DNA of 63,418 nt, counting the filler, from Atractiella rhizophila (taxonomy: Eukaryota): NCBI GenBank assembly GCA_021432655.1. It is 6 parts of 6 records of this genome, joined end to end, with 100 filler letters (N's around TTAATTAATTAA, not from the genome) between each part and the next. Parts side by side here need not be neighbours in the genome. Positions count along the whole stretch, not along the records: positions 58,073 to 63,418 come from MU272008.1; 5 more parts are not named here. One strand, written 5' to 3'. Under the pieces are notes generated by a model that made no database searches, was not told the DNA's origin, and saw only the letters and a program-made list of their open reading frames with translations. Made by a program: the position numbers and the translations under genes. Of the stretch, positions 1-63,418 are shown piece by piece. Every line of letters starts with the position of its first letter. Position 1 is the first letter of the stretch.

Positions 1-1383
1 ACAAATTCACGTCGTTGCTCGGCTACCGATGCGTGTCCATCGTTGGAGGTGTACGTGTCCCATCCACCTACATTCTATAAAATGGAAAGGAACTAACGAT
101 AGATTGTATTTCGGTGGATGACAGAAATCGATTGAACAGCAAGCTTCGGAGCTCGCTAAAGGAGTAGAAATAATCGTTGCCGCTCCTGGACGATTGAAGG
201 ATTGTATCGAACGCCACATGGTCGTCCTGTCCCAATGCACGTACGTCGTTTTGGACGAAGCTGATCGGATGGTCGCTCTCGGATTTGAAGAGGTCCTCAA
301 CTTCATTCTCGATGCGCTTCCGGTGTCGAATATCAAGCCGGATACGGAGGATGCGGAGGACCCGTTGAAAATGTTGAGGAGGTTGGAGGGCGAGGGGGAG
401 AGGATGCCATTGTATAGACAGACTGTATGACCTGGCTCTCTCTCTATGTGTCCAGTCTGATGAATACTGATGAGCTGTGCGAATAGGTCATGTTCTCTGC
501 CACTATGCCTACTGCCGTGGAAAGATTGGCCAAGAAGTACCTCAGACGGCCAGCAGTCGTCACCATTGGTGTTGCAGGACAGGCTGTAGATACGGTCGAA
601 CAGAGGGTGGAGTTCGTGCAAGGAGAAGAGAAGAAGAAGTTCGTCCTTTCATTGCACACCCCGACGATATTGACGAGCTAAAAATCTATCACAGAGCCCG
701 ACTCCTGGAGATCCTAAACTCGGAGGGATTCGCTCCGCCTATCATCATCTTTGTGAACCAGAAGAAGGCCTGCGACGTGCTCGCAAAGGAGCTGTCGCGC
801 GCAAGGGTGCGTCATTCTTGTCCTAAGCCTATTCAACGCAACAGCTCATGTTCTTGTTTGATGCAGTGGTCGACTACTACGCTACATTCTGGCAAGAACC
901 AGCAACAGCGAGAGGACGCTCTGGCCTCCCTGCGCAGTGGAGCGTCGGATATCCTCGTTGCCACCGATTTGGCCGGAAGAGGTATCGACGTCTCCGATGT
1001 TTCTCTTGTCGTTAACTTCCACATGTCGGGCACTATTGAAGCTTACGTCCATCGTATCGGTCTGTTAACCCTTCCGTCTTCTCTTCTCCGCGCTGTCCCA
1101 TAAGGAGAAATGACTGACGCCCCATTTTACGATTAGGGCGAACGGGACGAGCTGGGAAGCAAGGAACGGCTGTCACCTTTTTGACGAATGATGATGCAGA
1201 GATTATGTATGATTTGAAGCAAGAGTTGATGAAGAGTCCCGTCAGTAGGGTGCCACCGGAACTCGCTAAACATGAGGCCGCGCAATCTAGAGTGCGTCTT
1301 CCCTTTTGCATACCGTATACGTTGCTCATGACTACTAGATGACGGCGGCGATGAAGCGGATGCGCGATGCTGATGAAGGATAG
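1..1383 (+). CDS. PRP28: DEAD-box RNA helicase Prp28/DDX23, 5'-partial, multi-exon
   Basis: Motifs [50 protein letters not shown], plus Prp28-typical [16 protein letters not shown] and [13 protein letters not shown] introns; TAG at 1381-1383. Confidence 0.92.
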
Positions 1384-2056
1384 ACTCAGGATTGCTTTTA
1401 CTTGCCTGGATGCACATTCCAACGATTTGATGCAAAATCACGTTCCTCTATAAATCTGATCAACAGAGCTCGCAATTCGTCACAACAAATCGAATGTGTG
1501 AGTTCATCTTGTTCAGCTCCAATTCGTCTATCACGTCCATCCCAGAAACCACCTTCCCAACTACAGCTACAGGAAAAGGCATTACGAATCAGAATGCCAC
1601 AAAAGTGAGGAGTGAGGCACGCACTGTATTTCTCGTTATCCCGTGGAGTATAGGTTTTGTAAGGTATGAAGAAAGAATTGGTCGCGAGTGCAGGTCCATC
1701 GATGAATAGAAAGACAGAGCCTTTCGTCCGCCGCACTGGGTTCTCTTCCGGACTCATTATAGTCTCTTCGTTCGCCCATTGACGGTGAGTGTCATCACGA
1801 AATCTGGAGAAAAAACACTTTTATTCTCTTCAGTTATGAGCAAAGAAGAAAAGACGAACGTGCAAATACCCAGGTTGCGATCAGCGGCAATGGCTGCTGG
1901 TGTAAAGTAGCAGCTGACATATTTCTTTTGGGACACCAACCGTCGAAAATGTTCCTTTTCAGGCTTAGCGCTGTGGAGATGGCGGTAATGAGCTTACTGC
2001 TACTCTAGGCACGACTGTATCGAACTACATGAGGCAATATTAACATCAGCAGCTTT

Positions 2057-2692
2057 TTATGGAGAGTCATTGCTTACCAAAGTAATTATGAGTGTCGCTG
2101 TCCTCAGGATCCTATCTGGGTTCCTCACAAGAATCTCAAACAAGCAGTTTAGATTTGCATTCGCAGCAGGATTCTGTGCCCGCGCTACGCACCCAATCGA
2201 ATTAGGCCGCCAATCAAGACGACAAAGACACTGACTAGGAGCAGGAACAAAATCATTTATATGATAATACGTTGGTGGCAGAGTATCTCCTCGTCTTGGG
2301 ACAGGAGTGGATGGAACAACGTCCTCTTCCACAGTCACAAATGCTGATGTCGTTCCAGCCACGGGCAGAGCAGAAGGGCTGTTTGCTCTTGGGATATTGA
2401 TTCTTGGAGGTTCAGCAGGCGTAGTTCCAAGTATTGGTGTAGTCGAACCGTCCGTTCCTAGTAATGTTGTTGTATTCCGATTGGGATCGCGAAGCAGAGT
2501 AATGAGATCGCGAATATCGTTCTTCAACTCCATGACATCTTGACGGAGCGAGTTCTGGTCCTCGTTGAGCTCCGTCAAACCCCTCTTGATCTCATTGATC
2601 TGATCAGCGAGGGAGTTCAAAGAAGCGGTTTGAAGGGTTAGCGTTCCTTCAAGTTGCTCCAATGGGCCGCTTTCGGCTGGAGCACCAGACAT
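2057..2692 (-). CDS. Intronless hypothetical protein (coiled coil + Pro/Thr-rich), possibly TE-derived
   Basis: 211-aa ATG-initiated ORF with heptad pattern; no family motif recognised. Confidence 0.4.
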   Translation of the reverse strand: MSGAPAESGPLEQLEGTLTLQTASLNSLADQINEIKRGLTELNEDQNSLRQDVMELKNDIRDLITLLRDPNRNTTTLLGTDGSTTPILGTTPAEPPRINIPRANSPSALPVAGTTSAFVTVEEDVVPSTPVPRRGDTLPPTYYHINDFVPAPSQCLCRLDWRPNSIGCVARAQNPAANANLNCLFEILVRNPDRILRTATLIITLVSNDSP

Positions 2693-5119
2693 ATCTGCAG
2701 TTAAAGTCGACGCTCTTCAGAGATGCCCTGCCAGTGTTGATACTCCACTGTGTTTATGATATCTCGAGGGTCCGAACGTAGTTATCCTAACGGACAATAG
2801 AACAGAGTGCATTTAAGAATTTCCTGAACTCGACTTACAAGGTATGGGGGAGTGGGTGGACGGAGGAATCGGCGACTTGTGGAAGCCACGAGGGTCAGAC
2901 ACTCCAGCGAGAACCAGGGATTGGATCTGCCTCTGCTACCTTGCTGGTGTTGAGCAGAGCAGTCGTATACGGGAACAAAGTGAAGGAGCACGTGAAGTAA
3001 GGGAACAAAACGATGTAATTTCATTGACAGAGGCACGCCCAAGCACACTCAACCAGCCTATCCTAAGAACTTAGACAGCTGCCGTCGGTGGAGTATTATC
3101 GATTGCCTTAAACCCCACAATCAGTTAATATCCAATCGTTGACCACTGATAAATGGAAACCCGCACTTGAAACAGCTCCAACATCGCTCCAAAATTGAAA
3201 ACTCAAGGGTCGCAGACAGTTACGCAATTGCCACCATCGGGAGGCTATACATCTTTAGTTCCTCTGCTTTCCAAAGTGTAAAACCAAGTGCTCACGCAGA
3301 CCTATGCCCAAATTAAAGTCTCTCTCAATCAATTAATAGTCTAGACAGGCACGTACGGTGACACAACCTCCAGGAGTAGGATTGGCGAGAACCTGGAGGG
3401 AGAAAGAAGCCATGATCGCGACGAAAGCCGCAGTGAAAGAGAATTGCATTTTCGAGATTTGGACTTGGACTTTGATTACTGTGAATGTTCAGTCTGGAAC
3501 GAACAGAAAGGCAGGATGGCACGCTTTTATACCTTCGAGGCATCAAGGATTGGCCTACGTACGACTTGAATGATCAGGAGCCAGTGGAACTTTTGCTCTT
3601 CGTGGGACGTTCGACAGTCCGCTCGTAATCAAATTCCTCCTCTGCCCTCCTACAGACCTACCTAATCTCTGCAGTCCAAAGAGACTTCACTCTCTCTTCC
3701 GTGCAAGTACACAGGGTAAAAGGAGAAATCTTTTCAATGCTGATCGCAAAACAGGTGAACACGGAACCAATGGATTAGGCAGGTCAGAACTCGGGTATGA
3801 TCTCCCTCCCCTCATCACACAACCCACTTACTTCGATAGCGTGAGCAATCTGTTAATTTCTCAGCAAAGTAAGGACCAGACCCGCGAAGGGAGAGAGAAC
3901 TCCGCCAACCGGAGGGAGATATCTCTGGAGTTGACGCTAGTTGACAATATAAACATACATTAAGAAACCTATAATCGATGAAGAGATGATGGATGAGATC
4001 TCAGCATTGTAGGCCCCTTTTCGTCTACTGATGTAGGTGATTGAGAAGAAGCAAGACTGAGTTTACACCTGTTAGTCTGAATTCGCAAACAGACTTTTCT
4101 TTCCGGTTTTTTCTTTCCGGTTTTGCTGGCAACGCTCAAAATCAGCGACAGCTATGCTATCTGTGTGTCAAATACAAATGAACCACCCCTATATAATCGT
4201 CGTTGATGAGAGAGCCTTGCTAATTGGGCACGGCGCTAATTTGCTTGCCTTCCAAAGGACGAGTAAGACAACATATTCATGAATCTAGAGATCTAGATAA
4301 TAGCAAGGGTAAGGATATGTCGCAGATATCTCCAAAATCCGATAACGCCACGGTGGGATAGATGAATCGCAGAAGCAAAGTGTTTGACTTTGCAATGTCG
4401 TGGTTTGTTTTGCTGTGGTTTGTTTTGCTGACTGATACAAAGTTGTCCCCGAGTCCTGCCACCTCAGATTTAAACAACCTCCCATTCATGAAAGCGGAAC
4501 TGGCTTATTGTTGTCAGGAAACATGAAATGCCGTGTATGGTCTAGCTTGTCTGTGTGGGTTTCTGGTGACTTGAGCCAGAGCAGGTAGTTAAGTGGGTAT
4601 CATCGTGCAAAATATGAAAGGCGGAAACTTCTGGTGACGAGTTTTCAGACTCGTCAAAGACAACACATGCGTGTTGTACAAGCGTGTTCTCCCATCTCCA
4701 ACGACCAGCTGGAGAGGGAGAAATGATAGCACACCGAGTAATCACGACATACTGTCCACGGTACGGCTTAACTGCCCTACCCACACCCTGACTATGGCAC
4801 CCTATACTTGTCTCCAAAACCATCTCGTACACTCGAACGCGCCTTTCCTGTTTCATCCTTTGCCGCGGCAGTAACGATCATTGGGCCTTGCTTGGGGGGT
4901 GTCACAACTCTGGTAGTTTTGAAGAGAAATGTGTCGTGGACTGTTGTGGACCACAACATTTTCACGAGCCTCCTTCATGACGTCACCTGACAACTTCCAG
5001 ACAACACGCGTATAAAGGCAGCTAGCTCCCTGCTTTGGGATATATTCAGACTTGCGAATTACTGCCCTCCTCTGAGAAAGTGACATAGAAATACCCCTAG
5101 ACCACCGCAGAGCGAATAA

Positions 5120-7407
5120 ATGCCATTCCACAACCCGTTCTTCATCGTATGGCAATGGTGGTACCTTTTCACCCAATATCTCGTGTCCCTCGTCTTTCAA
5201 CCTCCAAAACCTCCGCGAAACATCGATAAACGCAAAGAACGTGGCCATATTGCTGTCATTGGTGCAGGATTAACTGGAATTTCAAGCGCTGCGTGAGTCT
5301 CAGTCTACATGCAGTTGGCGCGTCTCTCATATATATGTGTCACAGCCATTTCATTGCACACGGATTCGAAGTCACTATATTCGACGCTACATCAGTGAGA
5401 ATTTTGAATAATACCCGAGCGATTGCTCAAACAGTCGCGCAGGAAGTTGGAGGCATTTGGTCTCGCGTTAACTCCACATCGGCTCTACAGCTCAACTCCT
5501 TTCTATATCGTTTCTTCCCTAGTGGTGCGCCGTACATTCTGCTACATTTACACTGAGTTTTAATATGGGTATCACAGTGAAGTGGCGGTGAGCTTTTTTT
5601 TTGGCAATGCGCAAGTAGCTGATCTAGCAACTCAGCGAGACCTATCCTGCGCGGGATGAGATACTCTCCCAAATGAGGGCTATTTGGAAGGGGTATGACC
5701 TCGAATCGAGAACCATGCTGAATGTAAGATATTTCCTATTCAACACAGCGCAACTATTAAAGTATTACTACAGTCCCGTGTTACCAAGGTTCTGCGTCAC
5801 AACTCATCGACCTCTCCTGATGAACGTGGTCATGCCAACTGGCTCGTCTATGTCAACGACTCGAATACTCCAGTCCCGACAGTATTCGACGCGCTTTGCG
5901 TGACCGTGGGGACTTGCGGCGATCCAAACATGATCAAGATGCCTGGACAAGACAAATTTTCCGGGAAAATAGTGCATTCGAGCGAACTCGACAAATTGGA
6001 AAAGGATGAATTCAAAGGGAAGAGTATTGTCATAGTTGGCGGAGGGGCCAGTGCAGTGGAAGCGGCCGGTTCATACCTTTCTTCATTTCCATAAGAGGAA
6101 GCTGAGGGAAAACTGTAGAAACTGCCATCTCGAAAGGGGCAGACAAGACTGTCTCTGTGGTTGCAAGGGACGACAAGTGGATCATCCCTAGGAATTTTGT
6201 GATAGACACACTGCTTGCTTTGGAGCCTTTTGGGAGAGAGACACCATTCGCTCGGGTTCCTGAATTCCTCATTCGCAAGCTCCACTACCGTGGTCTGGCG
6301 GATCTCTCACCCATTAACAGGGGAATATTCTTTGGGACACCTGTAAGCACCGTACCATAATACCAGTCAGGATCTGATAAGTGTTGTAGATTGTAAATAA
6401 CGCGTTTTTATCGCATATTCGAAAGGGGAACATTAAGTACTATCGTGGAGATGTGCGTTGTGCCCCGCATATTTCTGCTCTCGCTTATGTTATGTCGAGT
6501 AGCTCAAAAAAATTGACGGATCGAAGGCAATCATCAATCAACGCGCACGGGGTACTAAACCAGGAGACGATCCGATCGACACCGTAGATCTCGATGCCGA
6601 TATCGTCGTCCTTGCAACAGGGTATGTATCGTTCACCGCTATCATCACTGCTCACCCGTACTTTGAACGCAGCTTCAAGCGTCCTTCTGTCGATTTTCTG
6701 CCAAAGGATCTCTTCCCTTCTTCAGTTCAAGGAGACTACAAGCCACCAAATTTGTACATTCAAAACTTCAGCGTCGCCGAATGGAACGTCCTCAATACTA
6801 ATTCCGCCTACATGAATGCCATCGGGACTGTAGGCCACTTTCACATCGGTATCTATGCTAGGATACTCCTCGTCTTCTTGATGGATCCAGCAACAAGGCC
6901 CTTGCCAAAAGAGATGATGCTCTGGGTAGACTTTCTAAGGTGGTTCAAGTCATCTGCACCGGGAGGAGCACTCAGGTTCGTCTTTACGGTCTTTTCAAAG
7001 TGGAAAGGAAGAACTGAACAGATCCCTGCCACTTGTAGCTTCTTCACGTACATGGAGATGACTATATGGTTGACTGGCTTCCATTTCCTGAGGGCTGCAA
7101 GGCTGAAGTGGTTCGTCAAAGTGTTTGCGGCATTGATGTTGCTCATGTTCATGATAGGATCTTCTTCGTTCTCTTTGGCTGGGGAGTTGGGTGGCAAGAG
7201 GTTAGCAAGTTGGTAGGTCCCCCAATCGGCACACTGAGAAAACTGCTAAAGAACAACAACAGCCTGTTGATCGAAAAGTTCCTCAAGTGGACGACAGTCA
7301 AAACTCTCATTAAGTTTGGACCACTAAGCACGCATCTAACTGGATTCAGTAGGTTCAAAATGGACTCAATAGTTTGGTACCAAATACCCATGACAACTTC
7401 AAAGTAA
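5120..7407 (+). CDS. Flavin-containing monooxygenase-like FAD/NAD(P)-binding protein
   Basis: ATG 5120 MPFHNPF...IAVIGAGLTG (FAD), VGGIWSRVN, FSGKIVHSS, IVIVGGGASAVE (NADPH), VVLATG; many short introns. Confidence 0.85.
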
Positions 7408-7487
7408 CGGAAAGAAACCCACATTTATTATCTGTTGATATCTTACAAGCCGTTCTAAGTACATATACACAATGATTCCTTGTTTCC

Positions 7488-9391
7488 TTATTCTGAAATG
7501 AAAGTCGCCTCGTTGAATAGCAAGCCTTTAACCTGCTTCGTCTCTCCATCAATTGTCAGCGTGGCTTCAACGGGATTGAAGGTCTGCAAGCCAAAACAGT
7601 TAGGTCAGTCTCATCCATCCTGAAAAACTTAATAGCCAAGAAAGAAACTGTACCTGATAGATGTACGGCTTCGTTCCAGCCTATCCATGAATTTAATACT
7701 ATGAACTCAGAGAGAGTATGAGGGAAGACGCACAGCGTAAGCGACAGCCTTCTTGATAAGATAAGGGATCTCTGCCATCACATCTACCTTCTCGATCAAA
7801 CCATTCGGTTCATACTTGGTTGCAGGGCCATCAAGCAGTTGGAGTTTGAGTTCCGCCGACGCCTTCTCATCCTTCCAGTTCCAGACAATCCTTCCTGGCG
7901 CTTTATAGCCCGTATCCTCATCAACAATGCCGTCTTCGTGCTTGCAAGTACTCTCATCCGCCTCCCCTCCAGTTACGGCCACCAGTTTATCGTTGTGCAC
8001 TATGCTGCCCACATTGATGGTCTTAGTTCCATAGTCGGAAGTGGTGGTGAATTCCATCTGGGTGAGAGCGGTGCCGTCTTCTCCTTGGAAGTTACAGAAA
8101 TTCCAGCGAGCGGCGACGAGATTCGGTCTCATTCCTTGGATCGCATGGATGAAGATTCCCCTGCTTTCTTCCATCTCCACACGCTCCATCCCAATCTTCG
8201 TCTCCCCCTTAATTTCACATCGCGGCCAGAACCGATGAACAACGTATCCATGTCCTCCAGCCTTAGTATCCGGTTCCTCTCCAGTTGGCACAGGGTCCTC
8301 AGAGAGTGGACCAAAGTAGGTCATACCTCCTCTCGGTCCGCTCCCAAACTTCCATCCTTCAGTCAAGCGCTTGACGGTCCAGGAGATGGACACCTCAGCG
8401 TCATACTTCCCTGTGATGGTATATGTATCCGGGGAAGACGGATCAACAGTGATGGTGAACTGATCAGAGCTGCAGGATCTCTTGTCTGCTCCCTCCGCGC
8501 CAATGGCGAAGTTCGTCACGTTGATGGACTTCCAGATTGTGCGGCCGCCTGGCTTGTGATAGCGGAAGGTGAACTGGATTTGCGGGTACCATAACCTGGA
8601 GAAGGGTATTAGCGTCACTACATTCACAAAAATTGATGCAGATGAAAAATATTCATAAAGCTGGGTTCTAGAGGTGAAGTACCAAACCAAGATCTAAGGG
8701 CGTGAGAGAAGACAAAACACTCGTCTTTGCTTTGCGGTTAGACGGCTGAAGGCAACTATTCTTGAGCGAATTACAATCCAATACTATCTATTCAGTGCGA
8801 CAATTGTTGAAGGTTATGTATTAAGCTTATAAAGGACATCGAACCAGCATATCGATAAGTGTTCAATAGTGACATCCTGACGCTCATGGGAGCACAGGCT
8901 ATGCTTCAAAGCACAACGAGTTCCCAATGAAAGGCCTGTTTGGATATGATTGAGTTCTCGTAACAGGCTAACCTGCGGCTAGCGGAACGAGTAGCATCGC
9001 ATCGCATCACATCTTTTATTCTATTCCATTTCGAAGTCATCCCAACACTTCAGCAGCTAATTGGGCATCAATTATGCGATGTTATAGAAGGCCATCTCCC
9101 GCGATGGAGCGAGTGATCGACATCCTCCCCCTCTAGTAACTTGCAGTGAATATGAATGAAGACAACTCACCCAACACTCGAATGAATAACTTGTGCCATC
9201 AACAATGCTCCATCCTTAGTCGTAGCATACCACACCTGAGTCTCGGCAATAAAACCACTCGTGATCGCCTGCCACTCTGTGTCCCTCGTCGTGAGCGCGC
9301 CAGCCTTCTCCCCTCCAGCGATTCGAGAAGAAGCAGTGCATGGGTGGAGCGTAGGGCCGTCAGCGGGAGCAGAGGAGAAAAGCCAGGACAT
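7488..9391 (-). CDS. SVF1: Survival factor 1 (Svf1-like) protein
   Basis: ETQVWY, AQVIHSSVG|LWYPQIQFTF, HRFWPR, FIHAIQGMRPNLVAARWNF, GTKPYIYQ, C-terminal EATFISE; intron 1 at 8596-9170. Confidence 0.9.
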
Positions 9392-9516
9392 GTTGCTTGA
9401 ATTGATGTGATGCAGAAGGAAGGATGGTTTGGTGTTAGTTCAGGTAAGAACTGGGTTGGCGCATCCGAGTTATGTGCACGAAGGCCACCAAAACAATCGA
9501 AGAATCGTATTGAGCA

Positions 9517-11705
9517 ATGAACCAACCATCTTTCTTGCTTTTGCAAGCTACCCCGCCATCTCTGACTCTTCACAGCCTAACGAACGGTCAGACGCTAAAA
9601 AACTACAAGCTTCCAAACACTTTTTCAGTGACAAATGGAAGTACGACTGCATTCGATGTTCGGGATGGAAAGGTGATAGTAGTCGGTGGGAAAGAAGGCA
9701 AAGGACCAGTTTGTACCTGGGGACTGGGAGAGGTGAGTCTCATCTTATCTGCGGAAGAATGGAGCTTGTGGCTTGAAATGCAGTCGAAGGAGGAAAGAAA
9801 AACACGATCTTTGACAATGGAGTCGAACTATTTTACCGCAAATAGACTTTCTTCTACGGTTTCATGTTCTATGCGTGTTTTGTTTGTCCAAAGAGAGAAT
9901 GCGATGCGATTATTTTATGCATCCTGGATCTGTACAATCATTTTTCTCCTTTGAACACCAGATCGCGTACACCGGCTGTTTTGCCTCATTTTAAGCAATG
10001 CATAGTTGCATATATCTTTAGCTGTATACAATTATTTGAAATGTAGCCATTGGGTGAATTTATCGAGATCGATTTTGCGATGGCAAACGGTTTGCTTACC
10101 TGTCCACATTCTCACCTTAAGATGATGACCTGCTAATTTAAAAGAACAGGATGCATATATGATTTCACTTTTCCTTGAAGTTATTACTTGTTGGGATTGG
10201 GAACTATCAGTAGCGAACATGAGCAAGCTGAACACACTGAACTTTGATGCTGTTTCGAAACATACATCTTATGAAACAGCATGAAAAGGCTAGGAGGTGT
10301 GGAATTAACTCTATCGTATTTTCTAGCATTCCTGCTGTACTTGCTTTATGTGCGAGAAATACGCTGTTGCGGCTTGTGTTCAAATTGGAAGTTTTATTCA
10401 CCTAGTCAACCATTCTTCTATAGGTTCATCCACTCTCGACACTACATCCTCCTACCCCTTTAACGGTACTCTCGCTTTCTCCATCACTCACCCATCTCAT
10501 CGCGGGCACGTCAGACGGACGCATCCTCCTCTACTCCTATCCATCCGGTCATCTACTCCGCACCATCTCGGCGCACTTCCGTAGTCTGACCGCTCTCCGT
10601 TGGACCGCCGCCGGCGAGGCTTTTGTGAGTGCGGCTGAGGATGGAGGTGTACGCGTTTGGGCACTAGGATCGTACGTTGTTGTAATTTTAGTGGATGGAT
10701 GATGTGCTGAATAAAAGGAATGGGAAAGTAAGGGTGTTGAAGAATGACATGCCGGAACCGTGGAATGAAGTCAATGCACATCGATTGCCAGTGACGGATC
10801 TGAAGGTCGGGAAAGGAGCTTTTCCACGGTCGAAAATGTGGAGCTGTTCTACTGATGGGGAAGTAAAGGTTTGTCTTTCATACTCTGTTTCCTTCGTTCC
10901 TACGGCTCATAGGAAATGCAAGTAGATGTGGAACTTGTCCACGATGCACCTGCTTACAACTTACACCTTCCAGCGCCACCCTATCAACCATATACTCATT
11001 GATCCTCTAGAGAGATTTTTTGTGGCTATAGGCGAGGAGAAGGGGGAGGAGGGTAAAGGAGGCTGGGTGAGACGCGTCGAAATTTCTCCTTCTCCTTCAA
11101 CCGGGAGGCTGGACGATCTGCAAGACGGGACAAAAACAAACGTCTTCCGAACGAGGTATGATTCCATTCTGCCTGACAAAGATTTTGCTGAGCAGAAATA
11201 AAGGACTAAGGTATCTTCGGCTGAAATCTGCATGTCGATGCCATACATACTCATAACGACTATGCCACAAGAAAAAGAAAAGTCGCCAGCGACTCTCCAT
11301 GTGTTCCACTACTCCATGCAGCCCGTCCGCACACAGTCCTTCGTCGACTGTTCAGACAGTATCCGTGTTCTCTCTGTCCTCGAAACGCCAATGGAGTTCA
11401 TAAGTCGCGAGCCTCCACTGCGAGAGATGGGTCGTGTCATTTCTTCGACTTCTTCGACGGAAGGGAACGTTTTGTTGATAAGAGGACTGGAACCCTGTGC
11501 AGACGTAGAGGCCGAACTCTTTCCTTGGGGAAATCCAGAGAAGCTCGGATCTGGGACGGGAGAGAAAGACAGGACGGGGAAAGAGCGAGAGGAGCTCGAA
11601 AGGCTGCGGTTGGAGAATGAGAGGTTGAGGGATCAGGCGAGGAGAGCTACGAGGTTGGCGGATGAGGTTTGGAAGCTTGGTGTCGAGGATGCGTTACATC
11701 GGTGA
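9517..11705 (+). CDS. IPI3: WD40 pre-rRNA-processing protein Ipi3/WDR18 (Rix1 complex)
   Basis: In-frame splice WGLGE|VHPLST; AGTSDGRILLY..SGHLLRTISAHFRSLTALRW, AHRLPVTDL, IDPLERFF, C-terminal coiled coil; intron 1 at 9733-10423. Confidence 0.72.
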
Positions 11706-11894
11706 GGGTGTATGTGGTGATTAGACCGAAATGACATTGCGGACACAACATTCCTTACTGAAGATCCAAAATCAAACAGAAGCTAAAACCATAAGACATG
11801 GAAGAGAATCAACGAAGCGGTTTCATAAATCACAATTTCACCTCTCAATCTGAGGTCACGTCGATTGCTCAGAGCAACCTCTTGTGTGGAGCTG

Positions 11895-13249
11895 TCAAGT
11901 GGCAGCCCAACCTCCCATCATCCCATACCCAGCAGCTGCCTGTCCATGATGAGTAGGCGTCCCAAAACCAACACCCTGTCCGTGTCCTCCCACATTCTTC
12001 ACGCTAACTCCGCCAATGGACTGGGCCGCACTGACACGGTGATGTTGGGATGAGGATGGCGTTGCGTTCCCTCCTGAATTGGCGGAGACGGGTGCTCCAA
12101 CAAAGATGTCCTCTTCGTCTTCTCCGGATCCAAAGAGCATGGGATCCAGAGGAGCTTCCGCCCTTTTGGCTAGGTTAGTGAATCCTGTCCATCATTGTGA
12201 ATTTCGATTAGCTTGTGCAATGATGCGGATTGTAGGAGGACGGACGGGAAAGAAGTTGTTTTTGGTCTTGGTTTTCCCTTTCTAGCTCCCTTATTCGCGC
12301 CTGTAAATCGGTAATGAGCTGGATGAATTCCGCGCTGCTCGTCCCTGCTCCCTGATGGCAAAAGGAACTCAATCATAAAAGATGGCAAGGGCGACAACGA
12401 AGGCGAACCTTTGACAATCGGTCGTTCTCGTCTTTTAGGAGCTTATTCATCTCCTTCAAGGTTTGAGACTCCGCTGCCGTTTTGATCAAGGCAGCGAGCA
12501 ATTCTTGGACAACTTCAACGCTTCGAGGAGGTGTTTCTGTGGCTCACGTCAGCAACTCCTCACAACGGAAAAGGAAAAGGGAAAAGACCCACATCGATCC
12601 CCACGCTCATCGCCAGCGGATTGTTCGATACGCTGCCATATAACCCCTGTCCCATACTCCCCATACTTCCACCCCCGGCACCCGGACCATTGCCTAACCC
12701 TGCTACGGCCACACCAATGTTAACATCAGGCTCGTCCATCCTCCTCCTCTTCTTCCCTCTCTGTCCAACCGGCTGTCCATTCGCGTTAACCGTCTCCAGT
12801 CCAGCATTGGACAGGTCGATGCTGTCCTCTTCCCCAATGGCAGCCGAGCCTTCCGTAATTTGTCCCTTCTTCAACGCTCGTTGTTGCTTCTTTGCAGCTC
12901 GAGATAGTTCGCAGGTTCGGTTGAGCCCGTTCGGGGTGGACCCGAATGATTCGACGGGATGGTAGGCTCGATGGTTTGAGCAGTAGGCGAATCCTTTCCC
13001 CAAATTGGCACGGGTAAACAAATGCTGTTTCTCGCACGACTTGGAAGGATGATAGCAACACACCAGGTTGTGCGCGTGCCATGTAGTCCTGCATCCCATC
13101 AATAGCGCAGAACACTCAACATGACAAGCCCGGAAATTCCAACAAGGCAAACGGACCTCATAAGTCTTCTTACTCGCTCTATCGTCCTGACTAACAGGAA
13201 TATGTTGCGGCTGTTGACCCCCGCCTACGCTTCCACCCAGTCCATGAGC
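11895..13249 (-). CDS. Hypothetical multi-exon protein, 5'-partial
   Basis: Spliced reading EDYMARAQPGFAYCSNHRAYHPVESFG...RTCELSR, coiled coil, Gly-rich tail; runs into spacer. Confidence 0.55.
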
Positions 13250-13349
13250 NNNNNNNNNNNNNNNNNNNNNNNNNNNNNNNNNNNNNNNNNNNNTTAATTA
13301 ATTAANNNNNNNNNNNNNNNNNNNNNNNNNNNNNNNNNNNNNNNNNNNN
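13250..13349. other. Artificial contig-join spacer
   Basis: N44-TTAATTAATTAA-N44, stops in all six frames. Confidence 0.98.
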
Positions 13350-14883
13350 GGTTGTGAGGAGCCACTTGGAACGTGATCTAGAGCTGTTAGGAGTCACTGG
13401 CGTTGAAGATAAACTACAAGAGGATGTGAAGATGACCCTTGAGCTGTTGCGGAATGCTGGCATCAAGGTTTGGATGTTAACAGGAGACAAGATCGAAACT
13501 GCAACATGCATCGCTATTTCTACCAAACTTGTGGCTCGGAATCAGTACATTCACCAGGTCGCGAAGCGTAAGCGCCTATTGTAGATTCAAATACCGAGCT
13601 GATCCTATGCTAAAGTCAGATCTTCGGCCGAGGCTCGAGACATGCTCGAATTTCTGCAAACCAAACCGGACTGTTGCTTGGTCATAGATGGAGAATCACT
13701 TCAGCTTTGTCTCCAGCACTTCTCGACAACTTTTATATCCATCACTACGCAGCTTCCCTGCGTTGTTGCATGCCGTTGTTCGCCCACACAGAAGGCAGAT
13801 ATCGCTCTACTAATCCGGTCGCATACAAAGAAAAGAGTGTGCTGCATTGGCGACGGCGGGAACGATGTGTCTATGATCCAAGCCGCTGACGTGGGGATTG
13901 GAATCGTTGGAAAAGAAGGAAAGCAAGCTAGCTTAGCTGCTGATTTTAGCATAAACCAGTTCAGTTTCCTGACAAAACTACTTGTTTGGCACGGAAGGAA
14001 CAGCTACAAGCGAAGCGCGAAGTTGGCACAGTTTGTCATTCATGTGAGCTGTCTCAGCACTGAACTCTCCCTGCTAATCGATATTGTTGTAGAGAGGGCT
14101 TATTATCAGTATCATTCAGTGCACATTCAGTATGATCTTTTATTTCAGCCCGATTGCCATGTAAGTGCCTTTACTCCGGAAAGGGTAGCACCTAACAATC
14201 CGCACTAGATACCAAGGATGGCTTATGATCTGCTTTCCCACCGTTTACACCATGGCTCCTGTCTTCAGTTTGGTCATGGACACGGATATCAACGAGGATC
14301 TTGCTCTTCTGTATCCGGAACTATACAAGGAACTCACAAAGGTGTGTACGCAACCACTCTGGGCTCGTTCTCATCTGCTTGCAGGGCCGCTCGCTATCAT
14401 ACAAAACATTTTTTCGTTGGACAATGGTGTCCGTTTATCAAGGAGGGCTCATCATGATTCTTTCTCTTTTATTATTCCAAACCGATTTCATCAACATTGT
14501 CTCGATCTCTTTCACTGCTCTCATCCTCAATGAGTTGATTATGGTTGCTTTGGAGGTGAGGATGTTGTATGGATCCCGAATTTACCTCATATCCCCACAG
14601 GTCACAACATGGCACACTTATATGGTCATTTCCGAGCTCGTGAGCATAACAATATACGCTGCCAGCATTTTCCTACTGCCAGAATATTTCGGTGAGCCTC
14701 CGCCATTCTTACCCAGACTCATTCACTTACTGACACCTTGTAGACTTAAACTTCGTCTTGACTGTCGATTTCGTTTGGAAGGTCGCCTTGATTGTCTCAG
14801 TCTCAGCAGCACCTCTATGGGTGTACAAACTAGCCAAAGCAAGATGGGCTCCAGCAAGTTACACAAAGTTAAGGGATTATTAG
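13350..14883 (+). CDS. NEO1: P4-ATPase phospholipid flippase Neo1/ATP9, 3' part
   Basis: [65 protein letters not shown] 14881-14883. Confidence 0.93.
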
Positions 14884-15444
14884 TTTAATTTGTATTGATA
14901 CCCTTTGTATTCATTGTCCTTACTGCTGGCCTTCATTTCCCTGGACCGTCACAGATTTATATTACTACTTATGGTCAGCCATGATGCGTAAAGCAGTGAA
15001 GTGACGAATTGTGACTAGCACGTGGTTTCCTATGCGAACATTTTCATCAACTTTCTATCCACTTGAGTTACGTTGCAACGGTAACAAGGGTTGTTCCTTA
15101 GGTGATTGTGGGTGATGGAGTGCTGTGATTGTGGGTGATGGAGTGCTGTGAATGTATTCGGAGCATATTTTAACGAATAAAAATGCATAAAGGAAATCTG
15201 CTTTAAAAACAACCGAAATCCCAACCGAAACAAAGAGAATTACACAGTGATTGTATATGTATGCAACTTACGCAGCAAATCTAAAAACCAAAAACCATTG
15301 AACCTGTTGATGCAACACCTCCTGTGCCGCCACTTTTCCTTGTTTTTCGCCCTAGTCAATCACAAAAATGGTAGTGAAAATGTAAGGGGTCCGCGTAGGT
15401 GTAAAAATTGCGATCACGAGAGGTAGGAAAGGGAGAAGGTGGAG

Positions 15445-18263
15445 ATGAAAGCGAGAGCAGGGGGTTCAAACCAAGATTACAGCTCACGACGAGAAACGAC
15501 GATCTCTTCCACCGCCAAGTCTTCGAGCAGCGATATGACAGACGTACGATCCGTCCACGATATGCCTCACGTACTGGCAGCTTCCGAGGCCTCCAAAGCT
15601 ACAAAGCCTGGGGAAGAGAGCCAAAAGAAAGTGTATGGCATCACGCCTGAGCTGGCAACACCGACAGTCCAATCGGACGACGTGACTGACAAAGACTCAC
15701 CTCCAGTTAGGGTGGAAGGGCTCAGGCCTAAAGTGATGAAACATTTCAACTTTTCCGAGAAGGTGAAGAAATACGTTTCGCACGAATGGGAGAACGAGAA
15801 GGCGTTAATACATTTCTTTCAGAGGTTATATGCGGTAAGTGACTTCCTTATTCCTATGTGAATTCGGTGACAAAATGCATGCAGGAGCTTACGGAAAAAG
15901 ATGGGACCCCTGTGGCTATGAGGTACCTCGTTCTCGATAAGAGTGATCGCACTCCTTTGAAGCTTGATGCCGTTCTCACGCCGAAATTTTTGGACCCGCT
16001 TACTGAGGATACCTTTACTTACGCCGAACTGGGAGTTTCGTTGGAGCTGAAGAATAAACTGAAAAGTGATGAACAAAAGGCGCGCCGAACATTAGCCCGA
16101 GGAGGAATGGCTGGTCTGTCTGCTCGACCTCGCAATTTTACGGGGGGGGTATCCATAGGCAACCATATGTCGCAGAATGCGTCGACGAAGTCTTTTTCTT
16201 GGGTCTTTTGCACGCGTGCTGGGCGATTTGAATCCGACCCATACGATTTGGAATTGAACTTTGAAGAGTTAGTTCAGACCTTCGCATCTTTTGCCATGGC
16301 CGATGAGTGCCTGCTCAGTTTTCTTGATGCTTTTGACCATCCTCCCAAGGCAAGATTTTTGTGGGAGTAACCTGATGTGCCCAACCAGCCCAGTGTCAGT
16401 CTACCGTCAACCCCTACAGGCACTCAGTCTTCTTCTCGTTTACGCGCCATTGCTGCTTCCGCCAACTTGTCTTCTCCTCAGATGTCAACAGCTGCAGTAG
16501 CTTCGCCCGCTGTAACGACCGGTTTTACGCTTGATGAGACTGGAAATCTCAAGCATTGGAAGAAGGTGGGAAGTGTTTTCATTCCCAATGTGGTACACAA
16601 AAAGCTTTTTGCTGCCAACAACATTGTAGGAAAATGAACCCAAGTGTGGGCAGCTAAATTGCTAGGGAAACTGAGGGTCATTTAGGGACGGTGAACTTCC
16701 TCTGGCTACCCGATCTGTTCTTGGAGCATATGAAGGCACATATCCAACTATTTGATTGTTGGCGCCAAGAAAATTTGGCCAGACAAAAGGAACATCCTAT
16801 CGAGAATTGGGATTGGCTGGATGACGCGCCGTTTTCCATTTTCTGTCGCGACGATTTTTCCGTTGCTCAGCTGGCTTGTGAATATGCAACCTGGACGATA
16901 TCACCCGAACCTTTTGTCACAAAAGATCGTAAACCTGTGCTAGTTTTCACAAGACAACGGGTGAACCCCTTCGGGCAGGTCCTACAGCTCATGTCATTTT
17001 AAAATCACTGATTTCGGTTGTGCAACGTTAGTAGCTAATGTTGTTTACTATTGGAAGCTAAATTCTGATCACAGAGATTGCGACGATGTCGTTAAAATCA
17101 TTTGTCCATCGGGATATCTCGTATGACAACATGTATTCTCGCAATGATCAGGGCCAGCTTAGCGGTTTTGCTAAAGATTACGAACTAGCGAGAGTCCGAG
17201 GGAAAACCTACACATTTGGCAATGAAAGCGCGGGAGAATTAACCGTACGTATTTTGCTCCCGTTATCTCTTTACTCATTGGTTGGTAGGGCACATTTCCA
17301 TTCCTTTCGCATTGCGTTCTCACAGCGTACCTTGTGAAACATGCCGCCCACCCGCCACCTGACCCCAAAAAAATATATCAGAACTATGCTCAGAAGACGC
17401 TGGACGATTTGGAATCAGTATTTTACTGTGGTGTCTATTTCTTCTGCCATTTTGTCCCGAAGGATAAGAATAATCCCTTGGGAGAACTGCGAACTCGTTT
17501 ATGGCCCCGCTCGGTCCCCTCGCTTGCAATGAGCTCCACATCAAAATCGAATTTAATTACACGGACATCGGAAGTGTCAGGACAGCTAACTTTGTGGACC
17601 AGCGGCTCATCAGCATCAAAGAAGCGCCATGCCCGCAATTCCAAGCAGCGACAAGATACCATTTTTGACTTACCGGTTTTGCAATATGAAACACCCTACC
17701 CTCTTGCCCAATGGTTCTCAGCGGGGCCAGCGAGCTTGGACAAGTTAAGGCTCTTGGGAAGACCCAAATTTTTCCCCAGTGAAGAAAGAGATTTCGAGAC
17801 GCTGAAAAAGGAGATGGCCAGTTGCCAACTTCGAGAAGAGGAATTAAAGAAGCAGTGTGATACATTGTACAAGGCAGGAAAGTATCGTGAGTTGGCGGAG
17901 CAACAATGTGAGCTCGTGAAACTTTTGAAGAGAAAAGCGACTCTGGCAGGGATGCAGGTGAGGATGCAGGTGAGGATGCAGGCGAGGCTGGAAGCCAAAA
18001 GCACCTTTAAAATCATGATCGGTCAACTTCTCGGCAAAGATCACAATTGGACATGGGACAGCGACACTATCGATGATATCCTATGGAAGCTTTCAGAACC
18101 TATCAGTTTTCCTCAGAGTGAAATGGATGATGGATGGGACTCCGTTCTGAGTGGAGAAGATCATGTCAGGCAGGTCATGGACATCGCCTCAGAGATGGTG
18201 GCAGCATTGGAAGCGGGTTTAAATTCTTTGGATGACCTGAGCAAAGCCTCACAGGTAAGTTGA
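15445..18263 (+). pseudogene. Fungal-specific FunK1-like protein kinase, probably inactivated
   Basis: FVHRDISYDN, DYELA, T|GTFPF, DDLESVFY; in-frame stops TAA 16368-16370 and TGA 16635-16637; 3' end uncertain. Confidence 0.65.
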
Positions 18264-18655
18264 GTGTGACTAATGACTGACGTTGTGGATTGACTATCAA
18301 AGTTCTATTATATCGTGGATGCCTTACTTGCAATTAATACCATACTCAAGAGGAAAATGAATCCCAAGAGTCCGGCTCATGTCTGTACCATTCCACTTGG
18401 TTTGGTTGATGTCACAGTCAGTAGGACAGTGATTGAGTTTGATGGTTCCTGGTTTTCAGTCAATGGATGGATCAGTCAATTGATGGACTGTGTTCAAAAG
18501 GCCAGTCATATCCTAGGATTTCATCCACAGGTCTGAGCTCAAAGACTCCAATCCAGTGGTTTGAATAAAAAGAGGTGTGACTTCTTGTAAATGGGTTGAA
18601 AGAATTAATTTTATCACATCTATTTTCCCATTTCAACCAACCGGATGAACCTAGA

Positions 18656-19174
18656 TGTCAGGTTTGCATCTTATGCAAATCGGCACCCGTTCGCTGTGTT
18701 GCGTCTCCTATCGCCCATTTGCGTTCCCTGTGAATCGGCACCCGTTCGCCACTGCGTCTCCCGTAGCCCGTTCGCCCATTTGCACCTACATCACCACTTA
18801 GCCCAATTGTGCCTATCCTCCTCTTATTAACTCCGCGTAATCCCACTGTCACTTCCCCTTTTAGTTCTCTTACATGTTTCATCTGCTCTCCTCTACGCTC
18901 TGTGGCAGTGTTATTCCGCTTGTATATATAGATCAGAGAGTAGTGGAGGTGACCTTAGAGTATTCTCTTAGGTTTATCTCCACTACCTCTACGCTCTGTG
19001 GCAGTGTTATTCCGCTTGTATATATAGATCAGAGAGTAGTGGAGGTGACCTTAGAGTATTCTCTTAGGTTTATCTCCACTACAGGTTAGTCTTCATGTCA
19101 TATCATGCACTTAGGTTTATCTCCACTACAGACGCATCACCTATCGGCGACCGTACATAGTGTCAGCCCTAACA
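18656..19174 (+). mobile_element. Solo LTR (U3 type A) with 5-bp TSD CTAGA
   Basis: TGTCAGG...CCCTAACA; CTAGA at 18651-18655 and 19175-19179; internal 96-bp tandem duplication 18891-18986/18987-19082. Confidence 0.9.
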
Positions 19175-19426
19175 CTAGACATTTGGTTTCCAGTTGCTGA
19201 CAATAGTTACAATCAAGATTCCTAGTTCAGGTCTTCCATTCTTCAAGAGTGCTTTTTTATGTTCCGAAATAGTAATAGTTTGTGAAAGTGGGAGTATGGC
19301 CATACTCACTCACCTCACCACCCACTATTGTCTTTATGCTTGCCCCACTTTGCCATGCTTTCCATATATATACTCCACTTCCTCTTTTTCTGCTCTAGTG
19401 GCTGTTCCCGATCTACAGCAGGTAGG

Positions 19427-20092
19427 TGTCAGGCTTGCTCCCATACATTACCGAAATGCATCAGTCTTGGTCACTTGACCTACTTTCCTATTTCTTAGGT
19501 CCGCGCGCTCTTACCAATCGCCGCTTTGCATATATCCACACTCTCTGCTGCTTTGCGTCTTCGCTCAGTAGATCCAGTTCATTTCGCATGTGCCTACCCA
19601 TCGCTGCTTTGCGTATACCCACATTCTTCGCCGCTTTCCCTCTTCTCATACGAATCGCTGCTCAGTAAACCATGTACATTTCACTGGTCTGCACCGTCAC
19701 CGTTTTGCTTTGACATCCTTTCTCAATTATCTTACTTATTATATCTTATTTCCGATTATTCCCTGTATTGCTTTCCTGATCTAGCTATTCTATGTGTTTC
19801 ATGAATCATACTTTACAGTTCATGGCGGTGCCCTTGCATATGTATATATTGTTGGAGGTATCCAGTGTGGTACGATCACCACACCAGGGTGTACAATACG
19901 AACGGTCAATGACCTGCTCTCCCTAGGTGCTTACCACCAGGGATGAGCAGGTAGGAGTCTCGGATAATAGTCATGCTAGGTGCTTACCATCAGGGATGAG
20001 CAGATCCACATATATAAATTGAGATGTAGTGGAGGTGACCTTAGAGTATTCTCTTAGGTTTATCTCCACTCCAGGTTAGTCTTCTCACATCA
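19427..20092 (+). mobile_element. 3'-truncated LTR (U3 type B), interrupted by a nested LTR
   Basis: Homologous to LTR 51760-52200; starts TGTCAGGCTTG. Confidence 0.85.
19850..20010. mobile_element. 161-bp solo LTR of an unrelated family, TSD TATAT
   Basis: TGTTGGA...TCCACA ends; TATAT at 19845-19849 and 20011-20015. Confidence 0.8.
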
Positions 20093-20117
20093 TATCTGTC
20101 AGTGATGTGTCTCTATT

Positions 20118-20968
20118 GGAGATAAACCTGAGTATAATATGACATGAGAAGACTAACCTGGAGTGGAGATAAACCTAAGAGAATACTCTAAGGTCACCTC
20201 CACTACTCTCCAATCTATATAACACTGCCACAAATAGAGGAGAGTAGACAGAACATGTAAGAGAACCAAAAATGGAAAGCAAAAGTGGGATTACATGGGG
20301 TTGATAAGAGGAGCATAGTGTTAGGGCTGACACTATGTGCTTTCGCCGATAGGCGATGCGTCTGTAGTGGAGGTAAACCTAAGTGAATAGTATGGCATGA
20401 GAAGACTAACCTGTAGTGGAGGTAAACCTAAGAGAATACTCTAAGGTCACCACCACTACATCTCGATGTATATATACATAAGTAGAGGCACTGCCATAAA
20501 CTGTAACATACATTGCTTGAAACGTGTAAGATAGCTAGATCAGGAAAGTAATAAAGGGAATACTCGGAAATAAGATATACTGGGCAGTACTAGTGAGAAA
20601 GGACAATAAGGCGAAAATGGAGACAATGCAGATCGGCGAAATGTATAAGGTCTGCTGAGCGGCGATTCGTGTGAGGAATGGAAAAGCGGCAAACAGCGCA
20701 GACCTGTGCAGAGCGGCGATGGGTAGGTACGTGATCACATGACACGGTAAGGTGGGTCACGTGACCTCGGATGGTGCATTTCGGTAATGCGTGGGGGCAA
20801 GCCTGACACATAGACACAATTGGGCTAAGTGGTGATGTAGTGGGCGAATGAGCAACTGGGCGCTGATTTGCACTGTGTGCAAATGGGAGACAGGAGACGC
20901 AGAGTGGTGACGGGAGACAATTCATGTAGAATCCAAATGGGTATGGGTGAACGGGCACAAACCTCACA
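20118..20968 (-). mobile_element. Truncated LTR (U3 type A), split by a type B LTR
   Basis: Reverse-complement similarity to 18656-19174 on both sides of 20319-20808. Confidence 0.8.
20319..20808 (-). mobile_element. Solo LTR (U3 type B) with TSD CATAG
   Basis: TGTTAGGG...CCTGACA; CATAG at 20314-20318 and 20809-20813. Confidence 0.9.
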
Positions 20969-21872
20969 GAGACCCATCATATTGAGAGTATTAAGGTATT
21001 TGACTATGGAGCCTTGTTGAATATTCTCACTGCTGTTGTCCATCAATCGGTCAGCACTAATTATATTTGTTCCTGTCAGGAGACAAATGTTGAATAAGCT
21101 GATCATTTATCATGTCAACATCAACATTCCGGGCCATAAGGACCGTGTGCTCTTGAAAGTATTGCCTCAACTCAACTGGGTTGACACCCTATGGTAGATG
21201 GCTGCAAGCTGTCACATTCCAGATCTCAGATATGGGTTAAACAGACTTCAGAACAAAGTTGTGAGCATTTGATTCACTGAACTGAATTGACCGTACTTGA
21301 GCAACACTGCATTGAAGAAGAGAGTTGATGGTTTCTGCCGAAGGGTGCACGCAACTTCCACCAATAGGTGAAAGCATGATCCTCCGCCCAGCATCTTCTC
21401 TTCCGCTCACACTCAAAGATGTCGAAGAAGTCCAGAGCTTGGTTGCACAAAGGAAGAAACAGCGCAAACTGAAAAGTGACGCAGTGGCTGAGCAGGAAAG
21501 GAGGGAGATGGAAGAGAGAAAGAAGCAGCTTGAACAGTGCGTGCTTTCATTCTCACGTTGCAAGGGACAGGTAGTGACATTGCTATAGGCAAAAAAGAGC
21601 TGAAGCAGCTAAGGCATCTTGATTTCATTTAGACAAGATACCGCTCAAATCGGTAAAGATTATATCGGTTGCAATTGCAAACTGTCTGACTGGGGCAGTC
21701 CACTGTAAAAGGGTATACTGCTGATGGCTCAATCCGGACATGAAGCTGTTGTACAATACTAACGAAACTACTCGAAAGAACCCACCTGCAATGAAGGCGC
21801 ATCAGTCCAGCACTTCTTTCCCTTACGAAGGAACCAGCTCACGTACTCTAGCCTCAACGGTTCACATCAAGG

Positions 21873-23088
21873 CTAAGAAATAACGATCCTTGGCGGAGGG
21901 TACGAATGATCACCTCTCTTTCCATTAACACCCCTCCCCACATCTTCGTCCGCATACACATCCTCACTTCTCCCTCTCCGCCTGCCACTCTCGCTGAAAC
22001 GCCTTTGACTTTCGGCTCCCTCTTCCTCGTCTAAAGAATCTCTTCTGAGAAATCCCTCTGTCTCTTCCGCATCTGCATCGTCATACAGCTTCGGTGTATT
22101 CGACAAACCGAATGCAGGGGATGAAGATTTGATGATTGTGTCGATGAACCAAAATTGGAGGACGTTGAGGGTGAGAGGAACGAGAGAGAGCACGACGATC
22201 AGACGTAACCTAGGGAATCTCCTATTCAACCTTTTGTTATGGGGGAATCCCACACGCACTGTTCATTGGGGAATAGATCTATACTGTTTGACAATTCGTT
22301 AGGATTGTAGGGAGAAAGTCAAAATACCTACAACCAATCCCCGAAGTCTATGAGAGGAGGAACTGAAGCGAGCATCATGGTGACTATTAGCTTCAGGGTG
22401 CAAATGGCGAGAATGTAAACCACAAGCTAATCCCTCTCTCGTCAAAGTGTTTCCCCTATCAAAGCCGCTTAGCGCACCTGCTTGAACCACCAGGAGATGC
22501 GTGGAGGCGTTCCATATTGTCCAGATACGAAACCTGTCAGCTGCATTTTCTCGGTGAGGATAAAGTTGGAGAAGCGGAGGAAGGTCCATATTCTGTCTTC
22601 AGACTCAGGAGCTGGAATGCATCAAGCAGGCAAAGCGGAGCACGAACATGAGGACTCCAAGGGTAGTGTCGATTAGGATGTTCATGACATCTTCCGACGA
22701 GCTGTAAGTCAGCGGAGGAAGAAGATACTGGCAAGGAGCATACAGAGAGAGCAGGGAGAAGCTGCTTGGACGTGTGCCAGTAGGTCTGCAACGTTTCTCA
22801 GCATCATAATCAGGGGGTGCAAAGCAAGCACACCTGAGAGCAGCAAATTGGAAAGATGCACAAAGGCCTTTTCACCCTCATTTGCATGTTTCGGCAGCTA
22901 CTAAGAGGATCTCGCACCTGTCCTAAGCACTGCTTACTGACATCGAAGCTCCAAATCCTCCATGGCCGCTGCGGCTTCTCCCTTGCCCGCTTAAAAATGA
23001 GACTGCCAATGACGAGTACACCCATTATCCCTTGGACTATGAGTCCCGTGGCGGAGGTGAAGCGACATTTAGCTGGGGCTTCTGCCAT
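21873..23088 (-). CDS. Vacuolar membrane protein, TMEM110/STIMATE-like family
   Basis: VQGIMGVLVIGSLIFKRAREKPQRPWRIWSFDVSKQ; PLTLNVLQFWFIDTIIK. Confidence 0.82.
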
Positions 23089-23367
23089 TGCTTCTGGCTG
23101 TGAGTTGGTAGTTGAGTAATTGTGTTTCTGAGTTTCGAGTTTGATTGCCGAGCGTGGAAAGCGTTGATGAGGGCAAAACGACGAAGCGCCTTTCCTTCCT
23201 TCCACTATAAACGGTCTGTTTCTTATCATATCCTCAGATATCCCCCTAATCATCCCGCCTAGCAGGTCCTTATTTCATATATCCTCAGTAAACGTAAATA
23301 GCGCTAGAACAAGGCGCCAATTTCGCGTCGTCGCCCCAACCCCTCCAACATCTGCGCACCTTCAGCG

Positions 23368-26300
23368 ATGGAGACGCACTCCCCTTCCTCCACCGTGTCT
23401 CCTCAGGCGTTCTTCTCCAAACTCGAGTCTCTGTTGGTCCAGAAAGCAAACGAGATTCAACTCGCCGGACGGCTGGGAGAAAGGCTCTTGAGTCAGCAGG
23501 CTGAATTGGAGGCAAAGATAAGAGAGCTCGAGGAGGTCCAAGGACTCAATCAATCCACATCCTCGAGAGCTAGAGGTGTGGGAGGCGGAGAAGAGAGCGA
23601 CGATGAAGCCACTGGGGACGTAGGAGAAGAGGCAAGGAACAGGTTGGCGGAGTTGGAAAATGAGGTGAGGAATTGGGAGACGAGCAACAACGAGATTTTC
23701 GCGGATCTGGGCGTGTCTTCGGCGGGTGCTAATGGGGAGGATCGCGTAATCCAGGTTCGGTTATTTTCTCATCTTGATGCATGAAAGGGAGAGTGACTTT
23801 CGGCGACTGAACGGATGAAGGGTCAAGAGATCGACCTTGTTTCCTCCCCTATCGACTTTGGCGCGCCGCCTGTCCCTCCTGTTCCCTCAATCCACTCGTC
23901 CGAAACCGACTCGATAGGTCACTCCATGCGGTCCGCACCAGCAACTACTACCCCCAGTGCTGCAGCAGCATCTCGACGAGCCAGGAACAATGCCCAACAC
24001 CGAGCGAACGACATAGAATTTGCTACCGAAATTGGACAATCACTGCTTGGAGAAGTCAGACGCCTTCAAGCTCTGTTGTCAGAAAGAGACGAGCAAATCT
24101 CAAAGGACAGGTTCGAACGGGAAGCGTTGGAGGGGGATTTAGAAGAATTGAGGGAGGCACATAAAGTTCAGGAAGGGAATATCGGTTCGTCCTCTCTCAG
24201 TCCCTCGATATCCATGGCTGGTTAGATTAACAGTAAATTGCAGAGAAATACAAAGAGGAGAATTGGAATCTCGAAGTCCAGGTTCAAGAACTCAGATCCT
24301 CGCTCGCTGAAGCTCAAGACTCGCATAAGAAAGCAGAACAGGAGCGGACCCGGCTTACGAAGCAGTTGGCGACAATGAGAGAAACCGTGGAACAGCAGAA
24401 GCTAGAGAGCGACAAGCTCCGCACCCAGTTCGACGAGTTCAAACAGAAGCACGAGACCGATGTTGCACGGTGGGGAAGGGATCATGCCACTCTTGCCAGG
24501 GAGAAGAGCGATCTGCAACACTCTCTTGAGACAGCGAAGAGCGAATTGGTGAAGAGCAAGAGCCGGATTGGAAGGGTGACTTCGCATGGAAGTCATGATT
24601 TTGAGCGGTTGGGAGGAATGGATGAAGAGGAAGAAGAGGAGGATGAAGATGAAAAGGACGCCAATGGTCTGATGAGCGAGAGGAGGAAGAGGAGAAAAAC
24701 CGGCGACTTCCATGGTCCAGATTCTCCTTCTTCCATTCCAGATGAAAAGTCTGAGCTGGCATCTTCTATCATCGTACATCCCACACCAGAAAATGTAGCC
24801 GCTACTCAGCTTCTGGAGGACGTGCTCAAGGTCACAGACGGAGCAGAAGCGCCGGAATCAGTTGACGTCCTGAGGTCCTCCCTAGCTCAGGCGCACAAAC
24901 AACTCTTAGCTCTTCGTAACGTCTTGAAAAAGGAGAGTCAGACAAAGATGGACCTCATGAAGCAATTGTCAGAAAGACCGGTGGCGAACGGGAGCGCTTG
25001 GGAGGACGAATATGATCAAGTTGAGTCTAGTCCAACCAAGATGGCGGGGAGAGGGAGGGGAAGGGGACGCGGAGGGAGGAAGCGCGGGGGATTCAGACCT
25101 GCGCCGAGTGGGCTGAGGAGAGAGAGCACGCCAGATTTCGAGGATGAACAGGACGAGGATCAACACCTAACAACGAATTTTGCGGACGAACTGGGCGGCG
25201 CCGATGACGATTCGATCATTGAAAGGGAAGAGGAGTGGGATGGGACGGACGATTTGGAGAGATCGATGAGGAGCGAAACGAGGTTCAGTTTAGAGGGAAT
25301 GGACCCTGCATTCATGGAATTTTTGCGGACAAGGCAAGAGGACGATGGATCATCCGCACCTCAGATTGCGGCCAAGCTTGGCATAGGAAGGCAAAGTGCC
25401 GACCTTTCTGCTTCTGCTGCGTCCAGACGATCAATTGCCTCTATCATTCGGGATGGGGATGCACAGTCTGAGGTTTCTGCGGTCACTCACGTTCCCAAAC
25501 CTGTCACTGTTGATCAAGAAACGATGACAGACTTCCCAGAGCCAGAGCCGAAGGTAGTTACTGTTGAAGTGGAGAAGATTGTTGAAGTTCCAAAGATCAT
25601 CGAGATCGAAAAGGTAGTAGAGGTCGAGAAAATAGTGGAGAAGATAGTCGAGGTTCCCAAGGTGGTCGAAGTGGAAAAAATAGTCGAGAAAGTAGTTGAG
25701 AAGATCGTTCCTGCTGTGATCGAGACACCATCAACGGTTCCTTCTTCGCCGCCGAAAGAATTGAAGGAAATTTCCATTCAAACAACTCCTCCACCATCGC
25801 CTCGCACTCCCACTATGCCTATTCCTGCAATTTCAGCTACTAGTGCGATGGAGGACAAAGTCCCCGTTGAAGTTAATCATGCTTCTACGGAGACGGACAT
25901 CAATCAATTTACGAAGGAGACAGAGACACAAACCGAGCCTTCCCCTTCTCGCCCATCCTCTCTACCTCCTCGCTCGCGCGTGGATACCTTAGTCGCGTCC
26001 ACGCCACGCCCACCTGCACCAGTGCAGCTTCCTTCGTCAGTCTCAAATACGAGTTACGCAAGTTTCGACTCTGCTCGGACTTCAACCCCAACTCAATCTA
26101 TTGTGGGAGACCGACGCGATTCCATCTATACTACCCGCTTATCAATGGATGAAAGCGTAGACGGAGGAGGTGTTACTTCTGACGTCGAGAGCTTTGAAGA
26201 TGCTCAGGAATCAGTCGGCTTTCATACACCTTCGCATTCTATCTCGTTTGGTCGGTCGCAGCCCTTTGACCTCAACCATATGCCTGCTGGGCGCGATAGC

Positions 26301-26511
26301 TTTGATGAAAGCGAGACTGAAGATCTTACCGTTCTAAGGGGCACCGATCCAAGCCTGGAGAAACTCAAGCGTGGCACGCCTGCTGCTACTAGCGCGGTTG
26401 GTTTAGGCCCATCAGCGGTTCCGGTAGTGAAGGTTGAAACGGTGGAGAGTGGAGTCCAGACGGATGAACTCATCCTTCGACCGCTTAGTATGTATGAAAC
26501 GAATAAGAGAG
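23368..26511 (+). CDS. NUM1: Nuclear migration protein Num1/ApsA-like, 3'-partial
   Basis: QHRANDIEFATEIGQSLLGEVRRLQALLSERD, EENWNLEV, long coiled coil, VEKIVEVP repeats; cut by spacer. Confidence 0.8.
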
Positions 26512-26611
26512 NNNNNNNNNNNNNNNNNNNNNNNNNNNNNNNNNNNNNNNNNNNNTTAATTAATTAANNNNNNNNNNNNNNNNNNNNNNNNNNNNNNNNN
26601 NNNNNNNNNNN
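26512..26611. other. Artificial contig-join spacer
   Basis: N44-TTAATTAATTAA-N44. Confidence 0.98.
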
Positions 26612-27149
26612 ATGACTTCCTTGAGCAAAGGCTTCGCAACGTTCTCGTACACCTCGATCTGTTCGCTTTCAGGTCCAAAGACATGATCGAAATTCCATGT
26701 CTTGTTCGCATGTGGCGCGGCATATGTTGACGTTGAAGCAGCGTTGACAAGAGATGGGGAGACAGAAACAGTTGAGCCCTTTCCACCAGCCGTTGTAATA
26801 GCGATAGGTGAATTAGCGCTGATCTCATTGGGGGACCGGCCTCTGCACAACTCACTTACCAAGTCAACTTCGGATGCAAAGGAGAAGCGTACCGACACCT
26901 GATCACAACCTGAACTCTTGCCTCCTCCTCCTGTCTCTTCGCATTTGCGTTCAAGCCCGCAGTCGCAGAACTGGCACTTGAGGATATGGAGTTAAGTCTC
27001 CCAATCTTTTGTCTCCCCACTGGCAAGCCACTAGTAGACCGAATCCCACGTCCGTTTGCAAGTCTGGACTTTTCTTCAACCGATGGAGTACTTCTACCAC
27101 TCGTATTAGAGGTGTTCGAGGCCAATCTACTTGTTGGTCTTGAAGACAT
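26612..27149 (-). CDS. Kinesin-5 (BimC/Eg5 family) 5' part, copy A, runs off contig
   Basis: MSSRPTSRL...VQVVIRCR|GRSPNE...KTWNFDHVFGPESEQIEVY. Confidence 0.8.
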
Positions 27150-27607
27150 TTCGTTGTTAGTGCACGGTTCCGAGACGCGATCATGGTCCACAATAGTCAG
27201 GTGACTTGTCAACAATAATCTTCCACATACTGTCTCACTTCTGGTTGTGACGTGTTTTCCAAGGTGTTCAGTGCTCAACTGGTATCTCCCATGGAATATC
27301 TTTGCACTTGCTTTGATGTAACGGTGTCAGCTCATGGTTTGCTGGATAGATATCTAGCGCAAGGAATTTCTGGTCGCACGTGAGTACTAGCGCCTAACAC
27401 GGCAACACCGAAATACTAGTTCTACGTCCTAGAAGACTCCAAACAGACCGTCAATAAAGTACAACAGCTGGCCTGAACAGTGGCTTTCGCAGACGATCTG
27501 CATCAATTGAATCATATGGTATTGATATTTACGTCGTTCTCGTCGCTCAACTTCTTTCATATAAACAGCTGGTTAGGAAGCATAGTGCTTCCGCCCTAAC
27601 TCAAAAA

Positions 27608-28190
27608 TGTCGCTCCTTCTTGATTGCTATATCAAGCTTCTGTTCATGACTACAGCAATGTCCTCTTCGTGTTCCCCGAGGATGCAGTACACCCGAACAG
27701 CGAATTGATCGCTAATTCTGCTTTCCTCGTTAGTCGAAGCCCACCCAAGCTTCTCACCCTGTATGTGGACATCCACTCGATACTTAGACTCATTAGGTGG
27801 AGGATGGTGATAGTAATCGACGTGTCACAGTGCAATGGCCTCCGTCAACAAACTGTTGTATCTGTCAATTTTGCGACTTTTTCGCTCTTTCGCTTGCTTG
27901 ATTCGTTACATTTACACAGAGTAAGCGTCAGAGGCCGTCCAGTGATGCAACAAAGTAATCGTGATCACTAGCACGATCAATTTCGGTAGCATATTTTCCT
28001 ACGAAACGTTCAGAGACGATGATTTAACCCAGATTACTACCGAAGCCATCCGGCAAGCTTATGCCCTCTGGGATGCATCTGAGATTCAGTCAGCCTTCGA
28101 CCACAGCATAACTACTTGTGACCCAATAGAGGTATATCATTTGGCGCACAGTGAGCGGTTTGTCTACAACCAGCAAACTGAAAAAACCTG
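27608..28190 (+). pseudogene. BTB/POZ-like gene fragment, frameshifted
   Basis: Similar to 32828 gene ([20 protein letters not shown]); 7-nt deletion relative to the 30028 copy. Confidence 0.65.
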
Positions 28191-29559
28191 AAGCAACCAA
28201 TGCATTGATGACACGTCCAAGCGTAAGTAGAGACTGATTGATCATCCCGGCTTCTCGAGCCCGTACACCTTTATCCGCACCACTTCTCCCCACATTCTCA
28301 GAACCTGCCAAATCTACCAGGTTCAGCTTTCCGACTCGTAAAAGGTCCTCGCCTGTCGCTGATGACTCCTTCAGGTGGACTGTGATTGAGAAGACGGAAT
28401 GTGAGCGCCTGTACATTCATAATTTAGTTAGCTAGAGCAGAGATCCGGGCAGTAACACACGAGCTTTGTTCATTGCATTTCGTTGCAGCTTGCACGCGAA
28501 GCGATGATCCTCTCTGGAGCACCTTGATGCCTTCGGTGGCAGAAGAAATGAGTGTCTCCTCCAATCCGGTGATCACTACCCCGCCACCCTTTTTGGGGTC
28601 CTCAAATATCCTCAACGGCTCAAGTTTCCCTCGATCAGCATCTGTAACATTGAGATCTCGAAGTTCTTCGTTGTACAGTTCGACGAAGGAGACGCGAACA
28701 GTGTATTCTGAACGAATGGACTCGAGATTGTCAAATAAGTCATGCAGAGTGCGAGGGATGAGACCCGCGTCTGGAGGAACAGTGCTGAATACTGAGGAGG
28801 AAGAAGGGAACATGAAAGAGGCATCGGAAGCAGCTGCCAGGACGTCATCTGGGAGGATCCCTTCCATAGTATAGCTGCCCAAAATGTAAATATTCTGGGG
28901 ACGATGATGGCAGAACGTACGTCTTCCCTGTGCCAGTTTGGCCGTAGCAGAAGATTGTTCTATTCCTCGTTAACATGTCTGTCCTAGCTCGGAAAAGGAG
29001 ACTCACGCGTTGTATCCCATCATGACTTCCTTGAGCAAAGGCTTCGCAACGTTCTCGTACACCTCGATCTGTTCGCTTTCAGGTCCAAAGACATGATCGA
29101 AATTCCATGTCTTGTTCGCATGTGGCGCGGCATATGTTGACGTTGAAGCAGCGTTGACAAGAGATGGGGAGACAGAAACAGTTGAGCCCTTTCCACCAGC
29201 CGTTGTAATAGCGATAGGTGAATTAGCGCTGATCTCATTGGGGGACCGGCCTCTGCACAACTCACTTACCAAGTCAACTTCGGATGCAAAGGAGAAGCGT
29301 ACCGACACCTGATCACAACCTGAACTCTTGCCTCCTCCTCCTGTCTCTTCGCATTTGCGTTCAAGCCCGCAGTCGCAGAACTGGCACTTGAGGATATGGA
29401 GTTAAGTCTCCCAATCTTTTGTCTCCCCACTGGCAAGCCACTAGTAGACCGAATCCCACGTCCGTTTACAAGTCTGGACTTTTCTTCAACCGATGGAGTA
29501 CTTCTACCACTCGTATTAGAGGTGTTCGAGGCCAATCTACTTGTTGGTCTTGAAGACAT
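28191..29559 (-). pseudogene. Kinesin-5 copy B, truncated inside the motor domain
   Basis: [69 protein letters not shown], then abuts BTB fragment. Confidence 0.75.
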
Positions 29560-30027
29560 TTCGTTGTTGGTGCACGGTTCCGAGACGCGATCATGTCCAC
29601 AATAGTCAGGTGACTTGTCAACAATAATCTTCCACACACTTTCTCACTTCTGGTTGTGACGTGCTTTCCAAGGTGTTCAGTGCTCAACGGTGGTATCTCC
29701 CACGGAATATCTTTGCACTTGCTTTGATGCAACGGTGTCAGCTCATGGTTTGCTGGGTTAAAATGGATAGATATCTAGCGCAAGGAATTTCTGGTCGCAC
29801 GTGAGTACTAGCGCCTAACACGGCAACACCGAAATACTAGTTCTACCTCCTAGGAGACTCCAAACAGACCGTCAATAAAGTACAACAGCTGGCCTGAACA
29901 GTGGCTGTTGCAGACGATCTGCATCAATTGAATCATACCTTATTGATATTTACATCGTTCTCGTCGCTCGACTTCTTTCATATAAACAGCTGGTTAGGAA
30001 GCATAGTGCTTCCGCCCTAACTCGAAA

Positions 30028-31100
30028 ATGTCGCTCCTTCTTGATTGCTATATCAAGCTTCTGTTCAATAATCATGACTACAGCGATGTCCTCTTCGTGT
30101 TCCCCGAGGATGCAGTACACCCGAACAGCGAATTGATCGCTAATTCTGCTTTCCTCGTTAGTCGAAGCCCAAGCTTCTCACCCTGTATGTGGACATCCAC
30201 TCGATACTTAGACTCATTAGGTGGAGGATGGTGATAGTAATCGACGTGTCACAGTGTGCAGAGGATCCCAAGGGCCTCCGTCAACAAACTGTTGTATCTG
30301 TCAATTAGGGATGGCTGTCGTCCCGTTTGCGGCCGGCGCAGATTTGGACGGACGGAGTGATGTTCTTGTCGTCCTCGTCCCGTCCCGTCCCACCGGCCTC
30401 GAAAAGGGGGTTGGGCGACTTGAAGGACGGGACGGTCAAGGACGAAGGGACGGTTCAGGACGAGTGCAAATGATTATATTGATTGAGAGCCAGAATATGT
30501 AAATACCCTTGAAGATCCGATGTGCTCAACTTACTGTGTATTCCCCATGCCCAATGCCTTTTCCATCTCTCGCTAAGCAATTTCTTCTCAAGCTATTCCT
30601 CAGTGAAATTTGAGAAACATGAGGGCTCGAATAAATTCAAGATCTAAGGAACTCATGGAGTTTCCAATTGTATTTCGTGTTCCAGACCAAGAGTCGCTCA
30701 ACCGCACCATAGTCCCTATACTGGCATCACAAGCCATCCATAGCTGCCAAAAGATTACTTTCCTGGCATGCAAAGGATATCCTCTCGCCATTCCACGAGA
30801 GGTTGAGAAATTCGGAGTGCCATCAGAATATGAAGCGGATTGCAATTGGACTTCAGAATGTGCGCTCCCTTACGATGAGGCTGCGCGGATCGTCGCTGAA
30901 CTTGAAGTAAGAACAGGGACACCCTCGTCACAACAGCCAATCGAAGTCTGCTGCCACGTCCGAGTACTCTCGTCCCTGGAGATAATTTGGGAGATCCAGG
31001 CAGTCGCGAAGGAGAAAGGAGTTGAGAAAGGAGTTAAGAAGAAGGGAAGAGGAAATAAGACAAAGGTCTCGACATCATGCGTGACATATGCTGAATTCTT
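30028..31100 (+). pseudogene. BTB/POZ-like paralog, interrupted
   Basis: LFNNHDYSDVLFVFPED; broken at ~30306 by GC-rich insertion; Lys-rich tail resembles the 32828 gene. Confidence 0.5.
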
Positions 31101-31618
31101 TTACAGATGTGTCTACCTGCTGTCTCTCTTCTTCCAGTCTGCGCCAACCTCTCTCAACATCCTCCAATCTGCCTTTCAATGCTTCCAAATTGCCTTCAAT
31201 GAGTACTTCTACCACTCGTACCAGAGGGGTTATATGCCAATCTACTTGTTGCTCTAGAAGACATTTCGTCGTTTACTTGACACGACGCTTTTCTGTTGCA
31301 GTTAATCAGGTGACTTGTAAACAACCATCTCCCTCTACTTCTGAGGACCTGAGTTTCAACGTGTCTCTCACGTACTCCTCAGATAATTCAACACGGTGAC
31401 GGTAGTACCGCGGATGAGCTGGCACCTGTTCTGACGTAATGGATGGCAATTAGCAATGGGGCTAGAACAGAGAGCGTTTCCTTGTCTGCTGCAAGGTTTG
31501 TGTCTATCTACTATGCAAACGCAACAGGCACTCCTGCGAATGAAGGCCAGTGATTGAAGCGACACAAGGTCATATATTCCTGGTCAGACCCTGGATACAT
31601 GATCGTGGGTGTGAATGC

Positions 31619-32534
31619 TAAGGCATCCACACGGTTTTGACTATCACGAAGACCGTGCTCCCCGCCCGCGATCGTACCTCGTACGGGTGTCCCCACGGGG
31701 CAGCTGTCTCCCCGTGAGACGGTGCGAGTGACGGTCCGCACTTGTTAGCAAGACGACGACCGTGGTCAACCGTGGGATTGACAAGGTTACAAGTATATGG
31801 GGGGAGTTACGGTGCGGGAAGAGCCACGACCACGAGTTAGGAGGTAGCGAGGACTGGTGGTTCTTAAAGCATCATGTTATATAGTATGATCAATTTTTTT
31901 GCAGCATTGCTTGTCCATCCTTGCGCTCAAACATGTCCTCCTCTCGCACCCTGTCAACAGCCTGTCGCCCATTCAAATGATGTCGTAGACCTCACCGGCC
32001 AGACTGCCGTCGAAAAGCGGTCACATTCGCACTCTGACTCTGAGGATGATGAAAGTGGTATGATGCTGAGGCGGCTCGCTATGGTGCAGCATTTACCAGG
32101 AAGCTTCCAGAAGAGTATTGTTGGTTATTCTGTTTTTCAATGAAAGACGAGACTTTCTGCTCTTGGACCATGTTGAGATTGCATGAGCAGAGCATGGTCC
32201 CAGCTTGCTGGGCTTATAGGATATGGATGTTGAAGGCTGAGAAGGCAGGCAAGAGGGAAAGGCTAGAAGAAGCAGAAGACAATGAGAAGGAAGTGATATC
32301 CTATGAGACTTCAGAGAACATAAAAAAAGTCATTTATTTTAACGACGTCTACTAGTGCCGAGCAGCAGCAATTACAGCTACGTTTACGCAACTTTGTCAC
32401 CTTGATACTCCTCCCCGTGGGCCGCCTCCTCGTACGGTTCCTCGGGGTACGGTCCGTCGAAGGAGACGAGGACGGAGAGCGGTCTGACTGGGACGCAAAA
32501 CGCACGGTTACCCCCGGACCGTGTCGATGCCTTA
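31619..32534. mobile_element. Non-autonomous DNA transposon, hAT-like
   Basis: 17-bp TIR TAAGGCATC(C/G)ACACGGT with 1 mismatch; many subterminal ACGG/CCGT motifs. Confidence 0.6.
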
Positions 32535-32827
32535 GTGCCACTGAATGCTGAGTACTTAAGGCCTGAATACTGAGTCCTGTCTACTGAGTCCTGTCTAATG
32601 AGTGCTAAGCATCAATTCTACATCATAAACTTCTATTTCCTATACTATCTTCGGCATAGTCTATGCGCCTACGCCCTTGTGCTAGCTCTGACAGCACATT
32701 CGAAGTTTTGCGTCGTTTGTGTTGGTGGCTCCGGCTAACCTGCCGTCTTGCCCTGAAGTGTGAAGCCAGTATAAAACTGCTCCGAGCATAGATGTATCGC
32801 GCTGGATAGTGACCCAGGTCGTTTAGT

Positions 32828-34084
32828 ATGCAGTCGCCAATTCCTTCATTGCCCGCAGGGGAAATACCAAGCCTATTGCAGAGCTACTTCAAGACATTTT
32901 TCAACAATCCACTGCACAGCGACATTGTGTTCATCTTTCCAAACGACTTAGTGAGGAGCGATGAGCAAACTTATGCCTCGAAGGCTTTCTTGAGCGACAG
33001 GTGTCCCCGATTTTTTGAGACCTGTGAGCTGACGATCCACCATTATCAAACACATAACCAATGATGCTTTAGTTTCTTTGGATACGCTTACACACTCATT
33101 CGAGAACCACAGGCCACTGGCAGTCAATTACGCGTCGCAGAGATCATTTTTTTGTGTCCTCAGATATCTTTATACCGAGTAAGAAGAGCACTTCAAATCT
33201 TCCAGACACAGTATCAGAGGTTGATTTCAATAAGGGCAGTCGAATTTGGCGACATTTTCTCTCACGCCGTCGTGTATTCTCTCGATGAAATACCGAAACC
33301 TGTAACCTCTGAGCACTTCGTGGACTCGTACAAGCAATGGGATGAGACACTAGAGGTTACTGGCGAACGAAACATCTGTGATCCAGTGGAAATGTATCAC
33401 CTTGCCAACAGTGCGTTTGGGCCAGTTGTTGTTGGTTGCTGATCAAGGCACAGAGCTTGGGTTGGTGACATTGGAGGAAGCAGCATTGAGGGCAATTTCG
33501 CATTGCCTGCGTCCAGAAGCCGCTTTCGACGTACTCTTTAGCCCGCCATCAATTTTGCATAAGGAGTTGAGGTCGGAGATTGTGAAGTACATCATGCTCA
33601 ATTGGGTACGCATAATTCATCTGGAAGGTTGATCATGACAGTAACAGAATTGCAGCGAGACGTCGTGCAAAGCCCTGCATATCTTTACAAGGAACTCCAC
33701 ACTCTGCCTTATTTAACAAGGTATCACTCAGTCATTCCGAACGACTACTCGATATCGTCGTCCCAACAGCACGCAGCTGTCATCGAGATAAATGTTCTCT
33801 TGGCCCACAACCTTTTGCCCAATTGGATATCCCCGGAAAGTCGCCAAGTGAACACAGAAGATAACATGCCAGCTGCTAAGAGTGTGATTCCAAATGCCAT
33901 TGTTGGTGAAGCTTTTAGTAAAGCTGGAGTCGAGCATGCGGGCCAACTTGAACGTTGTCAAACGCCTGCATGTTCATATAGCTTCTGCGAGTCTGCTGCA
34001 GAGCTACCGATTCAGGAAAAGCTTGAAGCCGTGGATGAGCCATGGGTTGATCGAAAGAAGAAAGTGTCAAAGAAGAAGAAGTAG
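32828..34084 (+). CDS. BTB/POZ-like domain protein
   Basis: FNNPLHSDIVFIFP...YASKAFLSDRCPRFF, CDPVEMYHLAN, L.EAALRAI, EIVKYIMLNW; multi-exon. Confidence 0.65.
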
Positions 34085-34127
34085 GTGAAATCTTGTGTAG
34101 TTGTATCCTAAATTGGTCAAAATGTGC

Positions 34128-35676
34128 CTACCTGCCATCTCTACGCTTCCTACTCTCCACCAATCTTCTCCCAACATCCTCCACTCTGCCTTCCAATGCT
34201 TCCAAATTGCCTTTAATCCGCTCTTCATTCTCGCGTAAACTTCCCTCCAACACACCCAAAACCTCCCTAACGCCCTTCTCACTCTCACCTAATCTTTCGG
34301 CTTCTTCCTTCAAGCTACCCACCATTTGAGAGAACGCTGAAGCGCTTTGATGCAAAGTCGCCAGCGAGCGTAAACGAGTGAGGAGACGGGGAACAAGGGG
34401 AAGAAGAGGTTCCAGGCGAGGTTGCAGCGCAAAGAGCGTATCTATTTTGGCCAATGTGTCGGGAGGGATGTTGACCGCCGCTCCGTTCGTGTTTGGGTTC
34501 GTGGGCGGCGCGGCGCCTTCTCGGGCATCGCCAGAGGACACAACTGTTATTCCTGATGGTAGGGCAATGTTTATGGGCCGTGTATCTCCCAAACGCTTCC
34601 GAGATTCATGCAGGCGCTCTAAATCGGAGACGAGGACTTTGACACGGCGGGAGATCGAATCAAGATGGCGCGGTTGGGTGAGTAGCGTGAGGAGATGGTC
34701 GAGGCGGGCGAGGGTTGAGAGGAGTGGTGGAGGGAGTGGATGTGACTACAATATTTCATTACTCTATGCATCAGGAGTGGAATTCAGCGTACCTCGTCTA
34801 CCTCTGCTTCATTTGCCCCGATGAAACGTTCTAATTCTTGAAGCCTCTCCTCCAGCTTCCCGACATCCATCACTGGTACTTTGAGCTTCATATCCTTTCC
34901 GTGTTCTCCCTCTGCAATAACGCCATTCTCTTTCTTTGTCGGTGCATACAGCTGACTGAGCAGCTGTCGTCCAAGCAGCTGATGCTGTTTAGAGAGAGCT
35001 TCGTCGTCACCTTCCCCCGAGCCCTCAAATTTCTCCTCCATCCGATTCAAATTGCCTCTCATTCCCTTGATCTCCTTTAACAGTCGCTCAGCAGGTACCC
35101 CTTTCCCCTTCCGCCTCTTGACGCGCGCATTGACGACATCCCGGTCTTCCTCTTCTTCTGTAGTCGATTCTTCATCTGCTGCACTCTTCTGAGCCGCTTC
35201 TTCACGCTTCAAATCGATCTCTAGCTCCTCGAGCTCCAAACGAAGGCGTCTGAACTTATCAAAAGTCGTTTCTGGCTCCGCTTCATCCTCCTTCAAAGGG
35301 CTACGGCGAGAATCTCTTGAGGAAGAGTAACCGGGACGTGTGCGTGGATGGAGGGTGTACGTTGAGGTCGAAGGAAGTGGTGAAACATCTACGTTGCAAC
35401 ACAACCTTCAACCTGCAAGCAAAGCCATAACAGGAACAAGTGCGTACCTCTGTCATCAAAGAGCTTCCTTGAGCTCCTCACATCAATTTTTGTACGCTCG
35501 ATAGTTCCCTCAGTCCCGTTCTCTACATTTCTGGCTGCAGCTGGCGTGAAAGAAGGCTGGACCAGTTCGCTCTCTGAATCTGAATCCCTCGTACGTGCTT
35601 GCTCATCTGGGATATCTGCCGTCTCATAAATGTCCTGACCCAAGTCAATGTCTGGTAAAGACGCCCATTTGCTCAT
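34128..35676 (-). CDS. Dynactin subunit 2 (dynamitin/p50)
   Basis: MSKWASLPDIDLGQDIYETAD, ETTFDKFRRLRLELEEL, LPLVPRLLTRLRSLATLH, NLEALEGRV. Confidence 0.88.
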
Positions 35677-35840
35677 TCTGGTCAATGTTAACTTGCTGCT
35701 GTGGAGCCACATGACATGAACTTAGGTGCAGCCCAAACTGGGGCAATCAACTCGATCAAGATTCAACGAAGCGACGAATCGAATCAGAGAAATCAGCAGG
35801 CGTATCAGTTACTCGACTTGTACAAAATCAAAGAGCAGAA

Positions 35841-38798
35841 ATGTCAAGGCATAGACTTGTAAAGAATATTGTAGCGCATGGTCCGTTTCTCTTAACGTTT
35901 CTGGCATTCAAGCTGATGACCATCCAGCGATGGATGATTATGACGATTACGATGAGGAGCCAGAACCAGCGTCTGATATGGACCTGGCACAGCTAGAATC
36001 TTCCTACCTCTCAGTCTCCAATATGCTTCCTCAGGATAGGCTTGTCACGATGAAAGAGATCAAAGATCGGTTGTGGGACTCATACTTCGATGTGGAACGT
36101 ACGACGAACTGGGCATTGCAAGAAGAGAGCAAGAGGAGAGATAAATTGACTAAAAAAGGTTTGTGTTCCCCTTCTGAGCTTGAATGCGCAAGGTTCAGGG
36201 GCTTCTCTTCCTTCAAGACGACGATCACGAAGCAATGGGAGACGATCAGCCAATCTCTGCATTACAAGCTCTCTGCATTTCCAGACGGAAGGTTACGACC
36301 GCTACTTCGGGTAAACAAGTGAGCAAAGTAGCAGAAACACAAGGCACGATGGTGGATGCAAGTCCTGTTGGTGGGAAGAAGCTGTCTAAACTTCAACAGA
36401 AGATGCTTGCTTCGAAGAAGAAAGTGAACGTCGTCGACACTCTTCCGGCAGCATCTCTGGCCTCTGGCGTTCATATTGCTCTAGAAAAACCTGCCGAGGT
36501 TCCATTCCCACCGCTACCACCAGCTATGTTTCAGGTCTCTTCCCATGTTTACGCCTGTGGATCCTCCTTTGCGAGCACGATTAAACCTGGCTTCAACGTC
36601 TCTTCCATCCATCGTACCATTCCATCACTTGTTTCCTCTGTCCACCATGCTACATTCGAAGGCCCTAGTCCAGACGCTCGTATCCTCTCCGCTCGGAGCG
36701 GGACGAAGTTGTCTGTTGCTTCCAGGCACTAGGGAGGTCTAGTCCAACTCCCTCTCTTGTCGATTTGAAGGAAGAAGACTGGGTAGCTCTCGCATCTGAG
36801 GAAGGGAAGCCTTTGACTATTAACTTGTTTTGCTTTGGCACAGCTTCAGCTGCTGGTACTTTAACACCGAAATCGAAAGCGTCTCTTTCAAGGCAAGCGA
36901 CGGGTTCGGGGTCGAATACTCCAAGAAAGAATGAAACGCCAACCATGTCTAGGACAAATAGCGGGATTGTTGACGTATCCAAGATTAGGGAAGGAGTGGA
37001 AGGATTGAGCTTGAGTGAGCCAGTGACACCAACGAAGGCTCAGATCAGCAAAGAGAAAGTTTTGGATATTTTACGAGGCGAGGGGCAAAATGGGAAGAAA
37101 ATTTTGAGTTTAATAGTAGTTGGTTCGTCCACCTCCTCACTTTACTGTTTGAAATAAAGGTGTTCCCAGGACATGTTGATGCTGGAAAGAGTACCTTGTT
37201 GGGGAGAATACTGGCGGAGAGTGGGGAATTGAGTGAAAGGGAGAAGGAGCAGAACGCTCGCCAAAGCGAGAAGATGGGTAAAGGTAGCTTTCATTTGGCA
37301 TGGGCTTTGGACGCGGATAAGGAGGAAAGGGAACGGTCCGTATTCCTGTCGTCACCAACTTAGTGCTAAAACTGAAACAGTGGGGTCACCATCAACATCG
37401 CCTTATCTTCCTTTTCAACCCCTTCACGCACCTTTACCCTCATCGATGCTCCTGGACATGCCGATTTTGTCCCAAACATGATCTCTGGAGCGTCGCAAGC
37501 AGATGTGTCGGTCTTGGTTGTGGATGCTAGCACGGGGAGCTTCGAGAAAGGCTTTGAAGGAGGTGGGCAGACGAGAGAGCACGCCCAGCTTGTGAGAAGT
37601 TTGGGCGTAAAGGAGTGCATTGTCGCGGTAAACAAAATGGACACTGTGAGTACTATCTTCTCCTGGGATTGACTTTTGCTGACATTTGGGTCGGCAGGTT
37701 GGCTGGAGCCAGGAGCGCTTTGAGGAGATAAAGGACAAGCTGGAACCTTTTCTTATCGGATGCGGATACCAGAAAGACAAGCTAGATTTTATACCGGTAG
37801 ATGCTTTCACAGGAGAGAATGTCATGTCACGCTCAAAAGATACAGCGCCGTGGTACCAAGGATCGACGTTGGTGGACAATCTTGGTGAGTCTGGCGCTGA
37901 TCACAGTGCTTGATTGAGACTGAGGAAGAGAGTCAGACAAAATGACTGTTCCTCCTCGACCTTACGATGCACCACTTCGTCTTCCAGCTTCGAAGGGTGG
38001 GCAGGGATCAGCGAGCTCTGGAATCGGAGTCAGCGGCAGGGTCGAGAGCGGCATCCTCATCGTCGGTTCGAAGGTGAAGGTCATGCCAGCTGACGAACTG
38101 GCTGTCGTGCGCTGTGCGTCTTCCTCTGCAGACTTAAAAAGCTGGCTTCCTGATGATTGAGAAGCTATCGAGACGGACGGCGGCCTCGTTCAATGGGCAG
38201 CTGCTGGAACTAATGTATCCGCTTTTTTGAGCGGTATCGATCAAGTTTATTTGAGGTCAGTCATAAGTCTTCCTGGAAGCACACTTTGATCGGTCCGTGT
38301 GATGTGAAGCTCTGGATCCGTACTTTGTGAAGAGACGAACGTAATCCCACTAGCATCTACTTTTGAAGCTCAAATTGTTGTGTTCGATCTGAAGTACCCC
38401 CTCACTATTGGAGCTCAAGTAAGGCTCTATCTGCACTGTCCTACAGATGGGCTTATGGCGGAGTAGGTTGAGCTGTTCCATCATAGTCGAGACATTCCAG
38501 CGACTATCACGAAGCTCGAAGCGATTTTAGACCGCCAGACAGGTGCGGTAGTGAAGAAAAATCCAAGGTTGGTCGCTGCCCTCATCTACAAACAGATGGC
38601 TCAATTAAAAACAAGAAGGTAACCAAAAGAACCACAACAAAAGGGGGGGGCAAAGGAACGAACCAAGCCCCGGCCAAAAACCAAAAAAATTCAAAAACCC
38701 TGGAAACCGTCAACCGCAAAAAAAAGAAGGGGAGATTGCTGTTTAGACGCTCGGGGGAATCCGTCGCTGCCGGAATCGTGCTTAACATCCTTTCTTAG
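35841..38798 (+). CDS. HBS1: Hbs1 translational GTPase, with alternative Ski7-like isoform
   Basis: [57 protein letters not shown] 38796-38798. Confidence 0.9.
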
Positions 38799-39371
38799 AG
38801 TTTGTCTTGAGCTTGTTCAGCATGTATTAGAAGTAGTTTGGAAATTCGTCTCGGCCTGTCCCGCATATGTCATAGACCAGAATTAACACTGGTCATTATC
38901 CCTGAATCGCAGAAGCACACGATGAACTTCACAATTTGCCTGCTGTCAAGATACATTGGGCTTTGACCAAGATTTCGGGAGTGAAGTTAGGTTAAGAATA
39001 AGGAGAATAAGGTCAGCTGATACCACGTGGGCGACCCTTCGCGATACAAGCATAAACAATAAACAAAGACGCCCTTCAACGGCGAAGGAGCTTCTTCAAC
39101 AGCTCACCACCATCGACGAATGTTTCCCAGCCTCTCATGCGAATCACAAAGGCCTAACGTATTCACTCTCCCTACTCCTTGCCATACACACTCTCCGCCA
39201 TACCCTAACACCACCACCACGCCCATTTCGCATAGATCACTTGTTTACCCTTGTCCTTGTTCGCAGTACCCAAAAAAGTCCCCAGCCTGTGAGCCGTCCT
39301 TGTCCTTTACTCCTTCTCTTGACGCTTTAAAACAGCTATCGCAAGGGACTTATCGCTCCAGTCCAGCTACC

Positions 39372-39766
39372 ATGGATCGCTCAAGCGCAAGCCGCGCTTT
39401 TGACGATCTCATGGATTCCTTCGATGCTCAAGCATGTTATGATTCTACGAGTATCGATGGAATTTCGAATAATGCCAACGTCCAGCTCCAATCTCGGGAT
39501 CCGGACGCCATGATTATCGATATAGATCCTCCCTCTCTCCCTCCCCAATTAACACCACCTAGACCTCGCAGACCAAGAAGGATCGAATCGGAAGCGATGG
39601 ATATCGATTTCACTCGTCCTTCACTCTTGTTTCCTTCCCATCTCCCTTTCACAGCTCCAGCCCTTGTCCGGCCGCGTCAGGTCGATTCTGAAGATATGCA
39701 AATCGATCAGGAACCACAGGCTTCAACATCCGCCGTCACAATTCCATCTCCTCCTCCTCAGGCTCG
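39372..39766 (+). CDS. Hypothetical Pro-rich protein, 3'-partial
   Basis: Open to spacer; repeated M(I/D/Q)ID motif. Confidence 0.45.
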
Positions 39767-39866
39767 NNNNNNNNNNNNNNNNNNNNNNNNNNNNNNNNNN
39801 NNNNNNNNNNTTAATTAATTAANNNNNNNNNNNNNNNNNNNNNNNNNNNNNNNNNNNNNNNNNNNN
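39767..39866. other. Artificial contig-join spacer
   Basis: N44-TTAATTAATTAA-N44. Confidence 0.98.
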
Positions 39867-41515
39867 GCGGCAGCTAGGATTGTATTTGGCGCTGTCTTGA
39901 ATTTGGAGGGAATGGAAGAGACATTGCGGCCACACTCTATTGGCGCAGGCGAAGAAGAGGAGGACTGGAAAAAATCGCTCGAGGGTCAGATCGCTCTTTT
40001 CCTTGCCTCTCTTGCTGGCGCCTACCACTCCAGAAATGGATACCACAACTTCTCTCACGCTGTTGACGTCCTCCAAACCGTCTATTGGATGCTGGAGAGA
40101 ATGGGCCTCGTGCCGCCACTTTGGAATGAAAGGAAGGTGTGGAAGAGAAAGAGCAGCGTCAAGAAGAGCGTGGTAGCGAAGCTGTTGGGACCAGCAGAGT
40201 GCTTCGCTTTATTGATTGCGGCGGTGGGTCATGATGTAGGACATCCAGGACTCAGCAACGCATTTATGGTGCGTCTTTCGCAGTCTGCTTCCTTCCACTC
40301 ATTATTTACCCAATTTGCCGCGCAGATTAATGGACGAGCACCGTTGGCACAAGTGTACTCGGAAAAGTCGGTTTTGGAAAATTTTCATACCGTCACTCTC
40401 CTCCACATGCTCAAGCGGTTCAACCTGGGCTACCTCCTCGACGCGTCGTCTTCCTCAACAACCTTCAAGAAGACTCTCATGTCATCCGTATTAGCGACTG
40501 ATATGGCAAAACATTTTGGATTTGTGGAGCGCTTGGGACAAGTTGAGGAAAGAGGCGGATGGAGGGATGCAGAGGAGGACAGGTTGCTTTTGTGTTCGAC
40601 GCTGATGAAATGCGCCGATATATCCAATCCTGTGGGTAGTAATCACTTGCTTAGCTTGCTTAGCTTATGATGCCTTTCCAGACGCGCCCACACGAAATCT
40701 CGAAGCTCTGGTCAACAGCGTTGTTTAAAGAATGGGCCGTCCAGAGCGAGTTCGAGTCTGAGTACTCGCTACCATTGACATTACCGAGGCTGGAGAGGGA
40801 GAGCGGCGAGGTTATTGGACCCAATGGCATTGAAGGAGAGATGGACGGCAAGAGTCGACTTCAACAAGCCAAGGGGCAACTTGGGTTTATCAACCTCTTT
40901 TGCAAACCCTTGTTTGAAAATATGGGAAAGGTCATCGAAGGTCAGTGCTTGCATCCGTCCCACGGCAAAGATTGACGTTGCGTGAACGATGCAGAATTCG
41001 AGGAGTTGGTAGAAAGGCTTCAGGAAGGAATCGTGGCATGGGAATCCATCGCTAGTGGCGGTAAAACAGCTTCCCTAAAGTCTCATTCAACACCACGGCC
41101 GCAAAGACATTCCCCACCACTCGACGCCACACCGCGCCTCATCCAGCGCTCTGCCTCCAGTTCTCCTCCACCGTTCATCCCTCCTCTGCGCACGATTCCC
41201 TCCGCCCTTAAGACAACCATTATTCCTTCAGTCGCTGCAACAGTCGCCCCATTCTCTCCCTCTTTCCCACTGTTGGTCTCGCACACCGCACCCGAGGACC
41301 TGCTTCCGCCGAGCATGAACGTTGCACCTTCATGTGGTGGACGCTGTGGGGCATTTACTGCTAAGTGCTTCGAGTGCGTGCAGGCTGAGAAGGGAGATAC
41401 GGCGAAGAGAGCGGGAGGTTGGGAGATTGAAACTGAAGAAGAGAGGAGAGAGTGGCCACCATATCCTTTCAGGCCAGCGAAGAAGAGATCTAGCAATACC
41501 TCTCTCTCAAGCTGA
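39867..41515 (+). CDS. Class I cyclic-nucleotide phosphodiesterase, 5'-partial
   Basis: YHNFSHAVDVLQ, HDVGHPGLSN, LENFH, LATDM, CADISNP, QLGFINLF. Confidence 0.9.
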
Positions 41516-42092
41516 GACTGTGGTAGAGTTGCTGCTGGGGGTGGAAGTGGTTTGTTTGAACTACCGTGTATGTCGTTCTTCCTTCGATGTTTCCCTTGGG
41601 TATGAATCTTAGCAATTTGTTATGTTGTGACAATCCAAGCTTTAGCCTTTTCGTCCGTCCGTATTCAGTGGTAATAGAGGATGTTTATGTCCTTCATCAT
41701 CACATCTCATCTGGTACCTGTTCAAGTTTTCCTCCATGGGTTTACTTTTCTTCTCGCGTCAACGTCAACTACGAAGTACGGCAACATGTTACCCTGTCTT
41801 CCCTATTTCATGTTGAAAAAACAAACAAGAATAACTAAGTGTGTCCGTTTTGTTCAGCCTCGTTCTGATTCCGATTTCCGGGCTTCTTATGCTTTTAAAG
41901 TGTGTAGATTGACCAAACAATGTGTGAATTGAACTAGTCTGTTCTACATGATATTTGCGATCTAAGTGAGAAGGGAGGATTATTCGCAAAAACAACTTCT
42001 TACTCTTGTTGTAAGTCTCCATGACAAGTTCAGTTTACGATCCACGGTCGTCTCAGACTCTGAAAACGGAGGCGCTTTCCTTCATACGTCTA

Positions 42093-43619
42093 TCAGACAA
42101 CCCGTTCCCACCCCACAGCTTGCTCCTCGTGAATTTCAGCTTCAACGTCACTTCCATACGCAACCAACCCATCCTCTGCCTCCTGCAGCCTCGATGAGAC
42201 CTGTTCCATCAACCCCAACGCTCGATCTGCTTCGCTTCCTTCTATCATTTGCCCAACTTCTTTCACTTCCGCCCTCAAAATAACCCATTCACCTTGCCGT
42301 TCTTTCTTTTCTACTTCCACTGTTGCAACAACAAGGACGGTGGGAAACTCCACCATCATCTTACCCTTCAGGGCTACGAGCCAACAATCCGTGGGGGACA
42401 GAATATGGAACGTAGGTTTTGGTAGTTCTTTGTTCTCCGAAAATGATGGACGTGGTGACAGATCAGGTATTGAGTGATTTGTAGGGACGAACGCGGGGAG
42501 TTGAGCAGCAGGAGGGTTGACCTGAAGATTAGCAGGAGGGTTGACATGAAGATTAGGCACAGCAGGCCTAGCGGCGTGGAACTGTCGATGGTGAAATGGA
42601 TATGATAATTCGTGCCCGGGTGGAAGTAGCGGTTGCATGAAAGGCTCCAGCGGGAGAGGTTGGATTGCATTTTGGGTAACAAACGGAATCTGCGGCTGCA
42701 ACTGAGGAGGTTGGAAATTATGGGATGGAGCCGCAGTTCCCCAGACCCGGATGCTCATATTTTGATTCGGATAGGATTTCGTGCGTTGTCCTTCAGGCTG
42801 CCATTGAGATTGCTCCTGATCTTCTTTCGTTGCTGGTGCAAGGAGATCCGAATCCTCACGTTTTCTGTTCTTCCCTGTCACTTCGTCACTGCCATCGTCG
42901 TCTTGAGCCAGTAACAGACGCGGAACGGCAAGGAGGAAACATCTCTCTCCTTCCTTGATATTTTCTGATACTCTCGGCCCTGGATCATTGATAAGAGATG
43001 CGAGCGAGGGTTCAGCAAAAGCGCGGGAGAAGGATGCGCCGACTGTCTCGTCTGCGGGTACTAATGGTGTGATTTTGACGCTATTTTGTGGAGTGGAAGA
43101 AGCATTCTCGGAATCGGGGGTTGAAGTGATGTTCCATTCGACCGTGAGGAAAATCTGCTTTCGTCTGTGTAAGTCAACAATGAAAGTAAGTCAGCACGCC
43201 ACGACTATCATGGAAGAAGTCAAAGCGCACTTATCATCCCATTTGCCCGTGTTCAGCTCTCTCCGCTCCATGCCGACGGGCATTCGCCTCACAATCCATC
43301 CGTGCCTCCGAATTCTTCTCTCCCACTCAATGTGTTTCTTACTCGTCCGCTTCTCTGACGGGTCACGTTTCACGTCTCCCAAAACCCTCCCAACCTCCTC
43401 CAAATATCTCAAATCATTGCCCATCTCCATATATCCATACTGCTTCAGGGAAACGTATTCCGCCACATCTCTGAGCCCGTTGCATCCTTGCTCGCGAGAG
43501 TTCAAAATTGATTTGTGAGCCCGGACGCACGCAGCGCTGCAGGTTCGAAGAGAACAGCGAGGACAGGTATATTTGGATAGGCCGGATTGGCAGATCTGAC
43601 ATAGGACGGGATGCACCAT
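42093..43619 (-). CDS. BCD1: Box C/D snoRNA assembly protein Bcd1 (zf-HIT)
   Basis: CQIC...KYTCPRCSLRTCSAACVRAHK, CNGLRD, DLRYLE, MPVGMERRELN, LKGKMMVEFPT. Confidence 0.85.
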
Positions 43620-43974
43620 TGTGTGTGTCCAAGGCAAACTGGTCGCCCCGAGGGTTTTGCGCTCAATTTCGGGGAGATTTGCGCCGCATCGGGCTGCAAA
43701 CACAAAAGTGGTCGCCATCGAATATTATGGAATGCAAAAACGTAGTAATGATTAATGCTTCATCATGGACATAATTTAGACTGATCCAGTGTCTATGAAA
43801 AGGAATGTGTCTGTCTCTGAAGCAAAAAAAATAAATAAATAAAGATATGGGTATGTCGAAACTTGAAATGTGATCACACCTTCCGACATCAATACCCAAT
43901 GTGTTTTCCCGTTAAGTCGCTTGAACGCAACGTATATGATGCTGTTGTTGCCCTGTATAACATGTAATAACGAT

Positions 43975-44790
43975 GAGTGAACATTAAAAAAGCGGAGGAC
44001 AAAACACACACCTCATATACATCAAAAAACGCAACTCCTCATTGCTTCGCCATTATCCATCGTACTTTAGACGTGAGTAGCGCAAATGGGAGGCCTGAGA
44101 TGTAGCTTCAACGACGTATAATGTGTATTGAGAACGAGCGAATATTAAAATAGCGGAGGACAAAATACGCACCTCATATACATCACAAAACGCAATTCTC
44201 CATTGCTTCGCTATTATCTATCGTATTTTAGACGTGAGTAGCGCAAATGGGAGGTCTAAGATGTAGCTTCAACGACGTATAATGTATATTTGGGAACAAG
44301 TGAACATTAAAAAAAGCGGAGGACAAAACACGCACCTCATATACATCAAAAAACGCAAATCCTCATTGCTTCGCCATTATCTATCGTATTTTAGACGTGA
44401 GTAGCGCAAATGGGAGGCCCGAGATGCAGCTTCAACGACGTATAATGTGTATTGAGAACGAGCGAATATTAAAAAAAGCGGAGGACAAAACACGCACGTC
44501 ATATACATCAAAAAACGCAATTCCTCATTGCTTCGCTTTTATCCATTGTTTTTTAGACGTGAGGGCGAGGAGCGATGGGCTTGAGGGCTAGATATTACTA
44601 CGTATAATGCGTAATAAGAGTGAGCAAACATCAAAAAAAGCGAAGGAAAAAATACACACCCTATATTTGTCAAACATTGATTACTTCGCCATTATCCATC
44701 GTATCTCAGGCATGAGTACATCGAATGCGAGGCCAGAGAGCTAGCTATCACGATGTATAAGGATTATTAGCATTGAGGGGATATTAACAA
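43975..44790. repeat. Tandem repeat, ~162-bp unit, ~5 copies
   Basis: Units start ~43975, 44136, 44298, 44460, 44622, decaying rightwards. Confidence 0.92.
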
Positions 44791-45005
44791 AGCAGAGCAT
44801 CAACTCACATTATATTTACATTGTCTGACTCCGCAACAGTGCATTCAGTCCTCTTGCAACTGCAGCTGTAATTGACCAAATAAAAGCTCAAAATTTGCCT
44901 TTGCTTTAGAATAGTTGACATGATCTTTATAAAAATTTCTAAAGTGGAGGCCGGGGTCTTCATGCTCATATCATGATTATGAAATTCATGTCATTGGATG
45001 CCTAA

Positions 45006-47344
45006 CTATTCCTCCGTGATGTACACTTGATTGAAGATCCTCTCATTGTTCTCCCAAGTAAACCCGCTCCTCTCGTTCGTCAACCTCAGTCTCCAATTCA
45101 GGGCCTCCTCCTTCGAAGCCTTTCGTTGTCCTCCGGCCTCCTTCAACTCTTCTGGAGTGTACCAATCCTGCTGTTGAGGTGGGATGATAGAGCTGTCAGG
45201 CACCTCATCGCTCTCTCACAGCCACTGTGTTCAAATCGGTAGTACCATTCTCTCACAGCCACTGTGTTCGAATCGGTAGTACCGGCAGCAAGTGTCTGCT
45301 GAGCGAAGGACTTGTCCGCAGGGATAAAGTGGAGTTGGACACCAGTAGCCGTGGTCGTAGTGTTTGAGAAATATTCAGGAGTAGCGGTATTTGAAGAAGC
45401 AGTCGAGTTATCAGAAGTATTAGCATCCACAAGAGACTGAGGTGATGGAAGAGTAGACCCGGTCGAATTTGAGTCGGATGGGAATTGCTAGAGAGAGTCT
45501 GAACCAAACTTTGGGCAATTGGAAGGGTGGAGTTAGAGGTGGAGTTGGCAGCGGTTGAGTTAGCATCGTTAGCAACTAATCGGACCCCAGGAGTGTAGAA
45601 CGGCTTCAAATTGTCCAGAAGATGAATCATACACAAAGCCTGAAGTATATCATGAATGCTCGTTGGACGTCGTGGAATTCAATAGAGTGAGAAAGACTGA
45701 CTTGAGAATATCCCTCTGGTTGATCGCAACAGGGAGCAAGCCTGAGGAGTCCAAATAAATAAGGATGCTTCTTCAACAACGATTAACTCACTGGATCTTC
45801 GACGGAGGATTAGCAGAGAAGGTTGCGCAAGTCAGACTGCTCGACATATCCGTCGAATCGAGGATTGGCAAACGCTACAACCTGCTCATTCTCAGCGAGG
45901 GTCCGATGGAACATCATCAGACTAGATCCATTCTCCTGCAAAGAAACAAAGCTTACGGCCGGCTGAGCCGCAGTACCATCTTGCCTCGATTTAGTTGAGT
46001 TTTGAGCAGAGCTGCTAGAATTCGTATTGAGGAAAAGGTAAAATCGAATGCGTCTGCGAGGTTCCGAGGAGGATCTTGGAAGTGTCACTTGGATCGTTAG
46101 TCGTTACCAAACCCGCGACGCCAGTAGCTAGCATGCTATTCGCAACAAAGGGTGAGTATACCCCATCATTGAAAAGAATCAGCGATACCCAGGCACAACG
46201 GAAAAGTAACCGCAGGGAACACGGACAGCAATTTCCGCAAATCCAGGTATTCCAGCAGTCGCCAATTCTCGAGGTCCGTCGCGACGCCCTTTTGTATGGA
46301 TAACAGCCCTGACTAGCGGCGCACTGACACCAACATCAACATCGAAGCCATCGTCTTGGTGTTGTAGTCGAGAGAGCTTCTCCTTCTTCCCATGCTTCCC
46401 GGGTTGCTTCGATTCGTGATTGATGAGCGGTCTGTTGACAACTTGGCAATAAGTCAAAGGGGGAATTAAGTGACGGTGACGGGCATGATCATAAATATGG
46501 TTGCTGTCGTATCATAGAGGAGAATCGGCATCCTGTACTGCCATGATATCAGCAACGATGTAATTCACAACTCGTCGCTGACACGAACAAAAAAACCCAT
46601 AGGTAGCTTTGACAAGTCGAGCATCAGCTTCGTTCATGCCAGATTGACGTGACAACAAATTACCTCTGACCTCCTCCGATAGAAAGCACCCTCTCAACCC
46701 CTCGGGTCTTTCAAATCTGTCAGCCTCTCTCTTCCGAATTAAAAAACATACAAACGCAGAGGCTTGTTCGGAACCAGTGCCCAGATCTCAAGTACGGAAC
46801 CGGTTGCTGCAAATATACCAAAGAACCGAGGGATCCACGTCGACGGGCCAATATTGCCCATACCCTTGCGGCAAGCAGGATCTCGGACTGCGGTTACAAT
46901 GCGTCAGGGATTCTCTTGAGACACGAATGGGGACGCACAAAAGACAGCAATACCACCAAGTCTTCGGGTCAACTTTGAGCCAGGCAAGACACATGAACAA
47001 TGTGAAGTCCAAGAGACCCCAGTAACTTGATAATTCTCATATAAGCTTTCCATGTACGCAGTGAGTGTTGGAGAGGAGAGAGTTACCGGTTGAAGAAGGC
47101 AGCTCGGACTGGCGTCCAACGTTGCGCTTTCCACATTGTCTTGTATTCTTGAGGGAAAGTAACTATGATATCCCAACCGTAGAATGCATAGCATGCTGCC
47201 ATCCTCCAGTTGAATGTTCATGTGCAAAAGGTAGAAAAGCAAATCGGTTAGGTAGGGACGGTTAGTAGAGAGTATGTCCTCGATGGCTGCACGTTGGAGG
47301 GCGAGGTCTGGTTGTTCTGGAGCTGTGGGGGCAGGAGGTGACAT
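45006..47344 (-). pseudogene. Decayed multi-exon gene of unknown family
   Basis: Long frame broken by in-frame TGA at 46904, 46512 and 46179. Confidence 0.45.
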
Positions 47345-48721
47345 GGCAGCGGTGACGAAGAAAAGCAAAGTTTACATCGAAGAGCCTTTATATTTCCGAT
47401 TCACGGCGAAACTGGTGTAGCAAGCTTTAGAATTCCTTTAGAAGCCCGAATCAAGATTATAGTCAAAACTGGACCTGACAAGAATGCGGTGATCGAACGA
47501 CCCACCTTTTGACCACCGAGCAAGAAACATATTGCCAGAGTTCTAATCCCTCAGGAACGCGGACTGGGAGGGGGAATCAGCTTTTTTTCCTGCCTGCACT
47601 GCCATTAGTATTCTCGCGTGAACAACCGCAGGCATTGGATTCTTGGAATCGAGTGCGATGATCAATAGGTGTATCAAGGATGGAGAGATGACCCACATTC
47701 ACTCGGTCATAAACGAAGGACTCGAGGCTCTTGATGCTGTTGAAGTCGCACGCACTCTCCTGGTCCACTGGACATGTTGCTGCCTTGTGAGTGAGTAATA
47801 TTTACGTCGTGGTAGCCGAGCTAGCTCTTTGTAATTATCTTTTCCTATCTCTCACTCTCACCTACAAACTACCTGGGCAAGAGGGGCTCCTCCCCCCAAT
47901 GTTCATTGAGAATCGATTATGTTTCTTGATTCCACATGCTGGCTATTAGAGTCGCATGAGCAACGAGTTCAGAAGCTATTCAGAAGTTGGAGGTCTCTTA
48001 TTTTGTAGGAAGGTGACATCGTGAAGGTGCACTGCGACCATCTCCTGCCCTGTATCATTTCGTTGTTCGTTTGGTACGGTGCAGGTCACCAAGTCCCAAC
48101 CTAAAAGTTCCAATTCCTATCAATGCCTCCTAACTTGCCACATTTTCCATACTTACCTGTTCTCTAGGAAATACTTACCTGACAAGATAAAGTTATAGAG
48201 GTCGATGATTTCGACCTTAACCTTGACCAAATAGGAAGAGCAGAATGCCAGAACAAAGAACGGAGCTGGACGGAGTCCTCGTTCTCTAAGAATGATCAAG
48301 ATTCGCTGTCTTGCTACCACATTCGTTTTAGGAAGCGAAGGCATGGAGACGAAGTTTGATATGAAATCGCGACTTCGCGAAATGTGCGGTCTGTTGAAAG
48401 TGGGCACGCCTCGGGTACTCTCCGCTGGACAGAACAACCACACCCAAATTGATGCCCGCGAAGATGTGGGAACGATGACAATTCAAAACAACGCCAAATG
48501 GAGAGTCTCCACGCACCATTAAGAATAAAATAATAATAATAATATATTCTAACTAATTTTATGCTTGAATACTTGGCCCAAAGTCGCTACCGCACCCCCG
48601 CTTGGGTCCTTAAGTGGTGACCAGAAGAAACTGCAGTGAGCTTTATAATCACAATCTCTCCTGCCCCGATGTCTTTGGATGTCTCTTCTCCGTTGCTGCT
48701 GATTTCGTGCTGTTGAGCAAG

Positions 48722-50657
48722 ATGCCTTTCCATTCACCTCTCATGACGCATGAGGAGTACGAGCAGTCGAGGCGACTGCTTGGTGAGTTTCTCTCCGCTT
48801 GGGAGATCAGGTGAACATGACTTGATGCTCCTCGTTGGAAGGCCCTTGGTTTATAGGTCTTTCACTTGAGTTCATTCTTTATGGCATCCTTCTTGCACAA
48901 TTTCAGACTTGTAAGCCGATTCTTCTTCACACTGGTCAGCACACAGTTCATGGAACCTGCTAAGATTATCAGCACTACAAGGACGATCGTCGTTGGCTGA
49001 AACTCGTTGTCGCAGGACTATTTATCACTCAGCTCCTGAAGAGCATTCATTCTTTGTGAGCATTTCAAAGCTTCCCAGCTTCCTCCGCTTGACACTTTTC
49101 GTCAGTGTAACCTGCTGGATCCAATTTGTGGCTTTTTTTACGGTGAGTCCTTTCAACGATAGAACGATTGTCCCAAAACTGCTTGCAGGATCTGCAAGGC
49201 GCCATTTTCCTATCGTACACAGAGTGGTGGCAGAGTGCCTTCACTTTAATAGTACGTCTCCCATCCCTCGTTCTTTTTACTCACAGCTAATACACGGCAA
49301 GGACGCCTCTTGCGGTCTCTATGTGTACGCCTTGGCTACGAAAAACAAGGAGGAGGTCTGACAACATGCGAATTGTAAAACAGTCAAGCTTACTTCTTAT
49401 ATCGATTATACATAATCTGTAGGAAGTGGTGGGTTATCGTGATCATCATCGCGGTCCTCATTTTCTCGTATATTTCCATCATCATTGCAGTGAGTGAAAC
49501 CTTTAGGCAGTGCAGTGTCTGAAGGGTAAGGGCCGCAGACAATCCTCATCGCGGAAGCCAAGTTCAATCTCATCGCACGCTGGTTCGCTGGTCACTACAG
49601 GTGCGATACCGTCCCTTTCACAAATCAAACAGGTAGGCTCAAACGCTTGAATCTAGCGGTGTATTAGCAGGCGACATCCTCATCGCCGCTTGCACAGCTT
49701 ACTTTCTCCTCACACAAACAAAAAAGGCTATTTTGCCTCAGTAGGATTACTTGTTGATCTCTCCAGACGATCGCTAAGCCTACACGGTTCCAGAACTCGC
49801 AACCTCATATTCGCACTGATCAAACTCTCCATCCAATGTGCTGTTCCAGTAAGTCCGCTATTCGATCGCAGGAGATAGAAGTAATTCGATGAATTGAAGG
49901 CCGTAATCATTGCTGCCCTGAATCTCGGTACATCTTCTCCCTTCATCAAGAGTAACAGAGATGTCTCATGAATTTGCAGCATTTTCACAAGTGTGAGTTC
50001 GCCGTGCATTATTGACAAAAGTCCACGGCTAAATTCTCCCACAGCTACGATGGAACTGTTGATTTGACATCAGTGATCTTCAACATGGTTCTTGTCAGGT
50101 AGAGTCAACATCTTACTCCAAGATTAATCTAAACATGGGATGAAGGGTCTACGCATGTTCTATGATGGTACATCCCACCTTATCGATCATTGACCTACGC
50201 ACCCTAATGACATCATTGTAGTTTGTCCTCAATTCTCGGAGGTCGATCGTCCGCGCACACGGCACAAGCGCCTCGGAAACCATTTCAGAATGCAGAACGG
50301 ACAGGTTGGCCACCAACACGATTGGGACACACAAGACAAGGGGTCAAGCACGGGTTCGCCTTCACCCCTCTTCCCTGGACACTTGACCTGATTATTCATG
50401 TGTTCATCTTAGGGATCCGACCTCGAACTTGGTATCCAAGTTCATACTGGGACACTACAGCACACTGAAATGCATGATATCGAGGTAGGTCATCACATTC
50501 AATTCCCAGACTGGTCTGAGGATTGAAATCGATAATCTAGCTCCCCAAGATGCATAACATCGATTCAAAACTGGGTCCTGATCGCCATGATGAACAGGAG
50601 TACTCGATCCATGAAAAAGACCTCGATCGCAATACTGTTGATATCACTGTACGGTAA
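48722..50657 (+). CDS. Multi-pass membrane protein, DUF6534-like basidiomycete family
   Basis: GPWFIGLSLEFILYGILLAQ, YKDDRRWLKLVV, GDILIA, LIKLSIQCAVP, FVLNSR; many short exons. Confidence 0.7.
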
Positions 50658-51026
50658 TTTTGGTTAGCTTTCGTGGTTTGTATATGTGAGGTTGGATTGT
50701 TGTTTCATCCATCAGTATATCTGGTTCGTATATTCACCAGGCGTGATGTTGGGATTCTTGATACCAAAAATTTGTCCTGCATCAGTTTATCGTTGACCGG
50801 AAGATATGAGTAAAATCATCCAATGAATCATTGCATCATTCAAACAATTTTCAGAGATTGAACGGACCCAATTTGCAATCCCTAGGGTCATGATTAGACA
50901 AATGTCATCGTCAGTTTGAAGGCAAAACAGGTTGAGGGGTGCAATCATCAAACCTTAAAATTTCCTACCAATGTGTCCCCTCCCTGGTCTACCTATATTC
51001 ACATGCAGTCTCGGGCCAGACTCTAC

Positions 51027-51515
51027 TGTTAGGGCAAACACTATGTGTGGTCACCGGTGGGCGATGCGTCTGTAGTGGAGGTAAACCTAAGTGAATAGTA
51101 TGGCATGAGAAGACTAACCTGTAGTGGAGGTAAACCTAAGAGAATACTCTGAGGTCACCACCACTACATCTCGATGCATATATACATATGTAAAGGCACT
51201 GCCATAAACCGTAACATACGTTACTTGAAACGTGTAAGATAGCTAGATCAGGAAAGTAATAAAGGAATACTCGGAAATAAGATATACTGGGTAGTACTAG
51301 TGAGAAAGGACAATAAGGTGAAAATGGAGATGGTGCAGACTGGCGAAATGTATAAGGTTTGCTGAGCGGCGATTCGTGTGAGAAAGGGGAAAGCAGCGAA
51401 CAGCGCAGACATGAGCAGAGCGGCGATGGGTAGGTACGTGATCACATGACGCGGTAAGGTGGGTCACGTGACCTTGGATGGTGCATTTCAGTAATGCGTA
51501 GGGGCAAGCCTGACA
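51027..51515 (-). mobile_element. LTR (U3 type B), no TSD
   Basis: TGTTAGGG...CCTGACA, near-identical to 20319-20808. Confidence 0.88.
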
Positions 51516-51759
51516 ACACCCATCATTAGCTCTTTTAGTTCAGTTGGTTAGCTGTTGGTCTGCAGCCATCCTGACAATCTGTAGCTTCTGACCCATCAGA
51601 ATCCGAAGTGACGTAAATATCAATGTCCACCGGAGGGATGGGAGAAGGAGGATGAGGATGGTGCTCAGATTATGATATGGGAGGGGGATTGTGGGCTTCA
51701 ATTACATTTTTGTGGTCATAAAGAGTAGGAATGGAGGAGGACGAGCTTGATCGGAGTAG

Positions 51760-52200
51760 TGTCAGGCTTGCCCCTACGCATTACCGAAATGTACCATTCG
51801 GAGTCACGTGACCTACTTCAGTACATCATAGGATCAAGTGCCTACACGTCGCCGCTTTGCGCACGTTCGCGCTGACCGCCGCCTTCTCCCATCTCACTCG
51901 AATCGCCGCTCAGCAAACCTTATACATTTCGCCGGTCTGCACCGTCGCCATTATTGCCTTGTTATCTTTTCTCACTTGTACTGCTCAGTATATCTTATTT
52001 CCGAGTATTCCCTTTATTGCTCTCCTGATCTAGCTATCTTACATGTTTCAAGAAACTTATGTTACAGTTTATGGCAGTGCCTTGGCATATGTATATATAC
52101 ATTGAGATGTAGTGGTGGTGACCTCAGAGTATTCTCTTAGGTTTACCTCCACTACAGACGCATCGCCTATCGGCGACCGCACATAGTGTCAGCCCTAACA
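51760..52200 (+). mobile_element. 5' LTR of a Ty3/gypsy retrotransposon
   Basis: TG...CA, 441 bp, directly upstream of gag. Confidence 0.88.
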
Positions 52201-52244
52201 GAAGAATACTCTCTTTACCTTTTCAGAACAGCAAAACTTAAAAA

Positions 52245-53014
52245 ATGCCGGAAGTTTGGGGAGACATGGAAACACGCGAACCGCCGACGAGCGAAGAACG
52301 CATCCAGCACTTAGAAAGGATGTTCCAAACTCTACACCTCACAACTGAAAAGCAATTCAAAAAACTTGAACAAGACCTCATAACAAGCTTCAACCAACAA
52401 AATGCACAAACCTCCCAGAATGCGATCGAAATTGCACAACTGAGGTCCGAAGTCCAAAACACAAATGACCGAATTTTACAATTGCTAGATTCCAGACTAC
52501 CTCCTCCTAGAGATAGTGGGACCACTTCCCCCTTTTTATCGCGAACAGACCCAACACCTCAGACTTACCCTTCTCCTTCTGTACCCCAAACTGTCCAAGT
52601 TGCACCATATGCAGGTATCAAACTTGCCCCACCTTCAATCTTCAAAGGAGTACCCAACACAGCTCCGACATTTTTACGCGAAATTTACGTCTACACGTCT
52701 ACAGTTCCAGGCCAATTCCCGACCGAAAAATCGAAAATCCTATTTACCCTTTCTTACATGAAAGAAGGAGATGCGGAAAAATTCGCCGCTGGGATTTTGC
52801 GCCGACTTGTCGAAAATGAGGAACAAATTCCGTGGGAACAATTTTTGTCGGAGTTCAAAGCGCGTTTCTGCAAGACAGACCACAAGCTCATTGCACAGAC
52901 AAAAATATCTTCCCTCCAACAAAAGGGTAACCTAGAAACCTACATCATCAAGTTTGAAGAATTGGCAAATCAAGCTGACTTTGATGATGAAGCCCTCATT
53001 TTTTTCTTCAAACG
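52245..53014 (+). CDS. gag: Ty3/gypsy Gag, 3'-partial
   Basis: Intronless; PSIFKG...FL, KILFTLSYM..G.A, W..F..EFKARF, LQQKGNLETYIIKFEELA. Confidence 0.85.
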
Positions 53015-53114
53015 NNNNNNNNNNNNNNNNNNNNNNNNNNNNNNNNNNNNNNNNNNNNTTAATTAATTAANNNNNNNNNNNNNNNNNNNNNNNNNNNNNN
53101 NNNNNNNNNNNNNN
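53015..53114. other. Artificial contig-join spacer
   Basis: N44-TTAATTAATTAA-N44. Confidence 0.98.
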
Positions 53115-54363
53115 TAGCGCCTGCAGAGGGAGAATCCTTCACCAACAAAATCCAAAAAGAAGCCGGACCAGAAGTTCTCGCCGATCTGCGTCACCTCGTC
53201 CTCCGAGGAGAGAACGCCTCCGCCGTCCTCAAAGTGCGATCGGCACTCATGCGCTCCTTCCGTCACACGTACGAAAACATGTCCATCCTCGAAGTCACCC
53301 CTCCCTGTCTCGTCCAAACTTCGGTCGAAGGCGGCAGCACCCTCTTCGCCCTAGACTATTATGGTCAACCCGCATACCTCACCCAATCCAGTCAACTTTA
53401 TCTAGAGACTTGTTTACCCAGTTTAGGAGACGTTTTTACGGTCCAGGAGAGCTTTAGAGCGGAAAAGAGTCATACAAGGAGACATTTGAGCGAGTTCACT
53501 CATCTGGAAGCGGAACTCGCTTGGTTGAACTTTGACCAGCTCGTAGATCATATCGAAGAACTTGTGCGTACCCCTCCTCTTTCTTTCGTATGGATGAAAC
53601 GCTCAAATGAGCGATAGATATGCTCGACAATCGATCACCTCCTATCCGACCCAGCCAACCGCGCACTCGTCGACTCCCTTCAAGAAGAGGGGAAGCCTTT
53701 CGTTCCACCTCAACGCCCATTCATTAGAATGGACTATCGTGAAGCCATAAAATGGTTGAACGAACATGGAATCAAGAACGATGTTGGGGAGGATCATAAG
53801 GTTGGGGATGATATCAAGGAGGCGGCAGAGAGGAAAATGACGGATGCGATTGGACGGCCCGTCTTCCTGATGCGATTCCCGAAGGAGATCAAGAGCTTTT
53901 ATATGAAGCTTTGTCCTGGCGATGAAGCGTACACTGAGAGTTGTGATCTGCTCATGCCTGGTGTTGGAGAGATCGTGGGTAGGCAACACCGGCACCTATG
54001 TTCTTAGTGCCGTGCTGAAGTGAAAATATAGGCGGAAGTATGAGGATTTCGGACCTCGACCAACTCATGGAGGGATATAAGAGGGAAGGCATCGATCCGA
54101 CACCTTATTACTGGTTTACCGATCAAAGGCGGTATGGCACGACTGAACATGGAGGATATGGTCTAGGAGTAGAGGTGCGCCTTTCCATCCATACCGTAGC
54201 TCATGATGTACTAATCGGTTGATCTCAGCGGTTTCTGGCCTGGTTGACCAACAGGTACACAGTGAGAGAATGTTCGCTGTTTCCAAGGTCTGTTCTCCCT
54301 CTTATCATGACAATGTTCTCATTTTTGGATGGATATAGATGGATGGGGAGAGCAACGCCGTAA
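53115..54363 (+). CDS. DED81: Cytosolic asparaginyl-tRNA synthetase, 5'-partial
   Basis: VEGGSTLF, AYLTQSSQLYLE, FRAEKSHTRRHLSEF, GEIVGGSMR, HGGYGLGVERFLAW. Confidence 0.93.
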
Positions 54364-54889
54364 TGTAGTGAATAATTTACGGAAATAGAGATGCTCCGTT
54401 TAATCAGTCTCTTGCCACGGGAACCATTATCATAGATTCAATCTGAAGCTTCAAAACGCACTGTTGACATTGAATAGTGGAAAGGGGAGTGCATAGCTCA
54501 TTAAGAGACGTATTCTAGCAATGATAATTTTTAACCATGAGGATCGTAAAGAGTAAACTTGAAAAGTTGTTCGGCTTCTCATCTCCTTCAGGATGTACTA
54601 CTCAACATGAATCTTTCTGCAAATGGGTCGCGACGCTTGGTAACTTTCTAGTAGCTTCTATTTCGCAAATTTGGAGAACTGATATCTTAAGGGAATCCAT
54701 GCTGGAAACACTGGCACGCACATAGTCAAGTCACGCCGGTCCTGACTCGTCGTCTGCTGGTCACCTTCCCTCACCCTCACGTTTTCCACCACACTTTCAG
54801 CCCAACCCAGAGTTCAGAGTCTGCAATACCAGTGAGACGATCTACGCCAATTTGTTGAATCTCACTGATCAGATGTAAGAGACGGTATC

Positions 54890-56352
54890 ATGTCCTCCGA
54901 AACAAGCGATGCGAGGCTTCAACGCGAGTCCTCCGGTTTGAACAAGTACGATTCGATGCTTTCTAGACTATCTCAGCCTGTAATATGGCACAAGGGAAAT
55001 GATTCGGTCCGCTTCGCGTTTGCTCATTCTTCAAAAACGAAGACTAAGCAACCATGAAAGATGCTACTCGAGCCCTTCAACTACCTCGCCGCCATACCAG
55101 GCAAAGAATTTCGTTCAGCCTTAATTGATGCCTTCAATGCATGGCTAAAAGTAGAAAATGAAACCTTGGATCGCATCAAAAGAATCGTCGGGATGTTGCA
55201 TAATGCTTCGTTGCTGTACGTCTGCCATACAAGTCATAATTCAATTCCATATCGAGTGTTGTCTAGCATGGATGACGTAGAGGACTTTTCAGAGTTGCGG
55301 AGAGGGCAACCAGGTTAGCATTATCTTTTCGGTCCTGAGAAGTAATGGAGGTTGACAGAAAATTCCCTCTGCAGTCGCACATAAAATATATGGGGTGCCA
55401 CAGACGCTGAATTGCGCGAACTACGTCTACTTCCTCGTGTATTCCGAACTTTCGCTCCTCCAGACCATCAGAGAGGTCCAACGACCAATCCCGGAAATGA
55501 TTACTGGTGTGCATAATATCAAGCTTCAAGGCTGGCTGACGTAAGGTAATTGCGATAGAGGAGATGATCAACCTTCATCGTGGCCAAGGGATGGACCTGT
55601 TCTGGAGGGACAACCTAGTCTGTCCTACGGAGGACGAGTATATCCAAATGGTGAATAATAGTGCGTCCCTCGACAATCCTTTTTCAGGGAGCTGAATCGT
55701 CGTGACAGAAACAGGAGGGCTTTTTCGGATAGCAATCAAGCTAATGATGGCTACCTCTCCTGAATGTACAGTGTATGCTTATCCATTCAGTCGTTCTCTC
55801 TTCCAATTGAATCAAGCTTATGAGAGCGCGCCGAGCAGCGATTACACGCCAATTGTCAACCTCATAGGGGTTGCATTTCAGATCCAAGATGATTTCCTGA
55901 ACCTGCAGTCAAATCAGGTTCGTTTGTGTCATCGTTTGCCTCGTATTTCTTGGAGAATGAGCATCTGATGCTTTACTTGACAGTATACGAAGAATAAAGG
56001 TTACTGCGAAGATTTAACTGAGGGAAAGTTTTCATTCCCTGTCATCCACTCCATTCGTTCTGATCCACATGACCGTAGAATACTCAGTAAGCTCCGTTAC
56101 ACTTCTTGTGCCAATACACTAATACGTTCTAATCGAACAGATGTACTGCGACAAAAACCAAAAGAAGAATCGCTTAAATCTCATGCCGTAGAATACATGC
56201 GCGACTGCACAAAATCTTTCGAATACACGCAACAGGTGCTGGATTCTCTTTGGGATCAAGCGGAGACCGAAATCAAGAGACTCGGAGGGAATGTTGCGTT
56301 GGAGAGGATTGTTAGGGGGATGAGAGAGATGGGGATCTCCAAAGAGGGATAA
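54890..56352 (+). CDS. BTS1: Geranylgeranyl diphosphate synthase
   Basis: [63 protein letters not shown]. Confidence 0.88.
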
Positions 56353-56669
56353 ACATCGAGCAGCGTCGAGTCTAGGGTTATATTTGTAAACCTGAGTCCT
56401 CAAGTGATTTGTATGAGAACAGATATATTTCAAGCTGTAAGTAGATGCACCAATGGAAACGCGAGCTAAGTACATAGTCAGCTGAACTCAATTTGTTGCA
56501 ACAAGATGAGAAACAATGGGTAATAGCTAGCAAGCGAGCAACGAGCAAATAATGGGAGGATGGATGGACAAAACAAGATGAGTCTGCATTACTAAACCGG
56601 CGAAACACGAATCACTGAAACACGAAATAAGAACGAGGGTGATGATCACAACAGACGAAGACATTGAGC

Positions 56670-57972
56670 TCAAGAAGTAGAATCCTCAACAAGATTAGCC
56701 TGCATATCCTCTTCGTTTTCTTGCTCTTCCGTGTCATCCCTAAATATCCAATGCGCTTGGATGATGAGCAGTTTGATGGCAGAAGTCGCCTTTCCTAAGT
56801 TTTGCATTTGAACTCCAAACTGGGCATCCCCCGGAGCTGGCCGCATGATGGACGGTGCGAAAACAATGGCCTGGCATAATTGTAAGTAATTTGGCGGTAG
56901 GGACTTCTAATGCCTACCAGCGCATGAGGCTGCATGGAATTCTCTTGCTCATGGTCGCTAACTCTATAAGCAGATCAAACCTCCTCGCCCTTGACAAAAG
57001 AAACTAAACTAACGTGAATAGATGTTCCATAAGCCGACGCAAAAGGAGAAAATGAGGTTGCGGCAGTCTCCAGACTAGGTTTCGCAATTGATACATCTTC
57101 TCATTGTAGTCCGTGACGCCTACAATATTTCAGTGAGCGAGGCGCACGGAAAGTTTCAAGGACAAGACAGACTTGCTGCGTCGATAAAACTTTGATAGAA
57201 TGCATGAGGAATGACTGTATCAGGCAACAGCCTGAGCCATAGTTTGAGCGCTCCCGTGACATTATGGCAATCGCTGAACGATCCATTCTCAAGGTCAATC
57301 ATCGCCGCACCTATGATCAATCTTTGGTATAGGTAAAGACACGGAGGGACAACTAACCTTTCTTGTCAAAAGCCTCTTTCATCGCATTGATTACCTTATT
57401 CTCCCCTGAAATCCGATAAATGCCAACCTCGGCAAGACCTGAAGCCATTTGTCAAAGACAATTAATTCTGGGCAAAAAATTACCTCGCCGCTCCACCACT
57501 GACAAACACTTCTCAACAATGAGAGGTATGGTCCCCTGCTCCTTCTCCAGCAAGTCATAAAGTGGGACGCCATACACTAAACCTCGTTGATCAGTCATGA
57601 GCGCCGAGGTCAAGAACGACTACCGACCAGAGTTTTGCCCAGCCAATGGTTTCCCTTCCTTTATGAAATGTTCTGGCCGATTGGTCATCTCAACTGGTGG
57701 CTGAGTAAGAAGAAAAGTAGCCCGTTTGGTCGCCAGAGTGATCGCAGCTTGATTGATCGCTTTCATCCACAAGTCCAGCTCATGCAGGTCTTTTGCTTGG
57801 AACAAGGTTCGATTGCCATCTTCCACTCCCAATTCGAACAAGAAGGATCGCTGGTTATTAGTGTATCTTGTGAGCGAAACTGCGTCCAGCGTGATCACCT
57901 GGTAAGGTTTCTGAGAAGTCGAGAGAGGATCAAAGGATCTTAAAGCGGACAGTGCTCTGTTGGACGGAACGA
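56670..57972 (-). CDS. PH-domain RhoGAP, 3' part
   Basis: PH-like LFQAKDLHELDLWMKAIN; GAP tail NSMQPHAL|AIVFAPSIMR. Confidence 0.75.
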
Positions 57973-58072
57973 NNNNNNNNNNNNNNNNNNNNNNNNNNNN
58001 NNNNNNNNNNNNNNNNTTAATTAATTAANNNNNNNNNNNNNNNNNNNNNNNNNNNNNNNNNNNNNNNNNNNN
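57973..58072. other. Artificial contig-join spacer
   Basis: N44-TTAATTAATTAA-N44. Confidence 0.98.
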
Positions 58073-58886
58073 GAACAGTTATGCGAGTGTCCCTGCGAAT
58101 CCCAAGGTAAAGCTCAAACCATTTGATGGCGTCTGGTCTGAGGATGACCTCGCCAACAAACCTCCATGGTCATTTCTAGAAGCCACAGGATGTTTGAACT
58201 GGCTATCAATCTGCACACGTCCGGACATCACCTTCGCTCTCTCCAACGTACAGCGTTTCGCAGCCAACCCAGGCCCAGAACACTACAAAGCAGTCAAGCA
58301 AATTTTCCGCTACCTCAGCGCAACCTCAAACAAAGGACTGCTGTTTAATGGGAACGATCGCAGACCCCTTCATGCGTACGCTGACGCCTCCTTTGCCTCC
58401 CTTCTTCCATCCCTCAAATCTCAAGAAGGACGGCTCATCATGCTCAGCGGAGCACCCATCACTTTCAAATTGAAGCCTCAAACCGTCGTGGCACTGTCTT
58501 CCGGAGAGGCAGAATATAGTGCAGCTACGAAAGCAACTGCAGATCTGCTGTGGACAAGAGGTCTTTTTGAAGAATTAGGAGCACTTGAAAGCGTTCACAA
58601 TGTCTCGCCAGGAGAAGACATACCCCCCACGACAGTCTTCGAAGACAATCAAGCGGCGATCAAGATCTCAACCAACGGAGTCCACCATGCACAAAGCAAG
58701 CCATTTCTGCTTCGCTACCGCATGGTTAGAGACAATGTCCAGAAAGGCAATATCATTCTACGGTATGTGCCAACGCAACATCAGATTGCAGACGCTCTCA
58801 CAAAACCACTTGCCAAGGACTCCTTTCACCAATGCATCCACGCTATTGGAGTACGCGATATTGGAACTCGCATCATTTTCTCTTAA
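58073..58886 (+). mobile_element. Ty1/copia pol C-terminus (RT end and RNase H)
   Basis: TRPDITFA, YADAS, VALSSGEAEY, EDNQAAI, QIADALTKPL. Confidence 0.93.
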
Positions 58887-59082
58887 TTGACACTCTGTTC
58901 TTTTCATCCGTGTGCGCTCTCACTTCTTCGTTCAGTCTTCACAATAGTTGTGTAACAGAGCATTTCTTTTTTCTTCATATTCACATCCATTTGAACACAG
59001 ACACCTTTACATCACAACCCATCCCACATTCCTATTCTCCATTGCAACTTCTCCCAATTTCTTGTAGCGTACGGAGTGGGAG

Positions 59083-59246
59083 TGTTGAAGCTTGGTTGTT
59101 TTTCTCTCTTCGTTTTTTGGTTTCCCGTTCATCTTACGCATTCCGCGTCTGACTGTTCCGTCCGCTACTGTAGTTTAGTCTCGTTCGCATTACCTGAGGT
59201 TCATCTTTTCCTCTTCCTGTCTTTCTGATGAACCTCAGGTTCAACA
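59083..59246 (+). mobile_element. 3' LTR of the copia element (164 bp)
   Basis: Purine-rich tract GGAGTGGGAG immediately before TGTTGAA...TTCAACA. Confidence 0.82.
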
Positions 59247-60026
59247 AATTAAACCATCTTACTGCATATGCTTGCGCCTTTCTAAAGCTGCGAGGAAATT
59301 TTATTCTGAAGGGGGTAAAAAATGCGTTTCAACTGGCCTCACAAGAGTCACAGTAGGGTTCAAGGGGCCATGCCCCTTGCGAGTGGGTTGGGGGGCCTGA
59401 GGGACGAAGGACAGTTGACACACTTGTGAACCCTAGAAAGTCACAGTTCAATGAAGTTGGAATTCAAAGAGGCTCGTGCCGCCTGCTGGGGAAGACTGGT
59501 TCGTTGTGACCAATATCTTACAAACACTCATTCTTTTCGGTTTTCTTCAGCTCCAGTAGAGTCACCAATTTTAATTTCCTCTTCCCATTGCCAGTGCAGT
59601 TACTACATTCAGGAATGAGAGAAATCGTATGCGTAGCTTTTGACCCTCCCAGGTAGACATTTCGTAGTTCGATGTTCGGGATGAAGAACACCGCAGATGT
59701 GGCTCGGTTGAAGCTGGAAGACCTGACAGACTAGTGAATTACATAGTGAGTCAAGACTCTAGCCAAGCAAAGAGGCAGAGTCGCGGAATCAAGGACAGAA
59801 GTTACGGTCCCTCTTGGATCGCAGCTTTGATCCCGTTGACTCGGATAGATCAAGAGAACAACAATTCTCAGTCATTCCGGAGAGAGCTAATAGGAAGCAA
59901 ACTCGAAAGAGCAAGTGAGAGGCAACAATGCAGTCGCATTGGACAATCCCACGTAGTCAGTTGTAGTGTGTTATTAACCGTGTAGTCTTATAAACATTTC
60001 GNNNNNNNNNNNNNNNNNNNNNNNNN

Positions 60027-62370
60027 TTGTATGCCTAAGAGAAACTCTATTCCGCTACTCAATCGCTCCTTATGCCTCGTCCTTTGTACGCGTGGTTAGA
60101 GGACAGGATACCTGTCGTTCGGTTCTTTCTACTTGCGTCGTTACCGTTGACGGACACCGCTGCCTCACGGTTACTAATTGTTCGCTTCTTTTCTTTCGAC
60201 TTCACTGTCTGTCCTTAACACTGGGTAGGGTTACAGCCGACATCGACGGTGCCGTTGCGCTTGTCTATTTGGGTTTGGAAGCTGAGACACTCGAAGTACT
60301 TTCATACTGCAGCTTTGAGTGTCACACAGAACTCCACTTAGACCATCGGTTTGCCTTAACCACAACATTCCTAGGAGAGCTCTCTTTGAGCCCAGAGCAA
60401 GTCGCATCCTCTTATCAACTCCACCCATGTATGGATTTCTTGACCTGTTCCGGAACTTAGGGGTCATCTTCACGCAAACATCAACCCTGTAGCTACTAAA
60501 AGGAAATGCGGTAATTTTTACACGACGTTCTGGATTTGTCGTGGCTGGAAGCAACTTCCCTTCTGCACATGGGTGAGTAGTCGTACTACTCAAGGTTACC
60601 ATCTAAAAGGATTGGGAGTAGAGTCACCGTTTCAAGAGGACTACTTTAGCGCATGCAAGAGCTCACGTCCGGCAAAGGAGGGGAAGGCGTACAATAACGA
60701 GAAGGACGCAAGGTCGAGGAAAGAGGATCGAGCAAAGCTTTGCATAAAGTTGTAGCTGGATGAATATAGCAGTAACAGTCGAGTCCCCTACAACCTGTCG
60801 TATGGACTACCCTTACTCTTTGCACTTATTCAGTAGCTACTATAAGGTACCACCGCCCATAAAGCTCTACCGAAGTCACCTTATCCTCCTACCCCCTAAG
60901 GTCTCACGACTTCGCCACGACTCTCACAAAGGTAGGAGTGTTCTACCCTTAACCCGAAATGTTGACAGTTTTGTTTAATCAAGGAGTGTTAACCGGTGTA
61001 TTTCCACATGTTCTGACTAAGTTACGCCTAAACGACAGACGTTTTGACTGCGAGCGCGAGCACGAGGGTTCGCAGGGGTAGTCTCAACTGCCAGAGGAGA
61101 CTGACCACAATCTGTCTAGCGATCCTGCTCTCCCGCTCAGCGAGAGACTTAATAGGAGCACCCCAAGACAGCTATTGTAAAGGCACAGCCTTTACTATCG
61201 TCTTCCCTCTACTATGACCAATCCTCCATTACTCATGTCTTTGACCCTCGCTTAGCTCTGCGTTTGGAAACCGTCCATGCGTTGGTTGCCGGTTTCTAGA
61301 ACCATTTTTTTGTGGCAGGATACGGTCTAAAGTCGTTTCTGCCGCGACTGCCGCCTTTGGTAAGTGAAGTGGTGACTTGGCTCCAGTCGAAGTCTAGTCA
61401 AAAGCGGTGCTCTTTTACGTATGGCTTCTATTACAAAGTGTGAATACCGCTTCCGAAGTTACTACAACTAGTATCGAAGCCTCGTGCAATAATAGAGTGT
61501 GTATTCGTTCGGTTTATTTATTGAGTGAAAAGAAAAGGTCGCAACGGAACTGAAAGAGGAGGAGGCCCTACAAACGTCCTGATGGTTAGTTAGTCATAGT
61601 AAGATGCGTAACTCTACTCTGTTCTCGTATGAGGAGTCCTTGGAAGTATATCGAACCATGTGATAGTGTTTCCAGTCGAAATCTAAGCTTTCCTCACGTA
61701 CTATTTTATGACATCGGTATAGTAGGAACGGTCACAAGCACTTAACTCCTAATAAAGACTGGTGTAGGAAGCCGGAAGGGTTATAGCCAGCATACGCGAT
61801 AGCGTTTAAATAGTGTTGTCGGCTCGACTCCTTCTCTTTAGTGTGGAGCTCCACGCTATTCTTTACTGTTTAGGTTAGCAACAGGGGTCCTGCCAAGATA
61901 CGACATATAGTTATAGCGCTAGTGTCATAAAGTACTGCGTGTCGTACCACGAACTATAAGGATTCAACTGTGACCTCAGGTCGGACAGTTACTCCTGTTT
62001 ATCGTCAACGTTCTGGTCACTTCTTCTCCTGCCTCTCGGTCTATGAGGAGTTTCGTCTGATAGTGTTACTATTGTAACTCACTCCCCTACTCCTGCCTTT
62101 CCCTCGTATGCCGTCACTTTAAATCGGTCTACCTAACTACAAACTTCCCTAGTACTCGATTTTCCCCATTACTTGGAGTTTGCACGCAACCCTTTTGTTC
62201 TCGTTTTTTCGTTTTGGCTACCCGAGTATTAGGTGGACCTATAGTGGTTTGAACCAGTACTCAACTCATGCTCGGGACAACAAAGATCGGGAGTCAGGAG
62301 GTGTGAACTTAGCTCGCTTTACAAATATTCTGATGTGCCAATTATTGTGTGATGTTTGACTGATGCACCC
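60027..62370. other. Segment written in reverse order without complementation
   Basis: 62316-62370 read backwards equals 59948-60001 (1 indel); preceded by 25 N; backwards text has canonical exons and introns. Confidence 0.93.
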
Positions 62371-62765
62371 CTCATACTGCCATGTCACCATCGTTCACAG
62401 TTATCACAGCTTCGGATACGACCTGAACGACTTGAATTTAGGCAAGTCAGGCTTTCAGTTTCCTCCGTGAACTAACGCCATGACAGATTATTTCTGCCGG
62501 AACATCATCCACCGGTTCGTTGTTTACCTTCTCATACTCGGTTCAATGCTAATGTGACGGCGACAGAGAAATGGCTGAATTGACTTCCCATACGCCAGAA
62601 TCATCAGATCCTGATTCCTTCCTCTTCACAACCGGAAATGTGCCGCTTTTCCCTCACGACCCAAGAGGTGTAGAAGAGTTGTCGCAAGTTTCAATGTCAG
62701 AGCTAGAAAGGCTTCTGGCTGGTGGGCGAGCGGGACTGAATAGGACCAAGACTTACCGTGAATAA
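60027..62765 (+). CDS. Bestrophin/UPF0187 (YneE-like) anion channel; 5' exons lie in the reversed segment
   Basis: Backwards: ATG at 62259, VLGTTIGFVISYRTS, AYDRYWEGRRMW, LERILTTPIPFGYQIHL, IGQEIENP; forward from 62410: FGYDLNDLNLDYFCRNIIHREMAEL to TAA 62765. Confidence 0.88.
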
Positions 62766-62988
62766 TACATTCACGAAAGGTCTCTACGAAGGAAGATGGT
62801 CAGTAGTTACTCAGTAGACAGTGGTGCTAGTTAGGGGTTTAATCATTATTGCGATAAAGTGTATCGTGATTATAAGGAGGGTAGAACGAAAGGAAACATG
62901 CAAAGTACTGAAGCCTCACTCCTTGCCATTGTCTACAATGTGAAGAAAAACTTGGGAACTTGAGCACGATTACATCAACAACACCATT

Positions 62989-63375
62989 CGACAAAAAAAA
63001 TGTCCTTTGACCTAGAACGAACACAAGTATAATGGAATGAGAAGCTTGAAAATGTAGAGAAGGATTGATTAGGGTAAGTGAAACAAAACTAGACACTAAT
63101 ACCCTGTAAAACTATCAAGGCAAGTAATAGAGCACAGACAAACTTTTTTCTGCTTTTTTTGTCACATAAAAAGAAGAACAGGAACAAAGAAGTCCATCCC
63201 CCTGGAACGAACACAAATGAAATTAATTCGGAGGCATGGATATGCAGAGGGGAATTAAGTACGATGAATCAATGACACGATACCAGGTGCTAATACCTTG
63301 TAATCCACCAATGAATACAATAGCACCGACAAATTTTTTTTGCCTTTTGTGATAAATGAAGAAGAACAGGATTAA
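62989..63375. repeat. Degenerate ~190-bp tandem duplication
   Basis: CCT(A/G)GAACGAACACAA at 63011 and 63201; GACAAA-Tn...GAAGAACAGGA at ~63137 and ~63328. Confidence 0.55.
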
Positions 63376-63418
63376 AGCAGGCTTTTAGCGAGCAGGGAAG
63401 GTTTCCTGTGTGAGAACT

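Follow-up and report, generated by a model that had tools for sequence, protein, structure and literature searches.

The locus examined here raises the question of how 2.3 kb of text in a public genome assembly of the fungus Atractiella rhizophila (GCA_021432655.1) came to be written backwards without being complemented, and what that text encodes when it is read in its true direction. The window, the whole stretch of 63,418 nt that was analysed, consists of six pieces joined by N44-TTAATTAATTAA-N44 linkers. Only one run of 25 N is present within it, the assembly gap at 60002-60026, and the reversed, non-complemented block (60027-62370; 2,344 nt; assigned, like the gap, to neither strand) begins exactly at that run, inside one piece and not at a linker. 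The text of the block is the reverse without the complement, which is identical to the opposite strand complemented without being reversed, and its true direction runs from 62370 to 60027. A first-pass annotation had described the region as 2.3 kb of mirror-reversed DNA, and this description was borne out by the mirror overlap at the gap, the placement of a known A. rhizophila protein, outside contigs, and composition.

The 54 nt that end the left flank (59948-60001, forward strand), directly before the gap, recur as a mirror copy at the far end of the block (62316-62370; 55 nt; no strand assigned), and this copy marks the true overlap of the block with that flank. When reversed, 62316-62370 equals 59948-60001 except for one additional T in a run of T; the mirror image claimed for these coordinates was thus confirmed, with the correction that its two sides differ in length (54 versus 55 nt). 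The exact part of the overlap spans 41 nt (59961-60001 against 62356 to 62316). With low-complexity words excluded, 24 mirror 18-mer pairs were counted in the whole window, all 24 at this pair of sites, while the same count gave 0 complement-only, 1,432 direct, and 353 reverse-complement pairs. By our own arithmetic, the chance expectation of an exact mirror match of 41 nt in 63 kb is about 1e-15. The 25-N run at 60002-60026 is no true gap, because the reversed block bridges to the left flank.

The composition of the block was compared in both directions with a 5-mer Markov model fitted to the remainder of the window, by subtracting the reversed from the forward log-likelihood in 400-nt segments. 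All nine segments lying wholly inside the block were negative (mean -10.4), indicating that the reversed reading fits better, and the 293 segments outside the block had a mean of +7.6, with 6.1% below 0. The only other clearly negative segment was found at 47801-48200 (-6.4), where no gap or oddity was seen, and it is taken as noise.

Evidence from four public runs (X1-X4) comes from their contigs. A contig of X3 carries 173 loose letters just before 62410, the last 30 of which equal the mirrored text from 60117 to 60095 (23/23 nt) followed by that from 60040 to 60034 (7/7 nt), so that this contig joins the first of these segments to the second, and then to 62410. In a contig of X4, the last 30 loose letters match the mirrored text from 60063 to 60034 at 29 of 30 nt, and in both contigs the loose ends begin exactly before 62410. 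Against either deposited strand, the longest exact stretch of the same loose letters is 9-13 nt. Downstream, X3 and X4 (one contig each) share a joint from 62439 to 62485 with a skip of 45, movable by 2, and the shift gives GC..AG ends; both also skip 52 nt with GT..AG ends at 62515-62566, so that both downstream introns are removed in these contigs, although the search for public runs listed none of RNA. The spliced contigs of these two runs and the 5-mer model are the checks that agree with the reversal independently of any protein comparison. Elsewhere, 59731-60001 is covered by an X2 contig of 310 letters, which shows no differing letters and a single gap there and extends 40 letters past 60001. 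The bins from 60058 to 62193 are uncovered in all four runs, with the flanks covered in X1 and X2; this pattern is not evidence either way.

The content of the block was established by comparison with P0002, a 527-aa protein named by NCBI "UPF0187-domain-containing protein [Atractiella rhizophila]". In tblastn searches, residues 1-439 of P0002 match the reversed text only, in eight pieces from 62259 to 60096, whereas the deposited text, both strands included, matches only residues 443-527, in two pieces within 62411-62762. The bestrophin/UPF0187 match expected after in-silico reversal was therefore found, by tblastn as well as by spliced alignment, and the prediction that no six-frame ORF caller could see the gene held true of the deposited text. 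The peptides quoted in the first-pass annotation (MTKFGDIQVDYEPI, TVLGTTIGFVISYRTS, AYDRYWEGRRMW, LERILTTPIPFGYQIHL, and IGQEI) all occur in forward frames of the reversed text.

Spliced alignment of the reversed block and the right flank to P0002 by dynamic programming begins with an ATG, runs up to a TAA, and resolves 22 exons and 21 introns of 44-59 nt, 20 of them GT-AG and one GC-AG, with all 21 splice-site pairs intact. Exons 1-19 of this Bestrophin_2 gene (60034-62259, read backwards; 1,334 exon nt) begin with the start codon at 62259 to 62257 and enclose 18 internal introns, each 44-59 nt long and each with GT-AG ends in the backward reading. Exon 19 consists of 7 nt (60040 to 60034); IGQEI, which had been noted as joined to ENP, is present, and ENP lies on this separate small exon. 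The intron that follows crosses the boundary of the block, opening with GTATGTT inside it (60033 to 60027) and finishing in normal orientation on the forward strand (62371-62409; AG at 62408-62409), for a total of 46 nt, exactly as had been proposed. The remainder of the gene lies on the forward strand. Exon 20 (62410-62441; 32 nt; P-FGYDLNDLNL), in normal orientation, is followed by the GC-AG intron (62442-62486; 45 nt), which was placed by the spliced alignment and by the X3 and X4 contigs. Exon 21 (62487-62514; 28 nt) was defined by the alignment and the run contigs, and a GT-AG intron (62515-62566; 52 nt) by the alignment and X3 and X4. Exon 22 (62567-62765) closes with the stop codon TAA at 62763-62765, and its 65-aa translation (P0001) shares 98% identity with the C-terminus of P0002. 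The earlier account of a GC-AG intron leading to this stop codon was right in both elements and had passed over the GT-AG intron between them.

At 501 of 507 aligned codons the window copy is identical to P0002; the differences comprise six substitutions, two inserted codons, and five frameshifts. The gene described in the reversed text is present, with the correction that the reversed text contains frameshifts: after reversal, an open frame from ATG to TAA requires five one-base corrections, all inside the block. The block exons carry four insertions and one deletion, each of a single base, and the right-flank exons (256 nt) contain no indel. Three of the five frameshifts fall in or beside a run of at least three identical bases. 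The five indels are probably read errors of the kind met in uncorrected long-read sequence.

P0002 stood in for the window product in the comparisons with Pfam and the PDB. It is a member of PF25539 (Bestrophin_2), which it matches over two stretches with 215.8 bits (cut-off 27; E 1.2e-63), and it scored 16.7 bits, below the cut-off of 24.2, for PF01062, the canonical animal-type Bestrophin family. By these profile scores P0002 is assigned to the bacterial and fungal branch and not to the animal one. Matches to solved structures were obtained for 4wd7 and 4wd8 (E about 2e-20), 7pl9 (E 1.5e-23), and 7ek1 (E 2e-8). The first two entries represent KpBest, the bestrophin homologue of Klebsiella pneumoniae (E 1.7e-20), and 7pl9 represents the bestrophin part of a rhodopsin-bestrophin fusion; each was matched over two stretches, and the three entries hold five chains each. 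By comparison with KpBest or the bestrophin part of 7pl9, the fungal protein has about 230 additional residues, and its matched stretches are set apart by an intervening part that appears by eye to be rich in Ser and Pro. Bestrophin homologues are pentameric channels, with which the five chains per entry agree, and the protein is, by family, a predicted pentameric ion channel. Judged from its sequence, the locus holds a normal nuclear basidiomycete gene for a predicted membrane protein of about 527 aa of the Bestrophin_2/UPF0187 type. The window gene and P0002 agree in length and in C-terminus; the gene for P0002 lies on another contig (44,307 nt). The window copy is unreadable as deposited. 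With P0002 placed on that other contig, the window locus may therefore hold an allele or a duplicate of its gene.

The piece that carries the block starts with an open frame of 270 aa (58074-58886, forward strand), in which no Pfam family was found at E<=0.001; it appears to resemble the C-terminal region of a Ty1/copia-type polyprotein. Farther along, 59168-59523 is high-copy, with a summed word depth of 9,000-48,000, compared with a few hundred in the adjacent sequence. Neither Rfam at gathering thresholds nor ARAGORN gave a match anywhere in the window, and the high-copy stretch is therefore no recognisable tRNA or rRNA.

The block is almost certainly gap-fill sequence that was placed by software after half a reverse complement, with the true order of the gene reversed. 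It adjoins a gap, overlaps the opposite flank once its text is reversed, is read in reversed form by contigs from outside the record (X3 and X4), and matches the genome in composition in that form alone, all of which are marks of an artefact. The earlier suggestion of a gap-filling error, and not of biology, is thus supported by the outside contigs, the 5-mer test, the adjacency to the gap, and the long-read-like indels. A long-read extension most likely grew leftwards from the right flank at 62371, and the software would then have reversed it without complementing it, or complemented the opposite strand without reversing it, with identical text resulting. In its true orientation, the block starts 54 nt inside the left flank and reaches 62371, and therefore closes the gap, with a true distance from 60001 to 62371 of about 2,289 nt. 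In the backward text, the 54-nt overlap would have been unrecognisable, and a 25-N spacer would have been left.

The gap closer PBJelly is a plausible source of the block. PBJelly sets one-sided extensions beside a short run of N, and the circumstantial case for the attribution draws on that placement, on the default gap size of the program, on what its authors call "overfilled" gaps, and on the long-read-like indels. The default minimum gap is given as 25 in PMC6240028, and the PBJelly paper (English et al. 2012, PLoS One 7:e47768; PMC3504050) defines overfilled gaps as those in which a contig is extended by long reads into the gap and the overlap with the other side goes unrecognised; more sequence is then placed than the gap should hold. 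The block would share this pattern, and here too a short N spacer remains. The passages on these gaps are silent on reversed, non-complemented extensions; here, a 54-nt overlap does exist, and is visible only after reversal. The full-text literature, in a scope that excluded most subscription journals and issue trackers, held no paper on non-complemented reversal by a gap filler.

That the reversal is a software fault of another origin, introduced by a different gap closer, a finishing script, or later handling of the record, is rather unlikely. In its favour, the window has visibly been handled after assembly, its six pieces being chained by linkers, and no report of such a PBJelly fault was found in the literature covered. 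Against this, the block starts at the 25-N run within a piece and not at a linker, the run has the length of the PBJelly default minimum gap (PMC6240028), the overfilled gaps described in PMC3504050 are likewise one-sided extensions without a recognised overlap, and the block carries long-read-like indels. The reading of the gene is unchanged under either origin. It is improbable, on a separate point, that the locus is a decayed second copy, a pseudogene or degenerate allele in which the reversal would still be an artefact and the frameshifts would be real mutations. The differences from P0002 (frameshifts at five places, six substitutions, and two inserted codons), the location of P0002 on another, 44-kb contig, and the shortness of the window piece, which starts in repeat sequence, would suit such a copy. 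However, every frameshift is confined to the gap-fill block, with the 256 exon nt of the flank free of them, three of the five are located within or next to a homopolymer of at least three bases, every one of the 21 splice sites is intact, and codon identity stands at 501 of 507.

A natural "mirror" rearrangement, in which the deposited order would be real, has in its favour the text of the public record itself and nothing else, and is next to impossible. The strands of DNA are antiparallel, and an inversion therefore always yields the reverse complement and cannot give the bare reverse; we know of no polymerase or recombinase that joins DNA 3'-to-3' and so reverses a duplex without complementing it. 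The contigs of two other runs, moreover, read the mirrored text up to 62410, the 5-mer content fits the genome only if reversed, and the block adjoins an assembly gap. A natural rearrangement was rejected on the grounds of strand chemistry, these contigs, the 5-mer content, and the border with the gap.

The finding is a data fault, and new biology is absent from it. We give somewhat less than an even chance to the proposal that the fault is systematic and undescribed, with a gap closer writing its one-sided long-read extensions after half a reverse complement. If that were so, many short-N gaps in this assembly, and perhaps in others from the same pipeline, would have kilobases of backwards text behind them; genes in that text would escape annotation, and databases would take in spurious sequence and ORFs from it. 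A scan for such blocks, combining the k-mer likelihood of the forward and reversed readings with a search for mirror overlap at gap edges, would be cheap, and could be used as a quality screen for assemblies that were gap-filled with long reads. As it stands, a public fungal assembly contains at least one block, of 2.3 kb, that is unreadable to an aligner, an ORF caller, or a gene finder, and the locus is therefore without a correct bestrophin-type gene model. The gene itself is ordinary and is already annotated elsewhere as P0002, and the finding serves as a warning about the quality of assembly data.

The last bases before a 25-N gap, 59948-60001, were found to be the bare reverse, rather than the reverse complement, of 62316-62370. 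The two copies differ in length by one extra T within a T run (54 versus 55 nt) and include 41 nt of exact match, for which the chance expectation in 63 kb is about 1e-15 by our own arithmetic. A scan of the whole window for 18-mers with a bare reverse elsewhere returned 24 pairs, all at this one pair of sites, and complement-only pairs numbered 0, compared with 1,432 direct and 353 reverse-complement pairs. The mirror-reversed stretch is real; the first-pass annotation had located it correctly, and its overlap is now defined as 54 versus 55 nt.

The last exon is deposited in normal orientation, and its translation (62568-62765; P0001) was used to search a public protein collection for longer proteins. 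P0002, a 527-aa protein with 98% identity to P0001 over the whole query, was the sole pass among 79 candidates, and is named 'UPF0187-domain-containing protein [Atractiella rhizophila]' at NCBI. Tblastn placed residues 1-439 of P0002 on the reversed text only, as 8 pieces in descending order between 62259 and 60096, while on both deposited strands just residues 443-527 matched, at 62411-62762. P0002 was then aligned by spliced protein-to-DNA dynamic programming, permitting frameshifts and introns in all three phases, to the left flank, followed by the block (60027-62370) read backwards and the right flank. The gene so recovered has 22 exons and 21 introns of 44-59 nt (20 GT-AG and one GC-AG), and is identical to P0002 at 501 of 507 aligned codons. 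It starts with an ATG at 62259 in the backwards reading, and its aligned coding sequence ends at 62762 in normal orientation, followed by TAA at 62763-62765. Exons 1-19 (1,334 nt) lie within the block and are read backwards, and exons 20-22 (62410-62441, 62487-62514, and 62567-62762) are in normal orientation. The 46-nt boundary intron begins with GTATGTT at 60033->60027 (descending coordinates denote the deposited text read backwards) and is completed by 62371-62409. Two exons are of 7 nt: 60040->60034 (AGAATCC, part of 'ENP') was confirmed by a spliced contig of the public run X3, and for 61373->61367 the sole basis is the alignment to P0002. The GC-AG intron (62442-62486, 45 nt) is spliced out in one contig each of the runs X3 and X4.

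These results bear out a bestrophin/UPF0187 gene in the reversed text, as had been claimed, with all of the quoted peptides present in the translation of reversed 60027-62370 and an intron running from GTATGTT to 62409 across the boundary. Several details were refined. The 'ENP' coding is present in the backwards reading and involves a 7-nt exon; the GC-AG intron and TAA hold, with a further GT-AG intron (62515-62566) before the stop; and the gene is indeed recovered as a spliced gene, with frameshifts in the block.

Evidence independent of P0002 came from four public runs (X1-X4) holding parts of 58100-63418, compared as contigs. The organism labels of X3 and X4 differ from those of X1 and X2, and X3 differs from the window by 3 letters in 159 nt. 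Contigs of X3 and X4 have introns 62442-62486 and 62515-62566 removed and carry loose ends that stop immediately before 62410. In X3, the final 30 letters of the loose end are mirrored 60117->60095 (23 nt, all identical) and then the 7-nt exon 60040->60034; in X4, the final 30 match mirrored 60063->60034 at 29 of 30 nt. On the deposited strands, by comparison, the longest exact stretch of these letters is 9-13 nt. Related fungi therefore have, 5' of 62410, the sequence that the block gives when read backwards. A strand-symmetric 5-mer Markov model, trained on the window with each 400-nt test window left out, gave a forward-minus-reversed score averaging +7.6 (sd 4.8) outside the block (n=293 windows, including those straddling its right edge; 6.1% below 0). 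All nine windows wholly inside the block were negative (mean -10.4, highest -4.45), and no other runs of negative windows occurred in the whole window; a lone outlier, 47801-48200, showed nothing odd on reading.

The window consists of six separate pieces (13,249, 13,162, 13,155, 13,148, 4,858, and at least 5,346 nt), joined by 100-nt linkers (N44-TTAATTAATTAA-N44) that carry stops in all six frames (13250-13349, 26512-26611, 39767-39866, 53015-53114, and 57973-58072). It is a concatenation of small scaffolds, and neighbours across a linker are therefore not genomic neighbours. The last piece (58073-63418) contains the block as well as the sole 25-N run of the window (60002-60026). This piece begins inside an open frame of 270 aa (58074-58886), which we take to resemble the C-terminal end of a polyprotein of the copia type; a Pfam search of the frame found no family. 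Summed word depth at 59168-59523 reached 9,000-48,000 in X1 and X2, compared with a few hundred alongside (30-70x), so the left flank is repeat sequence, probably a dispersed repeat such as an LTR, and its repetitiveness is the likely reason for a short-read assembly break there. Rfam and ARAGORN returned no matches over the whole window. The AT-rich stretch downstream of the bestrophin gene contains an imperfect 36-nt direct repeat (78%; 63157-63192 and 63345-63380, 188 nt apart).

A natural inversion yields the reverse complement, since the two strands are antiparallel, and we know of no way for replication or recombination to make a bare reverse. The deposited block reads as the true + strand reversed or, equally, as the true - strand complemented, and so corresponds to half a reverse-complement operation. 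In the record, it adjoins the right flank at 62371, but the end that belongs there now sits at 60027. The other true end, on the left, shares 54 nt with the left flank, suggesting that the gap had actually been closed by an extension of the right flank, and that this extension was written backwards. The 25-N spacer would have been kept because the overlap is invisible in backwards text. Relative to P0002, the block exons (1,334 nt) carry four one-base insertions and one deletion, several at base runs, and the 256 exon nt outside the block carry no one-base indels; together with the one-T difference in the overlap, the indels point to errors of the kind made by long reads that were left uncorrected. 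PBJelly, which leaves 25 N at overfilled gaps, is a plausible candidate for the tool involved. Passages of two papers describe its 'overfilled' gaps as extensions that show no recognizable overlap and together are longer than the gap predicted (PMC3504050), and its default minimum gap as 25 (PMC6240028). Full-text literature searches found no description of such a reversal fault. The earlier reading of an artefact, not biology, is supported by the X3 and X4 loose ends, the 5-mer composition, the position of the block at an assembly gap, and its long-read-like one-base indels.

P0002 matches Pfam family PF25539 (Bestrophin_2, 'Bacterial/Fungal Bestrophin protein') at 215.8 bits (cut-off 27), and scores 16.7 bits against the animal-type PF01062, under the cut-off of 24.2. 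Among solved structures, it matches the bacterial bestrophin homologues 4wd7 and 4wd8, each with five chains in its entry, at E ~2e-20, and 7pl9, over its bestrophin part, at E 1.5e-23. The bestrophin match is split into two stretches, and the intervening part reads as Ser/Pro-rich. By family, the product of the hidden gene is predicted to be a pentameric ion channel. Both deposited strands of the backwards block contain chance open frames, the longest being 143 aa (+ strand) and 123 aa (- strand), and one such stretch is at 59978-60460 (+). These frames could become spurious 'hypothetical proteins' in annotation. The bestrophin-type gene itself is unremarkable, and an annotation of it already exists on another contig. 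The feature is a data artefact over a known kind of gene; its value is as a warning about data quality, together with an easy screen for blocks of this type.
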